Assembly: GCA_965200155.1 (NCBI GenBank)
Contig: CBDATR010000010.1
Span: forward strand, 96,001 to 160,000
DNA length: 64,000 nucleotides
Reading direction: 5' to 3'
From: Nitrosopumilaceae archaeon
GTDB lineage: Archaea > Thermoproteota > Nitrososphaeria > Nitrososphaerales > Nitrosopumilaceae
The notes under the pieces: model-generated
Seen by the model: the letters and a program-made list of their open reading frames with translations, nothing else
Databases searched by the model: none
Told to the model about the DNA's origin: nothing
Shown: positions 1-64,000 of the stretch, piece after piece
Layout of the letters: the number at the start of each line of letters is the position of its first letter
Position numbering within the stretch: position 1 is the first letter of the stretch
Position numbers and translations under genes: made by a program

Positions 1-338
1 AGTATAACACCTATCTCGGAGAAGAGATTCAGCGCATCCGTATTTACCAGTATGCCAACCTCGCCAAGAAGTATCTGGGTGCTACTCTCCGGGAATACCC
101 AAATCCACACCGGAGACAGTGGACCCAGAAGCATCCCTGCAAACAGGTATCCCACTATGATCGGTTGTCGTATCTTGAAGAATACAAGCGTGATTATAGC
201 CCCCACAATCAACATAAATGCCAAGTCTGTCAAAAAGTCACGATGTGGCATCTCCGGAGTGATCTCGTTCAGTATGTTGATACCAACATCTGTCAGAGGT
301 CCAAAAATATCACCGGCTTGTAAAAAAAACTCCTGCAA
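1..338 (-). CDS. Cation:proton antiporter (CPA2/Kef-type), N-terminal part, runs off window
   Basis: Manual minus-strand translation from TTG 338: ...FLTDLAFMLIVGAIITLVFFKIRQPIIVGYLFAGMLLGP...LFSEIGVI, typical CPA2 N-terminus; not in ORF track. Confidence 0.8.
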   Translation of the reverse strand, partial: MQEFFLQAGDIFGPLTDVGINILNEITPEMPHRDFLTDLAFMLIVGAIITLVFFKIRQPIIVGYLFAGMLLGPLSPVWIWVFPESSTQILLGEVGILVNTDALNLFSEIGVI

Positions 339-383
339 TATGCTACACAAGTTGGCATATTTTAAAAACACTTCTAGCCTGTT

Positions 384-1552
384 AGTTTGTTGCATAACTC
401 CAAACAAGTTAGATTAAAAACGTATGTGAGAAACGGTTTGAGTATTTTTGTTTATTCTGTCATAGTGATTACTAACTTGGATCCAAGCATTAACATCTGA
501 GACTTTTTAAACAAACTTGATGGTATTCACCTACAATGCCAAGTACGTCCAGCGGAAGGCTATTTGGCTTTGATCATGCGTGGAATTGAAAAGGCCAACC
601 ATAACAAGGAGAGTGCTCCCTACCGGTATGTCGTGGACATGTTACATGACACTGAGAACGGCATTAGGTATGAGATACAGGCAGGTATCCGGATTCCTTG
701 CAGGACTACTAGAAGGGCATCAAACCCCGTACTACACTACAGACGCGGAAAAGATCTTGACATTAACAAGGGGAATGGCATGATTGTCGGCACAGACAAA
801 AAGCTGACGAGGGCCAATGATTGTGGACTCGACCGGCCTTGAATCGTGGTGAGTGGATTAGGGCCAAATGGAAAAAGAGACGCGGATTCATCAGTGCTCG
901 CGGACTGGGAGAACATATGCATTTACGGTTACCGGCGAGTGGGTTGGGGATACGCGCATGTTAAACAATGCAGTACTGGGCTCGTATGCAGAAGAGCCAC
1001 AACTGGACAGGAAGCACACCCTGGAATTGGAAAGTTCCGGACCCATTGCAACAGTTGCCATCTCTGGCAGGACCAACAGATAAGCCACCACCCGGAAACG
1101 CGCTGACTAACGGTGTGTCCCCCTTACCGAATAATGATGAGAAGCGCGCATGTAACCTCGAGTTGCTTGCGGATGGCGCATACGCGTCCAGGGGTAACAT
1201 GAAATTGTGCAGTGATAATCGAATCCGGACAACCATTCCACTTCATCTAAATTCCACCAAAGGAAAGGCAACTCATGGGGACTTGGAGGAAGTCCGGAAT
1301 CGCCCATTTTCCGCCTTTCTGATGAGGAAAAGGCCAAAAACAAGCAGTACTGGAAGGCGACAAAAGGGTACAACAGGCGATGGATAATCGAGATAATCAT
1401 AGAGCCGGTTCCCGTTCAAACGATTATTCGGGCACGGATTAATGGCGCGGAAATGGGATAACATACGAGTACAACGAGTGGGTGGACGCGGCAGCAACGT
1501 AGATTACGACATGGGGAACCTGTATTCGTCAAAGTCAGTTATGCAACAAACT
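384..1552 (+). mobile_element. IS5-family (IS903-like) element, degraded transposase
   Basis: TIRs AGTTTGTTGCATAACT (384-399) / AGTTATGCAACAAACT (1537-1552); frameshifted fragments incl. IVDSTGL and LADGAY. Confidence 0.8.
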
Positions 1553-1629
1553 CGTATATCTGAGTTTGTTGAATAACTATGCAACAAACTTTCAAACACG
1601 AAAATGATAAAAGAATCTTGATGTAGAAA

Positions 1630-2463
1630 ATGTCCATGGCCAACAATACCATAACTAATACAAATTGTCCTACCTGCGACAAGGTAAGTCTTCTGGAAGA
1701 TGAGGGTACTGGCGTAATATTCTGTAGTGAATGCAAGTATATTGTGTATGATGGAGTCTCAGACAAGAAAGCCAAATTTGCTATTCCAAAGGAGATACTG
1801 CGGATGTGGAGTACAAGCAATGGATCAGACCACAATGTACGACAGTCGTTGGAAGATATGTATTCCTACAGAACCCTTAATCTTAACAGCATCGTACTGT
1901 ACAAGGGAGCCCAGCTCTTTCTGCATGCAATGGGAATGAGACTCAGTCAGGGGCGACCAACACGAGAACTTGTAGCATCATGTCTGTATGCTGCATGTCG
2001 CATAACCAAGACGCCCATTACTCTCAGCGACATATCGAAAAATCTAGACATACGACAAAAGAACGTGGCCCGGTGTTATAGGATGTTGTATCAGCGTATG
2101 AACCTACAGATTCCGGTGGCCGATCCGGACAAGTGTATAATCCACATAGCCAAGAGAGCCAACCTAGGTAGCGATGTCACAGAACGTGCAATTTACCTGA
2201 CAGCCAAGGCCAAGGGCGGAAGCCTACTGGATGGCCGTGATCCTACAGGAGTTGCAGCTGCGGCCCTGTATTTGGCATGCATAGATCTGGGCCACCCTAC
2301 ATCCCAAAGTGAAATAGCCCAGGCATCCGGAATAACTGAGGTAACCATACGAAAAAATTACTCCTTGTTGATGAATTTGAGTGACAATGAAGAGACCAGT
2401 GAGGAGACATCTATCAACAGATCCATGATACGGCCGGGCCGTCGCCGTCAGTACAAAAGATAA
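1630..2463 (+). CDS. tfb: Transcription initiation factor IIB (TFB) paralog
   Basis: CPTC...CSEC zinc ribbon, two cyclin repeats (GRPTRELVASCLYAACR; GRDPTGVAAAALY; SQSEIAQASGITEVTIR). Confidence 0.85.
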   Translation: MSMANNTITNTNCPTCDKVSLLEDEGTGVIFCSECKYIVYDGVSDKKAKFAIPKEILRMWSTSNGSDHNVRQSLEDMYSYRTLNLNSIVLYKGAQLFLHAMGMRLSQGRPTRELVASCLYAACRITKTPITLSDISKNLDIRQKNVARCYRMLYQRMNLQIPVADPDKCIIHIAKRANLGSDVTERAIYLTAKAKGGSLLDGRDPTGVAAAALYLACIDLGHPTSQSEIAQASGITEVTIRKNYSLLMNLSDNEETSEETSINRSMIRPGRRRQYKR

Positions 2464-2478
2464 TCAGTAACAACGTAC

Positions 2479-2648
2479 GTAACCGTTTAGGCTGCCAACT
2501 CATTTCTCTATGTCACCAAGACAGAGACTAAATCCTGGTCACTTGCAATCATCGCACACATTAGGGCTGGCGGAGACCATTCCCCGCTAGTTTGGCATAT
2601 GCTTACCAATGAAAACAAGCCTCAATTCGGAGTGACTTGAACGGTTAC
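2479..2648. mobile_element. MITE with MITE-B-type ends, different interior (MITE-C)
   Basis: GTAACCGTTTAGG ... GACTTGAACGGTTAC ends; interior resembles 43950-44055. Confidence 0.55.
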
Positions 2649-2801
2649 AGGTTGTGCATGTGAACAAATTGTTAGTGATAAAATTGATGGTGGTGGCCAG
2701 TATATGAGTTTGACCGGCACAGCGGATTAGCGAGATCGTGATCTCTGAGTATCTGTTGATTACGCGCCGCGGGTAATTAGAATATGCCTAGTGTACGTTG
2801 T

Positions 2802-3042
2802 GTAACCGTTTAGGTCGAGTTAAAGATCAACACCTAGACGATAAATTCATGGCCATATGTAAGATAGAAAAAGCAAGATCGGACATGTTAGCGGTGTGTT
2901 TTGAACAGTTGTCCAGGGGTGACCTAAACGGTTGTATGAGTTCACCTGTGTCTAAATTTACGCACAACTGATCGCGACAGTTAAAGAACCGGTTCTTTTG
3001 TGCATAAGATTCCGGAAGACGTGAACTCATACAAACGGTTAC
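2802..3042. mobile_element. MITE-B (~136 bp core) with nested MITE-A
   Basis: TIR GTAACCGTTTAGGTC/GACCTAAACGGTTAC; interior matches 29442, 30656, 55464 copies. Confidence 0.85.
2934..3032. mobile_element. MITE-A (99-bp variant)
   Basis: TIR GTATGAGTTCAC/GTGAACTCATAC, 8-bp TSD AAACGGTT. Confidence 0.95.
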
Positions 3043-3052
3043 CCTTGGCATG

Positions 3053-3125
3053 ATCCACGTGTCCTCATATGGCTGCACCTGGGTGATGGTGTCCAGGGGT
3101 GACCTAAACGGTTACCCTTGGCATG
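3053..3125. repeat. 37-bp insert plus 36-bp duplication of adjacent sequence
   Basis: 3090-3125 equals 2910-2933 + 3041-3052 once MITE-A and one TSD are removed. Confidence 0.85.
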
Positions 3126-3145
3126 GCAAAAAAGTATATTGACCT

Positions 3146-3328
3146 ATGCACGACCCATTTTTGTTGGGTTGTTTTTGCGGTTGCGCCAAATATGAGAAGA
3201 ATGAAAACGGATTTCGATTGGCATGTGTAACATGTGGTCATGGACCGCAGAATCATGAGGAGGAGTTTCGTATGTCTGCTAGAAAAAACGAATCCGCGAG
3301 CCAAAAGCGCGACGCGGATTTTGGATGA
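3146..3328 (+). CDS. Small Cys/His-rich hypothetical protein
   Basis: 60 aa, CFCGC and CVTCGH...H motifs. Confidence 0.45.
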   Translation: MHDPFLLGCFCGCAKYEKNENGFRLACVTCGHGPQNHEEEFRMSARKNESASQKRDADFG

Positions 3329-3809
3329 CAATGTGTTAACCCATATTCTTCAGAAACTTCAAGCATACGGCTTTTTAGAGATCAGAATGCGGGTTCTGTA
3401 TACATTACAGTGAGCTCCGTACTCAAGATCGTCATCATCACATCAGCGAGATATTAACATCATTGCTCACCAAGGTGATTTTATTGTTGTATTTGACCGT
3501 TACACACAGGGTTAGTTGGCGCGTGTTTATGCAAGTTCACATGTGCCTAATTTCGTGCACGACGGAGTGTTATCGTACAAGATTTGAAGGAACGGGCACT
3601 CATACGCATGCTCCACTGTCAGAGTGGAATGAATTCCAAAGGGATGCTAGACAGAGATGAGAAAATTACAAATTCACCAGTGAAACAAAGAACGAAAATT
3701 CAACCATGCCATATCAGAATTCGTGCAAATCATACCTAAAATGAGACAGGCACGACAAACATAGCCCGCATTTAAAGATTGATAAATGGTGTTCTATTAT
3801 CCATAAAGA

Positions 3810-4217
3810 ATGGCAGAGGTAGACACCACATGCAGTCTAGAGAATTTTAGAAAGTTTCTTTTGAATAGTACATGCCGCTCCTTTGCGCCACAGACATATC
3901 TGGATGATCCAGAAATATTTCCCGAGAGATACGAGAAAGGTATCATCTATGTAGAAGCGGCAGACAAGGTTACGTTGAAGAAGATAGTAGACATAACCTT
4001 TGTGAATGCCCGGGAGGTATTGGGGATAATATACAATTCCAACAGTGGCAGTACCTCAATAAAATGGAGACAAACATCACGATTCAACGGCAGAGCCATC
4101 GGACACATATCCCGCAATTCGTTAAAGTATCTGGCAGAATCCGGAGTCCTGTCGCTGACCCAGATTGAAAAATGTGTAGACCAAATGGCCCGGGACAATG
4201 CTGGCAAAGTGGATTGA
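3810..4217 (+). CDS. Hypothetical protein
   Basis: 135-aa ORF overlapping the pelota start, coherent composition. Confidence 0.7.
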   Translation: MAEVDTTCSLENFRKFLLNSTCRSFAPQTYLDDPEIFPERYEKGIIYVEAADKVTLKKIVDITFVNAREVLGIIYNSNSGSTSIKWRQTSRFNGRAIGHISRNSLKYLAESGVLSLTQIEKCVDQMARDNAGKVD

Positions 4218-5238
4218 CGGAGAATCAGTAGCCGTCACGCCCCAGAACTCGGATGACATGCTAAGCTTGAGGAGGGTGATACGCCCCGGTGACAGAATAT
4301 CAGGTCAGACAACGTGGGTCATGAAACAAGACAGACAGTACGCCAGGCCCGACAAGGGAGAGAGAATACGTGTCAGGATATCCCTTTTGGTAGACAAGAT
4401 ATCTCTGGACAACGTATTGGACAGGTTGAGAATAGGAGGTACGATGCACGACTCTGACAACGAGGCCATCCCCCGGGGCATACGCCATTCCATTTTGGTG
4501 GGAGCGGGGAACACCATACGTATCTTTAAGCGACGGTGGCTCTCCGCGGATAGGCGTATTCTAAGACAACGCCGAGATCAGGGGTTTGTACTAGCAGCAA
4601 TAGACCGCTCGGAGTACTGTGTGGCACGACTCTCAGGCACGCATGTTCAACATACCGCTAACGTATACTCCGGTTCCGGGGGCAAGCGCTACAAGGTGTC
4701 CTTTGACGGGACGGCATATATTGAAGGGGCAGGCCGGGCCATAGATTCCATACTACAGAATAATGACACTGTAGTATTATTTGGGCCCGGAGATATCAAG
4801 AGGCGATTAGTCAATCATATGAAAAACAAGGGGACAAAGTTCCGCATATTGGTTGCAGAAGGAATAGACACGGCGGGCGAGGATGGCATATATCAATTTG
4901 CACGCTCAGATGCCCTGCAACAGACCATATCTGATTCTAAGATGGCCAAGGTGCTTGCCATCATCGATGACGTAATGGAGATGGCAGGCCGGGGCTCAAA
5001 GAAGTTCACCATGGGCTTTGCAGAAACACAGTATGGGGTATCCATTGGAGCAGTGAAATTTCTAGTGTACTCTGAAGGCATATTTGAAGGAAATGAGGAG
5101 GAGGACGTGATACAGTTGCTTAATGATGCGGAAAACACGGGAGTGACAGTATACGGAGTGGATTCCAGCACAGACTTGGGCCTGCGAGTGAGTAAATTGG
5201 GCGGAGTCATATCCGTATTACGATACACTATAGGCTAG
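4198..5238 (+). CDS. pelA: Pelota / Dom34 ribosome rescue factor
   Basis: eRF1-like: DDMLSLRRVIRPGD, RLRIGG, GPG, C-terminal LGGVISVLRY. Confidence 0.9.
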   Translation: MLAKWIDGESVAVTPQNSDDMLSLRRVIRPGDRISGQTTWVMKQDRQYARPDKGERIRVRISLLVDKISLDNVLDRLRIGGTMHDSDNEAIPRGIRHSILVGAGNTIRIFKRRWLSADRRILRQRRDQGFVLAAIDRSEYCVARLSGTHVQHTANVYSGSGGKRYKVSFDGTAYIEGAGRAIDSILQNNDTVVLFGPGDIKRRLVNHMKNKGTKFRILVAEGIDTAGEDGIYQFARSDALQQTISDSKMAKVLAIIDDVMEMAGRGSKKFTMGFAETQYGVSIGAVKFLVYSEGIFEGNEEEDVIQLLNDAENTGVTVYGVDSSTDLGLRVSKLGGVISVLRYTIG

Positions 5239-5546
5239 TGGACAGAGTCAGACAGCCACCTCATATAAGGATGGGATACGTGATCAGTGTCCAGCCGTAG
5301 TATCTCAGGAGTCGTATAGGGATGACAATCCCCTATTGCCTGACACAGTCTTTTGCCATTGTCTGAGGTGGTCTTGAATATAACCATGCATTCGGGAGAA
5401 TCCTGTATGGAGCCATCCCAGACATATATGGAATGTACCGGTATTATGCTAGCGCACGCAGCTACACCATCCTGCACTATCTTGCGGGATATGTTGCGCG
5501 CGTCTGTTTCGTTTTCAAAGGTGGTTATAACAACCGTAGCCGCCAA
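5235..5546 (-). CDS. cutA: Divalent-cation tolerance protein CutA
   Basis: AACASI, SIYVWDG, HPYTTPEI, PYMRWL. Confidence 0.9.
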   Translation of the reverse strand: MAATVVITTFENETDARNISRKIVQDGVAACASIIPVHSIYVWDGSIQDSPECMVIFKTTSDNGKRLCQAIGDCHPYTTPEILRLDTDHVSHPYMRWLSDSVH

Positions 5547-5589
5547 ACAGTAAACGATAAATGACCTCTTTTAAAAAAATTTCATTGGA

Positions 5590-6789
5590 ATGGATTTAGA
5601 TTTTCTGACTCAGAATGCCATTGTATACGTTCTAGTGGCGTGGGTGGTCATAGTTGTGGCCGCCAAGGCACTACGGCTGGAAAACCATGGTGTTGAACTC
5701 AAGTTCTACAGTCTGGTATACAAGAACAAAGGAGTTCAGGATGTTCTGGTCCGTATACTTGGTCGCACGCGACGGGGTATTCGAGTATTTGCAGATGTAA
5801 GCGTAGTGGCAGGCGTGGCCATGATGGGTTTTGGGTTTTGGTTTCTGATATCAAATGTAACATCATTCTTTGTAGAGCCGAGTGATTTTGCGGAGATCAC
5901 GGTTCTGATACCAGGAGTGACACTAACATCTGCGCATTCCATAATGTACTTTCTTTTGTCCATACCCATAGTACTGGTTATGCACGAGGGCGCTCATGGA
6001 ATAGTAGCCGCGCTAGAAAAGATCAGGATAAAAACCGGTGGCTTTGCCATTTTCATAGCAATGTTCGCGGGCTTCGTGGAACCCGATGAGGACGAGTTTA
6101 ACCGGGCCAAAAAAATATCCAGACTGCGAGTCATAGGAGCAGGGGCCACATCCAATGTTATATTCGCCATGGCCCTAGGCGTCATACTCTTAACCAATCC
6201 GCTCTTTGCGGTGGTTACGCCTGAACCGTTGTTAGGAATATTCTACGAGTCACCGGGAGGCGTGACCGTACAATCGGTTATCGAAGGATCCGGAGCCCAA
6301 GAGGCAGGATTGCAGGCCAACGACCTTATCGTAGAGATCTCCGGGCAAGTCATGGAGAGCCCCATGGATCTGTCTGGCCTGAATTTGGTCCCCGGCGATA
6401 GTGTGTCGGTCACAGCCATACGCGATAGTCAGCCCATGGAATTTTCAGTTGTAATAATGGAATCACCCGATAACCCTGAGCAAGGCCTAATCGGCATAAT
6501 GCGCGACAGCTTCTCATACATACCCGTGATGGACTTTATTGTATGGGATAATCACCAATTGTCCATGTTCCTGTTATGGCTATGGATGATATCATTCTTC
6601 ATAGGAATAATCAACATGCTACCCCTGCCCATACTAGACGGGGGCAAGTTCATCCAGACCATAGTTGAGGGCAGGACCTCAGAACGCTCCGTACAGGTTA
6701 TAATGTATTGTATATATGCATTCACTTTTGCGCTGTTCGCATTGAACATAGGTCTCTCGTATGCAAAATCAGGATGGTTTACGATATGA
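5590..6789 (+). CDS. Site-2 (M50) intramembrane metalloprotease with PDZ domain
   Basis: HEGAH, GFVEP, NMLPLPILDGG, PDZ-like segment. Confidence 0.9.
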   Translation: MDLDFLTQNAIVYVLVAWVVIVVAAKALRLENHGVELKFYSLVYKNKGVQDVLVRILGRTRRGIRVFADVSVVAGVAMMGFGFWFLISNVTSFFVEPSDFAEITVLIPGVTLTSAHSIMYFLLSIPIVLVMHEGAHGIVAALEKIRIKTGGFAIFIAMFAGFVEPDEDEFNRAKKISRLRVIGAGATSNVIFAMALGVILLTNPLFAVVTPEPLLGIFYESPGGVTVQSVIEGSGAQEAGLQANDLIVEISGQVMESPMDLSGLNLVPGDSVSVTAIRDSQPMEFSVVIMESPDNPEQGLIGIMRDSFSYIPVMDFIVWDNHQLSMFLLWLWMISFFIGIINMLPLPILDGGKFIQTIVEGRTSERSVQVIMYCIYAFTFALFALNIGLSYAKSGWFTI

Positions 6790-6813
6790 CTTCACGCAGG
6801 GGATAGTGGTAGG

Positions 6814-7350
6814 GTGGATTCTACTCCTGGCTGGGTCATAGTATACACGGGAGGCGGTAAGGGAAAGACCACAGCCGCATTGGGATTGGCTCTACGAGCC
6901 GTAGGATACGACAAGAAGATACGCATGATACAGTTCATCAAGGGATCTTGGCACTATGGCGAGATGAGCTCCTCGTCCAGGCTGGAGCCCAACCTGGAGT
7001 TGGTTGCAGTAGGACGAGGTTTTGTTGGAATACTAGATGACAACAGCACCTTTGAGCAGCACAAGACCATGGCCCAGACAGCTCTGAATATTGCCAAAAA
7101 AGACATGGTCTCAGACAGATACGACATAATCATACTAGACGAGATAAACTATGCGGTAAAAATGGATCTGATAAATGAGGACGATGTGCTTGATTTGATA
7201 CGCGCACGACCACGCCATATTGATTTGATTCTTACAGGAAATCATGCCCGGCCAGCCATAGTAGATGCCGCAGATCTTGTAACTGAGATGAAAGAGGTAA
7301 AACACCCATTCAAGAAGGGCATAAGGGCCCGCCGGGGCATAGACTTTTAG
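6814..7350 (+). CDS. cobO: Cob(I)yrinic acid a,c-diamide adenosyltransferase
   Basis: VYTGGGKGKTTAALG, QFIKG, ILDEI, KHPF...GIDF. Confidence 0.93.
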   Translation: MDSTPGWVIVYTGGGKGKTTAALGLALRAVGYDKKIRMIQFIKGSWHYGEMSSSSRLEPNLELVAVGRGFVGILDDNSTFEQHKTMAQTALNIAKKDMVSDRYDIIILDEINYAVKMDLINEDDVLDLIRARPRHIDLILTGNHARPAIVDAADLVTEMKEVKHPFKKGIRARRGIDF

Positions 7351-7372
7351 GATCAACAGACGCCATAGAATG

Positions 7373-7471
7373 GCATGAGTACACCTGTGTCTAAATTTAC
7401 GCATAGCTGATCGCGACAGTTAAAGAACCGGTTCTTTTGTGCATAAGATTCCGGAAGACGTGAACTCATAC
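7373..7471. mobile_element. MITE-A (99-bp variant)
   Basis: TIRs, TSD ATAGAATG. Confidence 0.93.
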
Positions 7472-7493
7472 ATAGAATGATGTAATTTTGGCA

Positions 7494-8693
7494 TCAACTG
7501 CGATTGTGTAATAGCCCAAATAACTGCCGGACGGCGAGTTTGGGATGGCGGATTGCCAGATTCATCATACCATGTAATCCAAAATCGGCCTTAACGAATG
7601 AGAGGAACTGATCAGCGCTGAGATCTCGTATAATATCCAGTTCCCGGTCCCATTGGGAATCGGTCAGGCCAAGCCAGCGGTCCTGTACCCTATACGCGGA
7701 CTTGATGCGGGACTCAGCTTTTGTCCTCCATGCTCTTTCATATGATGATAATGTATTACTGGACGCGTCGCCGCTAAGCGCGGCAGTCGCGGCGGTCTTG
7801 CCAGCCAGTCTGCCAAACTTTATTGCATAGCGTATTCCCTCTAGTACTAGAGGATTAGCCTGGCCAGCGGTGTCCCCAACCAGAATTACGCCATCATACA
7901 CACTCTTCCTACCTATTCCCTCATTGGGGATGAGACCGTAGTGATATTCCAGTACACTCATCTCACCAAGACGCCCCACGGGCCCAATCCCCTTGGACAA
8001 CATATTATCCAGTATGTGCTTTGGATCCTCGGCTCGTTGGGGTTTTGCTACACCCACTCCCACCCGGACCCGGTTACCAGCGATGGGAAATATCCATGCA
8101 TATCCTGCTGGCGAGTACATTGATCCTACCATGAGCCACCAGGTTTCTGTGTCCAGATTGTTTACAGCCATCTCGTACTCTGCACCCACGCCAAAACGAC
8201 CCCAAGGGGCAGCCAGTCCCATACTCTTGACTATCACGCCAGGAAAACCGCTGGCATCCACCACTACCTTGCCCCGTACCGGAAGTGTATTACTGCTTTC
8301 AGTTCCACTTACTATGATACCATCTGCATCACGCTTGGCTGAGTTGACTGCCGTACCTGTGTGAACTTGAACTCCGGCCTTTTGAGCCATTCTTGCAAGC
8401 CACCGGTACGTTCCTCTCACATCCAGTACTGCGGCTCCATACTCACTACCCCCTACCAGAACCTCGTTGTTGGGAGAGCAGAAGCCATAATTTTTAATCG
8501 GATTATAATACGCCTTGGGTATTCCAAATTCTTGTACTGTCTCCATCCACGTAACCCCACTGGTACGCACAGTAGTAGCTATCTGGGGCTCCCGCTCCAA
8601 AAGTATCACGCTGGCGCCATCGCGGGCGGCCTGAAGTGCTGCGGAGTTACCCGCGGGTCCACCACCAACCACCACCACATCGTATTTCTCCAT
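7494..8693 (-). CDS. Geranylgeranyl reductase family FAD oxidoreductase
   Basis: GGGPAG, GYAWIFP, VGDTAGQANP...EGI. Confidence 0.88.
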   Translation of the reverse strand: MEKYDVVVVGGGPAGNSAALQAARDGASVILLEREPQIATTVRTSGVTWMETVQEFGIPKAYYNPIKNYGFCSPNNEVLVGGSEYGAAVLDVRGTYRWLARMAQKAGVQVHTGTAVNSAKRDADGIIVSGTESSNTLPVRGKVVVDASGFPGVIVKSMGLAAPWGRFGVGAEYEMAVNNLDTETWWLMVGSMYSPAGYAWIFPIAGNRVRVGVGVAKPQRAEDPKHILDNMLSKGIGPVGRLGEMSVLEYHYGLIPNEGIGRKSVYDGVILVGDTAGQANPLVLEGIRYAIKFGRLAGKTAATAALSGDASSNTLSSYERAWRTKAESRIKSAYRVQDRWLGLTDSQWDRELDIIRDLSADQFLSFVKADFGLHGMMNLAIRHPKLAVRQLFGLLHNRS

Positions 8694-8913
8694 AGCGCAA
8701 GGTATGAAACTACGGTGAATATAGTGTTTGGTGGATATAGACAGAGGTCATGACCGTAATAGTATTCGGATTGTGTCTAACATGCATATGGCGTGGAGAT
8801 GACACTGTACACAAACAGGACGTATGTGCCAAACCTAGCACTTAGTGATGCGAGTATGACATAACCACAATATGCCACAACAGGGTTAAATTACACGCGA
8901 ATGGCCCTAGGTT

Positions 8914-9705
8914 ATGTCTGAGGAAGTGGAATTTCCGGAACCGGGAGAAATAGTGCTAGCCACGGTCACAAAAATAATAGCGCAAGGGGCATATGTTACA
9001 CTAGATGAGTACAACGGTATGCAAGGATTCCTGCATACTCAGGAGATTGCTCCGGGCTGGATCAAGGCAATAAACCGATACGTTAAGCGTGGTGAAAAGA
9101 AGGTACTCCGGGTCAAAAAGATAAACGCTGATCGTGGTGACATAGACCTCTCGCTTAAGCAGGTAACCAATGATCAGAAAAAGAAAAAGTTACTGGAGGT
9201 AAAGCGTTATGAGAAAGGTAGGACGCTGCTGAGTACTGTAGCCGAGAGAGCTGCCCTGAACGAGGAGGGTATTGGTAATCTAGAGGATTTATTGTACAGC
9301 AAATTTGACTCAGTATATGACGCGTTCTTGGATATGGCACGCAACGGCACCAAGGCGATAGAGAACCAAGTTGACGAGGGCGTGGTGGAGGCCATACGGG
9401 ATGTTTGCTCCAAGATAAAGCTGCCCACCGTGGAGATACGGGGCGTGGTGGAGATTACGTGTAATCGACCAGACGGTGTTGACTGTATAAAGAGTACGCT
9501 TACCGATCTTGATCAGCGATATCCAGGAAGTCACGTTACATACCTAGGGGCACCAAAGTACAGGGTTGCCATCATAGCAGCTGACTTTAAATCAGCAGAG
9601 AAGTTGCTCAAGCCCATGATCGCCGAGATACAAAAGAGTGTGCAGAGATATGGGGGCAAATTCTCGTTTCACAGAGAAGAATCCAAAAAGAACAGGGAGG
9701 AGTAA
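8914..9705 (+). CDS. eif2a: Translation initiation factor aIF-2 alpha
   Basis: S1 domain (PEPGEIVLATV, IDLSLK), YLGAPKYR; followed by Nop10. Confidence 0.92.
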   Translation: MSEEVEFPEPGEIVLATVTKIIAQGAYVTLDEYNGMQGFLHTQEIAPGWIKAINRYVKRGEKKVLRVKKINADRGDIDLSLKQVTNDQKKKKLLEVKRYEKGRTLLSTVAERAALNEEGIGNLEDLLYSKFDSVYDAFLDMARNGTKAIENQVDEGVVEAIRDVCSKIKLPTVEIRGVVEITCNRPDGVDCIKSTLTDLDQRYPGSHVTYLGAPKYRVAIIAADFKSAEKLLKPMIAEIQKSVQRYGGKFSFHREESKKNREE

Positions 9706-9863
9706 TGCGATTCATACTGCAGCGATGTGGAACCTGCATGACATATACCCTCAAAGAGAGGTGTTCTGTATGCAACACGGACACTGTCTTGGCCCATCCC
9801 GCAAAATTCTCGCCGGATGATAAATACCAGCGATACCGGTTGGCATCAAGATACGAGAGTTAG
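9705..9863 (+). CDS. nop10: H/ACA RNP protein Nop10
   Basis: Manual translation MRFILQRCGTCMTYTLKERCSVCNTDTVLAHPAKFSPDDKYQRYRL; canonical position after aIF-2alpha. Confidence 0.9.
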   Translation: MRFILQRCGTCMTYTLKERCSVCNTDTVLAHPAKFSPDDKYQRYRLASRYES

Positions 9864-12001
9864 GGAATATAGTTAGGGTTTACCTCGTATACAAAGATAC
9901 CAAATACTATAGGCTGTGTGTCATCGTTAAAGCTGGGCGAGGAATATACGAGTCGCAATGGCCCGTCACCGTCTACAGGATACTTTATGTCCTTGATATG
10001 AATTGGGATGGTTCCCTCCACATATCCTGTAAACTGGGCATTTGTAATAGGATCGATGTATAGTAGAGGGATATAGGGAGTCATGCTCCCTAGTAGCGTA
10101 TTGTCCCAAAAGTAGTCGGTACCGCTTATCCCGTCTGGTAGCACATATCTTGAGACAGGCTCCTCAGCTATTCGTATAAACCACTGTTTCTTGGATTCAT
10201 CACCACCACCACCGAGTATGTATATGGGATCCGTATCGGCAGGCAGTCTTTCTGCCATGATAAATGTCATGACATAATCTGCCTGCAAATCCTGTAGCAT
10301 AGTGTACGCTTGGTCCGGCGGACTCATTAACATTGTAGCTATATCCTGTATCCTTTTGGTGTCAATAGTCGCATTGTCCGCTATGCTGGCTCGCTCTCCC
10401 AAGGTCTGAGTCCAGTAACCATAGTCCCACCATGACGCTATTACGGCATCAGGTGGAGTATTTTGTCTTATCCAATCATATGTATCCAGCCAATCATTTG
10501 AGACGGCCGAGTATAGGGAAGCCCCATTAAGTATCGTGGGAGGACCAGATACGGCAGAGACAGTACTATAATTTGGTATTGCAAGAGGCATGGCAAGTAG
10601 TATAGATATACCCGCTATCATAATCATCCGTGCAGGCACACCCGCGCGAGAGCGGGAGACATCAACCATAAGTCGGCGTATTAGTACCGAGATGCCCAAC
10701 GAGGATAATATTATGACGGCGATGGAACCGAACACCTCTAAACGGATGAACGTAGAACTCACATATACACCAAACATGCCAATAATAAGCGCAAATGCTA
10801 GAAGTTCCGATGGGATTTTGTGAAACTCGGCCGTACGCCGATCCAGCAGTAGCCATACACCCACCCCAGCAAATACCATAAGTATGGAGTGGAATACGAA
10901 CGACTGGGATATGGTGGTGGGTTGGTGCTCAGATATGGAATCGGTGAGTGGACTGACAGATGACAAGAAGGGGTTCAATGCATGAAGATATCTAAAAGAA
11001 GGAGAAGACATGGTGCCATCTTCGGTGGCCAGTGGTAACACCGCCATACCACCCACCAGCATTGCGGCCAAGAGTATGGCGCTGTTACGAAGTATATTCT
11101 GTGGCCTAACTCTACGTATTATGTGCGATACCACCAAGAATACGGTCGCACCAGCTACCGCTACCCCTCCCAAACCAAAGATAAAGTCAGTTCCAGGTCT
11201 TTCATAGAGTAGACTGGTACCCAGTAGCGTAACAGTAAAGAGCGGTATTGTCCATATGGTAAATGCACTATCCTTGCGAAGGAATGGGAGACTTATTATG
11301 AATAGTGCCAAGGGGAGTATAAAGAACTGGGCCCCACCCCATGCAGAGAATGAAAGGGATATGAACAATGCGCCGAATACAAGTTTGGCAGCCGCCACAG
11401 GACGGGTGTTAGTCCGGATACCACTCAAAAACAGATAGACTCCCAATAGCCCGTAGAAGATACCCAACGGTTCGGACTTGAACCAGCCTGCTGTACCGCG
11501 TATTATTATGGGCAACGATACGGCAAACAGCATAGACGATATGAGTCCGGCAGTAGTCCCCCCTATGACACGCACCAATGCGAAAATAACAACTGCCGTC
11601 ATTGATCCTATAACTGCTGGAAATATTATGGTAAACTCGTAAAGACTAGACCCAAATCCAAATATGGTATACGCGGCCGCGGTAGTTTGATGTAGTGCAA
11701 CCTGCGATGTAGCAGAGATATCTCTTCCGTCCGGATACCAGCTTAGAGTGTCATTCCATTCATAGTACGCATCAAGACCATTCTCCAGCATATACTCGGT
11801 AGCCCGGTAGTTGAAGAAAGGATCAAACTCGTGTAATTGAAAGCCGTATTCCAGTGGTTGCGCACGTATAAGAAAAGATGCAACAAAGGCCATCGACAGT
11901 ACTCCTATTATAATCAGGTGGCGCGGCTGTAGCTTCACTAGTGGCAAACTGCAATGATCGTACATATTACTATTTGGTGTTAAGTATGGGTTGTAATGCA
12001 T
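9860..12001 (-). CDS. aglB: Oligosaccharyltransferase AglB/STT3 (true start probably somewhat downstream)
   Basis: HEFDPFFNYR, many TM helices, SWWDYG, DNAT. Confidence 0.9.
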   Translation of the reverse strand: MHYNPYLTPNSNMYDHCSLPLVKLQPRHLIIIGVLSMAFVASFLIRAQPLEYGFQLHEFDPFFNYRATEYMLENGLDAYYEWNDTLSWYPDGRDISATSQVALHQTTAAAYTIFGFGSSLYEFTIIFPAVIGSMTAVVIFALVRVIGGTTAGLISSMLFAVSLPIIIRGTAGWFKSEPLGIFYGLLGVYLFLSGIRTNTRPVAAAKLVFGALFISLSFSAWGGAQFFILPLALFIISLPFLRKDSAFTIWTIPLFTVTLLGTSLLYERPGTDFIFGLGGVAVAGATVFLVVSHIIRRVRPQNILRNSAILLAAMLVGGMAVLPLATEDGTMSSPSFRYLHALNPFLSSVSPLTDSISEHQPTTISQSFVFHSILMVFAGVGVWLLLDRRTAEFHKIPSELLAFALIIGMFGVYVSSTFIRLEVFGSIAVIILSSLGISVLIRRLMVDVSRSRAGVPARMIMIAGISILLAMPLAIPNYSTVSAVSGPPTILNGASLYSAVSNDWLDTYDWIRQNTPPDAVIASWWDYGYWTQTLGERASIADNATIDTKRIQDIATMLMSPPDQAYTMLQDLQADYVMTFIMAERLPADTDPIYILGGGGDESKKQWFIRIAEEPVSRYVLPDGISGTDYFWDNTLLGSMTPYIPLLYIDPITNAQFTGYVEGTIPIHIKDIKYPVDGDGPLRLVYSSPSFNDDTQPIVFGIFVYEVNPNYIP

Positions 12002-13052
12002 GAAAAGTAGGTCCGCTAGTCATTGGTATCTCGCTCCATCCATTTTACATCATTTGCCCTAATTGTCTGGGTCGCCTTTTTATTCCTGGAGTGGTGTTTC
12101 GCCGTTATCTATATCCAGTGAGAAGTGCAATCTTCTCTCATTGTAGTAGTCAACATAATCCCGGAGACTGTCATAATGCCATATCTCGTTGGACTCTTAA
12201 ATAAGAGTCCCCTAGTCCTCAATCATTCCATGGAAGCGCTCCAGTTTGCCATTTGTCTGCGGGTGGTATGGTCTGGAATTGATTAGTATGATATCTTGAT
12301 CCAGCAGTTCTTCCTAGAATAGTGGGTTTCCAGTTCTTTTTGCCCTTTTATTGTCCTACGAGACACGCGCCGTTATCCGAGATGCAGGGGCGCCGAATCG
12401 TTTCATTGCCAGTCTCAGTAATAGAGTGGTGTTCTCATGTTGCATGCTCAAATAGTGCCGCTCCGACTATACACCTGGATGCATCAACTATGAGATTCAG
12501 TCCCTTGAAGCGCTCATCTTTTCATGACATGCCAGTGCCACATTGCATTGGAATATTTACGCTCATAGCGTACCCACTCTGACTTTGCAGGTGATGAGCC
12601 TGCCATACCGTTCTTTTTCATTATGCGATATACTGCGCGATATATCATGTCTAAGCTTCTTTGCAATACGTACTACTCCGGCGGGGTCCCTGCTGTATGC
12701 TTCAGTTACCATTCGTATCTGGGTGGCAGTGATTGGTATCATGGACCTGCCCATCTTTACTCGAGTCGTTCCCGGTTCTCTGGTTCACAATCTGTATGAG
12801 TTCACGTCTTCCGGAATCTTGTGCACAAAAGAACCGGTTCTTTAACTGTCGCGATCAGTTGTGCGTAAATTTAGACATAGGTGAACTCATACCACAATCT
12901 TCGTACGTGTCTTGTTTCAGGTCTTGAGCTATTTTGGTGGAGGCAACGCCTCTTTTGTCTTGATTCCTCTGTTATTCTCTTTACCATCTGGCTTGTGCAA
13001 TCTGAACTACTGTACGCCGGATCCTAAGCGGACTTACTTTTCGTACTATTGA
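11992..13052 (-). mobile_element. IS481-like element, transposase pseudogene
   Basis: rve-like fragments (DASRCIVGA, SRPYHPQTNGKLERFH, YYNERRLHFSL); imperfect TIRs; paralog at 31628-32623. Confidence 0.8.
12794..12892. mobile_element. MITE-A (99-bp variant) inside IS481-like copy
   Basis: TSD CACAATCT; empty site in paralog near 32464. Confidence 0.95.
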
Positions 13053-13500
13053 GGGTAGGCGCAGAAAGCGAAAGATTGAGAAACAAATCACTCGACTACG
13101 ACAGAAAGCCAACAACATAGCGAACGACTCCATGAATAGAATAGTCCACGCGATCAAAGGTGTGGACAAGGTAGTACTAGAGGATTTATCACCGAAAGCA
13201 ATGACCAGGCATGGCGGGAACCGGAAAAAACAATGAACCGTTCCATGCGCGAGAACCGGGTAGGCGAGTTCCGCCGGAAAGTAGTACAAAAGTGCGAGGC
13301 ACCGGGGATTGAATTGGCGGCTGTGCCAGCGAGATACATGAGGGGGCGGTTTACCCACCCAACGAGCAAGACCTGTCACATGTGTGGACACGTTGACAGC
13401 AAATCACGATCAATTAGGGACACATTCTATATGTAACCGGGAGTTTCACGCCGATATCAACGCGGCGTTTAGTAACCGGTTTCCCTGTATGGGGCGGCAG
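13053..13500 (+). pseudogene. tnpB: TnpB (IS200/IS605/IS607-type) C-terminal relic
   Basis: VVLEDL, VPARY..TSKTCHMCG, HADINAA RuvC/Zn motifs, frameshifted; hairpin at ~13526-13562 may be an omegaRNA relic. Confidence 0.8.
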
Positions 13501-13906
13501 AACGTGTCGTCCGGGAGCGAGGAACCATTCCCCGCCCAACATGAGGCGTCAGGGCGGGAATGATGGTGACAAGCCAATGTGCTGCCTAGGAACGAGATGT
13601 CATGTTCTCAAAGACTTATGGTGACCGCTATAACAGACTTATGGAGTATTGCCATAGTACAGGAAATCAAATTGAAGGCTGCAAAGTGCAATTAGCGGAT
13701 GGGTACAACAACCGATCACAGTTATGCAACAAACTCTGACTATGGGGACTAACATAAGTCTCTGTTATGTGCGCCAGAGACTTGCAGAACGCTCCATGGG
13801 TCCGGCTATCTGGAACAGACCAGTCAGAGTATGCAGATGACATGAAATGGTTGCCTGTTATAATCACGATAGGTATTTTATGAGCAGTCATGAGCGACAT
13901 GATAAT

Positions 13907-15436
13907 ATGGCTCAGGAAGTGGACAGGACATTGCTTGAAAAGTTCGAGCAGCAAGTGTGGTCCCATATGCCGCATGATGCAACAACCGGCATAGTAAATG
14001 CCACGCCCATGGTGGATCTCACCGCCTATACGAAAGAGTGTGCGAGGCGGTTATACAATATCACACTGCCAGATAATCTCTCCGTTTGGGGTAAATTCGA
14101 CTCAGATCTCCCTACCGGTTCCATAAAGGCTAGACCTGCCGCATACATCATACGCAACGCCATACAGACCGGTATGCTCAAAAGTGATCAGACCATAATC
14201 GAGGCTACCTCCGGAAACTTTGGTATAGCCTTGGGCGGTTTTGCCAAGATGGGCCTGAACGTGATTTCCTTGGTATCGCGCAAGCTTCAGGAGGGCGTCT
14301 TCGAGGAGCTAAGACACGAGGGTGTTCGTACAATAGATTTGGATATGGATATTTGCCCGGCACCTGGAATGGAGGGTAGCGCCAATGATCTTGCTGCCAA
14401 GGCTACCGCTATTAACATACGATCTCAGCTGGCCGGTATGGATTTTGATCCCGCACTATTTGATCGGGAGCGTGACAGGATACATTCCCTATTGGCGGAC
14501 CAGGATATAATAAATCTGGCAAAACTTTTGGGGCGCATATACGGCATGTTCTGCCCTGAGCAGTACGACAACCAGCTTAACATAGAGGCTCACCGGACAA
14601 TTACCGGTCCGGAGATGGACCAGCAGCTACAGGAGAAAGGCAAGTCCTTGGGTGAATATGAAATATTCTGCACTTTTGGTACAGGTGGTACGTCAGGAGG
14701 TATACACCGGTACGTTCTTGAGCGTTACGGGAAAAAGTCGGTTCATGTAATATTTCCAGCCGCAGGCCAGGATGTGGCCGGTATCAGGACCAAAGCCAAG
14801 GCGGATGGGCTGGGATTATACAAGCCTGAAGACTATGCTGGCCAGCACGAGGTGGACTTTGAACCGGCTAGGCGCCTTCTCAAATTCTTCGTCGATAAGG
14901 GTTATGACATGGGCGAGAGTAGTGCCCTGGCGTTATATGCGGCCATGCAAATGGCAAGCTCCGGCAAGGCACAGCAATTTGTCATAATGGTGGCCGACGG
15001 CATAGGCAAGTACAAAAAGAGCCTAGTCGCTGCCGAGAAACCGCGCACACAAGTATCACTAAAAGAGGCAGCATCGTGTGCCGATGAGTATGACCAGATT
15101 ATATGGGTACATGCCCAATACACGCCCCGGGAGGCAGGCGTTGAGCTAATCGCAAAATCTCTCGGCGTGGACAAATCCAAGATATCCATAACCAAGGCTA
15201 GCACCGTGGGACGCATGCTCATGGCACAAAAGGTCCCCGAAGATATGCGCAACAATGTGCGGGGCAAAAAGGGCAAGTCACTCCTTGTATGCATGGCAGG
15301 AAAGACATCACTAATGGCCTCTCAGGTCTTGGCAAAGGACGGAATCGTGACACAGAGCTTGGTGGGCGGCATTACAGACTTGCCCGAAGGCCGAGGACGA
15401 AATCCCGGCGAGTTTATCCAGATGGCCATAGACTGA
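13907..15436 (+). CDS. PLP-dependent cysteine-synthase-like protein with C-terminal rhodanese-like domain
   Basis: PTGSIKAR, EATSGNFG, GTGGTSGG; LLVCMAGKTS...SLVGGI. Confidence 0.8.
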   Translation: MAQEVDRTLLEKFEQQVWSHMPHDATTGIVNATPMVDLTAYTKECARRLYNITLPDNLSVWGKFDSDLPTGSIKARPAAYIIRNAIQTGMLKSDQTIIEATSGNFGIALGGFAKMGLNVISLVSRKLQEGVFEELRHEGVRTIDLDMDICPAPGMEGSANDLAAKATAINIRSQLAGMDFDPALFDRERDRIHSLLADQDIINLAKLLGRIYGMFCPEQYDNQLNIEAHRTITGPEMDQQLQEKGKSLGEYEIFCTFGTGGTSGGIHRYVLERYGKKSVHVIFPAAGQDVAGIRTKAKADGLGLYKPEDYAGQHEVDFEPARRLLKFFVDKGYDMGESSALALYAAMQMASSGKAQQFVIMVADGIGKYKKSLVAAEKPRTQVSLKEAASCADEYDQIIWVHAQYTPREAGVELIAKSLGVDKSKISITKASTVGRMLMAQKVPEDMRNNVRGKKGKSLLVCMAGKTSLMASQVLAKDGIVTQSLVGGITDLPEGRGRNPGEFIQMAID

Positions 15437-15590
15437 AGTGTGTCATATGTGGCATTAATTATTGCTCCAGACACAGGGCATTTCCTGCCAACCAGTCATC
15501 GCCAAACGGGCATCTCCGAATTTGCATATTCCCGGGTTTGCCGCTTTTCACACCAAAGGCTTTAACAAACCATAATTATTCCCTGTATGG

Positions 15591-16178
15591 TTGAGCGCAG
15601 GGTGGTCATATACAACTCCGGGTATCCCCGATGACATGTTCCATCGGCTACCAAAGGTACCCATAACCAAAGAGGAGATACGGGCAATCCAAATATCCAA
15701 GGCCAGACTGAGACAGGGTGACACCGTATATGACATAGGATGTGGTAGCGGTTCAATATCTGTGGAGGCGGCTCTTCAGGTGGGACCCGCGGGTAATACT
15801 ATTGCCGTTGACATGGATGATAATGCAGTACGGCTTACCAAGACCAACATGGATCACTTTGGTGTGGACCTGAATATAATACACGGCGAGGCCACCTCGG
15901 TGATACCTAGTTTGCCCCTGGCAAATGCCGCATTTATCGGTGGCACAGGGGGTCGTACCGCGGACATATTGAGGATGTGCTGCGACAAAGTGTCACCCGG
16001 CGGCCGTATCATAGTGGGTACCATCTTGGTGGAGACACTATACGCAGTACTGGAAGTAACAAAAGACATGACTGACACAGACATTACGCAGGTAACCGTA
16101 CTCAAGAGCAGGCGCACCGAGACGGGAACAATGATGCTGGCCCGGAACCCCGTTACCATAGTTACCGTTACGGTCTAG
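15591..16178 (+). CDS. cbiT: Cobalt-precorrin-6B C15-methyltransferase
   Basis: PITKEEIR, DIGCGSGSIS, ARNPV. Confidence 0.9.
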   Translation: MSAGWSYTTPGIPDDMFHRLPKVPITKEEIRAIQISKARLRQGDTVYDIGCGSGSISVEAALQVGPAGNTIAVDMDDNAVRLTKTNMDHFGVDLNIIHGEATSVIPSLPLANAAFIGGTGGRTADILRMCCDKVSPGGRIIVGTILVETLYAVLEVTKDMTDTDITQVTVLKSRRTETGTMMLARNPVTIVTVTV

Positions 16179-16191
16179 ATTTTATTGGGGG

Positions 16192-16929
16192 ATGCGCCCT
16201 ACCCCTTCCATGTCAGGCTTGACTGCAATAGGTGTGGGGCCCGGGGATCCAGATCTTTTGACGGTCAAGGCGGTGCGGGCAATACAGGAGGCCGACACCA
16301 TAATGTGTCCTGCATCGCGTCATGACAGGCCAAGCATAGCGCTCTCGGTTATAGAGTCCCTTGTTGATCGCACCCGTCAGGACGTGATCAAGCTAATCTT
16401 TCCCATGACAAAGGATACTCATATCTTGGAGTCCACCTGGGAGACAAACGCCAAGCTAATTGCCCAGAGGGTTCTACAGGGCGGCAGTGTCGTATATGTG
16501 ACTGTGGGTGATCCATACCTGTACAGTACCTGGATATACATGAGCCGTAACCTGGAACGGGATTATCCTGACATGAACATAAGCGTAATACCAGGTATAG
16601 TTTCCATGTTCACCTTTGCGTCCAAGGTAGGGGTAAGTATAGCCGAGGGTGCCGAGAAGGTATCCATAATACCCTCGTGCTATGACTTGGGCGCCGTTAC
16701 TGCTATAGCCAAGAGCTCTGATGTGCTGGTATTCTTAAAGGACGGTCGCTACTTTGAGAACGTGATAACGGTACTACGGGATGCGGGCTTTCCAAAGGAT
16801 TCCATATTTGCAATAGGACAGGACTTGGGGACGGATCACGAGATAATACGACGCCTTACCCTGGGTGAGGTGGACAGGGGAGCCCTTACAACAAAATACT
16901 TTTCCATACTGGTGGTTAAGCGTGTCTAA
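16192..16929 (+). CDS. cobI: Precorrin-2 C20-methyltransferase (CobI/CbiL)
   Basis: GVGPGDPDLLTVKA, FPMTKD, GDPYLYST. Confidence 0.88.
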   Translation: MRPTPSMSGLTAIGVGPGDPDLLTVKAVRAIQEADTIMCPASRHDRPSIALSVIESLVDRTRQDVIKLIFPMTKDTHILESTWETNAKLIAQRVLQGGSVVYVTVGDPYLYSTWIYMSRNLERDYPDMNISVIPGIVSMFTFASKVGVSIAEGAEKVSIIPSCYDLGAVTAIAKSSDVLVFLKDGRYFENVITVLRDAGFPKDSIFAIGQDLGTDHEIIRRLTLGEVDRGALTTKYFSILVVKRV

Positions 16930-17680
16930 AGTCTACTTTGTGGGGTGCGGGCCCGGGGACCCGGAGCTTATCACGATAAAGGCGGTCAATTTAATCAAGG
17001 CCGCCCAAACGGTAGTCTACTCCGGCTCGCTCATACCTGACGCAATACTGGCATACTGCACCGGCACCAGGTACGATGCATCCTCCATGGTACGCGAGGA
17101 GATAACCGATGTACTGTATGAGTCTGCCATACAGGACAAGATTACCTTACGCCTGCACGATGGCGACCCCGGCATATATGGCGCCATCCAGGAACAGATT
17201 GATGTCCTCGCCCAGAGGGGTGTTGCGTCGGTGGTGGTACCCGGAGTCACCGCCATGTTGGCCTCGGCTGCGGCGCTACGAACACAGCTCACACTGCCGG
17301 GCGTGACCCAGACCATAATAATAACGCGCGTTGCGTCCCGTACTGGTGTGCCTTCCGCCGAGTCCATAGAGAGCCTGGCACAGCATCACTCTACCATGGT
17401 ATTGTATCTGAGCGTCCACTTGCTGCCGGAGATAGTACGGCAGGCCGTATCCGGAGGATATGATATGAGCACCCCTGTTGCGGTGGTGTACCGGGCCAGC
17501 TGGAAGGACCAGCAGATAGTGACCGGCACCCTTTCTGATATACACGAAAAGGTGCGGGCCGCCCGCATAACCAGAACGGCCACAATAATAATAGGCGATG
17601 TCATAAATCCGTCCCACTACGAATACTCCAGACTGTATGACAAGGAGTTTAGTCACGGATTTCGAAGAGCCCAAGTCTAG
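16922..17680 (+). CDS. cobM: Precorrin-4 C11-methyltransferase (CobM/CbiF)
   Basis: RLHDGDPGIYGAIQEQ, TLPGVTQT, SRLYDKEFSHGFR; GTG start at 16922. Confidence 0.9.
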   Translation: MSKVYFVGCGPGDPELITIKAVNLIKAAQTVVYSGSLIPDAILAYCTGTRYDASSMVREEITDVLYESAIQDKITLRLHDGDPGIYGAIQEQIDVLAQRGVASVVVPGVTAMLASAAALRTQLTLPGVTQTIIITRVASRTGVPSAESIESLAQHHSTMVLYLSVHLLPEIVRQAVSGGYDMSTPVAVVYRASWKDQQIVTGTLSDIHEKVRAARITRTATIIIGDVINPSHYEYSRLYDKEFSHGFRRAQV

Positions 17681-18407
17681 CCACACTCTTCATGATTCCC
17701 AGTTTGGCCAATCTGTCCTGTATGTATTCTCCGGACGAATACACACTCAGTCTACCGCGTCCCTGAGTGCCGGTTATATCCGTGACGTGGCGGGCTACTA
17801 TGTCTGCCGGATCCAGAAACGTAACATCTGTCCTGCATTCTGACATTATGTCGTGCAGGAATGGCAGGTGCGTACTGGACAGGGTGCAGATATCCGCATC
17901 CCCGATATTCCCAAGAAAACTATCCACTACCTTCCTGCACCTGTCTGTGTCACCAAGAAACCTGCCGCTCTCCACTAAATCTACCAGTATGGTGGAATCT
18001 ATTCCCCGTACACTGATGCGCGGATCCAGATTGCAGGATCGAACATATTGCTCCAGTGCCCCGCTCCTCACAACCGTCTGTGTGACCAACACGGCTATGC
18101 TGTTGTTCCTGGTAATGCGGGCGGCCTCGGTTAATGGTGGCCGTACACCTATAACATCGTGCTCATCTATATTCAGTGTAAGGGTGGGCGTGTTTGATCC
18201 CACCACTATCAGGTCTGGCCTAAAACATCTGCGCAGTCCTGATATGGTGCTCCGTATTATGTTCTCCAGGACATCTGCGGGCTTTTTTCCATAGGGGTAG
18301 CTTGCAGTATCTGCATAGTATATGATGTCACACCTGGATATGGCACGTATGGCATTAACTATGCCCAGCGAGCCCAGCCCGGAATCAAAAACGGCTATCA
18401 ATGCCAT
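17649..18407 (-). CDS. Glutamate-racemase-like protein with Ser at both catalytic positions
   Basis: VFDSGLG, YPYGKK, GSNT, SSTH. Confidence 0.8.
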   Translation of the reverse strand: MALIAVFDSGLGSLGIVNAIRAISRCDIIYYADTASYPYGKKPADVLENIIRSTISGLRRCFRPDLIVVGSNTPTLTLNIDEHDVIGVRPPLTEAARITRNNSIAVLVTQTVVRSGALEQYVRSCNLDPRISVRGIDSTILVDLVESGRFLGDTDRCRKVVDSFLGNIGDADICTLSSTHLPFLHDIMSECRTDVTFLDPADIVARHVTDITGTQGRGRLSVYSSGEYIQDRLAKLGIMKSVARLGLFEIRD

Positions 18408-18572
18408 GCATGACTGTCGCGGCGGGGCAGTTATTATTTTCTGTCATACTTTTGCGAGAGTACAGTATGGATACAAAGATGTTCATCTAGTCAACCCCCC
18501 TTCAATCATTCCCAGTGAACTCGCACTATTCCTTGAACCTCAATATTAAATACCAACATTATACTGTCTATC

Positions 18573-19217
18573 ATGACAAACTTCGAAAAGACATGGAATC
18601 AACAAGACAAACCGGGAGTATCTGACAAGATACACAATACCTTCAAGCCCGATGCACCTCTAAAGCCCAGAGTGCATGATGGCGTAAACAAACTCCAGAT
18701 ACAGATATCCAAGCTTGACACTATGTTAAGCAAGATACGCGACAGAGACGCAAGGCTCTTCCAGAGAATTGTTTTGGCACTGAAGAATCACGACACCCAT
18801 CAGAGCAAGATACTGTCAAATGAACTGGCAGAATTGCGCAAGGTGGCCAAGATGATGGGTAACGCCCGCATGGCATTGGAGCAAGTACAGCTGCGTCTTA
18901 CAACTATACACGACCTAGGCGATGCAATGGTATCAATTGCACCTGCAATGCAAACCATGAAGGGCCTTAAATCTTCCTTGGGCCGATTCATGCCTGAGGC
19001 AGACTCTGAACTGAACTCAATGACGCAGACGCTCAATGGAATGGTGATGGACTCATTGGCAGGCGATTCCTTTGGCATGGATGCTAGCGTATCCAACGAA
19101 GAGACAGACAACATACTGCAGGAGGCATCCTCTGTGGCAGGCCAGCAGGTCGGAGACATGTTCCCCTCGGTACCTACCCCTTCTGCTACATCACAGTCAA
19201 CATCCACGTACGAGTAA
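18573..19217 (+). CDS. ESCRT-III / CdvB-like Snf7 family protein
   Basis: Coiled-coil, NELAELRK, LEQVQLRLTT, ILQEAS. Confidence 0.85.
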   Translation: MTNFEKTWNQQDKPGVSDKIHNTFKPDAPLKPRVHDGVNKLQIQISKLDTMLSKIRDRDARLFQRIVLALKNHDTHQSKILSNELAELRKVAKMMGNARMALEQVQLRLTTIHDLGDAMVSIAPAMQTMKGLKSSLGRFMPEADSELNSMTQTLNGMVMDSLAGDSFGMDASVSNEETDNILQEASSVAGQQVGDMFPSVPTPSATSQSTSTYE

Positions 19218-19292
19218 CACATAATTTTTTACTCTGTTTTTTAGCTAGGCAACATACTAACGCCGCGTGTATCCATGATGGCTCCTACAATA

Positions 19293-20429
19293 CTAGCCTA
19301 GCAGTTTTTCGTGAAAAGTCCACTTTTTATTCAGCACAAAGTTACCAAAGGCTGCCGTAAGCACTCCGGTGACCAGCGATATGTGGTATGACCAGCCTCC
19401 CTCCACCATATAGAATACTATTCCCAGCTGTATCATGGCGCCCAAGGAGCTAAACCCTAGAAACTTGCCATACTGTATAAGGGTGGGACCTGGCGCAAAT
19501 TGCCGTTCCTGGAACGTCCATACCTTGTTGAACACAAAGTTCGTACTCATGGAAGTGAATATTCCCAGTATATTTGCATGCAGATACCAAAATTCCACGG
19601 TCTCTGTGAGGAATAATGATACGACAAAGTTTACCAGGAGGCCGGTGGTCCCTACAGTAAAGAATCTCCCGGCCTTTGAGATGAACTTTACCGATTTACG
19701 TCGCTCAATACCGTCATGCCAGTAGAGATTCCAGACTGATTTACAATAATCCTTTACGACATCACCACTCATCTTACTATTCCCGGACTGGCGATCCCGG
19801 AACGTATACGGTATCTCGGCTATGCGGGCCCCCCGCACTTTTACCAGCATCTCCATGAGTACCTTGAATCCTATGCCCTCAAAAGCTATGTCATCCAGTA
19901 GGTTCCTCCTAAAGGCGAAGAATCCTGACATGGGATCCTTGACCTTTATGCCCAGTCCGTGTTTGGCTATGGCGGTACCAAACATACTCAACAGGCGACG
20001 CTTGACGGGCCAGCCATCGATGTGGCCTCCCCGTATGTATCTGGAGGCTACGGCAATATCGCATCTGTGACGGACGGCATCCAACAGTTTGGGTATTATC
20101 TGGGGTGGGTGCGAAAAGTCGCTGTCCATTACAACCACTGTGTCTCCCTGGGCATGCTTTATTCCATGCAGTATGGCAGAGCTTAGGTTGGTCTTTGCCT
20201 TGCGGTGTATTATCTCGATAGTGTGATTGGCTATGCTCCTGGTTTTTTTGAGATACTCCTCCACTATACGACCGGTCCCGTCCGGCGAGTTGTCATCGAC
20301 GACTATGGTCTGCGCCTTCATACTATTGGGCAGGGACTCCTTTATGGAGCGCAGCACATTCAGTATGTTCTGGGACTCATTATACGTGGGCAGTATTATG
20401 GAGACCTGCGGTCTGCTGGTAACGTTCAT
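19293..20429 (-). CDS. Polyprenol-phosphate mannosyltransferase (GT2) fused to GtrA-like domain
   Basis: PTYNE, VDDNSPDGT, MDSDFSHPP, C-terminal NFVLNKKWTF. Confidence 0.88.
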   Translation of the reverse strand: MNVTSRPQVSIILPTYNESQNILNVLRSIKESLPNSMKAQTIVVDDNSPDGTGRIVEEYLKKTRSIANHTIEIIHRKAKTNLSSAILHGIKHAQGDTVVVMDSDFSHPPQIIPKLLDAVRHRCDIAVASRYIRGGHIDGWPVKRRLLSMFGTAIAKHGLGIKVKDPMSGFFAFRRNLLDDIAFEGIGFKVLMEMLVKVRGARIAEIPYTFRDRQSGNSKMSGDVVKDYCKSVWNLYWHDGIERRKSVKFISKAGRFFTVGTTGLLVNFVVSLFLTETVEFWYLHANILGIFTSMSTNFVFNKVWTFQERQFAPGPTLIQYGKFLGFSSLGAMIQLGIVFYMVEGGWSYHISLVTGVLTAAFGNFVLNKKWTFHEKLLG

Positions 20430-20756
20430 GACTGAGGAATTTTGGAAGCTTTTTAAATTTTAAGCGTTTTTGTTAGTGTGGGAGCAGTCGGTATCCTGAC
20501 TATGATTCTTGCAGCGAAAAATCCCGTCCATACGTTTCATGGTATGAATCTCGCTGCTATGGCAACTGACATGCTATCTGATCCCCCATTTGTGACACGC
20601 AATCCCGGTCTTATATACCACAAACATGGAATGCTCTATACGTGTTCCTGATCATTTCCCGCCAGTCGCGTGAGTCCATGCAAAGGGTCTATTCCATAAT
20701 TATTATGACCAGAAAGGCGCATGCACAACACGCACCCAAGTGGTGAATTATCTGCC

Positions 20757-22223
20757 TTATGGAAATGACACAATGTCTGATATGGCGCTCTCCATATCCG
20801 ACAACTTGATGCGCCGCTGCTCCATACTGTCTCGCTCCCTGATGGTTACAGTATCATCAACCAGCGTTTGATGATCTATGGTGATCGCCAGGGGGCAGCC
20901 TATCTCATCCAGCCTGCGGTATCGCCTGCCTATCGCCCCTCCGTGGTCAAGAAATGCATCAAACCGCCGGTTTATGTCAGCATATATGGCATCGGTCTTC
21001 TCCTTCAGGCCGTCTTTCTTGACCAAAGAGAGTATACCCACCTGGGTGGGCGCCAGGTATGGTTTTACGGTCAATACCGTCCTGTCATTTGTATCATCAT
21101 GGATCAGTCGGTGATCCAGCATGGTGTATATGCTACGATCTATGCCCATGGATATCTCAAATACGTGGGGCAGCACCTTGTCATTGCCGTCTATCACGTG
21201 GAATTTCTCTCCACTGTGCTTGGCATGACCTGACAGATCGTGGTCAGTCCGGTAGTTACACGCCACCAGCTCCAGCCAACCGGCAGCCGTTTCCACTTCA
21301 AAATCAAAGGCTATATCCGCATAGAATGCCTTCTCCTTCTCGCCCAGGCGGCGGAAGCGGGCCCTCTCCATATCTATGCCTGTCTTCTGGTAGAATTCCT
21401 GCAATATCCCTATATAATATGATATAAATCGATTAGGTAACATCCCCTCCTCTATTGCCCTACCACAGGTGGTTACCGTCATGTAATCATCAACATCCAG
21501 GCGAATCTCTGTATCCCTGATGTTATAGAATTCCGGCGTGTCATCATCAAGTCTGTCGGGGTTGCAAAAGATCTCTATCTCGGCCTGGTAGAATTCCCTG
21601 AGGCGGAGCAGGCTCTGCCTGGGGGCTATCTCGTTCCGGAAGCTCTTGCCCACCTGTGCTATGCCCATGGGCAGGCGACCTCGCATGGTCTTGTATATGC
21701 GCGGAAAGTCCACAAATATGGACTGGCATGTCTCTGGCCGCAGATATGCATCCTCACTTTGGGGACCTATCCCAACACGAAACATCATGTTAAATCGTTC
21801 CACCTTTTGTAGCGCCCCCTTGCATCCGGGGCATCTCACATTGTTCTCCAGCATGGCGGCATCCATGGTCTCGGCCTCTGCCGACTCCGGTATCTGAATG
21901 CCGCATACGTCATGGATGAGTCGGTCTGCCCTGTGGGTAGCCCCGCATTTTCCACAACGGGTTATGGGATCCGCAAAACTGGAGAGATGTCCGGACGCCT
22001 CAAATACTGACTTGGCCATTATCTGCGAGCCGTCTATCTCCAACATGCCATCCCGCCTGACCAGCTCCCGCCTCCACAACTCCAGAAACTTGTTCTTTAT
22101 TGTCACGCCCCGCGGTCCGTACTCCCAAAAACCCGCTGGAGAATCACTGTATACCTCACAGCTGGGAAAGTAAAAACCCCGTTCCAGAGCCAGTTTCATG
22201 ACCCTTTCATACATAGTGTGCAC
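20757..22223 (-). CDS. glyS: Glycyl-tRNA synthetase (alpha2 type)
   Basis: YLRPETCQ, GKSFRNEI, LRLREF, IGRRYRR. Confidence 0.93.
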   Translation of the reverse strand: MHTMYERVMKLALERGFYFPSCEVYSDSPAGFWEYGPRGVTIKNKFLELWRRELVRRDGMLEIDGSQIMAKSVFEASGHLSSFADPITRCGKCGATHRADRLIHDVCGIQIPESAEAETMDAAMLENNVRCPGCKGALQKVERFNMMFRVGIGPQSEDAYLRPETCQSIFVDFPRIYKTMRGRLPMGIAQVGKSFRNEIAPRQSLLRLREFYQAEIEIFCNPDRLDDDTPEFYNIRDTEIRLDVDDYMTVTTCGRAIEEGMLPNRFISYYIGILQEFYQKTGIDMERARFRRLGEKEKAFYADIAFDFEVETAAGWLELVACNYRTDHDLSGHAKHSGEKFHVIDGNDKVLPHVFEISMGIDRSIYTMLDHRLIHDDTNDRTVLTVKPYLAPTQVGILSLVKKDGLKEKTDAIYADINRRFDAFLDHGGAIGRRYRRLDEIGCPLAITIDHQTLVDDTVTIRERDSMEQRRIKLSDMESAISDIVSFP

Positions 22224-22244
22224 CTTGTAATGTGAAATAAATTC

Positions 22245-23084
22245 CTACTCCAGACTTCTGGCCTTCTCCAGATTCTCAGCGTTTGTGCGAACACTGTCTA
22301 TGGGTGTCTCAAGTATCACGGGTATATCCCTTGACGCCGCGGTGCGTACAACCTCGCCTAGCCCCTCCTCACCGATGCTTCCCAGCCCTATGTGGTGATG
22401 GCGGTCCAGGTTACACCCTAGGTCACCCTGGGCATCATTCAGGTGTATTATGCGCAGATGTTTGTATCCTATGATATCCTCAATCTGCCTAAGCGTATCT
22501 GTGGCGGTCTCCTTGTTCCGCATGTCATATCCTGCTACAAACGCATGGCACGTGTCAATACAGACTCCAAAGCGATCTTGCGGTTCCAGCTGGAATAGTA
22601 TATCTGCCAGCTGTGTGAAATCAGACCCAACAGAATTCTTCTGCCCCGCGGTATTCTCCAGCAGTATGGTAACATTATTCTCCACCTGCCCCGCAGTTTC
22701 ATATGCGTTGATCAGCCGTCTTATTCCGGCTTCCTCACCGGTTCCCAGATGACTTCCCAGATGCGTTACCAGATATGGTATTCCGAGAATCCCGCATCTT
22801 TTAACCTCGTCCACCAGTGTGTCCACGGATTTTTTATACTGCTCGGGTTTGGGTCCCGCGAGATTGGGCAGGTATGGCATATGTGCGCAGGTGGCTTTGG
22901 CATCAATGTATGAGGCTGCAAGATTCTCCTTGAATGACGCGGCCATCTCATCAGTTATAGGCCTGGCACGCCATCCTCGCGGATTTCTTGTAAATATCTG
23001 GAATGCGGTACAGTCTATCTTTTGTGCATTGATTACCGCACGGTCCAGCCCGCCGGATATGGAGACATGACATCCAATCTTCAT
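22245..23084 (-). CDS. nfo: Endonuclease IV
   Basis: GCHVS, HMPYLPNL, LENTAG, DTCH, HLND, DRHH, ILETP. Confidence 0.93.
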   Translation of the reverse strand: MKIGCHVSISGGLDRAVINAQKIDCTAFQIFTRNPRGWRARPITDEMAASFKENLAASYIDAKATCAHMPYLPNLAGPKPEQYKKSVDTLVDEVKRCGILGIPYLVTHLGSHLGTGEEAGIRRLINAYETAGQVENNVTILLENTAGQKNSVGSDFTQLADILFQLEPQDRFGVCIDTCHAFVAGYDMRNKETATDTLRQIEDIIGYKHLRIIHLNDAQGDLGCNLDRHHHIGLGSIGEEGLGEVVRTAASRDIPVILETPIDSVRTNAENLEKARSLE

Positions 23085-23301
23085 TCAGTTCATGATGGTG
23101 GCATCGTTAATTTAAACCAGAAGTCCCGGCTTGGTGGTAAGCCGGGGGCGAATCCTGATAATTATTACGGGACTTGTGATATTGGTCCTGTCTATAGGGT
23201 GACGTTCTGAGCAGCGGTAAATTCTACAATTCTGGTGCAATGGCTGTGCTGAGGGGAGCATTTACACCCGTTGCTTCCCGTATATCGAATATTTTGCCTG
23301 T

Positions 23302-25206
23302 CTAGTCATCGAGTGTATCTTTTACATCCGTTATCTTTTGAACCAGCATGCGGTTCACTGTGTGGCCGGGGGCTTTGCCACGAAGTTTAGTCATGGCCGC
23401 GCCCATGAGAGGCCCGGCCGCGCCATCTCCCAGATTCCGTATTAGATCCATCTTGCTGGATATGATATCATCCAGGATACGGGATACTTCATCATCGGAA
23501 GTAACCGAGGATCCTGTCCTTTCAACTGCCTCCTTGACCGAGCGTGATCTGCCCGACATTATTTCCCGAAATATAATCTCCACAGACTCTTTGGTTATGT
23601 CATTAGAGTCAAGGAGTGCAAATATCTCCCTTATGGAGCCATGTCCCATCAGTCCGGCCTCCAGTCCCTGCCGCTCCAGACTCACTATGGTAGAGCAGAG
23701 GGCCGATGCCACAAAGGCTGACGAGACCGAAGTATCCCTTACTATGTCTGAGAATATTGCAGTGTACTCTGAGTCCAGCAGCTGACCTGCAAGATGGGCG
23801 CTTATGCCGTATCGCCTAGATGTCTCTGACACCCTCTCCTCCCATGGCTTTGGCACGTTTTTGAGAGCCTCCTGTATGTCTTTGTCATTGATTAGTACCG
23901 GCGGGACATCGGTCTCCGGATACATTCGCGCGGATCCGGGACGGGGGCGCAGGAATGTAGTGGTGCCGTCCGGATTAACGCGACGGGTCTCCGCGGGTAC
24001 ACCTTGGTGCGCCTGTTCCAGGCGATTGGCGATAGCCTGTATAATATGGCCGGTCTTGACCGCGGGGGCGGCTATCATTATGATTCCATCATTATCTCCG
24101 GCACCGGTGAAATCACGGATGGCCACCATATCTTTTTCTGTTATGCCATACGCGGGTAGCTCGTCTGAGTGAAATATTCCGCCTATGCCGTACTGCTTGA
24201 CCATCTGGCCTATCTCCCTGCCCAGCCTTATGCCCGGATATGGCTCATATCCTAGCAATCCGGCAAAGTTACGTATACTCATGGCTGTTATGCCATTCCC
24301 GGACTTGATGGACTTGTGTATTATCTTGGATTCACACGATTCCAATATGCCGGTTACATCCAGGACCTTTGCCTCATACTTCTTGACTTGACGCTTGATC
24401 CTTTTGGATATGTCCACCAGTCCTGCCTGCCGATGTGCCTCATACTCTATGGCTTTTTCCAGCTGTTCCAATTGCTGTATGCCCTTTATCTCGACTACGC
24501 CACCACCGTCGCGCACCGAGACGTTGACATCCTGCCGTATGCTTCCTATGCCACGCGCAACCATGCCTGTTCCACGCAATAACCTACCCACATACCAGGC
24601 TACCTCCCGTACGTATCCGGGAGTGCCGCTCACCGGCTCCAGCGCTATCTCTATGAGCGGTATGCCAAGCCTGTCCAGGGCGTATTCCTTGGCATCATGA
24701 CTCTCTGTTATGGGGCGCGCAGAGTCCTCCTCCAGGCATATGGACTGGACTCCTACCTTGTAGTCTCCCACTCTTATGGCCCCGCCCTGCGCCACTAACA
24801 TTGTCCTCTGGAATCCGCTGGTATTGGAGCCGTCAATTACCGTCTTTCGCATTACGTATATCTCATCGAATATATCAGATTCCATGGCGGCAGCTATAGT
24901 CAGGGCCGTACGCACCGAATTCGCATCAATGTCATGGGGTGGCTCCTCATCATATTCTACCATACAGCTGTTCTGCGCCTCTCCGCTGTACCGTATTGTC
25001 CTGGCCCGGGACCCCTCGAAGAGGGCGGCATCATCGTAGTTGCCCATCTCGCTTCGTACGGGACGGAGATACCGTACAAAATGCTCCTCGTGGCGACCGG
25101 GTGGGGCTGTACCTGAACACCCGCAAAAGAGCTTTCTGCCTGTACTCAGCTGCTGGTGTATCTCCAAACCTACCAGGACTCCTGCATCTTTGTATATCTG
25201 GGTCAT
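23302..25206 (-). CDS. gatE: Glu-tRNA(Gln) amidotransferase subunit E
   Basis: VGLEIHQQL, DGSNTSGFQRT, RPRPGSARMYPETD; start taken at MTQIY. Confidence 0.93.
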   Translation of the reverse strand: MTQIYKDAGVLVGLEIHQQLSTGRKLFCGCSGTAPPGRHEEHFVRYLRPVRSEMGNYDDAALFEGSRARTIRYSGEAQNSCMVEYDEEPPHDIDANSVRTALTIAAAMESDIFDEIYVMRKTVIDGSNTSGFQRTMLVAQGGAIRVGDYKVGVQSICLEEDSARPITESHDAKEYALDRLGIPLIEIALEPVSGTPGYVREVAWYVGRLLRGTGMVARGIGSIRQDVNVSVRDGGGVVEIKGIQQLEQLEKAIEYEAHRQAGLVDISKRIKRQVKKYEAKVLDVTGILESCESKIIHKSIKSGNGITAMSIRNFAGLLGYEPYPGIRLGREIGQMVKQYGIGGIFHSDELPAYGITEKDMVAIRDFTGAGDNDGIIMIAAPAVKTGHIIQAIANRLEQAHQGVPAETRRVNPDGTTTFLRPRPGSARMYPETDVPPVLINDKDIQEALKNVPKPWEERVSETSRRYGISAHLAGQLLDSEYTAIFSDIVRDTSVSSAFVASALCSTIVSLERQGLEAGLMGHGSIREIFALLDSNDITKESVEIIFREIMSGRSRSVKEAVERTGSSVTSDDEVSRILDDIISSKMDLIRNLGDGAAGPLMGAAMTKLRGKAPGHTVNRMLVQKITDVKDTLDD

Positions 25207-26504
25207 GGCGTAATCTCTGATGCTATGGGAGTCGTCATGATATCCTGTAGTGGCCCCTGCGCCAGTCCCCACATGGCCTTGACAAGGGCCGTCTCCGGTA
25301 GCATATTATGCAGGGGGGTAACGCCCATGTGCAGTAGATCCCTGCCACTTTCATACACGGTCATTCCAGTTCGTCCCCATATGCACTGGGATGTCATTCC
25401 AAGAAATACGCCCTCCTTGCGCAGTTCCCGTATGACGCTATATGTGTCGCGACCTATGTGGCCCAGTCCAGTTCCCTCAAATATTATGGCCCGGCATCCA
25501 TTCTGTACCATATGCCGTAATATGGAAACATCAAAGCCCGGGTAATACTTTATGAGCTGCGCCTCCCTCTTTAGGGATATGCGCGGGGTATAATCACCAT
25601 CGTTATAGTAATCGTGCCAAATGTCATAATTACTTCTCATCGTGCCATCCTCGACCGTGAACGGGGGTGCTCCATTTATCGTACGGAATGCTCCCCGGGA
25701 GCTGGTGTGGCTCTTGCGAACCTTGGTGCCGCAATGTATGGATACGGCGCGATCATTTCCGTCTTGGTGCATGGCGACGTATATGCCCCTTGGTATATCC
25801 TGTACAATAGCCGTCGCGGCACCAAGCAAGTTCAGGGCCGCATCCGAGGAAGCCCTGTCTGAGGATCTCTGGGAGCCGGTAAGTATTACAGGTATGGGCA
25901 GGCCAGCCAGGGCGAAGGAGAGGAACGCGGAGGTGTAATGCATGGTGTCAGTACCGTGCGCCAGTATGATACCCTTGTATGATGAGTGGTTCTTGTGTAT
26001 GTGCTCTGCCATGGCCAACCAGTTTTCCGGAGTTATATTCTCAGAGTACTCGGACATTATCTCACAAGTATGCATGTTTGAAATTGCTGCCATCTCCGGC
26101 ACCGAGTCGCGGAGCTGGGCCGCATCCAGGGCCGGTGTCACTGCCCCCGTGCGGTAGTCTATGCGGCTGGATATGGTACCGCCTGTGGATATGAGCAGGA
26201 TATCGGGCAAAGACGAGTCCGGCTCTCCAGCCGCGTCCGGTGCCGGTACGGTAGCAGCATCCTGGACATACTGTATGTCCTGAATGTTCTGTATGGGTAT
26301 GCCCACATTATACCCGCTATCCAGCTTTAGCACTATGTGCTGATCATCGGAATGATAGTAACGGGGCATTATGGTTCCGGTACGCTTCCTGTCCGAGTAT
26401 ATCATAACGTACTGTCCTGCGGATATGCCATACTTTTCAAGACAGGCAGCAACCTCGCCTGTGTATCCTGTGCTGTGCAGTGATCTCACAATACGAGGTG
26501 ACAT
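25203..26504 (-). CDS. gatD: Glu-tRNA(Gln) amidotransferase subunit D
   Basis: STGGTISSRIDYRTGAV, HGTDTM, GSQRSSDR. Confidence 0.93.
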   Translation of the reverse strand: MSPRIVRSLHSTGYTGEVAACLEKYGISAGQYVMIYSDRKRTGTIMPRYYHSDDQHIVLKLDSGYNVGIPIQNIQDIQYVQDAATVPAPDAAGEPDSSLPDILLISTGGTISSRIDYRTGAVTPALDAAQLRDSVPEMAAISNMHTCEIMSEYSENITPENWLAMAEHIHKNHSSYKGIILAHGTDTMHYTSAFLSFALAGLPIPVILTGSQRSSDRASSDAALNLLGAATAIVQDIPRGIYVAMHQDGNDRAVSIHCGTKVRKSHTSSRGAFRTINGAPPFTVEDGTMRSNYDIWHDYYNDGDYTPRISLKREAQLIKYYPGFDVSILRHMVQNGCRAIIFEGTGLGHIGRDTYSVIRELRKEGVFLGMTSQCIWGRTGMTVYESGRDLLHMGVTPLHNMLPETALVKAMWGLAQGPLQDIMTTPIASEITP

Positions 26505-26521
26505 GTAGGGCGACTCAGTTA

Positions 26522-28720
26522 TTACCTGTAATAAGATGCTACCATGGTCTCCTGCATCTTGAGGTCTTTCTGTTCCCGTACCTTGCGTACAGCTTCCTCA
26601 AAATGCTTCATGGTAACCTTTGCTCTTACGGTGTTTCTCTCTATCTCTTTTACGTCTGTATACTCATCCAGAAATTCGTGTATAACAAGGGATACCGCCG
26701 TATTGGCTATGGATGCTGTGTCTGCCCCACTCATTCCATCGGTAATCTCGGCAAGTTTTTCTATATCCACATCACTGTCCGCGGATATCTTTTTGACGTT
26801 TATCTCCAGTATGCTGCGGCGGCTATCCTTGTCCGGTAGGGGTATCTGGATTATCTTGTCAAACCGGCCTGGCCGCAGCAGGGCAGTGTCTATTATGTCG
26901 GCGCGGTTGGTGGCAGCAAGTACTACAACTCCCTGTAGATTCTCCATGCCATCCAGCTCGGTGAGTAACTGGCTGACCACTCTCTCGGTGACTGCCGTCT
27001 CGCCCCCTGCCCCCCGTACCGGTGCAATGGAGTCTATCTCATCAAAGAATATGACACAGGGGGACCCCTGTCGGGCTCGTCGGAATATCTCCCGTATGCC
27101 GCGCTCAGATTCTCCTACCCACTTGGAGAGTAATTCCGGACCGCGTACTGATACAAAATTGGCTTCGCTCTCGGTGGCAACGGCCTTGGCCAGCAGTGTC
27201 TTGCCTGTGCCACTGGGTCCATGCAACAGTATGCCTTTGGGCATGCGATGCCCCAGCTTGTCATATAGGCCGGGGTGCTTCATGGGCCATTCCACCGCTT
27301 CCTGCAGCTCCCGTTTTACGTCCTTTAGTCCACCTACGTCATCCCACTTGACATCGGGATTCTCTATGAAGACTTCGCGCATACCTGACGCGGTTACCTC
27401 TATCAGGGCTCTCTGGAAGTCAGAATTATTAACAATAAGCTTGTCCAGTGTGTCCGGGGGTATCTTCTCGTCTTCCAGGTTGAGCTCTGGTAGTAATCGC
27501 CTTAGACATTTCATGGCAGCCTCCTTGCATAGATACTCCAAGTCCGCTCCAACATATCCGTGGCTTACTGCGGCAACACGATTTAGCTCTACATACTCGG
27601 GATCATTTTCGTCCATTAATAGTGGCATATTTCTTGTATGTATGGAGAGTATATCCTTGCGCCCCTTCTTGTTCGGGACCTTGATCTCTATTTCCCGATC
27701 GAAACGACCCGGCCGCCTCAGGGCGGGATCAATGGCATTGGGCCTATTGGTTGCAGATATGACAATGACTTTGCCCCGTGCTTCCAAGCCGTCCATGAGC
27801 GAGAGCATTTGGGATACAACACGCCTCTCAACTTCGCCGGTAACCTCTTCTCGCTTGGGTGCAATGGAGTCTATCTCATCTACAAATATTATGGATGGAG
27901 CCTTTTCCCGTGCCTCCTTGAATATCTCTCGCAGTCGTGCCTCACTTTCACCATAGAATTTGCTCATTATCTCCGGACCTGATATGCTAATGAAGTGAGC
28001 ATTTGACTCGTTGGCGACGGCCTTGGCCAGCAGTGTCTTGCCTGTGCCTGGGGGACCATACAGTAACACGCCCTTGGGAGCTTCTATGCCCAACTTCTCG
28101 AATATTTCTGGATGTCTCAGTGGCAACTCTATCATCTCCCTGACCTTCTTTATCTCGTCGGTGAGGCCTCCAATATCCTCATATGTAACCTGTGGTACAC
28201 CCCTCAGCGTCTCTCCCTTTTCCGCTATGTGAAATGTGGTCTTTTGCATAACCAATACTGCATCACTGGCGGGTGTTACGCCTATGACCTGGAAGGTTAG
28301 CCTGCCGCCAAAGTATGGAACCATGACATTATCGCCTTTTATGAGGGGAACACTCTCCAGAGCGTCAGCCAAGTATCTCTCGTCTATGGGCGGGATTGCC
28401 TCCAGGGGTGCCACTACTATCTTCTCCGCGGGGATGGCTTTGATCTTTTTCACCGTTATGGTGTCGCCTATTGCTATGCCAGAGTTGTTACGGCCCAGCC
28501 CATCAATACGTATTATACTCTTGCCCTCATCGGAAGGGTATAGTGGAAGACACTTTGCAACAGTACGGCGTTTTCCCTTGATTTCTATAACATCGCCGGT
28601 AGATGCATTGAGCGTATCCATGGAGTCATAATCTATGCGTGCCACTCCGCGGCCAACATCTCTGGTGTATGCCTCCAGTACCTTGAGATTCAGCGCCTGT
28701 ATACCCATGGTCTCATACAC
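26522..28720 (-). CDS. cdc48: CDC48/VCP family AAA+ ATPase
   Basis: Two AAA modules ([22 protein letters not shown]) and N-domain. Confidence 0.95.
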
Positions 28721-28913
28721 TTGAACACGATTTTTATACCTTTGTTAGGATTTTTGATTGTCAATTTTATGCTAATAGTATAATTTGCATATTCAACGCC
28801 GGTGCGTGTAGAATTCTTTTGGCTACTTATTTTTCAGTCAGGCCTAGACAGTATTCTGAACTGAAATAATATTCACAAAAGCATAAAATGCACAGCTCCA
28901 GATCCCATTCCAG

Positions 28914-29078
28914 ATGAAGTGTAGTATATGTGGCAAGGATCTAATTATACGCAAGTGGCTCCCTCATCCGTGTCAGCAATGCGATAGTGGTATTATTGCA
29001 GATACCCGGTGTCCAAATGAGGAACACGGAGACTGGACATATCGGTGTAATATGTGTGGGTGGAGTGAAGATGACTGA
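28914..29078 (+). CDS. Small multi-CxxC zinc-binding protein (54 aa)
   Basis: Manual: MKCSICGKDLIIRKWLPHPCQQCDSGIIADTRCPNEEHGDWTYRCNMCGWSEDD. Confidence 0.6.
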   Translation: MKCSICGKDLIIRKWLPHPCQQCDSGIIADTRCPNEEHGDWTYRCNMCGWSEDD

Positions 29079-29259
29079 TAAGGATGATTATGAACAATGG
29101 CTGGATGAATGGGTATCGGTGCGTGACGAGACCGGTTATCCCCTTACCAACAGGGAATATTACAAGCGATATTTCGAATCTGACATAGACCCAAAGGAGG
29201 TGTATACGGAGTTGAGGGAGGCATTTGAGGAAAATCGATCAAGATGGAGTAAGGAATAG
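29071..29259 (+). CDS. Small acidic hypothetical protein (62 aa)
   Basis: MTDKDDYEQWLDEW...; start overlaps the end of the upstream Zn ORF. Confidence 0.55.
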   Translation: MTDKDDYEQWLDEWVSVRDETGYPLTNREYYKRYFESDIDPKEVYTELREAFEENRSRWSKE

Positions 29260-29441
29260 CAGCTTGTGTGCAAGTCGTGTATCTGTATGAGCTTGTCTGT
29301 ATCTAAATTTACACATACTCTGTAGTTGCCCGTTTCTCGTGGGTGTTCATCTATTCAGCATGTTCATTATTCGCAGCTCTACTCCCTCGATTTTGGCGCT
29401 TGTTAGCATCAAGACATTGCAAATAGGTCTACAAAACGAAC

Positions 29442-29675
29442 GTAGCCGTTTAGGTCACCTACGGACAACTGTCCAAAATACATGACTAACATGTCTGTTC
29501 CTGCTTTTTCGTGTGAGTTCACCTATGTCTAAATTTACGCATAACTAATCGCGACAGTTAATGTGATTTGTGTATAAGATTCCGGAAGACGTGAACTCAT
29601 ACGCTTTTTCTATCTTACATATGCCCATGACTTTACCGTCTAGGTGTTGATCTTTAACGCGACCTAAACGGTTAC
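29442..29675. mobile_element. MITE-B with nested MITE-A
   Basis: TIRs, 9-bp TSD AAAACGAAC. Confidence 0.9.
29511..29602. mobile_element. MITE-A
   Basis: TSD GCTTTTTC. Confidence 0.95.
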
Positions 29676-30151
29676 AAAACGAACAGGCATAGACATCGTG
29701 GATTCCCTACTTGAACAATATCCATTGTATCTGTCCAGATTTCTGAAGTAGACTTCACAAGATGTTCGTTGATGTAGTAGCAGAAATCCATGTTCTGCAT
29801 GTCTCGCGTATGCTTTACAGCACAGAATAGTCTTTGTACCTTCAAGTGGTTTATCCATGCTTTGATTCACGAACACCAAATTGTAACAATTTAAACAACT
29901 CAAGGAAAACGTGGGCTCATACCATACAATTTATCACTTCAAAAACATAGACAGATACTATCCATTAAACAATCTGGCATTAATTTACCGCAGCCCAATT
30001 TCCTCTAGAAAATGCGTGGGTTTCTGCCATAGTGCTAAAAATAATTAATTTATCACTTCAAAAACATAGACATACAAAACTGCTTCACAATCCTTCAGGA
30101 GACGGGCACAATTTGCAACAGATTATTTAGTCTGTTAATTTTATCCATAAT

Positions 30152-30505
30152 ATGGCGGATATTAAATTTGATCTCGAATCTCTTAGCATACGACATGACT
30201 CTCCTGCAAGAGGGCGAATATCTGTATCGTATCCTGGCAGATATGATGGAGTAGTAATAAACACCCAAGTACTAGATTCTAACCATCATGTAACGTACAC
30301 GTCATCCAACGGCAAGCCTCTCTCAAACGTCCTGGCCAGACTCTTCATACCGCGTAGCGAGATGTCTGATAACCAGGCCGTGTTCACCGCTCAGATGAAC
30401 TTTAAGCCGGATCGTGATTATGAGATAAAATTTCGTGCATCCATCATAGAACAACACAAAGAGATAGAGAGTGTTGTGGTATTTGCGTCGTATTCGACCG
30501 CATAA
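30152..30505 (+). CDS. Hypothetical protein
   Basis: 117-aa ORF, beta-rich, AT-rich upstream. Confidence 0.7.
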   Translation: MADIKFDLESLSIRHDSPARGRISVSYPGRYDGVVINTQVLDSNHHVTYTSSNGKPLSNVLARLFIPRSEMSDNQAVFTAQMNFKPDRDYEIKFRASIIEQHKEIESVVVFASYSTA

Positions 30506-30655
30506 ATGTGTGGACATTGCTGTTCTACTACATGTTTGAAATTACCTACTCAAGGTTCATTGGATGCAATTCTATTGTCAATACGTACCAAGTTGACCCG
30601 TACAGATTTTGGTAAATTGCGCGTCTGTTCAAGATTTGCGATACAAGTTTGCCTT

Positions 30656-30912
30656 GTAACCGTTTAGGTCACCCCTGGGCAACTGTTCAAAACACACCGC
30701 TAACATGTCCATTCTTGCCTTTTCTATCATGTTGCCTCACACATGCCTATGAATTTACCATCTAGGTGTTGGTATGAGTTCACGTCTTCCGGAATCTTAT
30801 ACACAAATCACATTAACGGTCGCGATCAGTTATGCGTAAATTTAGACACAGGTGAACTCATACAGGTGTTGATCTTTAACGCGACCTAAACGGTTCTCAT
30901 ACAAACGGTTAC
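30656..30912. mobile_element. MITE-B with nested MITE-A and MITE-A remnant
   Basis: TIRs, 8-bp TSD TTTGCCTT. Confidence 0.9.
30772..30863. mobile_element. MITE-A
   Basis: TSD AGGTGTTG. Confidence 0.95.
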
Positions 30913-31101
30913 TTTGCCTTGTCTATGCACATGACCGCGGTAATGAGCCATGACCTGCGTTGTTGGACGCATTATCGTATCATTCCAATACCGCGTAAGT
31001 AAAAACATCCGGTTGTTAATGTTATAACAAACTTGGTTGTCCCAAATAACTGCATGAGTTCACGTCTTAATCACACACATGATTCATTTCCAGTAGTGGC
31101 A

Positions 31102-31569
31102 CTAGAAGCGTTGCTTGGTAATTACAATCTCTCCTGTCATCCAGGGATGGGGTATACAGAAGTATTTCAGATCCATTTCTTCTGTGAACAGAAACTCATA
31201 CGTCTCGCCTGGCATTATTATTCCGTCGCTACCAAAGGCACCACTGTACGAGTCCTCGGTGGCATGGTCCGGCGTTACTGTGTGACCTGTTTCGTCGTCA
31301 TTCGACCAGATCACGTGATTATCTATCCCCAGTTGTAGATTGAGCAGTTTGGGGACAAAGTTATTCTCTTGTGCCGGATCCAATGCGCCGGGTATCATGC
31401 TTACCTCAGTCTGTCCTTCCGGGTGCAGTATGTGCTCATCCACGCTGGGTTTGAGTAGGCTCTCCGGTAGGTAGAATACTTGGTAAAATACAATACTTGC
31501 CGCGACTGCTACTATGACTGTCATGACCCCTATTCCATAAGCTGGTGATGTGGTAGCAGTTTGGCTCAC
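31102..31569 (-). CDS. Membrane-anchored blue copper (cupredoxin) protein
   Basis: N-terminal TM, HTVT, YFCIPHPWMTG type-1 Cu motif. Confidence 0.9.
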   Translation of the reverse strand: MSQTATTSPAYGIGVMTVIVAVAASIVFYQVFYLPESLLKPSVDEHILHPEGQTEVSMIPGALDPAQENNFVPKLLNLQLGIDNHVIWSNDDETGHTVTPDHATEDSYSGAFGSDGIIMPGETYEFLFTEEMDLKYFCIPHPWMTGEIVITKQRF

Positions 31570-31627
31570 AAATACGAATCACTAATTGATATAATATAAT
31601 TTTTGTCGGTACCCGAGTGGTCAATAG

Positions 31628-32623
31628 TGTAATGTATGAAAAGTCGGTCCGCTAGTCATTGGCATCCCGCTCCATCCATTTTGCATCATTTGCCCTATTG
31701 TCTGGGTCGCCTTTTTATTCCTGAAGCGGCGTTTCGCCGTTATCTATCCAGTGAGAAGTGCAATCTTCTCTCATTGTAGTAGTCTACATAATCCCGGAGA
31801 CTGTCATGATGTCATATCTCATCCTCAATCATTCCATGGAAGCGCTCCAGTTTGCCATTTGTCTGCGGGGGGTATGGTCTGGAATTGATTAGTATGACGT
31901 CTTGATCCAGCAGTTCTTCCTAGAATAGTGGGTTTCCAGTTCTTTTTGCCCTTTTATTGTCCTACGAAACACGCGCCGTTATCCGAGATGCAGGGGCGCC
32001 GAATCGTTCTATAGCCAATCTCAGTAATAGTACCCTGTCACCGCCGATGGCATCCGCGCCTGGCTTGGCGCCGAATCGTTTCATTACCAGTCTCAGTAAT
32101 AGGGCGGCGTTCTCTGAGGTTGCATGCTCAAAGTGCCGCTCCGACTATACACCTGGATGCATCATCTATGAGATTCAGTCCCTTGAAGCGCTCATCTTTC
32201 ATGGTATGCCAGTGCCACATTGCATTGGAATATTTACGCCCATAGCGTACCCACTCTGACTTTGCAGGTGATGAGCCTGCCGTACCGTTCTTTTTCATTA
32301 TGCGATATACTGCGCGATATGTATTATGTCTCAGTCTCTTTGCAATACGTACTACTCCGGCGGGATCCTTGCTGTATGCTTCAGTTACCATTAGTATCTG
32401 GGTGGCGGTGATTGGTATCATGAGCCTGCCCATCTTTACTCAAGTCGTTCCCGTGCTCTGGTTCACAATCTTCGTACGTGTCTTGTTTCAGGTCTTGAGC
32501 TATTTTGGTTGTGGCAACGCCTCTTTTGTCTTGATTCCTCTGTTATTCTCTTTACCATATGGCTTGTGCAATCTGAACTACTGTACGCCGGATCCTAAGC
32601 GGACTTACTTTTCGTACTATTGA
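31628..32623 (-). mobile_element. IS481-like element, transposase pseudogene
   Basis: Closely similar to 11992-13052. Confidence 0.8.
31995..32102. repeat. 36-bp duplication flanking 36-bp insert
   Basis: 31995-32030 ~ 32067-32102; single copy in paralog at 12389-12424. Confidence 0.88.
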
Positions 32624-32677
32624 CCTAAATTCACACACTGCAAATTCTGTCTTTGATTTTTCTTCAGCCAGAAAAAT

Positions 32678-32769
32678 GTATGAGTTCACGTCTTCCGGAA
32701 TCTTGTGCACAAATCACATTAACTGTCGCGATCAGTTGTGCGTAAATTTAGACACAGGTGAACTCATAC
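32678..32769. mobile_element. MITE-A
   Basis: TSD AGAAAAAT. Confidence 0.95.
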
Positions 32770-32846
32770 AGAAAAATTGCATCCGTCCTACATATTATGT
32801 GGATTTTACAACCATTATCTAAATAGGTGGAAACTCTACCACGACC

Positions 32847-34616
32847 ATGCAATACAGTATGGGGCGCGCGGCCGATATGTGCGGTGCCGCACTGGGCTTG
32901 GTGCCTGCGGATACAGTCATTCGCGACTGCTCACTGGTATCTGTATATACGGGGGAGGTAATACCGGACACCGACATATCCGTGTACAGTGATCGTATAG
33001 CATATGTGGGACCGGATGCCGCGCATACCATAGGCCCTGATACAAAAGTGCTTGATGCCCGGGGCAAATATGCGACACCGGGACTTGCGGATCCACACAC
33101 TCACCTTGATCAGTTTATGACGCCATCTCCAACAGCTCGGGTGGTCCTGTTACACGGTACCACCAGCATGTTTTCGGATCCTATAGATATCACAGGCGTA
33201 GGTGGTTATCCCGGATTCCGATGGTTTCTACAGGCCTGCCATGATGCTCCGGTGCGTATATTCAACGGTATACCAGGTGGTATTCCAGTGGATCCGGATT
33301 TCAGCCATATCTCTGGCTTGGATGATAACCAGATTCAGGAAGCGCTTACAGATGATAATGTCTTTGGAATGGGCGAGGTCTTTGCGTGGACCAAGGTTAC
33401 TAACATGGATGCCACCACACTGCATGCCATAGACAGTACACGGGGAGCCGCATTGGTAGTTAATGGGCATACTGCGGGCATGGGCGGAAAAAAGCTTGCC
33501 GCATATGTTGCGTCGGGTATACGGTCGTGTCATGAGCCCATAGACTTTGATCAGGTCATAGAAAGGCTGAGGCTGGGAATGTACGTTATGGTGAGAGAGG
33601 GCTCCATACGACGGGATCTCCGGAATATAATGACAGAGGTTATGTCCAAAAAGGTGTATGCTGGCAGACTTATGTTCTGCTCTGATGGTCTCAACCCCTT
33701 GGACATGCAGGCGGGTCACATGAATCACTGCATACGCGAGGCCATCGATGTAGGAATAGATCCAGTGGAGGCCGTATCCATGGCATCTATGAACGTCTTT
33801 TCCTACTACAACATGGATGCCGAATTGGGAGGCATCGCCCCGGGGAGACTGGCAGATATACTGCTACTAGATGATCTGGACTCATTCCACATAGACTCGG
33901 TTCTGGTGGGTGGCCGGACTTTGGTGCGTGGAGGCAAAGTACTGGGTAACCCACATACAGATAAGATTCCACCATGGTTACTGAATACGGTAAGCTTGAA
34001 CAAAATTACTGCCGCAGACTTTGAGATAGTTCTTGATCAAGCCATCGACGGCCCTACAAAAGTCAATACAATAAACATGCGTACTGAGATTATAACAAGG
34101 CCGGGTATGGCAGAGACCCGTATACAGAATAATAGGGTGGAGGCGCCACTTGGCGCCTGGATGGTCGGGGCCTTTGATCGACTAAATAAAACTGGTAACC
34201 GGTCCTTGGGGTTCTTGGAGGGACTTGGAGAGGGAAATGGTGCGGTGGCAACTACTGCAACCTTTCATGAAAATGACATGGTGGTAATGGGGACTAATAG
34301 TCACGATATGGCTGTCGCGGCAAACCGTGTCATAGATGCGCGCGGTGGTGTGGCCGTGGTGCAATCCGGCAATGTAATTGCAACTCTTCCCATGCCCGTG
34401 GCCGGATTAATGTCCACAGAAGACGCAGATACGGTACGGGGGAAGTTTGAGGTCCTCATCAGCGCGATACACCACATTGGATGTGGATTCGACAATCCAC
34501 TCCAGATACCTCTATTCCTACCATTCCTGGCACTACCCAGTATCAGAATAACAAACCGCGGTATGATAGACGTAAAGAAAAAGTGCATCGTGCCGGTTAT
34601 GGACATTCCTGCATGA
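32847..34616 (+). CDS. ade: Adenine deaminase (AdeC family)
   Basis: DPHTH, GTTSMFSDP, NGH, CHE, REGS, CSD, LPMPVAGLMS. Confidence 0.88.
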   Translation: MQYSMGRAADMCGAALGLVPADTVIRDCSLVSVYTGEVIPDTDISVYSDRIAYVGPDAAHTIGPDTKVLDARGKYATPGLADPHTHLDQFMTPSPTARVVLLHGTTSMFSDPIDITGVGGYPGFRWFLQACHDAPVRIFNGIPGGIPVDPDFSHISGLDDNQIQEALTDDNVFGMGEVFAWTKVTNMDATTLHAIDSTRGAALVVNGHTAGMGGKKLAAYVASGIRSCHEPIDFDQVIERLRLGMYVMVREGSIRRDLRNIMTEVMSKKVYAGRLMFCSDGLNPLDMQAGHMNHCIREAIDVGIDPVEAVSMASMNVFSYYNMDAELGGIAPGRLADILLLDDLDSFHIDSVLVGGRTLVRGGKVLGNPHTDKIPPWLLNTVSLNKITAADFEIVLDQAIDGPTKVNTINMRTEIITRPGMAETRIQNNRVEAPLGAWMVGAFDRLNKTGNRSLGFLEGLGEGNGAVATTATFHENDMVVMGTNSHDMAVAANRVIDARGGVAVVQSGNVIATLPMPVAGLMSTEDADTVRGKFEVLISAIHHIGCGFDNPLQIPLFLPFLALPSIRITNRGMIDVKKKCIVPVMDIPA

Positions 34617-34655
34617 AATCCCAATGCGAATCAAAATAAAAATGTCTAACTTTCT

Positions 34656-34747
34656 GTATGAGTTCACGTCTTCCGGAATCTTATACACAAATCACATTAA
34701 CTGTCGCGATCAGTTATGCGTAAATTTAGACACAGGTGAACTCATAC
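34656..34747. mobile_element. MITE-A (no TSD, abuts truncated IS)
   Basis: Full TIRs; flanks differ. Confidence 0.93.
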
Positions 34748-34749
34748 AA

Positions 34750-35616
34750 AATTACTACTGGAAGGGTACCAAACCCCGCACTACTCCACAATATACAGAC
34801 GCGGAAGAGATCTTGACATAGACAAGGGGAATGGCATGATTATCGGCACAGACAAAAAGCTGACTAGAACCATGATTGTTGACTCGACCGGCCTTGAATC
34901 GTGGCGAGTGGATTAGGGCCAAATGGAAAAAGAGGCGCGGATTCATCAGTGCTCGCGGACGGTGAAAGCAAGAGAATACTCACATTTACGGTTACCGGCG
35001 AGTGGGTTGGGGATACGCGCATGTTAAACAATGCAGTACTGGGCTCGTATGCAGAAGAGCCACAACTGGACAGGGAGCACACCCTGGAATTGGAAAGTTC
35101 CGGACCCGTATGCCAGTTCTGGCAGGACCAACAGATAAGCCACCACCCGGAAACGCGCTGACTAACGGTGTGTCCCCCTCACCGAATAATGATGACAAGC
35201 GCGCATTTAATCTGGAATTACTTGCGGATGGCGTATACGCGTCCAGGGATAACATGAAATTGTGCAGTCATAATCGAATCCGGACAACCATTCCACTTCA
35301 GCTAAATTCCACCAAAGGAAAGGCAACTCATGGGGACTTGCAGTCTTGGAGGAAGCCCGGAATCGCCCATTTTCCGCCTTTCTGATGAGGAAAAGGTCGA
35401 AAACAAGCAGTACTAGAAGGCGGCAAAAGGGTACAACAGGCGATGGATAATCGAGATAATCATAGAACTGGTTCCCGTTCAAACGATTATTCGGACACGG
35501 ATTAATGGTGCGGAAATGGGATAACATACGAGTACAACTAGTTGGTGGACGCGGCAGCAACGTAGATTACGACATGGGGAACCGGTATTCTGTCAAAGTC
35601 AGTTATGCAACAAGCT
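34750..35616 (+). mobile_element. IS903-like copy, 5'-truncated
   Basis: Similar to ~705-1552; right TIR at 35601-35616. Confidence 0.8.
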
Positions 35617-35739
35617 TCCATTACCGTTTAAGGGCCCTCGAGCAACCGTTTGAGGACCATAAATTTTGCGTTTTCCATCAGGGCATTCCCTGTATGAGCG
35701 ACCTAAACGGCTACTGTCAGTGGCTTGCGGTGATTTAAG

Positions 35740-35831
35740 GTATGAGTTCACGTCTTCCGGAATCTTATGCACAAATCACATTAACTGTCGCGATCAGTTA
35801 TGCGTAAATTTAGACATAGATGAACTCATAC
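35740..35831. mobile_element. MITE-A
   Basis: TSD GATTTAAG. Confidence 0.95.
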
Positions 35832-35898
35832 GATTTAAGTGCAGGTTGAGCTTGAGTACGATTTTCGTGAATAGTTGTTTTTAAGTATGCTGCAAATA

Positions 35899-36796
35899 AT
35901 GATGGATATGGATATTTACGCTGAACTCAGGGATCTGGGCTATCTGGGTGTCGGAAATAAACACGGTATAAGACGATTGTGGGATTGGTGTGATGAAGAG
36001 CAAAAACAAAACATGTTGAAGGAGATTGGCTACACGCGCATTGCAGATGAAATAGGTATGGAGAAGCTGTGGGATTGTATGAGTTCACCTGTGTCTAAAT
36101 TTACGCATAACTGATCGCGACAGTTAATGTGATTTGTGCATAAGATTCCGGAAGACGTGAACTCATACGTGTGATTGGTGCAATGGTCGGTGGTTCAAGA
36201 ACAAGCGTGACTCCATGTTGAAGGAGATTGGCTATGCCCGCATTGGAAACGAGATAGGCATGAAGCAGTTATGGGATTGGTGCAATGGTCGGTGGTTCAA
36301 AAACAAATGTAATTCCATGTTGAATACGGATGGCTACACGAGGATTGCGGATGAAATAGGCGCGGAGAAGCTGTGGGATTGGTGCAACAAGGAGCAAAAG
36401 AATATCATGATAAACGAAATAGGTTATGATCGAGCCGTGGTCGAGATAGGCACGATGTCCCTATGGGTTAATTGCGCCGAGATACATAGGGGCGCAATGG
36501 TAGATAAATTTGGATATTCGCGTATCAGCAGCAAGATAGGTATGGCTCGCTTGTGGTTCTGGTGTGATGACTCACGCCAGAGTGATATGCTGAATGAATT
36601 GGACTATGACTATGAACGCCTTGCAAAAGATATCAGTATGGAACACATGTGGGATGGCGCCCGTCGTATACACAAGTATACAGGATCACGTCGATTCTTT
36701 CTCGATGCGATGCAATTCCCTGAGGTATACATAGATCATGAATATACAGGTTTTATTGAGTGGTTCTTCGACCAACACCCTAACATGACATTATAA
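35899..36796 (+). pseudogene. Tandem-repeat protein (GYxRIxxEIGxxxLWDWC) interrupted by MITE-A
   Basis: Removing 100 bp joins the 35875 and 36215 ORFs in frame. Confidence 0.8.
36077..36168. mobile_element. MITE-A
   Basis: TSD GTGGGATT/GTGTGATT (1 mismatch). Confidence 0.93.
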
Positions 36797-36906
36797 TTAG
36801 CAAATACTCGTGGTGTAGACCACACACTATCGAGAATTAAAAGTTCTTCCCGATTCTAGCAGTCAGTTGCTGACCATGCGTGTACGATCATAATAGCATT
36901 TTGGCA

Positions 36907-36998
36907 GTATGAGTTCACCTGTGTCTAAATTTACGCACAACTGATCGCGACAGTTAATGTGATTTGTGCACAAGATTCCGGAAGACGTGAACTCATAC
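36907..36998. mobile_element. MITE-A
   Basis: TSD TTTTGGCA. Confidence 0.95.
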
Positions 36999-37010
36999 TT
37001 TTGGCAACCG

Positions 37011-37044
37011 AAAAAACGCCCTCACTTTGTAAGGGCGTTTTTTT
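37011..37044. terminator. Stem-loop with A/T tails, terminator-like
   Basis: AAAAAACGCCCT-N9-AGGGCGTTTTTT. Confidence 0.4.
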
Positions 37045-37117
37045 GATACCAAAATGCGTTCTCCTCCTAATTGGTCCATTTGTATACCATGATCATTAGG
37101 TATCGGTTGTATTGCTG

Positions 37118-37236
37118 GTATGAGTTCACCTGTGTCTAAATGGAACGGGTCATTCTATAACTGATCGCGACAGTTAAAGAGTAACCGGTTCTTTTGTGCA
37201 CAAGATTGGAACCGGTTCCAAGACGTGAACTCATAC
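37118..37236. mobile_element. MITE-A with three internal junction fillers
   Basis: TIRs intact, 119 bp; followed by IS481-like end fragment 37241-37284. Confidence 0.9.
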
Positions 37237-37314
37237 ATCTACTGTACACCGGATCCTAAGCGGACTTACTTTTCGTACTATTGAAGAATCGCTCAGCCAA
37301 TACAATATACTAGG

Positions 37315-40300
37315 GTGGGAATCATTCCAGGAATAGTGGAAACTTTTGATCAAGCATTAGCAAGGCTACGTGCGGAGACCGATGATGAAAAGGATATCAG
37401 CCACAAGGGCAGTAAAGTTAGCAAGACCGAACGCGGTATCCGATTTGAGAAACTAATGCTACACTACTTCAAGAATGACAGCATATACAAGAATGAGTTC
37501 AAGGAAGTAAAACTATTCCATGACTGGTATCGTGAACCGGACATTGGAATTGATCTGGTTGCCAGAGACAAAGATGACAAGTTAGTTGGCATTCAGTGCA
37601 AGTGCTGGAATGATGATTCCAGTATCCACGAGAATCAGATTTCAAACATGTTTGTCGTAAAGGAGAGCAAAAAAATGGACAGACTCATTCTTGTATTCAC
37701 AGGGGCGCACGTAAGCAGGAATATTGTAAAACCGTTCGAAGAATCCGGTTACCCAATACTCATGAAGGCTGATCTCCGCCAGAGCAGAATTGACTGGAGT
37801 GGAATGAAGAGAGTAGTGAAACCAAAGACATTACAAGATCACCAGAAGGAAGCAGTTCAAAGAGTAGTCACCGGACTACAGGGTGCAGATCGCGGTAAGC
37901 TCATCATGGCATGTGGAACTGGCAAGACCATAACATCACTCCATATCGCAGAAACCATTCCAGGGAAAGATGGTCTTGTTCTATACTTGGTACCGTCACT
38001 ATCACTGATACCGCAGGCGATGAGAGAGTGGGCAGATAACCGTTCCATTATTCATCAGTACATGGCAGTATGCTCTGATTCATCTGCCAGTGCAGATGAG
38101 GAGGGTTCCATAACGGAGTGTCCTATACCTCCGTCCACAGATGTGGAAACGATAAAGAAGCAACTACATTCTATGGAGAAGCGGAAAGGTATGCGTGTCA
38201 TATTTTCCACGTATAATTCCGTAGAACGAATAGCACAGGCAATGAATGGTGAATTTGACCTGATTCTATTTGATGAGGCGCATCGTACCACCGGACTGGA
38301 CAGGATAAAGGAGTCATACTATCTAATGGCTCATGATAATGACAAGATTCCTGCCAAGAAGCGGCTATACATGACTGCCACCCCTCGGATATACAAGAAA
38401 GCCGCAAAGAAGCAGGGTGCAGAGAAGGATCTAAAGGTTTACTCCATGGATGATGTCAAAATATATGGTGAGGAGTTATACAGGCTGGATTTCTCCGAGG
38501 CTATACAACGGAACTTGTTATCCAGTTACGGGATAATAATGCGTGAAGTTAGCACATCCGACATATTTGGCCGGTTCATAAAGAGAGGAGAACATGATGA
38601 GAATGACTATGGGAATCTTGACTTTGATTTTACAACAAAGATGGGCGGCGTATGCAAAGCCCTGACATATCCTGATGGTGATGAGTCACCGCCACGACCA
38701 CTCCAGAGAGTGATGGTATTTCATGATAGAGTAAAAAAGTCCAAGTTGTTCGCCGGACATGACCTCGGCGAAAAAGTCAGGAAACCACTAAAGCTGGACA
38801 AGAACACCAAGAAGGCATTACAATTTGATGAACTAACGGAGCGACTCATGGAAACAGACCCAAAGCTTGACGGGTTCAAAACAAGCACAAAGCACGTGGA
38901 CGGCGGCACTAACTCACGGGATCGGGGGGAGCGGATAAACTGGTTACGAGATAGTGTAAGTGACCCCAAAGAGATTCGCATACTCAGCAACGCTAGGTGC
39001 CTCCAGGAAGGTGTGGATGTTCCCGCTCTTGATGCTGTTGCATTCATGGACCCCAAAAAGTCGCCCATCGATATCATACAGAGTATAGGAAGAGTCATGC
39101 GAAAATCAAGGGATGGTAGCAAAAAGAAAGGTTATGTGATAGTGCCCATTCCTGTTATGGAGGGCGATAACCCCAAGAATACTCTTAACAAGAACAAAAA
39201 GTATGAGCAGATAAGCCTGGTATTGAATGCCATTCTGGCACATGATAACAGATTGAGAAACATACTGAACATTCAGATGTTATCAAAAACATCCAAGAGT
39301 AAGAAACACCGACCGGCTGATGAGCAAGAGATAACACCACAGCTTCAGGAGTGGATAAAGAATACCATTGAGGTTGACAATAATGACGAATTACTCCAGG
39401 ACATAAAGACCATCCTGCTGGATATGGGTGACCCAGGATTTTATGTAGATGTTGGTGAGAAGCTAGGTGAGCAGTCCATCATAATAGAAATGATGCTAAA
39501 AGAGAGAATGAAGGTACAGCCGGATACCAAAGATATCATTCATGCTCTACATGAAGACTTACAGTCGGTGGTTGGTAAAACAATAACGATAGCAGACACT
39601 GTAAAAGCACTGGCACAACATGCTGTTATGGCGCGAGTATTTACTGCATTGTTCCCGGAACACCATAATCCTGTTGTGTCTGCATTTAATGGCGTCCTGG
39701 ACAAGATAGATGTACGAGGACAGCTTGAGAGCTTGGAGAAGTACTATGTCAAGATAAAGTATGACCTAGAACAGCTTAGTGACACGGAACAGAAACAGGA
39801 GTTCATTCGAAATATTTACGACTCTTTCTTCCGAGGGGCAGACAGAAAGGCTGCAGACAAGCACGGAATAGTATACACACCCATTGAAGTAGTGGATTTC
39901 ATTATATCATCAGTCTCACATATACTGAGAACGGAGTTTGGGAAAACATTCGATGATAGAACGGTAAAGGTGCTGGACCCGTTCACCGGTACCGGGATAT
40001 TTATCGCCCAGTTAATAGAGCGAGGAATGATCAGTGATGATGCACTACCTGACAAGTACCATAATGATATTTACGCGAATGAAATAATGCTGCCGGCATT
40101 CTATGTAGCCATGTCCAATATCGAGGCATCATATCAGAAAATGATGGGTGAATACACACCATTTGATGGGATATCATACATAGATACATTCGCACAGCAC
40201 CCCTCATACAGGCTGGATGCCGAACAGCGTAAGAAGCAGATCAAGATTACAGATGATTCCCTGGAGGAAGCCATGACTAGGGTGAAACGGCAGAATATGG

Positions 40301-40371
40301 ATTGTATGAGTTCACGTCTTCCGGAATCTTATGCACAAATCACATTAACTGTCGCGATCAGTTATGCGTAA
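37315..40371 (+). CDS. Type ISP restriction-modification enzyme, N-terminal part (Mrr-like nuclease, SF2 helicase, start of MTase)
   Basis: DIGIDLVA..IQCK, MACGTGKT, DEAH, TATP, EGVDVPALD, QSIGRVMRK, DPFTGTG; ends within MITE-A. Confidence 0.9.
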   Translation: MGIIPGIVETFDQALARLRAETDDEKDISHKGSKVSKTERGIRFEKLMLHYFKNDSIYKNEFKEVKLFHDWYREPDIGIDLVARDKDDKLVGIQCKCWNDDSSIHENQISNMFVVKESKKMDRLILVFTGAHVSRNIVKPFEESGYPILMKADLRQSRIDWSGMKRVVKPKTLQDHQKEAVQRVVTGLQGADRGKLIMACGTGKTITSLHIAETIPGKDGLVLYLVPSLSLIPQAMREWADNRSIIHQYMAVCSDSSASADEEGSITECPIPPSTDVETIKKQLHSMEKRKGMRVIFSTYNSVERIAQAMNGEFDLILFDEAHRTTGLDRIKESYYLMAHDNDKIPAKKRLYMTATPRIYKKAAKKQGAEKDLKVYSMDDVKIYGEELYRLDFSEAIQRNLLSSYGIIMREVSTSDIFGRFIKRGEHDENDYGNLDFDFTTKMGGVCKALTYPDGDESPPRPLQRVMVFHDRVKKSKLFAGHDLGEKVRKPLKLDKNTKKALQFDELTERLMETDPKLDGFKTSTKHVDGGTNSRDRGERINWLRDSVSDPKEIRILSNARCLQEGVDVPALDAVAFMDPKKSPIDIIQSIGRVMRKSRDGSKKKGYVIVPIPVMEGDNPKNTLNKNKKYEQISLVLNAILAHDNRLRNILNIQMLSKTSKSKKHRPADEQEITPQLQEWIKNTIEVDNNDELLQDIKTILLDMGDPGFYVDVGEKLGEQSIIIEMMLKERMKVQPDTKDIIHALHEDLQSVVGKTITIADTVKALAQHAVMARVFTALFPEHHNPVVSAFNGVLDKIDVRGQLESLEKYYVKIKYDLEQLSDTEQKQEFIRNIYDSFFRGADRKAADKHGIVYTPIEVVDFIISSVSHILRTEFGKTFDDRTVKVLDPFTGTGIFIAQLIERGMISDDALPDKYHNDIYANEIMLPAFYVAMSNIEASYQKMMGEYTPFDGISYIDTFAQHPSYRLDAEQRKKQIKITDDSLEEAMTRVKRQNMDCMSSRLPESYAQITLTVAISYA

Positions 40372-40395
40372 ATTTAGACACAGGTGAACTCATAC
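40304..40395. mobile_element. MITE-A splitting the Type ISP gene
   Basis: TSD TATGGATT; excision restores ..RQNMDYVNVIVGNPPY. Confidence 0.95.
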
Positions 40396-40396
40396 T

Positions 40397-41734
40397 ATGG
40401 ATTACGTCAATGTCATAGTCGGGAATCCACCATATAGTGGCGGTCAGAAAACAGAGGGTGATGATAATAAGAATGTCTCGCATACGGATCTGGAAGATAG
40501 TGTGTCAAAGACATACATCAAAAACGCGCCCAAAGGGAATGTAAATCATCTATACAACTCCTACATCAAGGCATTACGCTGGACATCTGATAGAATCGGT
40601 GATTCCGGGGTTATCGGTTTAATCACACCATCCGCATATATCACTGGGAATAGTGAAGCAGGTATACGCGCCTGTCTTGGAATGGAGTTCACCGACATAT
40701 ACTGCTTTGACTTGAGGGGCGATGTAAAAGGTAAGCAGGATTGGAGACGAGAGGGTGGTAAGATATTTGGGAGTGACTCAACTGTGGGCACCGCTATAAC
40801 CATCCTGGTGAAGAACCCCGCCAAACATCATTCTACGATTCACTATCATGACATCGGCGACTACATGAGTAGAGAGGAAAAGTTGGAAATCATAAAAGAA
40901 CATGGTTCCATTGCAGGAATGGAATGGGATATCATAGAACCGGACAAATACCATGACTGGTTGAATAAGCGTGAATCCAGTGATGAGTGGGATTCCATGA
41001 CTGGAATGGTAAATAGTGAAAGAACACATGACAAGAAAGTTGGTACATTGTTCCATACGTATTCTGGTGGCATTCTCACAGCAAGAGATGTCTGGGTGTA
41101 TAACACATCACTTCAAAAACTGAAAAACAACATGAAGATAACAATAGAACATTGTGCCAAGCAGGACTTGAAGAAAAATTTTGACAAGGATAAGAAATAT
41201 GTTGCATGGAATGAAGATCTTCAGAATAGTATACGGAAACTAGATGAACCACTAATGTTCCATGATACCAACATTAGAATGTCTCTGTATAGACCATTTT
41301 TCAAACAATATCTCTATTTTGATACGACTTTTATCACCAACACATACCGTATACCCTCATTCTATCCGCGCCCAGACTCCAAGAATGTTGCAATCTTGGT
41401 ACCTGATAAAATAAAGGGTGAATTCTCAACATTAGTCACCGATATAACACCAGACCTCCATGTAAATGAAACATCTCGCTGTTTACCCTTGCGTACAAAG
41501 AACAAAAATAATGAGAACACCCACAAGGTAAGTCCACCAGTCCACCAGTCCACCAGTCCACCAGTCCACCAGTCCACCAGTCCACCATACGAGAACCTGG
41601 CGATAATAGTACCCAACAAGATCAAGGGCGAGTTCTCAGTATTCATAACGGGAATGACGCCGGATCTACAAGTGGTGGCAAACGGCCGAGTATTTCCCAT
41701 GTTCACACAGTCACCGGAGGTGACTATTCCATGA
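40397..41734 (+). CDS. Type ISP enzyme middle part (MTase NPPY and target-recognition region with duplicated module)
   Basis: GNPPYS, YIKALRW, GGKIFG, TARDVWVYN, YRPFFKQYLY. Confidence 0.88.
   Translation: MDYVNVIVGNPPYSGGQKTEGDDNKNVSHTDLEDSVSKTYIKNAPKGNVNHLYNSYIKALRWTSDRIGDSGVIGLITPSAYITGNSEAGIRACLGMEFTDIYCFDLRGDVKGKQDWRREGGKIFGSDSTVGTAITILVKNPAKHHSTIHYHDIGDYMSREEKLEIIKEHGSIAGMEWDIIEPDKYHDWLNKRESSDEWDSMTGMVNSERTHDKKVGTLFHTYSGGILTARDVWVYNTSLQKLKNNMKITIEHCAKQDLKKNFDKDKKYVAWNEDLQNSIRKLDEPLMFHDTNIRMSLYRPFFKQYLYFDTTFITNTYRIPSFYPRPDSKNVAILVPDKIKGEFSTLVTDITPDLHVNETSRCLPLRTKNKNNENTHKVSPPVHQSTSPPVHQSTSPPYENLAIIVPNKIKGEFSVFITGMTPDLQVVANGRVFPMFTQSPEVTIP
41531..41586 (+). repeat. Simple sequence repeat (AGTCCACC)x7
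   Basis: Seven perfect 8-bp units counted directly. Confidence 0.97.
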
Positions 41735-42399
41735 AGGATAACATTACAGACTGGGCGCTCAAACAATACCAGAACCGATACCATGATGATACTATCACGA
41801 AGGAGGATATCTTCTACTATACGTATGGGATTCTACACCACCCCGGCTATCGTACCAAGTACCAGGTATTTCTCGTTCGTGGTTTACCAAGCATACCCAT
41901 GGCACCCGATTTCCACTCATTCATGAAAGCAGGTAGACAGCTAGCTGACTTGCATCTCAATTATGAGACCGGCCCCCGTTACAACCTGGGCGAGTCGCTG
42001 GTTACAATACCTGACGCTCCAAAGAAGATAGCCTTTGGTAAGAAACCCAATGACGGTCCCGGACCAAAGGGAATAGTTGATCAATCCAAACTACTACTGG
42101 ATAACGTGTTAGTATACGATAACATACCAACAATCCATTACTCAGTCAATGGTAGAACGCCTGTAGGATGGTTCGTTGATAGATACAAGTATCGTTCCAA
42201 TGCAGAGAGTGGCATCACGAATTATCCACTAGAGGGTGTGAATGGTGACATGGTACGCGCCATAATAGAGCGGTTGGTCTATGTGGGAATAGCGTCAGAC
42301 AGGATCATATACCAACTACCAGAACAGTTCGAAATGGAATCATCATTGCAACCAGAACCAACCGGCCTGGACAAGTACTACAAGGCGCCTATTCCCTAG
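41731..42399 (+). CDS. Type ISP C-terminal domain as separate ORF
   Basis: DNITDWAL, ITKEDIFYYTYGILH, G..LADLHLNYE; ATGA overlap and GGAGGTGA at 41716-41723. Confidence 0.88.
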   Translation: MKDNITDWALKQYQNRYHDDTITKEDIFYYTYGILHHPGYRTKYQVFLVRGLPSIPMAPDFHSFMKAGRQLADLHLNYETGPRYNLGESLVTIPDAPKKIAFGKKPNDGPGPKGIVDQSKLLLDNVLVYDNIPTIHYSVNGRTPVGWFVDRYKYRSNAESGITNYPLEGVNGDMVRAIIERLVYVGIASDRIIYQLPEQFEMESSLQPEPTGLDKYYKAPIP

Positions 42400-42548
42400 A
42401 ATATTTGTCTAGCGTATATGGGGCGCTGTTAAGAAGTATGTACATAGAGAATAGTGTTAACATGAGTTGGAATGATCAGTCTTTTGAAGCGTTCCGTATC
42501 ATAGTAAGGCACTTGTCCTCGAAAATTTAACTCACTAGGTAACCGGCA

Positions 42549-42851
42549 TAAGGAGTCGCGGCATTCTGGGCGCCATAAGGAGCATGGCGGATATGTGATC
42601 AATAGTAACCAGGGCGGGGGCGTCATGACATATGGATATCACCATAAGAGCAGTGGCGTATAGTCAATAGTATAAGCCCAGGGGCGTCATGACATATGGA
42701 TATCACCATAAGAGCAGTGGCGTATAGTCAATAGTATAAGCCCAGGGGCGTCATGACATATGGAGATCATAAGGAGCAGTGGCGTATGTGGAAATATGGG
42801 GGCGCCATAAGGAGCAGTCATATGATCAATAGTATAAGAAGCCCAGGGGCG
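42549..42851. repeat. 64-bp tandem repeat with degenerate flanking units
   Basis: GGGGCGTCATGACATATGGA at 42617, 42681, 42745; CATAAG(G)AGCA recurs. Confidence 0.9.
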
Positions 42852-43476
42852 TGCCGGCAGCTAAATAACAGGTGGTATACGAATGATCATATACAATAGA
42901 ATGCACAAATTAGTTAGCAGAGTAGTAAGAAGGGGGGCGTGTATAGAGGTCCGTATAGGATCAGTGCCCTGAAATTTTTGCCAGCATGGAATTTGAATCA
43001 CATAGCTGATAGTATAGAAAAAAGCCGCCCAAGTTTGTATGGAAAATTTTTCAAAATAAGCACTTAAGTCAATAGAAGTCACAATATAGACAATGAAGCA
43101 GATAAGAGTGTGCCTGGACATACCAGTTTGAAGAATGTGTGTAGTAATAGACGCGGCAAGCACTGGACTGTGAGCATCACCAGGGTTCACTTCTTTTTCA
43201 CTTATCCTATATTACTCCCCATTACCACATCCCCGCCTTGTAAAACTGAATCGCTACCATTTGCCCACAAATATGATTATGAGTGATATCATATGGAACA
43301 GGCGCTATTGGTACACGCACTCCATCATTCTGTGGGGTCTTGCAGTGCCATCTTGTGCCACATTTCGTGTTTTATTGAGTGATTTTTAATTATTTATTAT
43401 AGTATATTATTAATACTATGGATACTAACAATACTATGTAAGTAATTAATAATAACTATATTAGCATATCATTATC

Positions 43477-43887
43477 ATGAAAATAGCCGTTGACACATGC
43501 GTTGTAATAGGCATAATGGAGGGCGCCTCGGTCGTCAGTAAACTGCGAGACAAGCTTAAGGGCAAGCAATACAAGATAGTGCTGTGTCGCCAAGTATTAT
43601 GGGAGCTCAGACGGGTACATAACCTGACAGTTGATGCAATTCTTGGTAACCTGCGCAAGATATTTGGTGAGAGACGCGTCGGCATAATATCGGATCCCAC
43701 AGATCTTGAGGATACCGCCCAAATGCTACGTAACCAGTATCACTATGCACATAATGGTGATCACCGCATTCTAGCCACGTGCCGCATACATGGAATTGGC
43801 CTGATTACGCTTGATCGGGGAATGCTTAAGGTGGCCACCATGGTGGGAATTCCGGCATTTCACCCTAAATATGCAGGTGGGATATAG
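43477..43887 (+). CDS. PIN-domain (VapC-like) protein
   Basis: IAVDTCVVI, LWEL, DHRILA, LITLD. Confidence 0.8.
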   Translation: MKIAVDTCVVIGIMEGASVVSKLRDKLKGKQYKIVLCRQVLWELRRVHNLTVDAILGNLRKIFGERRVGIISDPTDLEDTAQMLRNQYHYAHNGDHRILATCRIHGIGLITLDRGMLKVATMVGIPAFHPKYAGGI

Positions 43888-44168
43888 TGGCTAGGGCGTA
43901 TCCGGTTATAGTACGATTTGACTATGACAGCCCTTGTATAACAAGGAAACGTAGTATCGGACTGGTGGATACCATTCCCTATCCGTTTGTTCATGCTTAC
44001 CGAATTTTGTGTCACGAAAACACGCCTCAATTTGGGGTGACCTAAACAGGTACATCAGGATATATGGTTGGTGTAAAGCTGATCCCTCACTCGACCTAAA
44101 CGGTTACCTATGAATCGTTCAATTACGGGTGCCACCACGTCATTCCGGATATGAGAATGACTGCACCT

Positions 44169-45459
44169 TCATGTCATGAGGTATTTTAGAATATGATTCT
44201 GTATACTATTCCAGTCCCAGAGTACCACGTTAATGTTTGACTGTCTAGCTATCTCCGCTGCCTGGTTGGTGAACCCGCCGGGGCATATTATAATGACAAC
44301 GTTCCCGCCGGATGTGGTCGCAGCACCTAGTGTCTTGTTAACATCCGGCCCGCCACATTGACTCCTCCAGTGTTTGTATTGGATGATTGCCCGCGTTTTT
44401 GTGCCGTTGTCATAGTGTTGTTCAGCTATTATATCAATGCCCTTGTCGGCGCGTGTGTCCCCCAGCATCTTGCCTATTCTCGCATCATATCCCTTTATGA
44501 TAATCCAACCCATCGCCGCCAATATATTAGAACAGACGGCCTCAAAGGCGAACCCGTCGAAGCGGCGCAACCCGGAAACCAAATCATGATTGGTGACTCT
44601 CAAATCAACACCATCTAATATACCACGATTATAGAGATTCACTCGTGTCCCGGGTCTGGCATCAGTTTTCTGTGGTGGTGGCAGTAATTCCTCCAGTTTA
44701 CCATACTTGAGCTTGGTGTCACACGTGATTTCAATGGATAACTTCCCTAGTGCGGAATTATACCATGTTATTGTAGAACCGCGACTCATGAATTTGGTTT
44801 TAGCGTATGCGCCCTCCATGGCAAGGACCACCCTACCATTATTATCAACCAGGTATGGTATATCCGATATCACTAAACGGCGATTCTCGTTCAAGACTAG
44901 TGTCTTGCCTTCCGGAATTGGAGTGGTACGGTTAACAGGGCCACCACCCTCCAGGGTTACACGATATTGGCCTGTCTTGTCTTTTATGGAAATGGTCTTG
45001 CCTGCAACACCGTGCCGCATTACTAGAATATCATAGGAGCCCTTGCGGAATGCCGCCCACGAGAAGGGCGGGCTTATCATGCATGGCGTCACGATGCCTT
45101 GGTCCTGCAAATTATACATCCACGCGGGCACACGAGAAGGGCGGGCTTATCATGCATGGCGTCACGCCTAGAAGTTTGTCACCATAGCATATCGCGCATT
45201 CATCAGTCCCATAAACGTACCAGACGGGCTTGGATTTTTGATAATTGATAGCCCTCTCCCACGCTTTTGTATCCACGCCTCTCAGTCTGATGGTCTTACC
45301 GTGGTGTTTTATAGTTAATCCCAACATACCATTCTTGCACTGGGCTTGGTCGAATGGTATGTCATAGACCGTATGACTATTCTTGTCCATGATGTGAATA
45401 CATGCACTAATATCAATAAGGTGATCTCCTATCCTGCCGGTCGTCACATCATCATTCAC
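44169..45459 (-). pseudogene. Mrr-like restriction endonuclease domain protein, frameshifted by 73-bp insertion
   Basis: C-terminal FEAVC..DKGIDIIA..IIQYKHW; removing 73 bp fuses both ORFs into 405 aa. Confidence 0.8.
45058..45166. repeat. Perfect 36-bp duplication flanking 37-bp insert
   Basis: 45058-45093 = 45131-45166. Confidence 0.95.
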
Positions 45460-45470
45460 ATTGCATCACT

Positions 45471-45692
45471 TTATCGGCATAACCGCCTCATCCCTAGATT
45501 AAAGTCGCTCGTTTTAGAATCATGGTATAACTCACCATACTTGAAGGAGGGCTGTTCCATAATATGTTTCTCGTCAGGTCCAAAACCATGATGTGGCCAG
45601 TTCAACTTGTAGCCATTCTTGCATGATTTATCAGTAATAATGCCATATACGAGCCTCTCCGCATGTGAGGCACCATCAAGTAACGGTTTCAT
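45471..45692 (-). CDS. Hypothetical protein
   Basis: 73-aa ORF directly upstream of the Mrr-like gene. Confidence 0.35.
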   Translation of the reverse strand: MKPLLDGASHAERLVYGIITDKSCKNGYKLNWPHHGFGPDEKHIMEQPSFKYGELYHDSKTSDFNLGMRRLCR

Positions 45693-45738
45693 GGGAACAA
45701 AAAAAGTACCGGTGGTATAAAAGCAGTAACGGTTTTGA

Positions 45739-46664
45739 AGTTTGTTGCATAACTGACTTTGACAGAATACAGGTTCCCCATGTCGTAATCTACGTTGCTG
45801 CCGCGTCCACCAACTAGTTGTACTCGTATGTTATCCCATCTCCTCACCATTAATCCGTGTCCGAATAATCGTTTGGACGGGAACCGGCTCTATGATTATC
45901 TCGATTATCCATCGCCTGTTGTATCCTTTTACCGCCTTCCAGTACTGCTTGTTTTCGGTCTTTTCCTCATCAGAAAGGCAGAAAATGGGCGATTCCGGGC
46001 TTCCTCCAAGACTGCGAGTCCCCATGAGTCGTATGAGTTCACGTCTTCCGGAATCTTGTGCACAAATCACATTAACTGTCGCGATCAGTTGTGCGTAAAT
46101 TTAGACACAGGCGAACTCATACAATGCATATGCACTCCCAGTCCTCGAGCACAGGAATCCGCGCCTCTTTTTACATTTGGCCCTAATCCACTCACCACGA
46201 TTCAAGGCCGGTCGAGTACACAATCATTGGCCCTCGTCAGCTTTTTGTCTGTGCCGATAATCATACCATTCCTCTTCTATGTCAAGATCTTTTCCGCGTC
46301 TGTATGTTGTGGAGTAGCGGGGTTTGGTGTCCTTCCAGTAGTCCTGCAAGGAATCCGGATACCTGCCTGTATCTCATACCTAATGTCGTTCTCAGTGACA
46401 TGTAACATGTCCACGGCATACTGGTAGGGAGCACCCTCCTTGTTATGGTTAGCCTTTTCAATTCTACGCATGATTAAAGCCAAATAGCCTTCCGCTGGAC
46501 GTACTTGGCATTGTCGGTGAATACCATCAAGTTTGTTTAAAAAATTCTCAGTTATTAATGCTTGGATCTAATGGGCACCAACATACGGTTGTGTGGTGGA
46601 AATACACAAATTTTTCCCACAATACGATTTCCATATATAACTTGATTAAGTTATGCAACAAATT
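45739..46664 (-). mobile_element. IS903-like copy with internal deletion at MITE-A
   Basis: Both TIRs present; reverse complement of 384-1552 lacking the middle. Confidence 0.82.
46031..46122. mobile_element. MITE-A (no TSD, adjacent deletion)
   Basis: Full TIRs. Confidence 0.93.
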
Positions 46665-46801
46665 CGGGCGACCTAAACGATCACACAACCATGCTATTGA
46701 AGCGGGTCTCACACGTATGACTCGCGCACAAAATTAAGTATTTCTGAAATCATAAATCTGGTAATGTTAAAAAAGGGGGTTCAAGACAGTCACACTGTAA
46801 A

Positions 46802-48418
46802 ATGGCATCAATACAACAGACACCGCAGGGACCTGTTCTCGTATTAAAGGAGAGCGCCCTGCAGCAGAAAGGTAAAGACGCACAACAAAACAACATAGCC
46901 GCAGCAAAACTGGTGGCTGAACTAGTTCGTACCAGCCTAGGTCCCAGAGGCCTAGACAAGATGCTGGTAGACTCACTGGGTGATGTTACCATCACCAATG
47001 ACGGTGCAACCATACTCAAGGAGATAGACATACAACATCCGGCAGCGAAGATGATGGTGGAGGTATCCAAGACACTGGACAACGAGGTGGGCGATGGAAC
47101 CACCAGCTCAGTAGTCTTTACTGGATCGCTACTCACCAAAGCCGAGGAGCTGCTCAAAAAAAGTTTACACTCATCTGTCATAATAGAAGGGTATCAGTCC
47201 GCAGCGGATAAGGTACTTGAAATTTATGCACAGATAGCCAAGGTCATAAAGGCAGAAGACACCGCAAGCCTCCTCAAAGTGGCCAAAACCAGTATGCAGT
47301 CCAAACTAATATCCGATGATAGCGATACGCTGGCGGCCATGGTGGTAGATGCAGTCCAAAAGGTAGCTACTCAGGGTGACCAAAGCTTTGTGGTGGACTT
47401 GGACAACATAAAGGTGGAGAAGAAGGCTGGCGGTTCTATCCAGGACTCTAAACTGGTAGGCGGCATAGTGCTGGACAAGGAGATTGTACACAGCGGAATG
47501 CCTACCAAAGTCTCCGAAGCTCGTATTGTCCTACTAAACGCACCACTGGAGATTGAAAAGACAGAGATGAGCTCCGAGATTCGTATCACGGATCCCAGCC
47601 AGATGCAGATGTATCTGGAGGAGGAGAACCGCATACTAAAGGATATGGTTACCAAGATACATGAGGCTGGCACCAACGTACTCATTTGCCAAAAGGGAAT
47701 CGACGACATAGCGCAGCATTATCTTGCAAAGAAAGGCATACTCAGCGTAAGACGGGTCAAGGAGAGTGATATGACTAAACTGGCCAAAGCCACTGGTGGA
47801 CGCGTTATATCTAACGTGGACGATCTCTCCGCGGATGACTTGGGCCAGGCTAGCGCTGCATACCAAGAGAAGGTAGAGGCAGACAAGTGGGTCTTTATTG
47901 AGGGCTGTAGTAACCCCCTCTCCGTGACGCTGCTTTTGCGAGGTGGGACCCAGAGAGTAGTGGACGAGGCAGACAGATCCATACACGACGCCCTAATGGT
48001 CGTAAAAGACGTGATGGAAAAGCCTGCCATTGTGGCTGGTGGCGGTGCTCCCGAGGCATATGTGTCTACCAAACTTAAGGATTGGGCAGACAGCTTTGAT
48101 GGACGCGAACAGCTAGCCATTAAAAAGTACGCCGAAGCACTGGAGATAATACCTCTTACCATAGCAGAGAACGCCGGAATGAACCCCATCGACACTATTG
48201 CAAACCTGAGAGCTCAGCATAGCCAGGGACTCAAATGGACTGGCATAGACGCCAAGACCGGTAGAGTGGGCAATATGATGGATATGGACATTATAGAGCC
48301 GGTGGCCGTAAAAGAGCAGATAGTAAAATCTGCCACCGAGACTGCGTGCATGGTGTTAAGGATAGACGACGTTATCGCCGTATCCGGAGCTCCCGGTGGC
48401 GACGGACCTATGGGTTGA
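46802..48418 (+). CDS. ths: Thermosome (group II chaperonin) subunit
   Basis: LGPRGLDKM, TNDGATIL, GDGTT, LRIDD. Confidence 0.96.
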   Translation: MASIQQTPQGPVLVLKESALQQKGKDAQQNNIAAAKLVAELVRTSLGPRGLDKMLVDSLGDVTITNDGATILKEIDIQHPAAKMMVEVSKTLDNEVGDGTTSSVVFTGSLLTKAEELLKKSLHSSVIIEGYQSAADKVLEIYAQIAKVIKAEDTASLLKVAKTSMQSKLISDDSDTLAAMVVDAVQKVATQGDQSFVVDLDNIKVEKKAGGSIQDSKLVGGIVLDKEIVHSGMPTKVSEARIVLLNAPLEIEKTEMSSEIRITDPSQMQMYLEEENRILKDMVTKIHEAGTNVLICQKGIDDIAQHYLAKKGILSVRRVKESDMTKLAKATGGRVISNVDDLSADDLGQASAAYQEKVEADKWVFIEGCSNPLSVTLLLRGGTQRVVDEADRSIHDALMVVKDVMEKPAIVAGGGAPEAYVSTKLKDWADSFDGREQLAIKKYAEALEIIPLTIAENAGMNPIDTIANLRAQHSQGLKWTGIDAKTGRVGNMMDMDIIEPVAVKEQIVKSATETACMVLRIDDVIAVSGAPGGDGPMG

Positions 48419-48444
48419 GGAATTCCAGATTTTTTTAGGTTTTT

Positions 48445-49287
48445 TTGTATTATGTGGGAATTGACCTTGGGGGAACCAAGGTCGAGGGTATCCTATTAAA
48501 CGAAGGCTATGCCATACTGAAGAGATGTCGTATTCCCACACCGTCTTCGTATAATGACATACTGGGCGCAATCAGTCATTTAGTGGAGAAGATGGATCCC
48601 CCGGAACCGTACTCGGTTGGTGTGGGAGCGCCTGGAACTAGCCAGAACGGACTTATCAGGAACAGCAATACACAATGTCTCATGGGCCGTCCCCTGCATG
48701 CGGATATGGAACAAGTGCTAGGCCGCTCTGTTCATATGGGAAATGATGCAGACTGTTTTGTTGCTGCTGAGTCAAATTTAGGGGCCGGATCCGGGTACGG
48801 CGTAGTCTTTGGTGTAATAATGGGTACCGGTGTAGGTGGCGGTGTAGCTATTCATGGTGAGGTATGACCTGGCAGGATGGGCGCAGCAGGTGAGTGGGGC
48901 CACTCTACACTATATCGGGACGGAAATCCATGCTGGTGTGGTAGGCGCGGTTGTGTGGAGACTTATCTTAGCGGACCTGCCCTGACACGCCGGTGGTGTG
49001 ACATGGGAGGTTCTCCCATGACCATTCCTGATATCCTGTCTGCCAAACCGCAGGGATTTTTGAAATGGCGTGATAGTCTGGTACGGGACTTTGGACTTGC
49101 ACTATCTGATGTAATACAGGTGCTGGATCCTGACGTCGTGGTTTTAGGCGGCGGTCTCTCCAACATACCATTCCTGTATGATATGGGTGCTGCGGCAGTC
49201 CATGACAATACTCTAAGCGCGGGAACTCCCATACTTCATAATGCATTGGGTGACTCGGCCGGTGTCATAGGCGCCGCACTGCTGTAA
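48445..49287 (+). pseudogene. ROK family sugar kinase with in-frame TGA at 48865
   Basis: GIDLGGTK, NDADC, GTGVGGG | GEWGH, CWCGRRGCVE; both halves in the same frame. Confidence 0.85.
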
Positions 49288-49318
49288 CATTTGGGAATAA
49301 GTGTCATCGCGTACGATA

Positions 49319-49324
49319 TTTAAA
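49319..49324 (+). promoter_or_regulatory. Putative TATA box of sdh operon
   Basis: TTTAAA about 23 nt before the ATG at 49347. Confidence 0.45.
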
Positions 49325-49346
49325 CGCCATATTCGGTGAATTTATC

Positions 49347-51050
49347 ATGACATTACAGTACGACGTTATCATATGCGGTTCCGGTTTGGCAGGACTTCGC
49401 GCGGCCATAGAGGCTGCCTCATCTCCAAAGATACGGGTGGCCGTGGTATCCAAACTGCAGGTGATGCGTTCGCATTCGGTCTCTGCTGAGGGGGGCACCG
49501 CAGCTGTAATATTTCCGGACGAGGGCGATACCATAGAGTCTCACATATATGATACTGTGAAAGGTAGCGACTTTCTGGCAGATCAGGATGTCGCCGAGCG
49601 ATTGTGCAACGAGATGCCCTCCGAGATATACAAACTGGATCACTGGGGCATGCCATGGTCTCGGAGAGAGGATGGGCGTATAGATCAGCGAGCCTTTGGG
49701 GGATACAGTTTTCCAAGGGCCACTTATGCATCAGACAAGGTTGGCTTCTTTGAGATGCAGACATTGTATGATACGTGCCAGCGGTTTGACAATATAGAAT
49801 ACCTGAATGAGTGGTTTGCTACCGCCATAATACATGACGGGAACCGCTTCCGTGGGATAACTGCAATAGAAATAGGATCCGGTGAGTTCAACGTTATACA
49901 GGGTAGCGCCCTGATAATGGCCACGGGAGGTGCGGGACGAATGTACAGCTTCTCCACCTATGCATTATCTTCCACTCCGGATGGCCTGGACATGGCGTAC
50001 CGTGCGGGTATGGCGTTAAAGGACATGGAGTTTGTCCAGTTTCATCCTACCGGAATACTTCCATCGGGAATCCTGATAACTGAGGGTGCCCGGGGAGAGG
50101 GTGGGCATCTGTTGAACAGCAAGGGTGATAGATTCATGAAGACTTATGCCCCCAAAAAGATGGAGCTGGCCCCCCGTGATATTGTATCGCGCTCAATGAT
50201 GACCGAGATTAACCAGGGGCGGGGATTTGTGAACGAGACCGGGGTCGCCTGTATGAAACTGGACTTGCGCCACATTGGTGATGAGCGCATAAAAGAGAAG
50301 TTGGGCGGTATTCGAGAGATATCCATAAAATTCTCCGGAGTAGACCCGGCGCAAGAGGTACTAGATGTGCGTCCTGTCTGTCACTATATGATGGGTGGGA
50401 TACACACCAATATTGACGGAGCCACGGAGATGGCCGGAGTCTGGGCTGCCGGTGAGGTTGCGTGCAACTCCACTCACGGTTCCAACCGTTTGGGCGCCAA
50501 TTCCACTTCCGAGTGCATAGTCTGGGGCAAGATAACCGGAAAACTGGCCGCGGAGTATGTCCAGAAGGGGGTTCCCAGCGAACCATTTCCCCATAACTTG
50601 GTAAAACTCGAAGAGAAGCGAATATACGATGGCATATTTCGCGGGCGGGGTGATGCAAACCCCTATGAGGCCAGACAAATAATAGCCGATACAATGAACG
50701 ATCATGCATACGTATACAGGAACCATGAGGAACTGGCCGCGGGCTTAAAAAAGATCAGGGATTTATACAAAACCACCTGGAAGCATGTGGATGACTCCGC
50801 CAAGGAGTATAACACCAACTTTACCAACGTTATGGAGTTGGATTCCATGTTCCGCGCCGCGGAGACCATACTGGTGGGGGCGATAAACCGCAAGGAGTCC
50901 CGTGGGGCGCATGCCAGGGTGGATTATCCAAAGCGGGATGATGATAACTTTTTACATCACACCCTTGCTTACTGGGGACCTGGTGAGCCGATAATGAAGA
51001 AACACCCGGTGACAATAACAAAATACACGCCTGTGGAGAGAAAGTATTAG
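49347..51050 (+). CDS. sdhA: Succinate dehydrogenase flavoprotein
   Basis: RSHSVSAEGG, QFHPTG, HYMMGG, HGSNRLG. Confidence 0.95.
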   Translation: MTLQYDVIICGSGLAGLRAAIEAASSPKIRVAVVSKLQVMRSHSVSAEGGTAAVIFPDEGDTIESHIYDTVKGSDFLADQDVAERLCNEMPSEIYKLDHWGMPWSRREDGRIDQRAFGGYSFPRATYASDKVGFFEMQTLYDTCQRFDNIEYLNEWFATAIIHDGNRFRGITAIEIGSGEFNVIQGSALIMATGGAGRMYSFSTYALSSTPDGLDMAYRAGMALKDMEFVQFHPTGILPSGILITEGARGEGGHLLNSKGDRFMKTYAPKKMELAPRDIVSRSMMTEINQGRGFVNETGVACMKLDLRHIGDERIKEKLGGIREISIKFSGVDPAQEVLDVRPVCHYMMGGIHTNIDGATEMAGVWAAGEVACNSTHGSNRLGANSTSECIVWGKITGKLAAEYVQKGVPSEPFPHNLVKLEEKRIYDGIFRGRGDANPYEARQIIADTMNDHAYVYRNHEELAAGLKKIRDLYKTTWKHVDDSAKEYNTNFTNVMELDSMFRAAETILVGAINRKESRGAHARVDYPKRDDDNFLHHTLAYWGPGEPIMKKHPVTITKYTPVERKY

Positions 51051-51052
51051 AC

Positions 51053-51484
51053 ATGACCAGCAAAGACAACCGGGAAGGGCTAGGAGGTATGGCAAATCCT
51101 GGGCGATACGGCCTGGAGAGGGTGGCATACTGGCTCATGCGATTGAGCGGGCTGGGACTGCTGGCATACTTTGTGGGTCACATATACGAGACTAGCAGCA
51201 TACTCCGGGGTGAGGCCGGTTGGGCGGAGCTTATGGAGCTCACCAGTACACCCGAGTTGCATGTAATGTTGGTAATAGTGATAGGAATGTGCGTATTCCA
51301 CACTGTTAATGGCATTCGTGTAATGTTGGGGCATGGCGGTGTCGGTGTTGGAAAACCATCGCGTCCTGACTACCCTTATACTCCCGCGTCCCAGAACACC
51401 CGTCACAAAATTGCAATATGCTCCGCCATAGTGCTAGCTGCCATAGCCATGCTGTACGGGTCTACAGTACTGTTTGGTGTGTAA
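51053..51484 (+). CDS. sdhC: Succinate dehydrogenase cytochrome b subunit
   Basis: MRLSG, FHTVNGIR, three TM; operon position. Confidence 0.85.
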   Translation: MTSKDNREGLGGMANPGRYGLERVAYWLMRLSGLGLLAYFVGHIYETSSILRGEAGWAELMELTSTPELHVMLVIVIGMCVFHTVNGIRVMLGHGGVGVGKPSRPDYPYTPASQNTRHKIAICSAIVLAAIAMLYGSTVLFGV

Positions 51485-51485
51485 C

Positions 51486-51830
51486 ATGAGAGAGAGCCAC
51501 ATAATGAAGATACACTACGGCACGGCCATTGCCGCGGTGGGCTTGGTGGCTGTTCACGTACTTATGCGATTGGCAGACGGCTACGAACAATCGCTGGAGT
51601 ACGCTCATGTGGTGGCCAACTACCAATTCATTCCCTATGCGGGATTGCTGGAGATAATCCTGATACTTCTCTCGATTCATGGTTTCAACGGACTGCGTGT
51701 GATATTGCTGGAATTAAAGCAGGGTCGCACTTATGAAAAGGCAGTGTCCTATGGCTGCCTTGCTGGCATGATAGGTTTAATTGCATACGGATCTCGTACC
51801 ATCATAATGGTAAGCACGGGGATGGTCTGA
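51486..51830 (+). CDS. sdhD: Succinate dehydrogenase membrane anchor
   Basis: HGFNGLRVILLE, three TM; operon position. Confidence 0.8.
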   Translation: MRESHIMKIHYGTAIAAVGLVAVHVLMRLADGYEQSLEYAHVVANYQFIPYAGLLEIILILLSIHGFNGLRVILLELKQGRTYEKAVSYGCLAGMIGLIAYGSRTIIMVSTGMV

Positions 51831-52520
51831 GTGGACCAGACCGTGACACTGCGCGTGAAGCGCTCAGACAAGAACGAGTTTGACGAGTTCACCATTCCGG
51901 TACAAAAATGGACTACTGTCCTGGAGTGTATCCTGTATGCAAAACAGAGCATGGATCACTCCATTGCGGTTCGATATTCGTGCAGGCAGGCTACCTGTGG
52001 CAGCTGTGGCATGCGCATAAATGGCAAGCCTGCATTGGCGTGCTTTACCAAGGTCTCGGAGCTTAACTCAGATACAATAACGGTGGAGCCCATGAGCAAC
52101 TTTCCCATTATACGGGATCTGGCTGTAAAGTTTGAGAGACTCTTTGAGAATCATCGCCGTGTACAGCCATATCTGGAGAGTAACTTGCCGGATACGGGCA
52201 GGGAGCATTTACAAAACCCGGAAGAGCTTGAGAAATTCATACAGTTTGCGAATTGTATAAAATGCGGACTGTGCAACTCTGCCTGCCCTACTATGGCTAC
52301 CGACACTGAGTTTATTGGCCCGCAGGCATTGGCCCAAGCATACAGGTACGTGGCCGATAGCAGGGATAGTAGCAAGGACAAGCGGTTGCGCATAATTGAT
52401 GACTCTCATGGAATATGGCGCTGTCATTTTGCGGGATCCTGTAGCCAGGTCTGTCCCAAGGGTGTGGATCCCGCCATGGGGATACAGTTGTTACGGGGAT
52501 ACATGCTGGGATTCCGTTAG
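51831..52520 (+). CDS. sdhB: Succinate dehydrogenase iron-sulfur subunit
   Basis: SCRQATCGSC, CIKCGLCNSACP, CHFAGSCSQVCP. Confidence 0.95.
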   Translation: MDQTVTLRVKRSDKNEFDEFTIPVQKWTTVLECILYAKQSMDHSIAVRYSCRQATCGSCGMRINGKPALACFTKVSELNSDTITVEPMSNFPIIRDLAVKFERLFENHRRVQPYLESNLPDTGREHLQNPEELEKFIQFANCIKCGLCNSACPTMATDTEFIGPQALAQAYRYVADSRDSSKDKRLRIIDDSHGIWRCHFAGSCSQVCPKGVDPAMGIQLLRGYMLGFR

Positions 52521-52597
52521 TTACTGATAGTATTAATTCAGGTCTTTCCCAATCACGCACTTGATGTGATATGTCGTGCAAATGAAAACTAGTACGA

Positions 52598-52915
52598 TTA
52601 GGCTTTTGGCTTTGGGCTACTGTTTACCTGGTTGTTTATCTGCTCTGCCATAAAGTGGTTGGAGACGTTAACTGTTACATCATCAATCCCGTCCACTTTT
52701 AGCAGATTGTCGTGTATGTCCTGACATATCTTGAACCCGAATACGGCGGGGCAGAAAGGACTGGTAAGATGTAAGTCAACCCTGACCTTGGCATCTTCTA
52801 TGTCTACCTCGTCTATAAGTTCCAGTTCGGTAATTGATGTGTCTATTTCGGGATCCTTTATCTTTGAGAGCTCATCAAATATGTTGACTCTGAGCTTCTT
52901 GATATCCTGAGACAT
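52598..52915 (-). CDS. Fe-S cluster assembly protein (DUF59/MIP18)
   Basis: KDPEI, LTSPFCP. Confidence 0.85.
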   Translation of the reverse strand: MSQDIKKLRVNIFDELSKIKDPEIDTSITELELIDEVDIEDAKVRVDLHLTSPFCPAVFGFKICQDIHDNLLKVDGIDDVTVNVSNHFMAEQINNQVNSSPKPKA

Positions 52916-53047
52916 ACTGTGTATGATGATGACTGCATTATATAATTATGTCATGCGACACTCAGTCGCGGTTTTAACCCGTTTACAGTACCAATAATCG
53001 CGGTTCCTGCAACTATATGATTTGCTCTGATACGGGCTTGGTGTAAT

Positions 53048-61883: not shown

Positions 61884-63395
61884 TTATAACTGCATTCTGG
61901 CAGCAACCTCGTTCATTACAGAAAGGCCCTGAGCCCTCCATGTCTGAACACATGATACGAATGTGGACATGCGGCGCATTGCCCTTTCGCCACCCTTTAT
62001 CTGGCCACTAATCTTGCGGAATACCACTGCGTATCAGAACCGGTTCCACTGCTCCGCTGGATTGTTGGTGGGCTCTACACAGTCATATTCTAAGAATACG
62101 AACATGCATGGTATGGCCTTATTCAATCCTTTTACCTTCTTTTGTAGTTCAGCATCATCAACATCACAGTACTGATGCAGAATGGATTCTGCTCCTGTCT
62201 CAAATGAGTGTCGTAATTGCGCGGACGGCCCGCAGTGATTCAGGGATTCCCGTGCGCTCCGGAACAATCCTTTCAGGTCGTTGTCAAGTTTGATCCGGGC
62301 GTCCTGAGCACCGGGATCAATATAGAATCCTGCATGTAATGCCTGGGTATCGCGCAATAAATGCGCCCAACACAACTGGTGCTTCCCACCGTCATCAAAC
62401 CGGCGATACACAACGTACCTGTCTGTGACTATCGCACCATGGTAACCGTTAAGGTATTTGTTCACTACATTTGAACTCCTACTTTTGTCATATATGGACA
62501 TCATCCACTCTTCGGCCCGCATCCCCCATACCCAGCCACGCCTACCCGCCAGTGATATACCAGTTTCGTCCACATGAATGCTGGGTGATTTTATTATATT
62601 CTCATGAATTGTTTCCATAAATGATTCACATGCATCGGCGGCCCTGGCAATTATGTTGTTTACTGCACCCACCGATATATTCAGGCCGAAGAGATCCTTC
62701 GAAATTACAGGTATGCGTTTTATTGGAATCTTTTCTGCGCGTAATGCGGTGATGGCACCGCATAATTTAACCCCAAAACTACCACTCTTTGGGACGCCCG
62801 CTGCTGGGGCCAGTTGTTTTTTGCCGCACTTGCATGCAGCCATTTCTATCACATGAAGGGCCTCCTCTATTTTGGCTGGTATTAATTCCGTTATGTGTCG
62901 TTGTTTCCAACCAATTTTTGTCATCATATTGCCGCACTCACATATTGGTGTGTACTCAAAGGTGTGATGCACTACTCTGCCGGGGTTGTGGGAACGGGAA
63001 ACCCCCTTGTGTCCCTTTTGAGCGCCAGCCTTTTTGGCTGATTTAGTATTGACTTCTGTATGTTGCTTATTATCTCCCTGTTTTCGCTTCTTGTACTGGA
63101 GGGATTGAAGGGATGGTGGCGTGTGAGCATTCTCATAATATTTAAGTCGCGTTGTGAGTACCGCAATTTTCCCCTGTTTTTCTTCTAATTTCTCATTCAA
63201 TTCATTTACATAATTCCTAATAATTTGGAAATCTTGTGTGAGATTTCGTATTTCTTTTGTGGTGCGGGACACATATGCTTCCAATACTCTCACACGTTCC
63301 TTGTAATGTGCAAGATCTTTCTCGGTAGACGCAAGGGTATCCTGAAGAAGTTTATTTTCCAGTTCCAATTCCTTATAGGACCGGCGTCTTCTCAT
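61884..63395 (-). pseudogene. IS66 DDE transposase with premature TGA at 62034
   Basis: Leucine zipper, CxC zinc finger, IHVDETG, TDRY, HQLCWAHLLRD, EPTNNPAE; frame continues YAVVFRKISG to 61884. Confidence 0.88.
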
Positions 63396-63434
63396 TAGAT
63401 TCTTATTGCAAATTTGGTATTTAAGTAAAATATT

Positions 63435-63526
63435 GTATGAGTTCACGTCTTGCGGAATCTTATGCACAAATCACATTAACTATCGCGATCAGTTATGCGT
63501 AAATTTAGACACAGGTGAACTCATAC
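63435..63526. mobile_element. MITE-A nested in IS66 upstream region
   Basis: TSD AAAATATT. Confidence 0.95.
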
Positions 63527-63640
63527 AAAATATTACCATACCAATCTATATCTTAGTGAATGATCAAAACACGTGAACTCATACAAAGCAATATCACAAA
63601 TCAAGTCAACACCCGACTTTAAGGAAATCGTTCCAGGTCG

Positions 63641-63739
63641 GTATGAGTTCACGTCTTCCGGAATCTTATGCACAAATCACATTAACTGGTAACCGGTTCT
63701 ATCAGTTATGCGTAAATTTAGAAACAGGTGAACTCATAC
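63641..63739. mobile_element. MITE-A with GTAACCGGTTCT filler
   Basis: TSD CCAGGTCG. Confidence 0.94.
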
Positions 63740-64000
63740 CCAGGTCGAGCCGGAGGGGAGATAAAGACTGACGGGACACGTACGCGTACAACGTCCTGAA
63801 AAAAATCAGGAGGCAATGTATTCTGGTAAACAAAAAACCCACACGTGTAACGTACAGATAACATCAAACAAGACTGATAATTCACATCAGTGGAGTATAT
63901 GAGGGAAAAAGACACGATTATGGCATATTCAAGAATGATATTCCCCTCGGTGGCAAATGGGGCAAGTCCCTAAAAGAATCAACCACGCCACCATCCGATA

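Follow-up and report, generated by a model that had tools for sequence, protein, structure and literature searches.

A non-triplet repeat tract between duplicated recognition cassettes as a probable three-state frame switch in Type ISP genes of Nitrosopumilaceae archaea

A Type ISP gene with two recognition modules and a repeat tract

The stretch of DNA analysed here, which we call the window, comprises 64,000 nucleotides (nt) from a Nitrosopumilaceae archaeon; that the host is an archaeon, as the sequence-only reading had claimed, was borne out by SSU model scores of 1437.6 bits (archaeal) versus 1093 bits (bacterial). The window carries a Type ISP restriction-modification gene that is distributed over three open reading frames (ORFs) rather than encoding a single Type ISP polypeptide (Table 1). 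Its earlier identification as Type ISP is upheld by the Pfam domain set and by alignments to LlaGI and LlaBIII. More specifically, ORF 1 carries an N-terminal Mrr-type nuclease domain (Mrr_cat_2, 2.6e-21, residues 53-165), an SF2 ATPase (ResIII, 2.7e-25; Helicase_C, 3.1e-11) and a coupler (ISP_coupler, 1.2e-08). A gamma-class N6-adenine methyltransferase is recognizable from DPFTGTG in ORF 1, GNPPYS in ORF 2 and a Pfam match to Eco57I/N6_Mtase (Eco57I, 5.3e-06). The TRD is represented by Type_ISP_C (PF18135), the profile of which is split over ORF 2 (1.6e-35, profile positions 2-159) and the C-terminal ORF (4.6e-40, positions 167-327). ORF 2 aligned to LlaGI at 2.2e-68 (from NPPY onward) and to LlaBIII at 1.8e-57, and the C-terminal ORF aligned to the end of the LlaGI TRD core and the "guide" subdomain, which is described as reading no bases (PMC4872093).

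The frame of the window copy is broken just before NPPY, between methyltransferase motifs I and IV, by an insertion of 100 bp that the sequence-only reading had not mentioned. The inserted 92-bp element is short, non-coding and bounded by inverted repeats, and the 8-bp direct repeat TATGGATT stands on both sides of it (40296-40303 and 40396-40403); BLAST returned 643 matches in the genome, 529 of at least 85 nt, with 16 copies in the window. We therefore classify it as a MITE. It holds the stop and the final 23 codons of ORF 1, whose tail matches MITE copies, and the same site in a MITE-free paralogue (C24a) reads RVKRQNMDYVNVIVGNPPYS. Because a recent MITE insertion has split the window copy, which is in state A as defined below, this copy is probably inactive itself. 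A candidate empty site, namely a joint skipping 40296-40397, appeared in 4 of the 4 sequencing runs examined, with only 23 letters on one side and, in at least one record, 13 mismatches over 128 nt; a MITE-free paralogue is its probable source, and it was therefore not counted as an empty-site allele.

Downstream of the break, ORF 2 encodes two modules of 36 residues (hereafter cassettes 1 and 2) that both match the module profile and are 56% identical to each other. Tandem Repeats Finder located between them 7.1 copies of the unit AGTCCACC (41531-41587; period 8; 100% matches), so that the (AGTCCACC)7 tract and the homology of its neighbours, both named in the sequence-only reading, were confirmed by the repeat search and the module profile. 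That reading had also suggested mapping the modules onto the DNA-contact loops of LlaGI/LlaBIII, and sequence alignment places them at the beta-hairpin and Loop VI of LlaGI (residues 1341-1379; offset verified on N1018, Y1021, H1368, G1372 and Q1373). In LlaGI, the Loop VI residues H1368, G1372 and Q1373 are reported to read target position +3 (PMC4872093). The tract thus lies between alternative DNA-recognition modules, as in NgoAV-type systems.

The three reading frames across the junction behaved as had been predicted. At 7 units, ORF 2 spans both modules and its stop is the TGA of the ATGA overlap (state A); the next frame stops at 41604 (state B); and the third frame, which opens at 41515 directly after TAA TGA at 41509-41514, runs into the ORF at 41731-42399 (state C). 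The upstream site that had been attributed to the C-terminal ORF was likewise found.

Table 1. Features of the Type ISP gene and its repeat junction (window coordinates)
Feature	Position	Strand	Description
ORF 1 of the Type ISP gene	37315..40371	+	Mrr-type nuclease, SF2 ATPase, coupler, first half of methyltransferase (motif DPFTGTG)
MITE	40304..40395	.	92 bp, with 12-bp perfect terminal inverted repeats
ORF 2	40397..41734	+	Second half of methyltransferase (NPPY) and TRD core: module 1, linker, SSR peptide, module 2; ends in ATGA overlap
Module 1 (cassette 1)	41384..41491	+	Equivalent of LlaGI beta-hairpin 1347-1358 and Loop VI 1365-1374; His at the H1368 position
Linker from module 1 to SSR	41492..41530	+	RTKNKNNENTHKV
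C-terminal ORF's frame, open 5' of its ATG	41515..41730	+	Would serve at 6 or 9 units
(AGTCCACC)7, putative frame selector	41531..41586	+	Stop-free in 3/3 sense frames; peptide rich in S/P/V/H/Q/T
Module 2 (cassette 2), dual-coded	41594..41701	+	Gln at the H1368 position in the ORF 2 frame; open Ser/Gly/Thr/Asn-rich linker in the C-terminal ORF's frame
TAATAG double stop, third ("off") frame	41604..41609	+	10 nt into module 2
GGAGGTGA (41716-41723) and ATGA stop/start overlap (41731-41734)	41716..41734	+	Putative termination-reinitiation site
C-terminal ORF	41731..42399	+	222 aa; final TRD-core helices and "guide" subdomain; Type_ISP_C

Conservation of the junction and differences in repeat number

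The same layout, i.e., module 1, a hypermutable tract, module 2, the ATGA overlap and the C-terminal ORF, was found at 20 loci in nine genomes from three genera, with the tract itself present in 18 of the 20; since the loci are related, counts across them overstate their independence. The family is expanded in Nitrosopumilaceae archaea: in the 2.38-Mb genome, 10 of the 11 Type ISP paralogues show the layout, and the other eight genomes are G003, G004, G005, G008, G041, G063, G086 and the Nitrosopumilus MAG behind locus L032. A search of genome contigs for related loci returned two loci. The tract units comprise AGTCCACC, AGCCAGTC, AACCAGTC, ACTCACC, AGACTCC, ATCCGCA, AACCCACTCAG (x88), GA, CA, G and ACCCA (L016). 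As is characteristic of SSR contingency loci, none of these 11 units has a length divisible by 3, and none introduces a stop in any sense frame. The number of cassettes rises to three at locus L051, which has two tracts, (GA)5 and G7. When perfect SSRs were defined by a unit of 2-12 nt, at least 4 copies and at least 20 nt, the 2.38-Mb genome contained 21, nine of which lie at this junction of Type ISP paralogues, an enrichment beyond chance; the large contigs have no others, and each of the 8 SSRs with a 7-8-nt unit is among the nine.

Identity among the paralogues is mosaic. Six copies share 94-100% identity in their C-terminal ORFs versus ~72% in the N-terminal parts, which indicates conversion or recombination among paralogues. 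Two fragments (C24d and C24e) consist of the C-terminal part only, adjoining or apart from full genes, and C22b resembles a recombinant with a single hybrid module. Four paralogues (C24b, C43a, C43b and C22b) are broken or partial elsewhere; some copies are decaying, given the abundance of IS elements and MITEs in this genome.

Repeat number differs between closely similar genes. Over 3666 nt, loci C34 and C42 share 99.45% identity and carry 5 versus 6 units, which yields a stop in the former and a fused ORF in the latter, and P0125 and L004, with 91% identity ahead of the tract, are in different frames beyond it. Similarly, one shared unit was found x10 and x17 in two species, and AGTCCACC occurs x7 in the window versus x2 in fragment C24d. 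An invariant repeat number, which would have spoken against the switch proposed in the sequence-only reading, is therefore not what these comparisons returned. For the window locus itself, seven runs from two studies (a sponge metagenome and "organism A") were available as k-mer contigs only; in the four that we examined, the contigs break at the tract, ending at 41547/41555 and resuming at 41596/41638, and are uninformative on repeat number. A metagenome scan with the left flank plus the first repeat unit gave 0 matches, and of the 16 matches obtained with 18 nt of module 2, none encodes a module.

All three states are represented among the 20 loci (A, 4; B, 7; C, 9). A state-C locus forms one ORF (e.g., L004, 1445 aa) and a state-A locus forms two; the N-terminal ORF is intact at some loci of states A and B (1364-1493 aa), with C24a (state A) reaching 1493 aa. 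Among the loci with a short tract (≤12 nt) or none (L006, L013, L049-L051, and L050 with G11), state C was found in 5 of the 5 short-tract and 1 of the 2 tract-less loci, C24b being the sole state-A locus; that these loci are nearly all in state C would also fit C being the only active form. Two-module proteins in state A are present in public data as well (e.g., 1430, 1375 and 1287 aa): when 1.84 billion proteins were searched with the module profile, each of the best 11 matches had two modules and ended 3-13 residues past the second.

Dual coding of cassette 2 and the ATGA overlap

Cassette 2 is probably translated, and both of its frames are under selection. In a comparison of 17 sequences (15 of them distinct) from different genomes and genera, with a dS of about 1, dN/dS was 0.17 for its own frame, i.e., purifying selection, compared with 2.6 for the other, and variable sites fall 35/18/64 over the three codon positions. 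Of 20 downstream modules, 19 have no stop in the frame of the C-terminal ORF, versus 2 of 35 control modules (module 1, 2 of 22; canonical, 0 of 13; Fisher p 1.4e-11, computed over loci that are not independent), in agreement with the earlier expectation that the alternative frame would be conserved open in homologues. In synonymous resampling, an open +2 frame had a probability of about 0.06-0.32 depending on the sequence (median about 0.10), and it is actually open in 14 of 17. The exceptions are two loci with cassette 2 in frame with the C-terminal ORF, plus C43b, in which the C-terminal frame is +1 and open (P 0.005). The 20 loci include 18 alpha junctions, and in 16 of these the remaining frame meets a stop 10 nt into the downstream module; this stop is TAATAG in 12 of the 16.

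At every locus except L050 (19 of 20), the two cassettes differ in their Loop VI stretch, and the H1368 position is occupied by H, Q, E or N among cassettes. Canonical modules align with cassette 1. An AlphaFold2 model of the C42 fusion product (state C; 722 aa; 14-sequence alignment) was poor, with a mean pLDDT of 57.5 that is too low to map the cassette; the inserted linker (blocks 22-28) had the lowest confidence and was without secondary structure.

In 14 of the 18 loci examined, the cassette-2 frame stops in the ATGA overlap, with a conserved Met, after a tail of 4 to 10 codons. Stand-alone C-terminal ORFs numbered 588 in public data (122-389 aa); among 37 C-terminal ORFs retrieved, 35 were stand-alone, and 27 of these begin M-x-(D/E/G)-N-(I/V)-T, mostly M-x-DNIT. 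In archaea, overlaps of the ATGA type are reported to couple the two reading frames by termination-reinitiation (PMC6728339, PMC10666635). We also considered programmed ribosomal frameshifting where cassette 2 meets the C-terminal ORF, and set it aside: the junction is without a slippery heptamer, and the conserved ATGA and Met fit a restart better.

Tract copy number as a frame selector, and the alternatives

We consider it probable that, in this Type ISP family of the Nitrosopumilaceae, the copy number of the non-triplet tract between the two TRD cassettes sets the downstream frame and so gives rise to three states. The gene holds two different cassettes of the TRD element that bears Loop VI, parted by a tract whose unit length is not divisible by 3, and the tract would presumably change length by slippage within populations. 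In state A, cassette 2 would be translated, the polypeptide would end at the ATGA, and the ribosome would restart on the C-terminal ORF, giving a two-piece enzyme whose pieces we expect to assemble. In state B, the TAATAG stop 10 nt into cassette 2 would leave the enzyme off or truncated. In state C, the cassette-2 DNA would be read in its second stop-free frame as a flexible linker, thereby fusing cassette 1 to the C-terminal domain. If cassette 2 takes the place of cassette 1 in the fold in state A, then states A and C would read a different base at target position +3, and DNA specificity may accordingly differ between states. We propose more tentatively, at somewhat less than even probability, that tract slippage acts as a translational "cassette selector", which picks the Loop VI cassette to be built into the enzyme from two candidates (three at some loci) and by which one Type ISP gene yields enzymes of different DNA specificity as well as an off state; such a selector would be enabled by a downstream cassette whose DNA encodes a folded module or, when read in a second frame, a harmless linker, and by the ATGA restart, which would rescue the C-terminal domain.

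The main competing explanation is a plain on/off switch, in which activity would require the N-terminal part and the C-terminal domain to be joined in one reading frame, as in state C or the in-frame beta variant, state A would be a second "off" form, and cassette 2 would be a duplication relic kept similar by gene conversion. The frequency of state C (9 of 20 loci, with the short-tract and tract-less loci as given above) and the conversion or recombination evident in the C-terminal ORFs are in its favor, and on/off is given as the commonest mode of SSR switching in restriction-modification genes (PMC7383803). However, a dN/dS of 0.17 at a dS of about 1 is not expected of a relic, and the exact termination of the cassette-2 frame in the ATGA overlap with its conserved Met, the intact 1493-aa state-A ORF of C24a together with the full-length state-A proteins in public data, and the three cassettes and two tracts of L051 all count against it; we regard this explanation as unlikely.

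We assign a still smaller probability to recombinational exchange of cassettes as the main process, whereby the cassette-2 and C-terminal DNA would be a homology handle that shuffles TRD parts among paralogues and silent fragments, and the repeats would be a by-product of the junction. The identity mosaic of the paralogues, the occurrence of the same Loop VI types in position 1 at one locus and position 2 at another, the C-terminal-only fragments C24d and C24e, and the recombinant-like C22b with one hybrid module are all consistent with such exchange, which can coexist with a frame selector. On its own, however, it leaves unexplained why 11 of 11 unit lengths are non-triplet, as well as the open alternative frame, the immediate third-frame stops and the ATGA overlap. 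It is very improbable, finally, that the family consists of decaying pseudogenes in an IS- and MITE-ridden symbiont genome, with repeats, frame breaks and duplications as neutral damage. The MITE-broken window copy, the four broken or partial paralogues (C24b, C43a, C43b and C22b) and the 529 MITE copies would suit that explanation, but the junction architecture is kept across three genera, some loci retain full N-terminal ORFs (1364-1493 aa), the sequences show purifying selection and avoid stops, and the main contigs are without SSRs elsewhere.

In host-adapted bacteria, restriction-modification genes are well known to undergo phase variation through repeats, either as on/off switching or as an alternation of full and truncated Type I hsdS subunits; in phase-variable Type III mod and Type IIG genes, slippage of a repeat tract within the coding sequence changes the reading frame and so turns the gene on or off. 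Those Type III and Type IIG switches are binary and their tract does not lie between duplicated recognition elements, unlike that of the present family. The closest parallels are Type I hsdS genes with SSRs (NgoAV poly-G, GCAA[n] and AG[n]), in which the tract likewise lies between recognition modules and the frame picks the protein form; the two forms of NgoAV are reported to differ in specificity, so that the switch is not merely on/off (PMC7383803). The hsdS systems described there are bacterial, act on whole TRDs of a separate S subunit, and have a truncated, dimerizing subunit as the alternative form (PMC7383803), whereas the archaeal family involves a 36-residue TRD sub-element in a single-chain enzyme, a second module with two frames, and a coupled restart. 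In the "extended" three-TRD HsdS of Mannheimia haemolytica and Fusobacterium nucleatum, a repeat decides on the addition of an extra module, as it would here, and the authors suggest that this module competes with the preceding one for the same role (PMC7383803). By analogy, cassettes 1 and 2 may compete for the same role in state A. The extended HsdS, as presented in that source, is a Type I S subunit without dual coding or a third productive frame (PMC7383803), in which it differs from the family.

LlaGI and LlaBIII (PDB 5FFJ, 4XQK; PMC4872093) share with the family the order of Mrr nuclease, SF2 ATPase, coupler, gamma-class N6-adenine methyltransferase and TRD. They are single polypeptides with one Loop VI element, ~9 residues to the next helix and no repeat, in contrast to the two or three cassettes, hypermutable tract, dual-coded stretch and stop/start overlap of the family. 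Archaeal ATGA gene pairs resemble the junction in their 4-nt stop/start overlap and upstream SD-like motif, and often encode subunits of one complex (PMC6728339, PMC10666635); the ATGA of the family differs in lying inside what is a single gene in relatives, and would be used in only one of three repeat-set frames.

A literature search returned no published account of this arrangement, which would add Type ISP enzymes to the known phase-variable switches of this sort for the first time and would be a clear contingency locus in archaea, here in ammonia-oxidizing sponge symbionts. Its new aspects would be that the switch acts on a 36-residue TRD sub-element with one base-reading loop instead of a whole domain; that all three reading frames are apparently used on purpose, via dual coding and coupled restart; and that the family is expanded, with 10 paralogues of this layout (11 in total) in 2.4 Mb, holding 9 of the 21 genome SSRs. 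If the change in specificity is real, the cassettes would provide a natural map of Loop VI sequence versus base read, which would aid the re-engineering of restriction specificity, and a testable account of how phage defence and methylation become diverse in uncultured symbionts. If the proposal is true, the presence of about ten such genes in each genome would give a clonal population of symbionts a large and reversible repertoire of restriction specificities and methylation, and reversible variation of anti-virus defence in sponge-symbiont archaea would follow from the switch.

Architecture of the window's Type ISP gene

ORF 1 carries the Pfam domains Mrr_cat_2, ResIII, Helicase_C and ISP_coupler, ORF 2 carries an Eco57I methylase domain and Type_ISP_C (profile positions 2-159), and ORF 3 matches Type_ISP_C at profile positions 167-327. 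LlaGI (5FFJ, 2.2e-68) and LlaBIII (4XQK, 1.8e-57) align with ORF 2 from NPPY onward, and the C-termini of both enzymes align with ORF 3. Together, these domains and alignments identify the window gene as a Type ISP restriction-modification gene that is split into three pieces, in agreement with the identity claimed by the sequence-only reading. The archaeal host claimed alongside it also held (SSU: 1437.6 bits with the archaeal model vs 1093 with the bacterial model), and the surrounding genes are chromosomal (CDC48, adenine deaminase, thermosome, SdhA). Sequencing runs containing the window DNA derive from sponge metagenomes and a coded organism.

Tandem Repeats Finder reported a perfect octanucleotide array in ORF 2 (period 8, 7.1 copies, 100% matches). 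Three-frame translation reproduced the frame arrangement that had been described, i.e., a seven-unit reading through module 1, repeat and module 2 that stops at ATGA (state A), a stop one frame over, TAATAG at 41604-41609 (state B), and a remaining frame that is stop-free from 41515 into ORF 3 and would fuse module 1 to the C-terminal domain (state C). The GGAGGTGA site said to lie ahead of ORF 3 is likewise present.

Features of the window (window positions) and repeat tracts at related loci
Feature	Position	Tract	Remark
ORF 1	37315-40371		Co-directed with ORF 2 and ORF 3
MITE	40304-40395		92 bp, 12-bp TIR
ORF 2	40397-41734		Co-directed with ORF 1 and ORF 3
Module 1	41384-41491		In ORF 2
Window array	41531-41587	(AGTCCACC)7	
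Module 2	41594-41701		In ORF 2, 3' of repeat
GGAGGTGA	41716-41723		
ATGA overlap	41731-41734		TGA is the ORF 2 stop
ORF 3 (C-terminal ORF)	41731-42399		Co-directed with ORF 1 and ORF 2
102-bp tandem repeat	36173-36387		2.1 copies, 5' of ISP gene; overlaps ORF 36215-36796
64-bp tandem repeat	42617-42787		2.7 copies, 95% matches, just 3' of ISP gene
PIN-domain ORF	43477-43887 (+)		
Mrr_cat restriction-endonuclease ORF	44169-45131 (-)		
C24a (paralogue)		(ACTCACC)9	
C24c, C34, C22a, C9a (paralogues)		(AGCCAGTC)5 each	
C42 (paralogue)		(AGCCAGTC)6	
C43a (paralogue)		(AACCAGTC)6	
C43b (paralogue)		(GA)10	
C24b (paralogue)		no tract	
L017 (C-terminal fragment)	C24 238909-237936		
L014 (C-terminal fragment)	C24 458570-457905		
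L002 (G005)		(AGACTCC)10	Same genus
L003 (G004)		(AGACTCC)17	Same genus
L004 (G003)		(ATCCGCA)9	Same genus
L012 (G005)		(GA)26	Same genus
L006 (G008)		(GA)5	Same genus
L013 (G004)		no tract	Same genus
L032 (Nitrosopumilus sp. MAG)	1405-2372	(AACCCACTCAG)88	968 bp; same genus
L049		(CA)6	Other genus
L050		G11	Other genus
L051		(GA)5 and G7	Between three modules; other genus
L016 (G004)	1115-1269	(ACCCA)31	Different arrangement: tract ahead of two modules

The window copy is interrupted at 40296-40403, where TATGGATT is followed by a MITE with perfect terminal inverted repeats and then by TATGGATT again; the paralogue C24a, which is not interrupted, has RVKRQNMDYVNVIVGNPPYS at this site. The insertion lengthens the gene by 100 bp between motif I and motif IV of the methyltransferase, which would probably make the window's own copy inactive, whatever its repeat number. 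A genome BLAST with the MITE stretch gave 643 matches, of which 529 in the 2.38-Mb assembly are at least 85 nt long, many of them 100% identical and 16 of them in the window, arguing that the family was recently active. The 15 further window copies include those at 36077-36168, 34655-34747, 36906-36998 and 46031-46122.

Other features surround the gene. The PIN-domain ORF and the separate Mrr_cat ORF form a small defence cluster adjoining the ISP gene downstream, and the ORF overlapped by the 102-bp repeat had no match in a Pfam search. Window positions 43389-43896 are 97.6% identical to DNA directly upstream of the ISP fragment C24d on contig C24, a shared flanking repeat. Elsewhere in the assembly, a repeat of ~1.7 kb, probably an IS element (e.g., contig C42 2315-3988), recurs dozens of times, the copies being 88-98% identical, and shorter repeats of ~0.5 and 0.75 kb lie beside several ISP loci.

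Recurrence of the module-tract-module layout

In the window's own assembly (G000), tblastn identified at least 11 Type ISP paralogues plus two C-terminal fragments. The order module 1, linker, tract, module 2, frame change, C-terminal ORF is found in 10/11 paralogues, the exception being C22b, which has one hybrid module and the canonical 9-residue spacing. Perfect SSRs (unit 2-12 nt, at least 4 copies, at least 20 nt) number only 21 in the whole assembly, and nine of these are ISP junctions; the nine account for every SSR on the large contigs, and all 8 SSRs with 7-8-nt units are among them. Long simple repeats [(GT)102, (TAT)28, (TTAT)17, (CA)21] are confined to the small contigs C6, C4, C2, C33, C18 and C26, which may come from the host or another non-archaeal source and have been binned into the assembly. 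Of the two fragments, C24d has (AGTCCACC)2, part of a module 1, and a module 2 that runs in frame into the C-terminal domain, and C24e has the C-terminal domain only; they may be recombination donors or debris.

A homologue search for the layout recovered it in the same genus and in two other genera. With ORF 3 as query, 9/41 relatives matched, as did 21/301 genomes (7/27 genera) in a family sample. None of the 11 tract units has a length divisible by 3, and none gives a stop in any of the three sense frames. The same family also has canonical single-module, single-ORF forms of 1444-1679 aa, with ~9 residues from FP(L/F)Y to (K/Q)(D/E)NIT. The L032 tract, a perfect array of an 11-nt unit, occupies the same junction with all three frames open. 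The two modules of L016 lie in different frames; the first downstream one is open in every frame, and the second ends at an ATG..TGA overlap.

Among public proteins, ORF 3 has 588 relatives at E<=1e-10 (122-389 aa). Of 37 examined, one bears a Cenarchaeum MAG name, two (P0064, P0075) are single-module canonical fragments, and 35 are stand-alone C-terminal ORFs. The latter start directly at M-x-(D/E/G)-N-(I/V)-T in 27/35 cases, most commonly M-x-DNIT; the starts of the other eight lie upstream, by two residues (P0091), by 7-10 residues (P0021, P0084, P0105, P0115), or far upstream in the alternative frame (P0066, P0067, P0122). A 36-position profile of 44 modules, searched against 1.84 billion representatives, found 348 proteins at E<=0.001. 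Each of the best 11 contains two module stretches and ends 3-13 residues past the second (three are 1430, 1375 and 1287 aa long). Such two-module proteins that end soon after the second module are state-A products. Two module stretches occur in 21 of the best 150, of which we inspected 18; P0147 (1004 aa) has both and continues into the C-terminal domain. Three proteins with 7-11 module stretches look like low-complexity noise. More distant two-module proteins (P0137, P0138, P0152, P0156) have another module subtype (…GNKGFS…DAQCFPL…), and P0138 also has a peptide repeat of 5 residues (ATQRN x5) along with a stretch resembling an out-of-frame module. With these proteins, the layout may extend beyond Nitrosopumilaceae.

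Module identity and apparent selection on the frames

Mapped onto LlaGI as the sequence-only reading had asked (numbering is chain index + 164; checked on N1018, Y1021, H1368, G1372 and Q1373), the module corresponds to residues 1341-1379. It thus contains the beta-hairpin 1347-1358, packed on Loop VI and in contact with the backbone, and Loop VI itself (1365-1374), one of three base-reading TRD loops (PMC4872093). At +3, LlaGI recognises a G:C pair through H1368, G1372 and Q1373, and LlaBIII an A:T pair through N1360 (PMC4872093). The unconserved columns of the 44-module alignment are the loop columns, and the H1368 position is occupied by H, Q, E or N (the window's modules 1 and 2 have H and Q, respectively). 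Within a locus, the loop differs between the two modules, or cassettes, in 19/20 loci; L050 has E at the H1368 position in both. ORF 3 covers the final helices of the core together with the 'guide'. The guide reads no bases (PMC4872093), and specificity would therefore change via the cassettes and not via the C-terminal ORF.

Across 17 module-2 sequences (15 distinct; 108 nt, gap-free), variable states by codon position were 35/18/64, and dN/dS was 0.17 in the module's own frame (dS about 1) vs 2.6 in the other, indicating that module 2 evolves as protein in its own frame. The alternate frame predicted to be open in homologues is open in 19/20 downstream modules vs 2/22 module-1 copies and 0/13 canonical modules (Fisher p 1.4e-11, which overstates independence, as the loci are related). 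Resampling of synonymous codons gave an open C-terminal frame with P ~0.06-0.32 per sequence (median ~0.10), and it is actually open in 14/17. There are three exceptions: C24c and C22a, in both of which module 2 shares the frame of the C-terminal ORF, and C43b, where the C-terminal frame is +1 and open (P 0.005). In 14/18 loci examined, the module-2 frame terminates in an ATGA overlap whose Met is conserved, after a tail of 4 to 10 codons and with a GGTGA/GGAGG-like motif upstream; reading the three loci of other genera revealed the same overlap. The third frame meets a stop 10 nt inside the downstream module at 16 of the 18 alpha junctions among the 20 loci, 12 of these stops being TAATAG. 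All three frames look selected.

Tract differences and a proposed three-state switch

Repeat number differs between related copies. The near-identical C34 and C42 (99.45% identity over 3666 nt, 12 mismatches) differ by a single gap of one repeat unit, such that C34, with 5 units, runs to the stop and C42, with 6, into a fused 802-aa open frame. Likewise, P0125 and L004 are 91% identical up to the tract, after which P0125 follows the module-2 frame and L004 the fused frame, and L002 and L003 share a unit at 10 vs 17 copies (flank identity 78.7%). AGTCCACC is common to the window (7 copies) and fragment C24d (2 copies). Over the 20 loci, states A, B and C number 4, 7 and 9, respectively. Intact N-terminal ORFs (1364-1493 aa) are found in one state-A copy, C24a, and in four state-B copies, C24c, C34, C22a and C9a; several ISP copies are broken, the window's among them.

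The sequences establish the anatomy of the locus, its conservation, selection on two frames with a designed third-frame stop, and state differences in near-identical genes. On this footing, we propose that slippage alters the tract in populations and that repeat number would then pick one of three states. In state C, one polypeptide would use cassette 1, with the tract peptide and alternative-frame peptide as a surface linker; an AlphaFold model that is poor overall (pLDDT 57.5) gives its lowest confidence to this insertion and shows no secondary structure there. State B would be off. In state A, an N-terminal part with both cassettes would be joined by a C-terminal piece made through termination-reinitiation at ATGA, a coupling that archaeal ATGA overlaps give (PMC6728339, PMC10666635). 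Cassette 2 is under purifying selection, and no state other than A allows its translation, apart from the beta variant, in which it is joined in frame to the C-terminal domain; it must therefore have a role in state A. Most simply, it would occupy the Loop VI slot and alter the base read at +3.

A literature search of main articles returned no account of switching by repeats in either Type ISP enzymes or Nitrosopumilaceae; the closest analogues are SSR-bearing hsdS genes, namely NgoAV and 'extended' three-TRD HsdS (PMC7383803). We infer that the locus family is a phase-variable restriction-modification switch that would change specificity. For such a switch, the enzyme type, the host domain, a sub-domain cassette as target, and dual coding with coupled restart would all be new.
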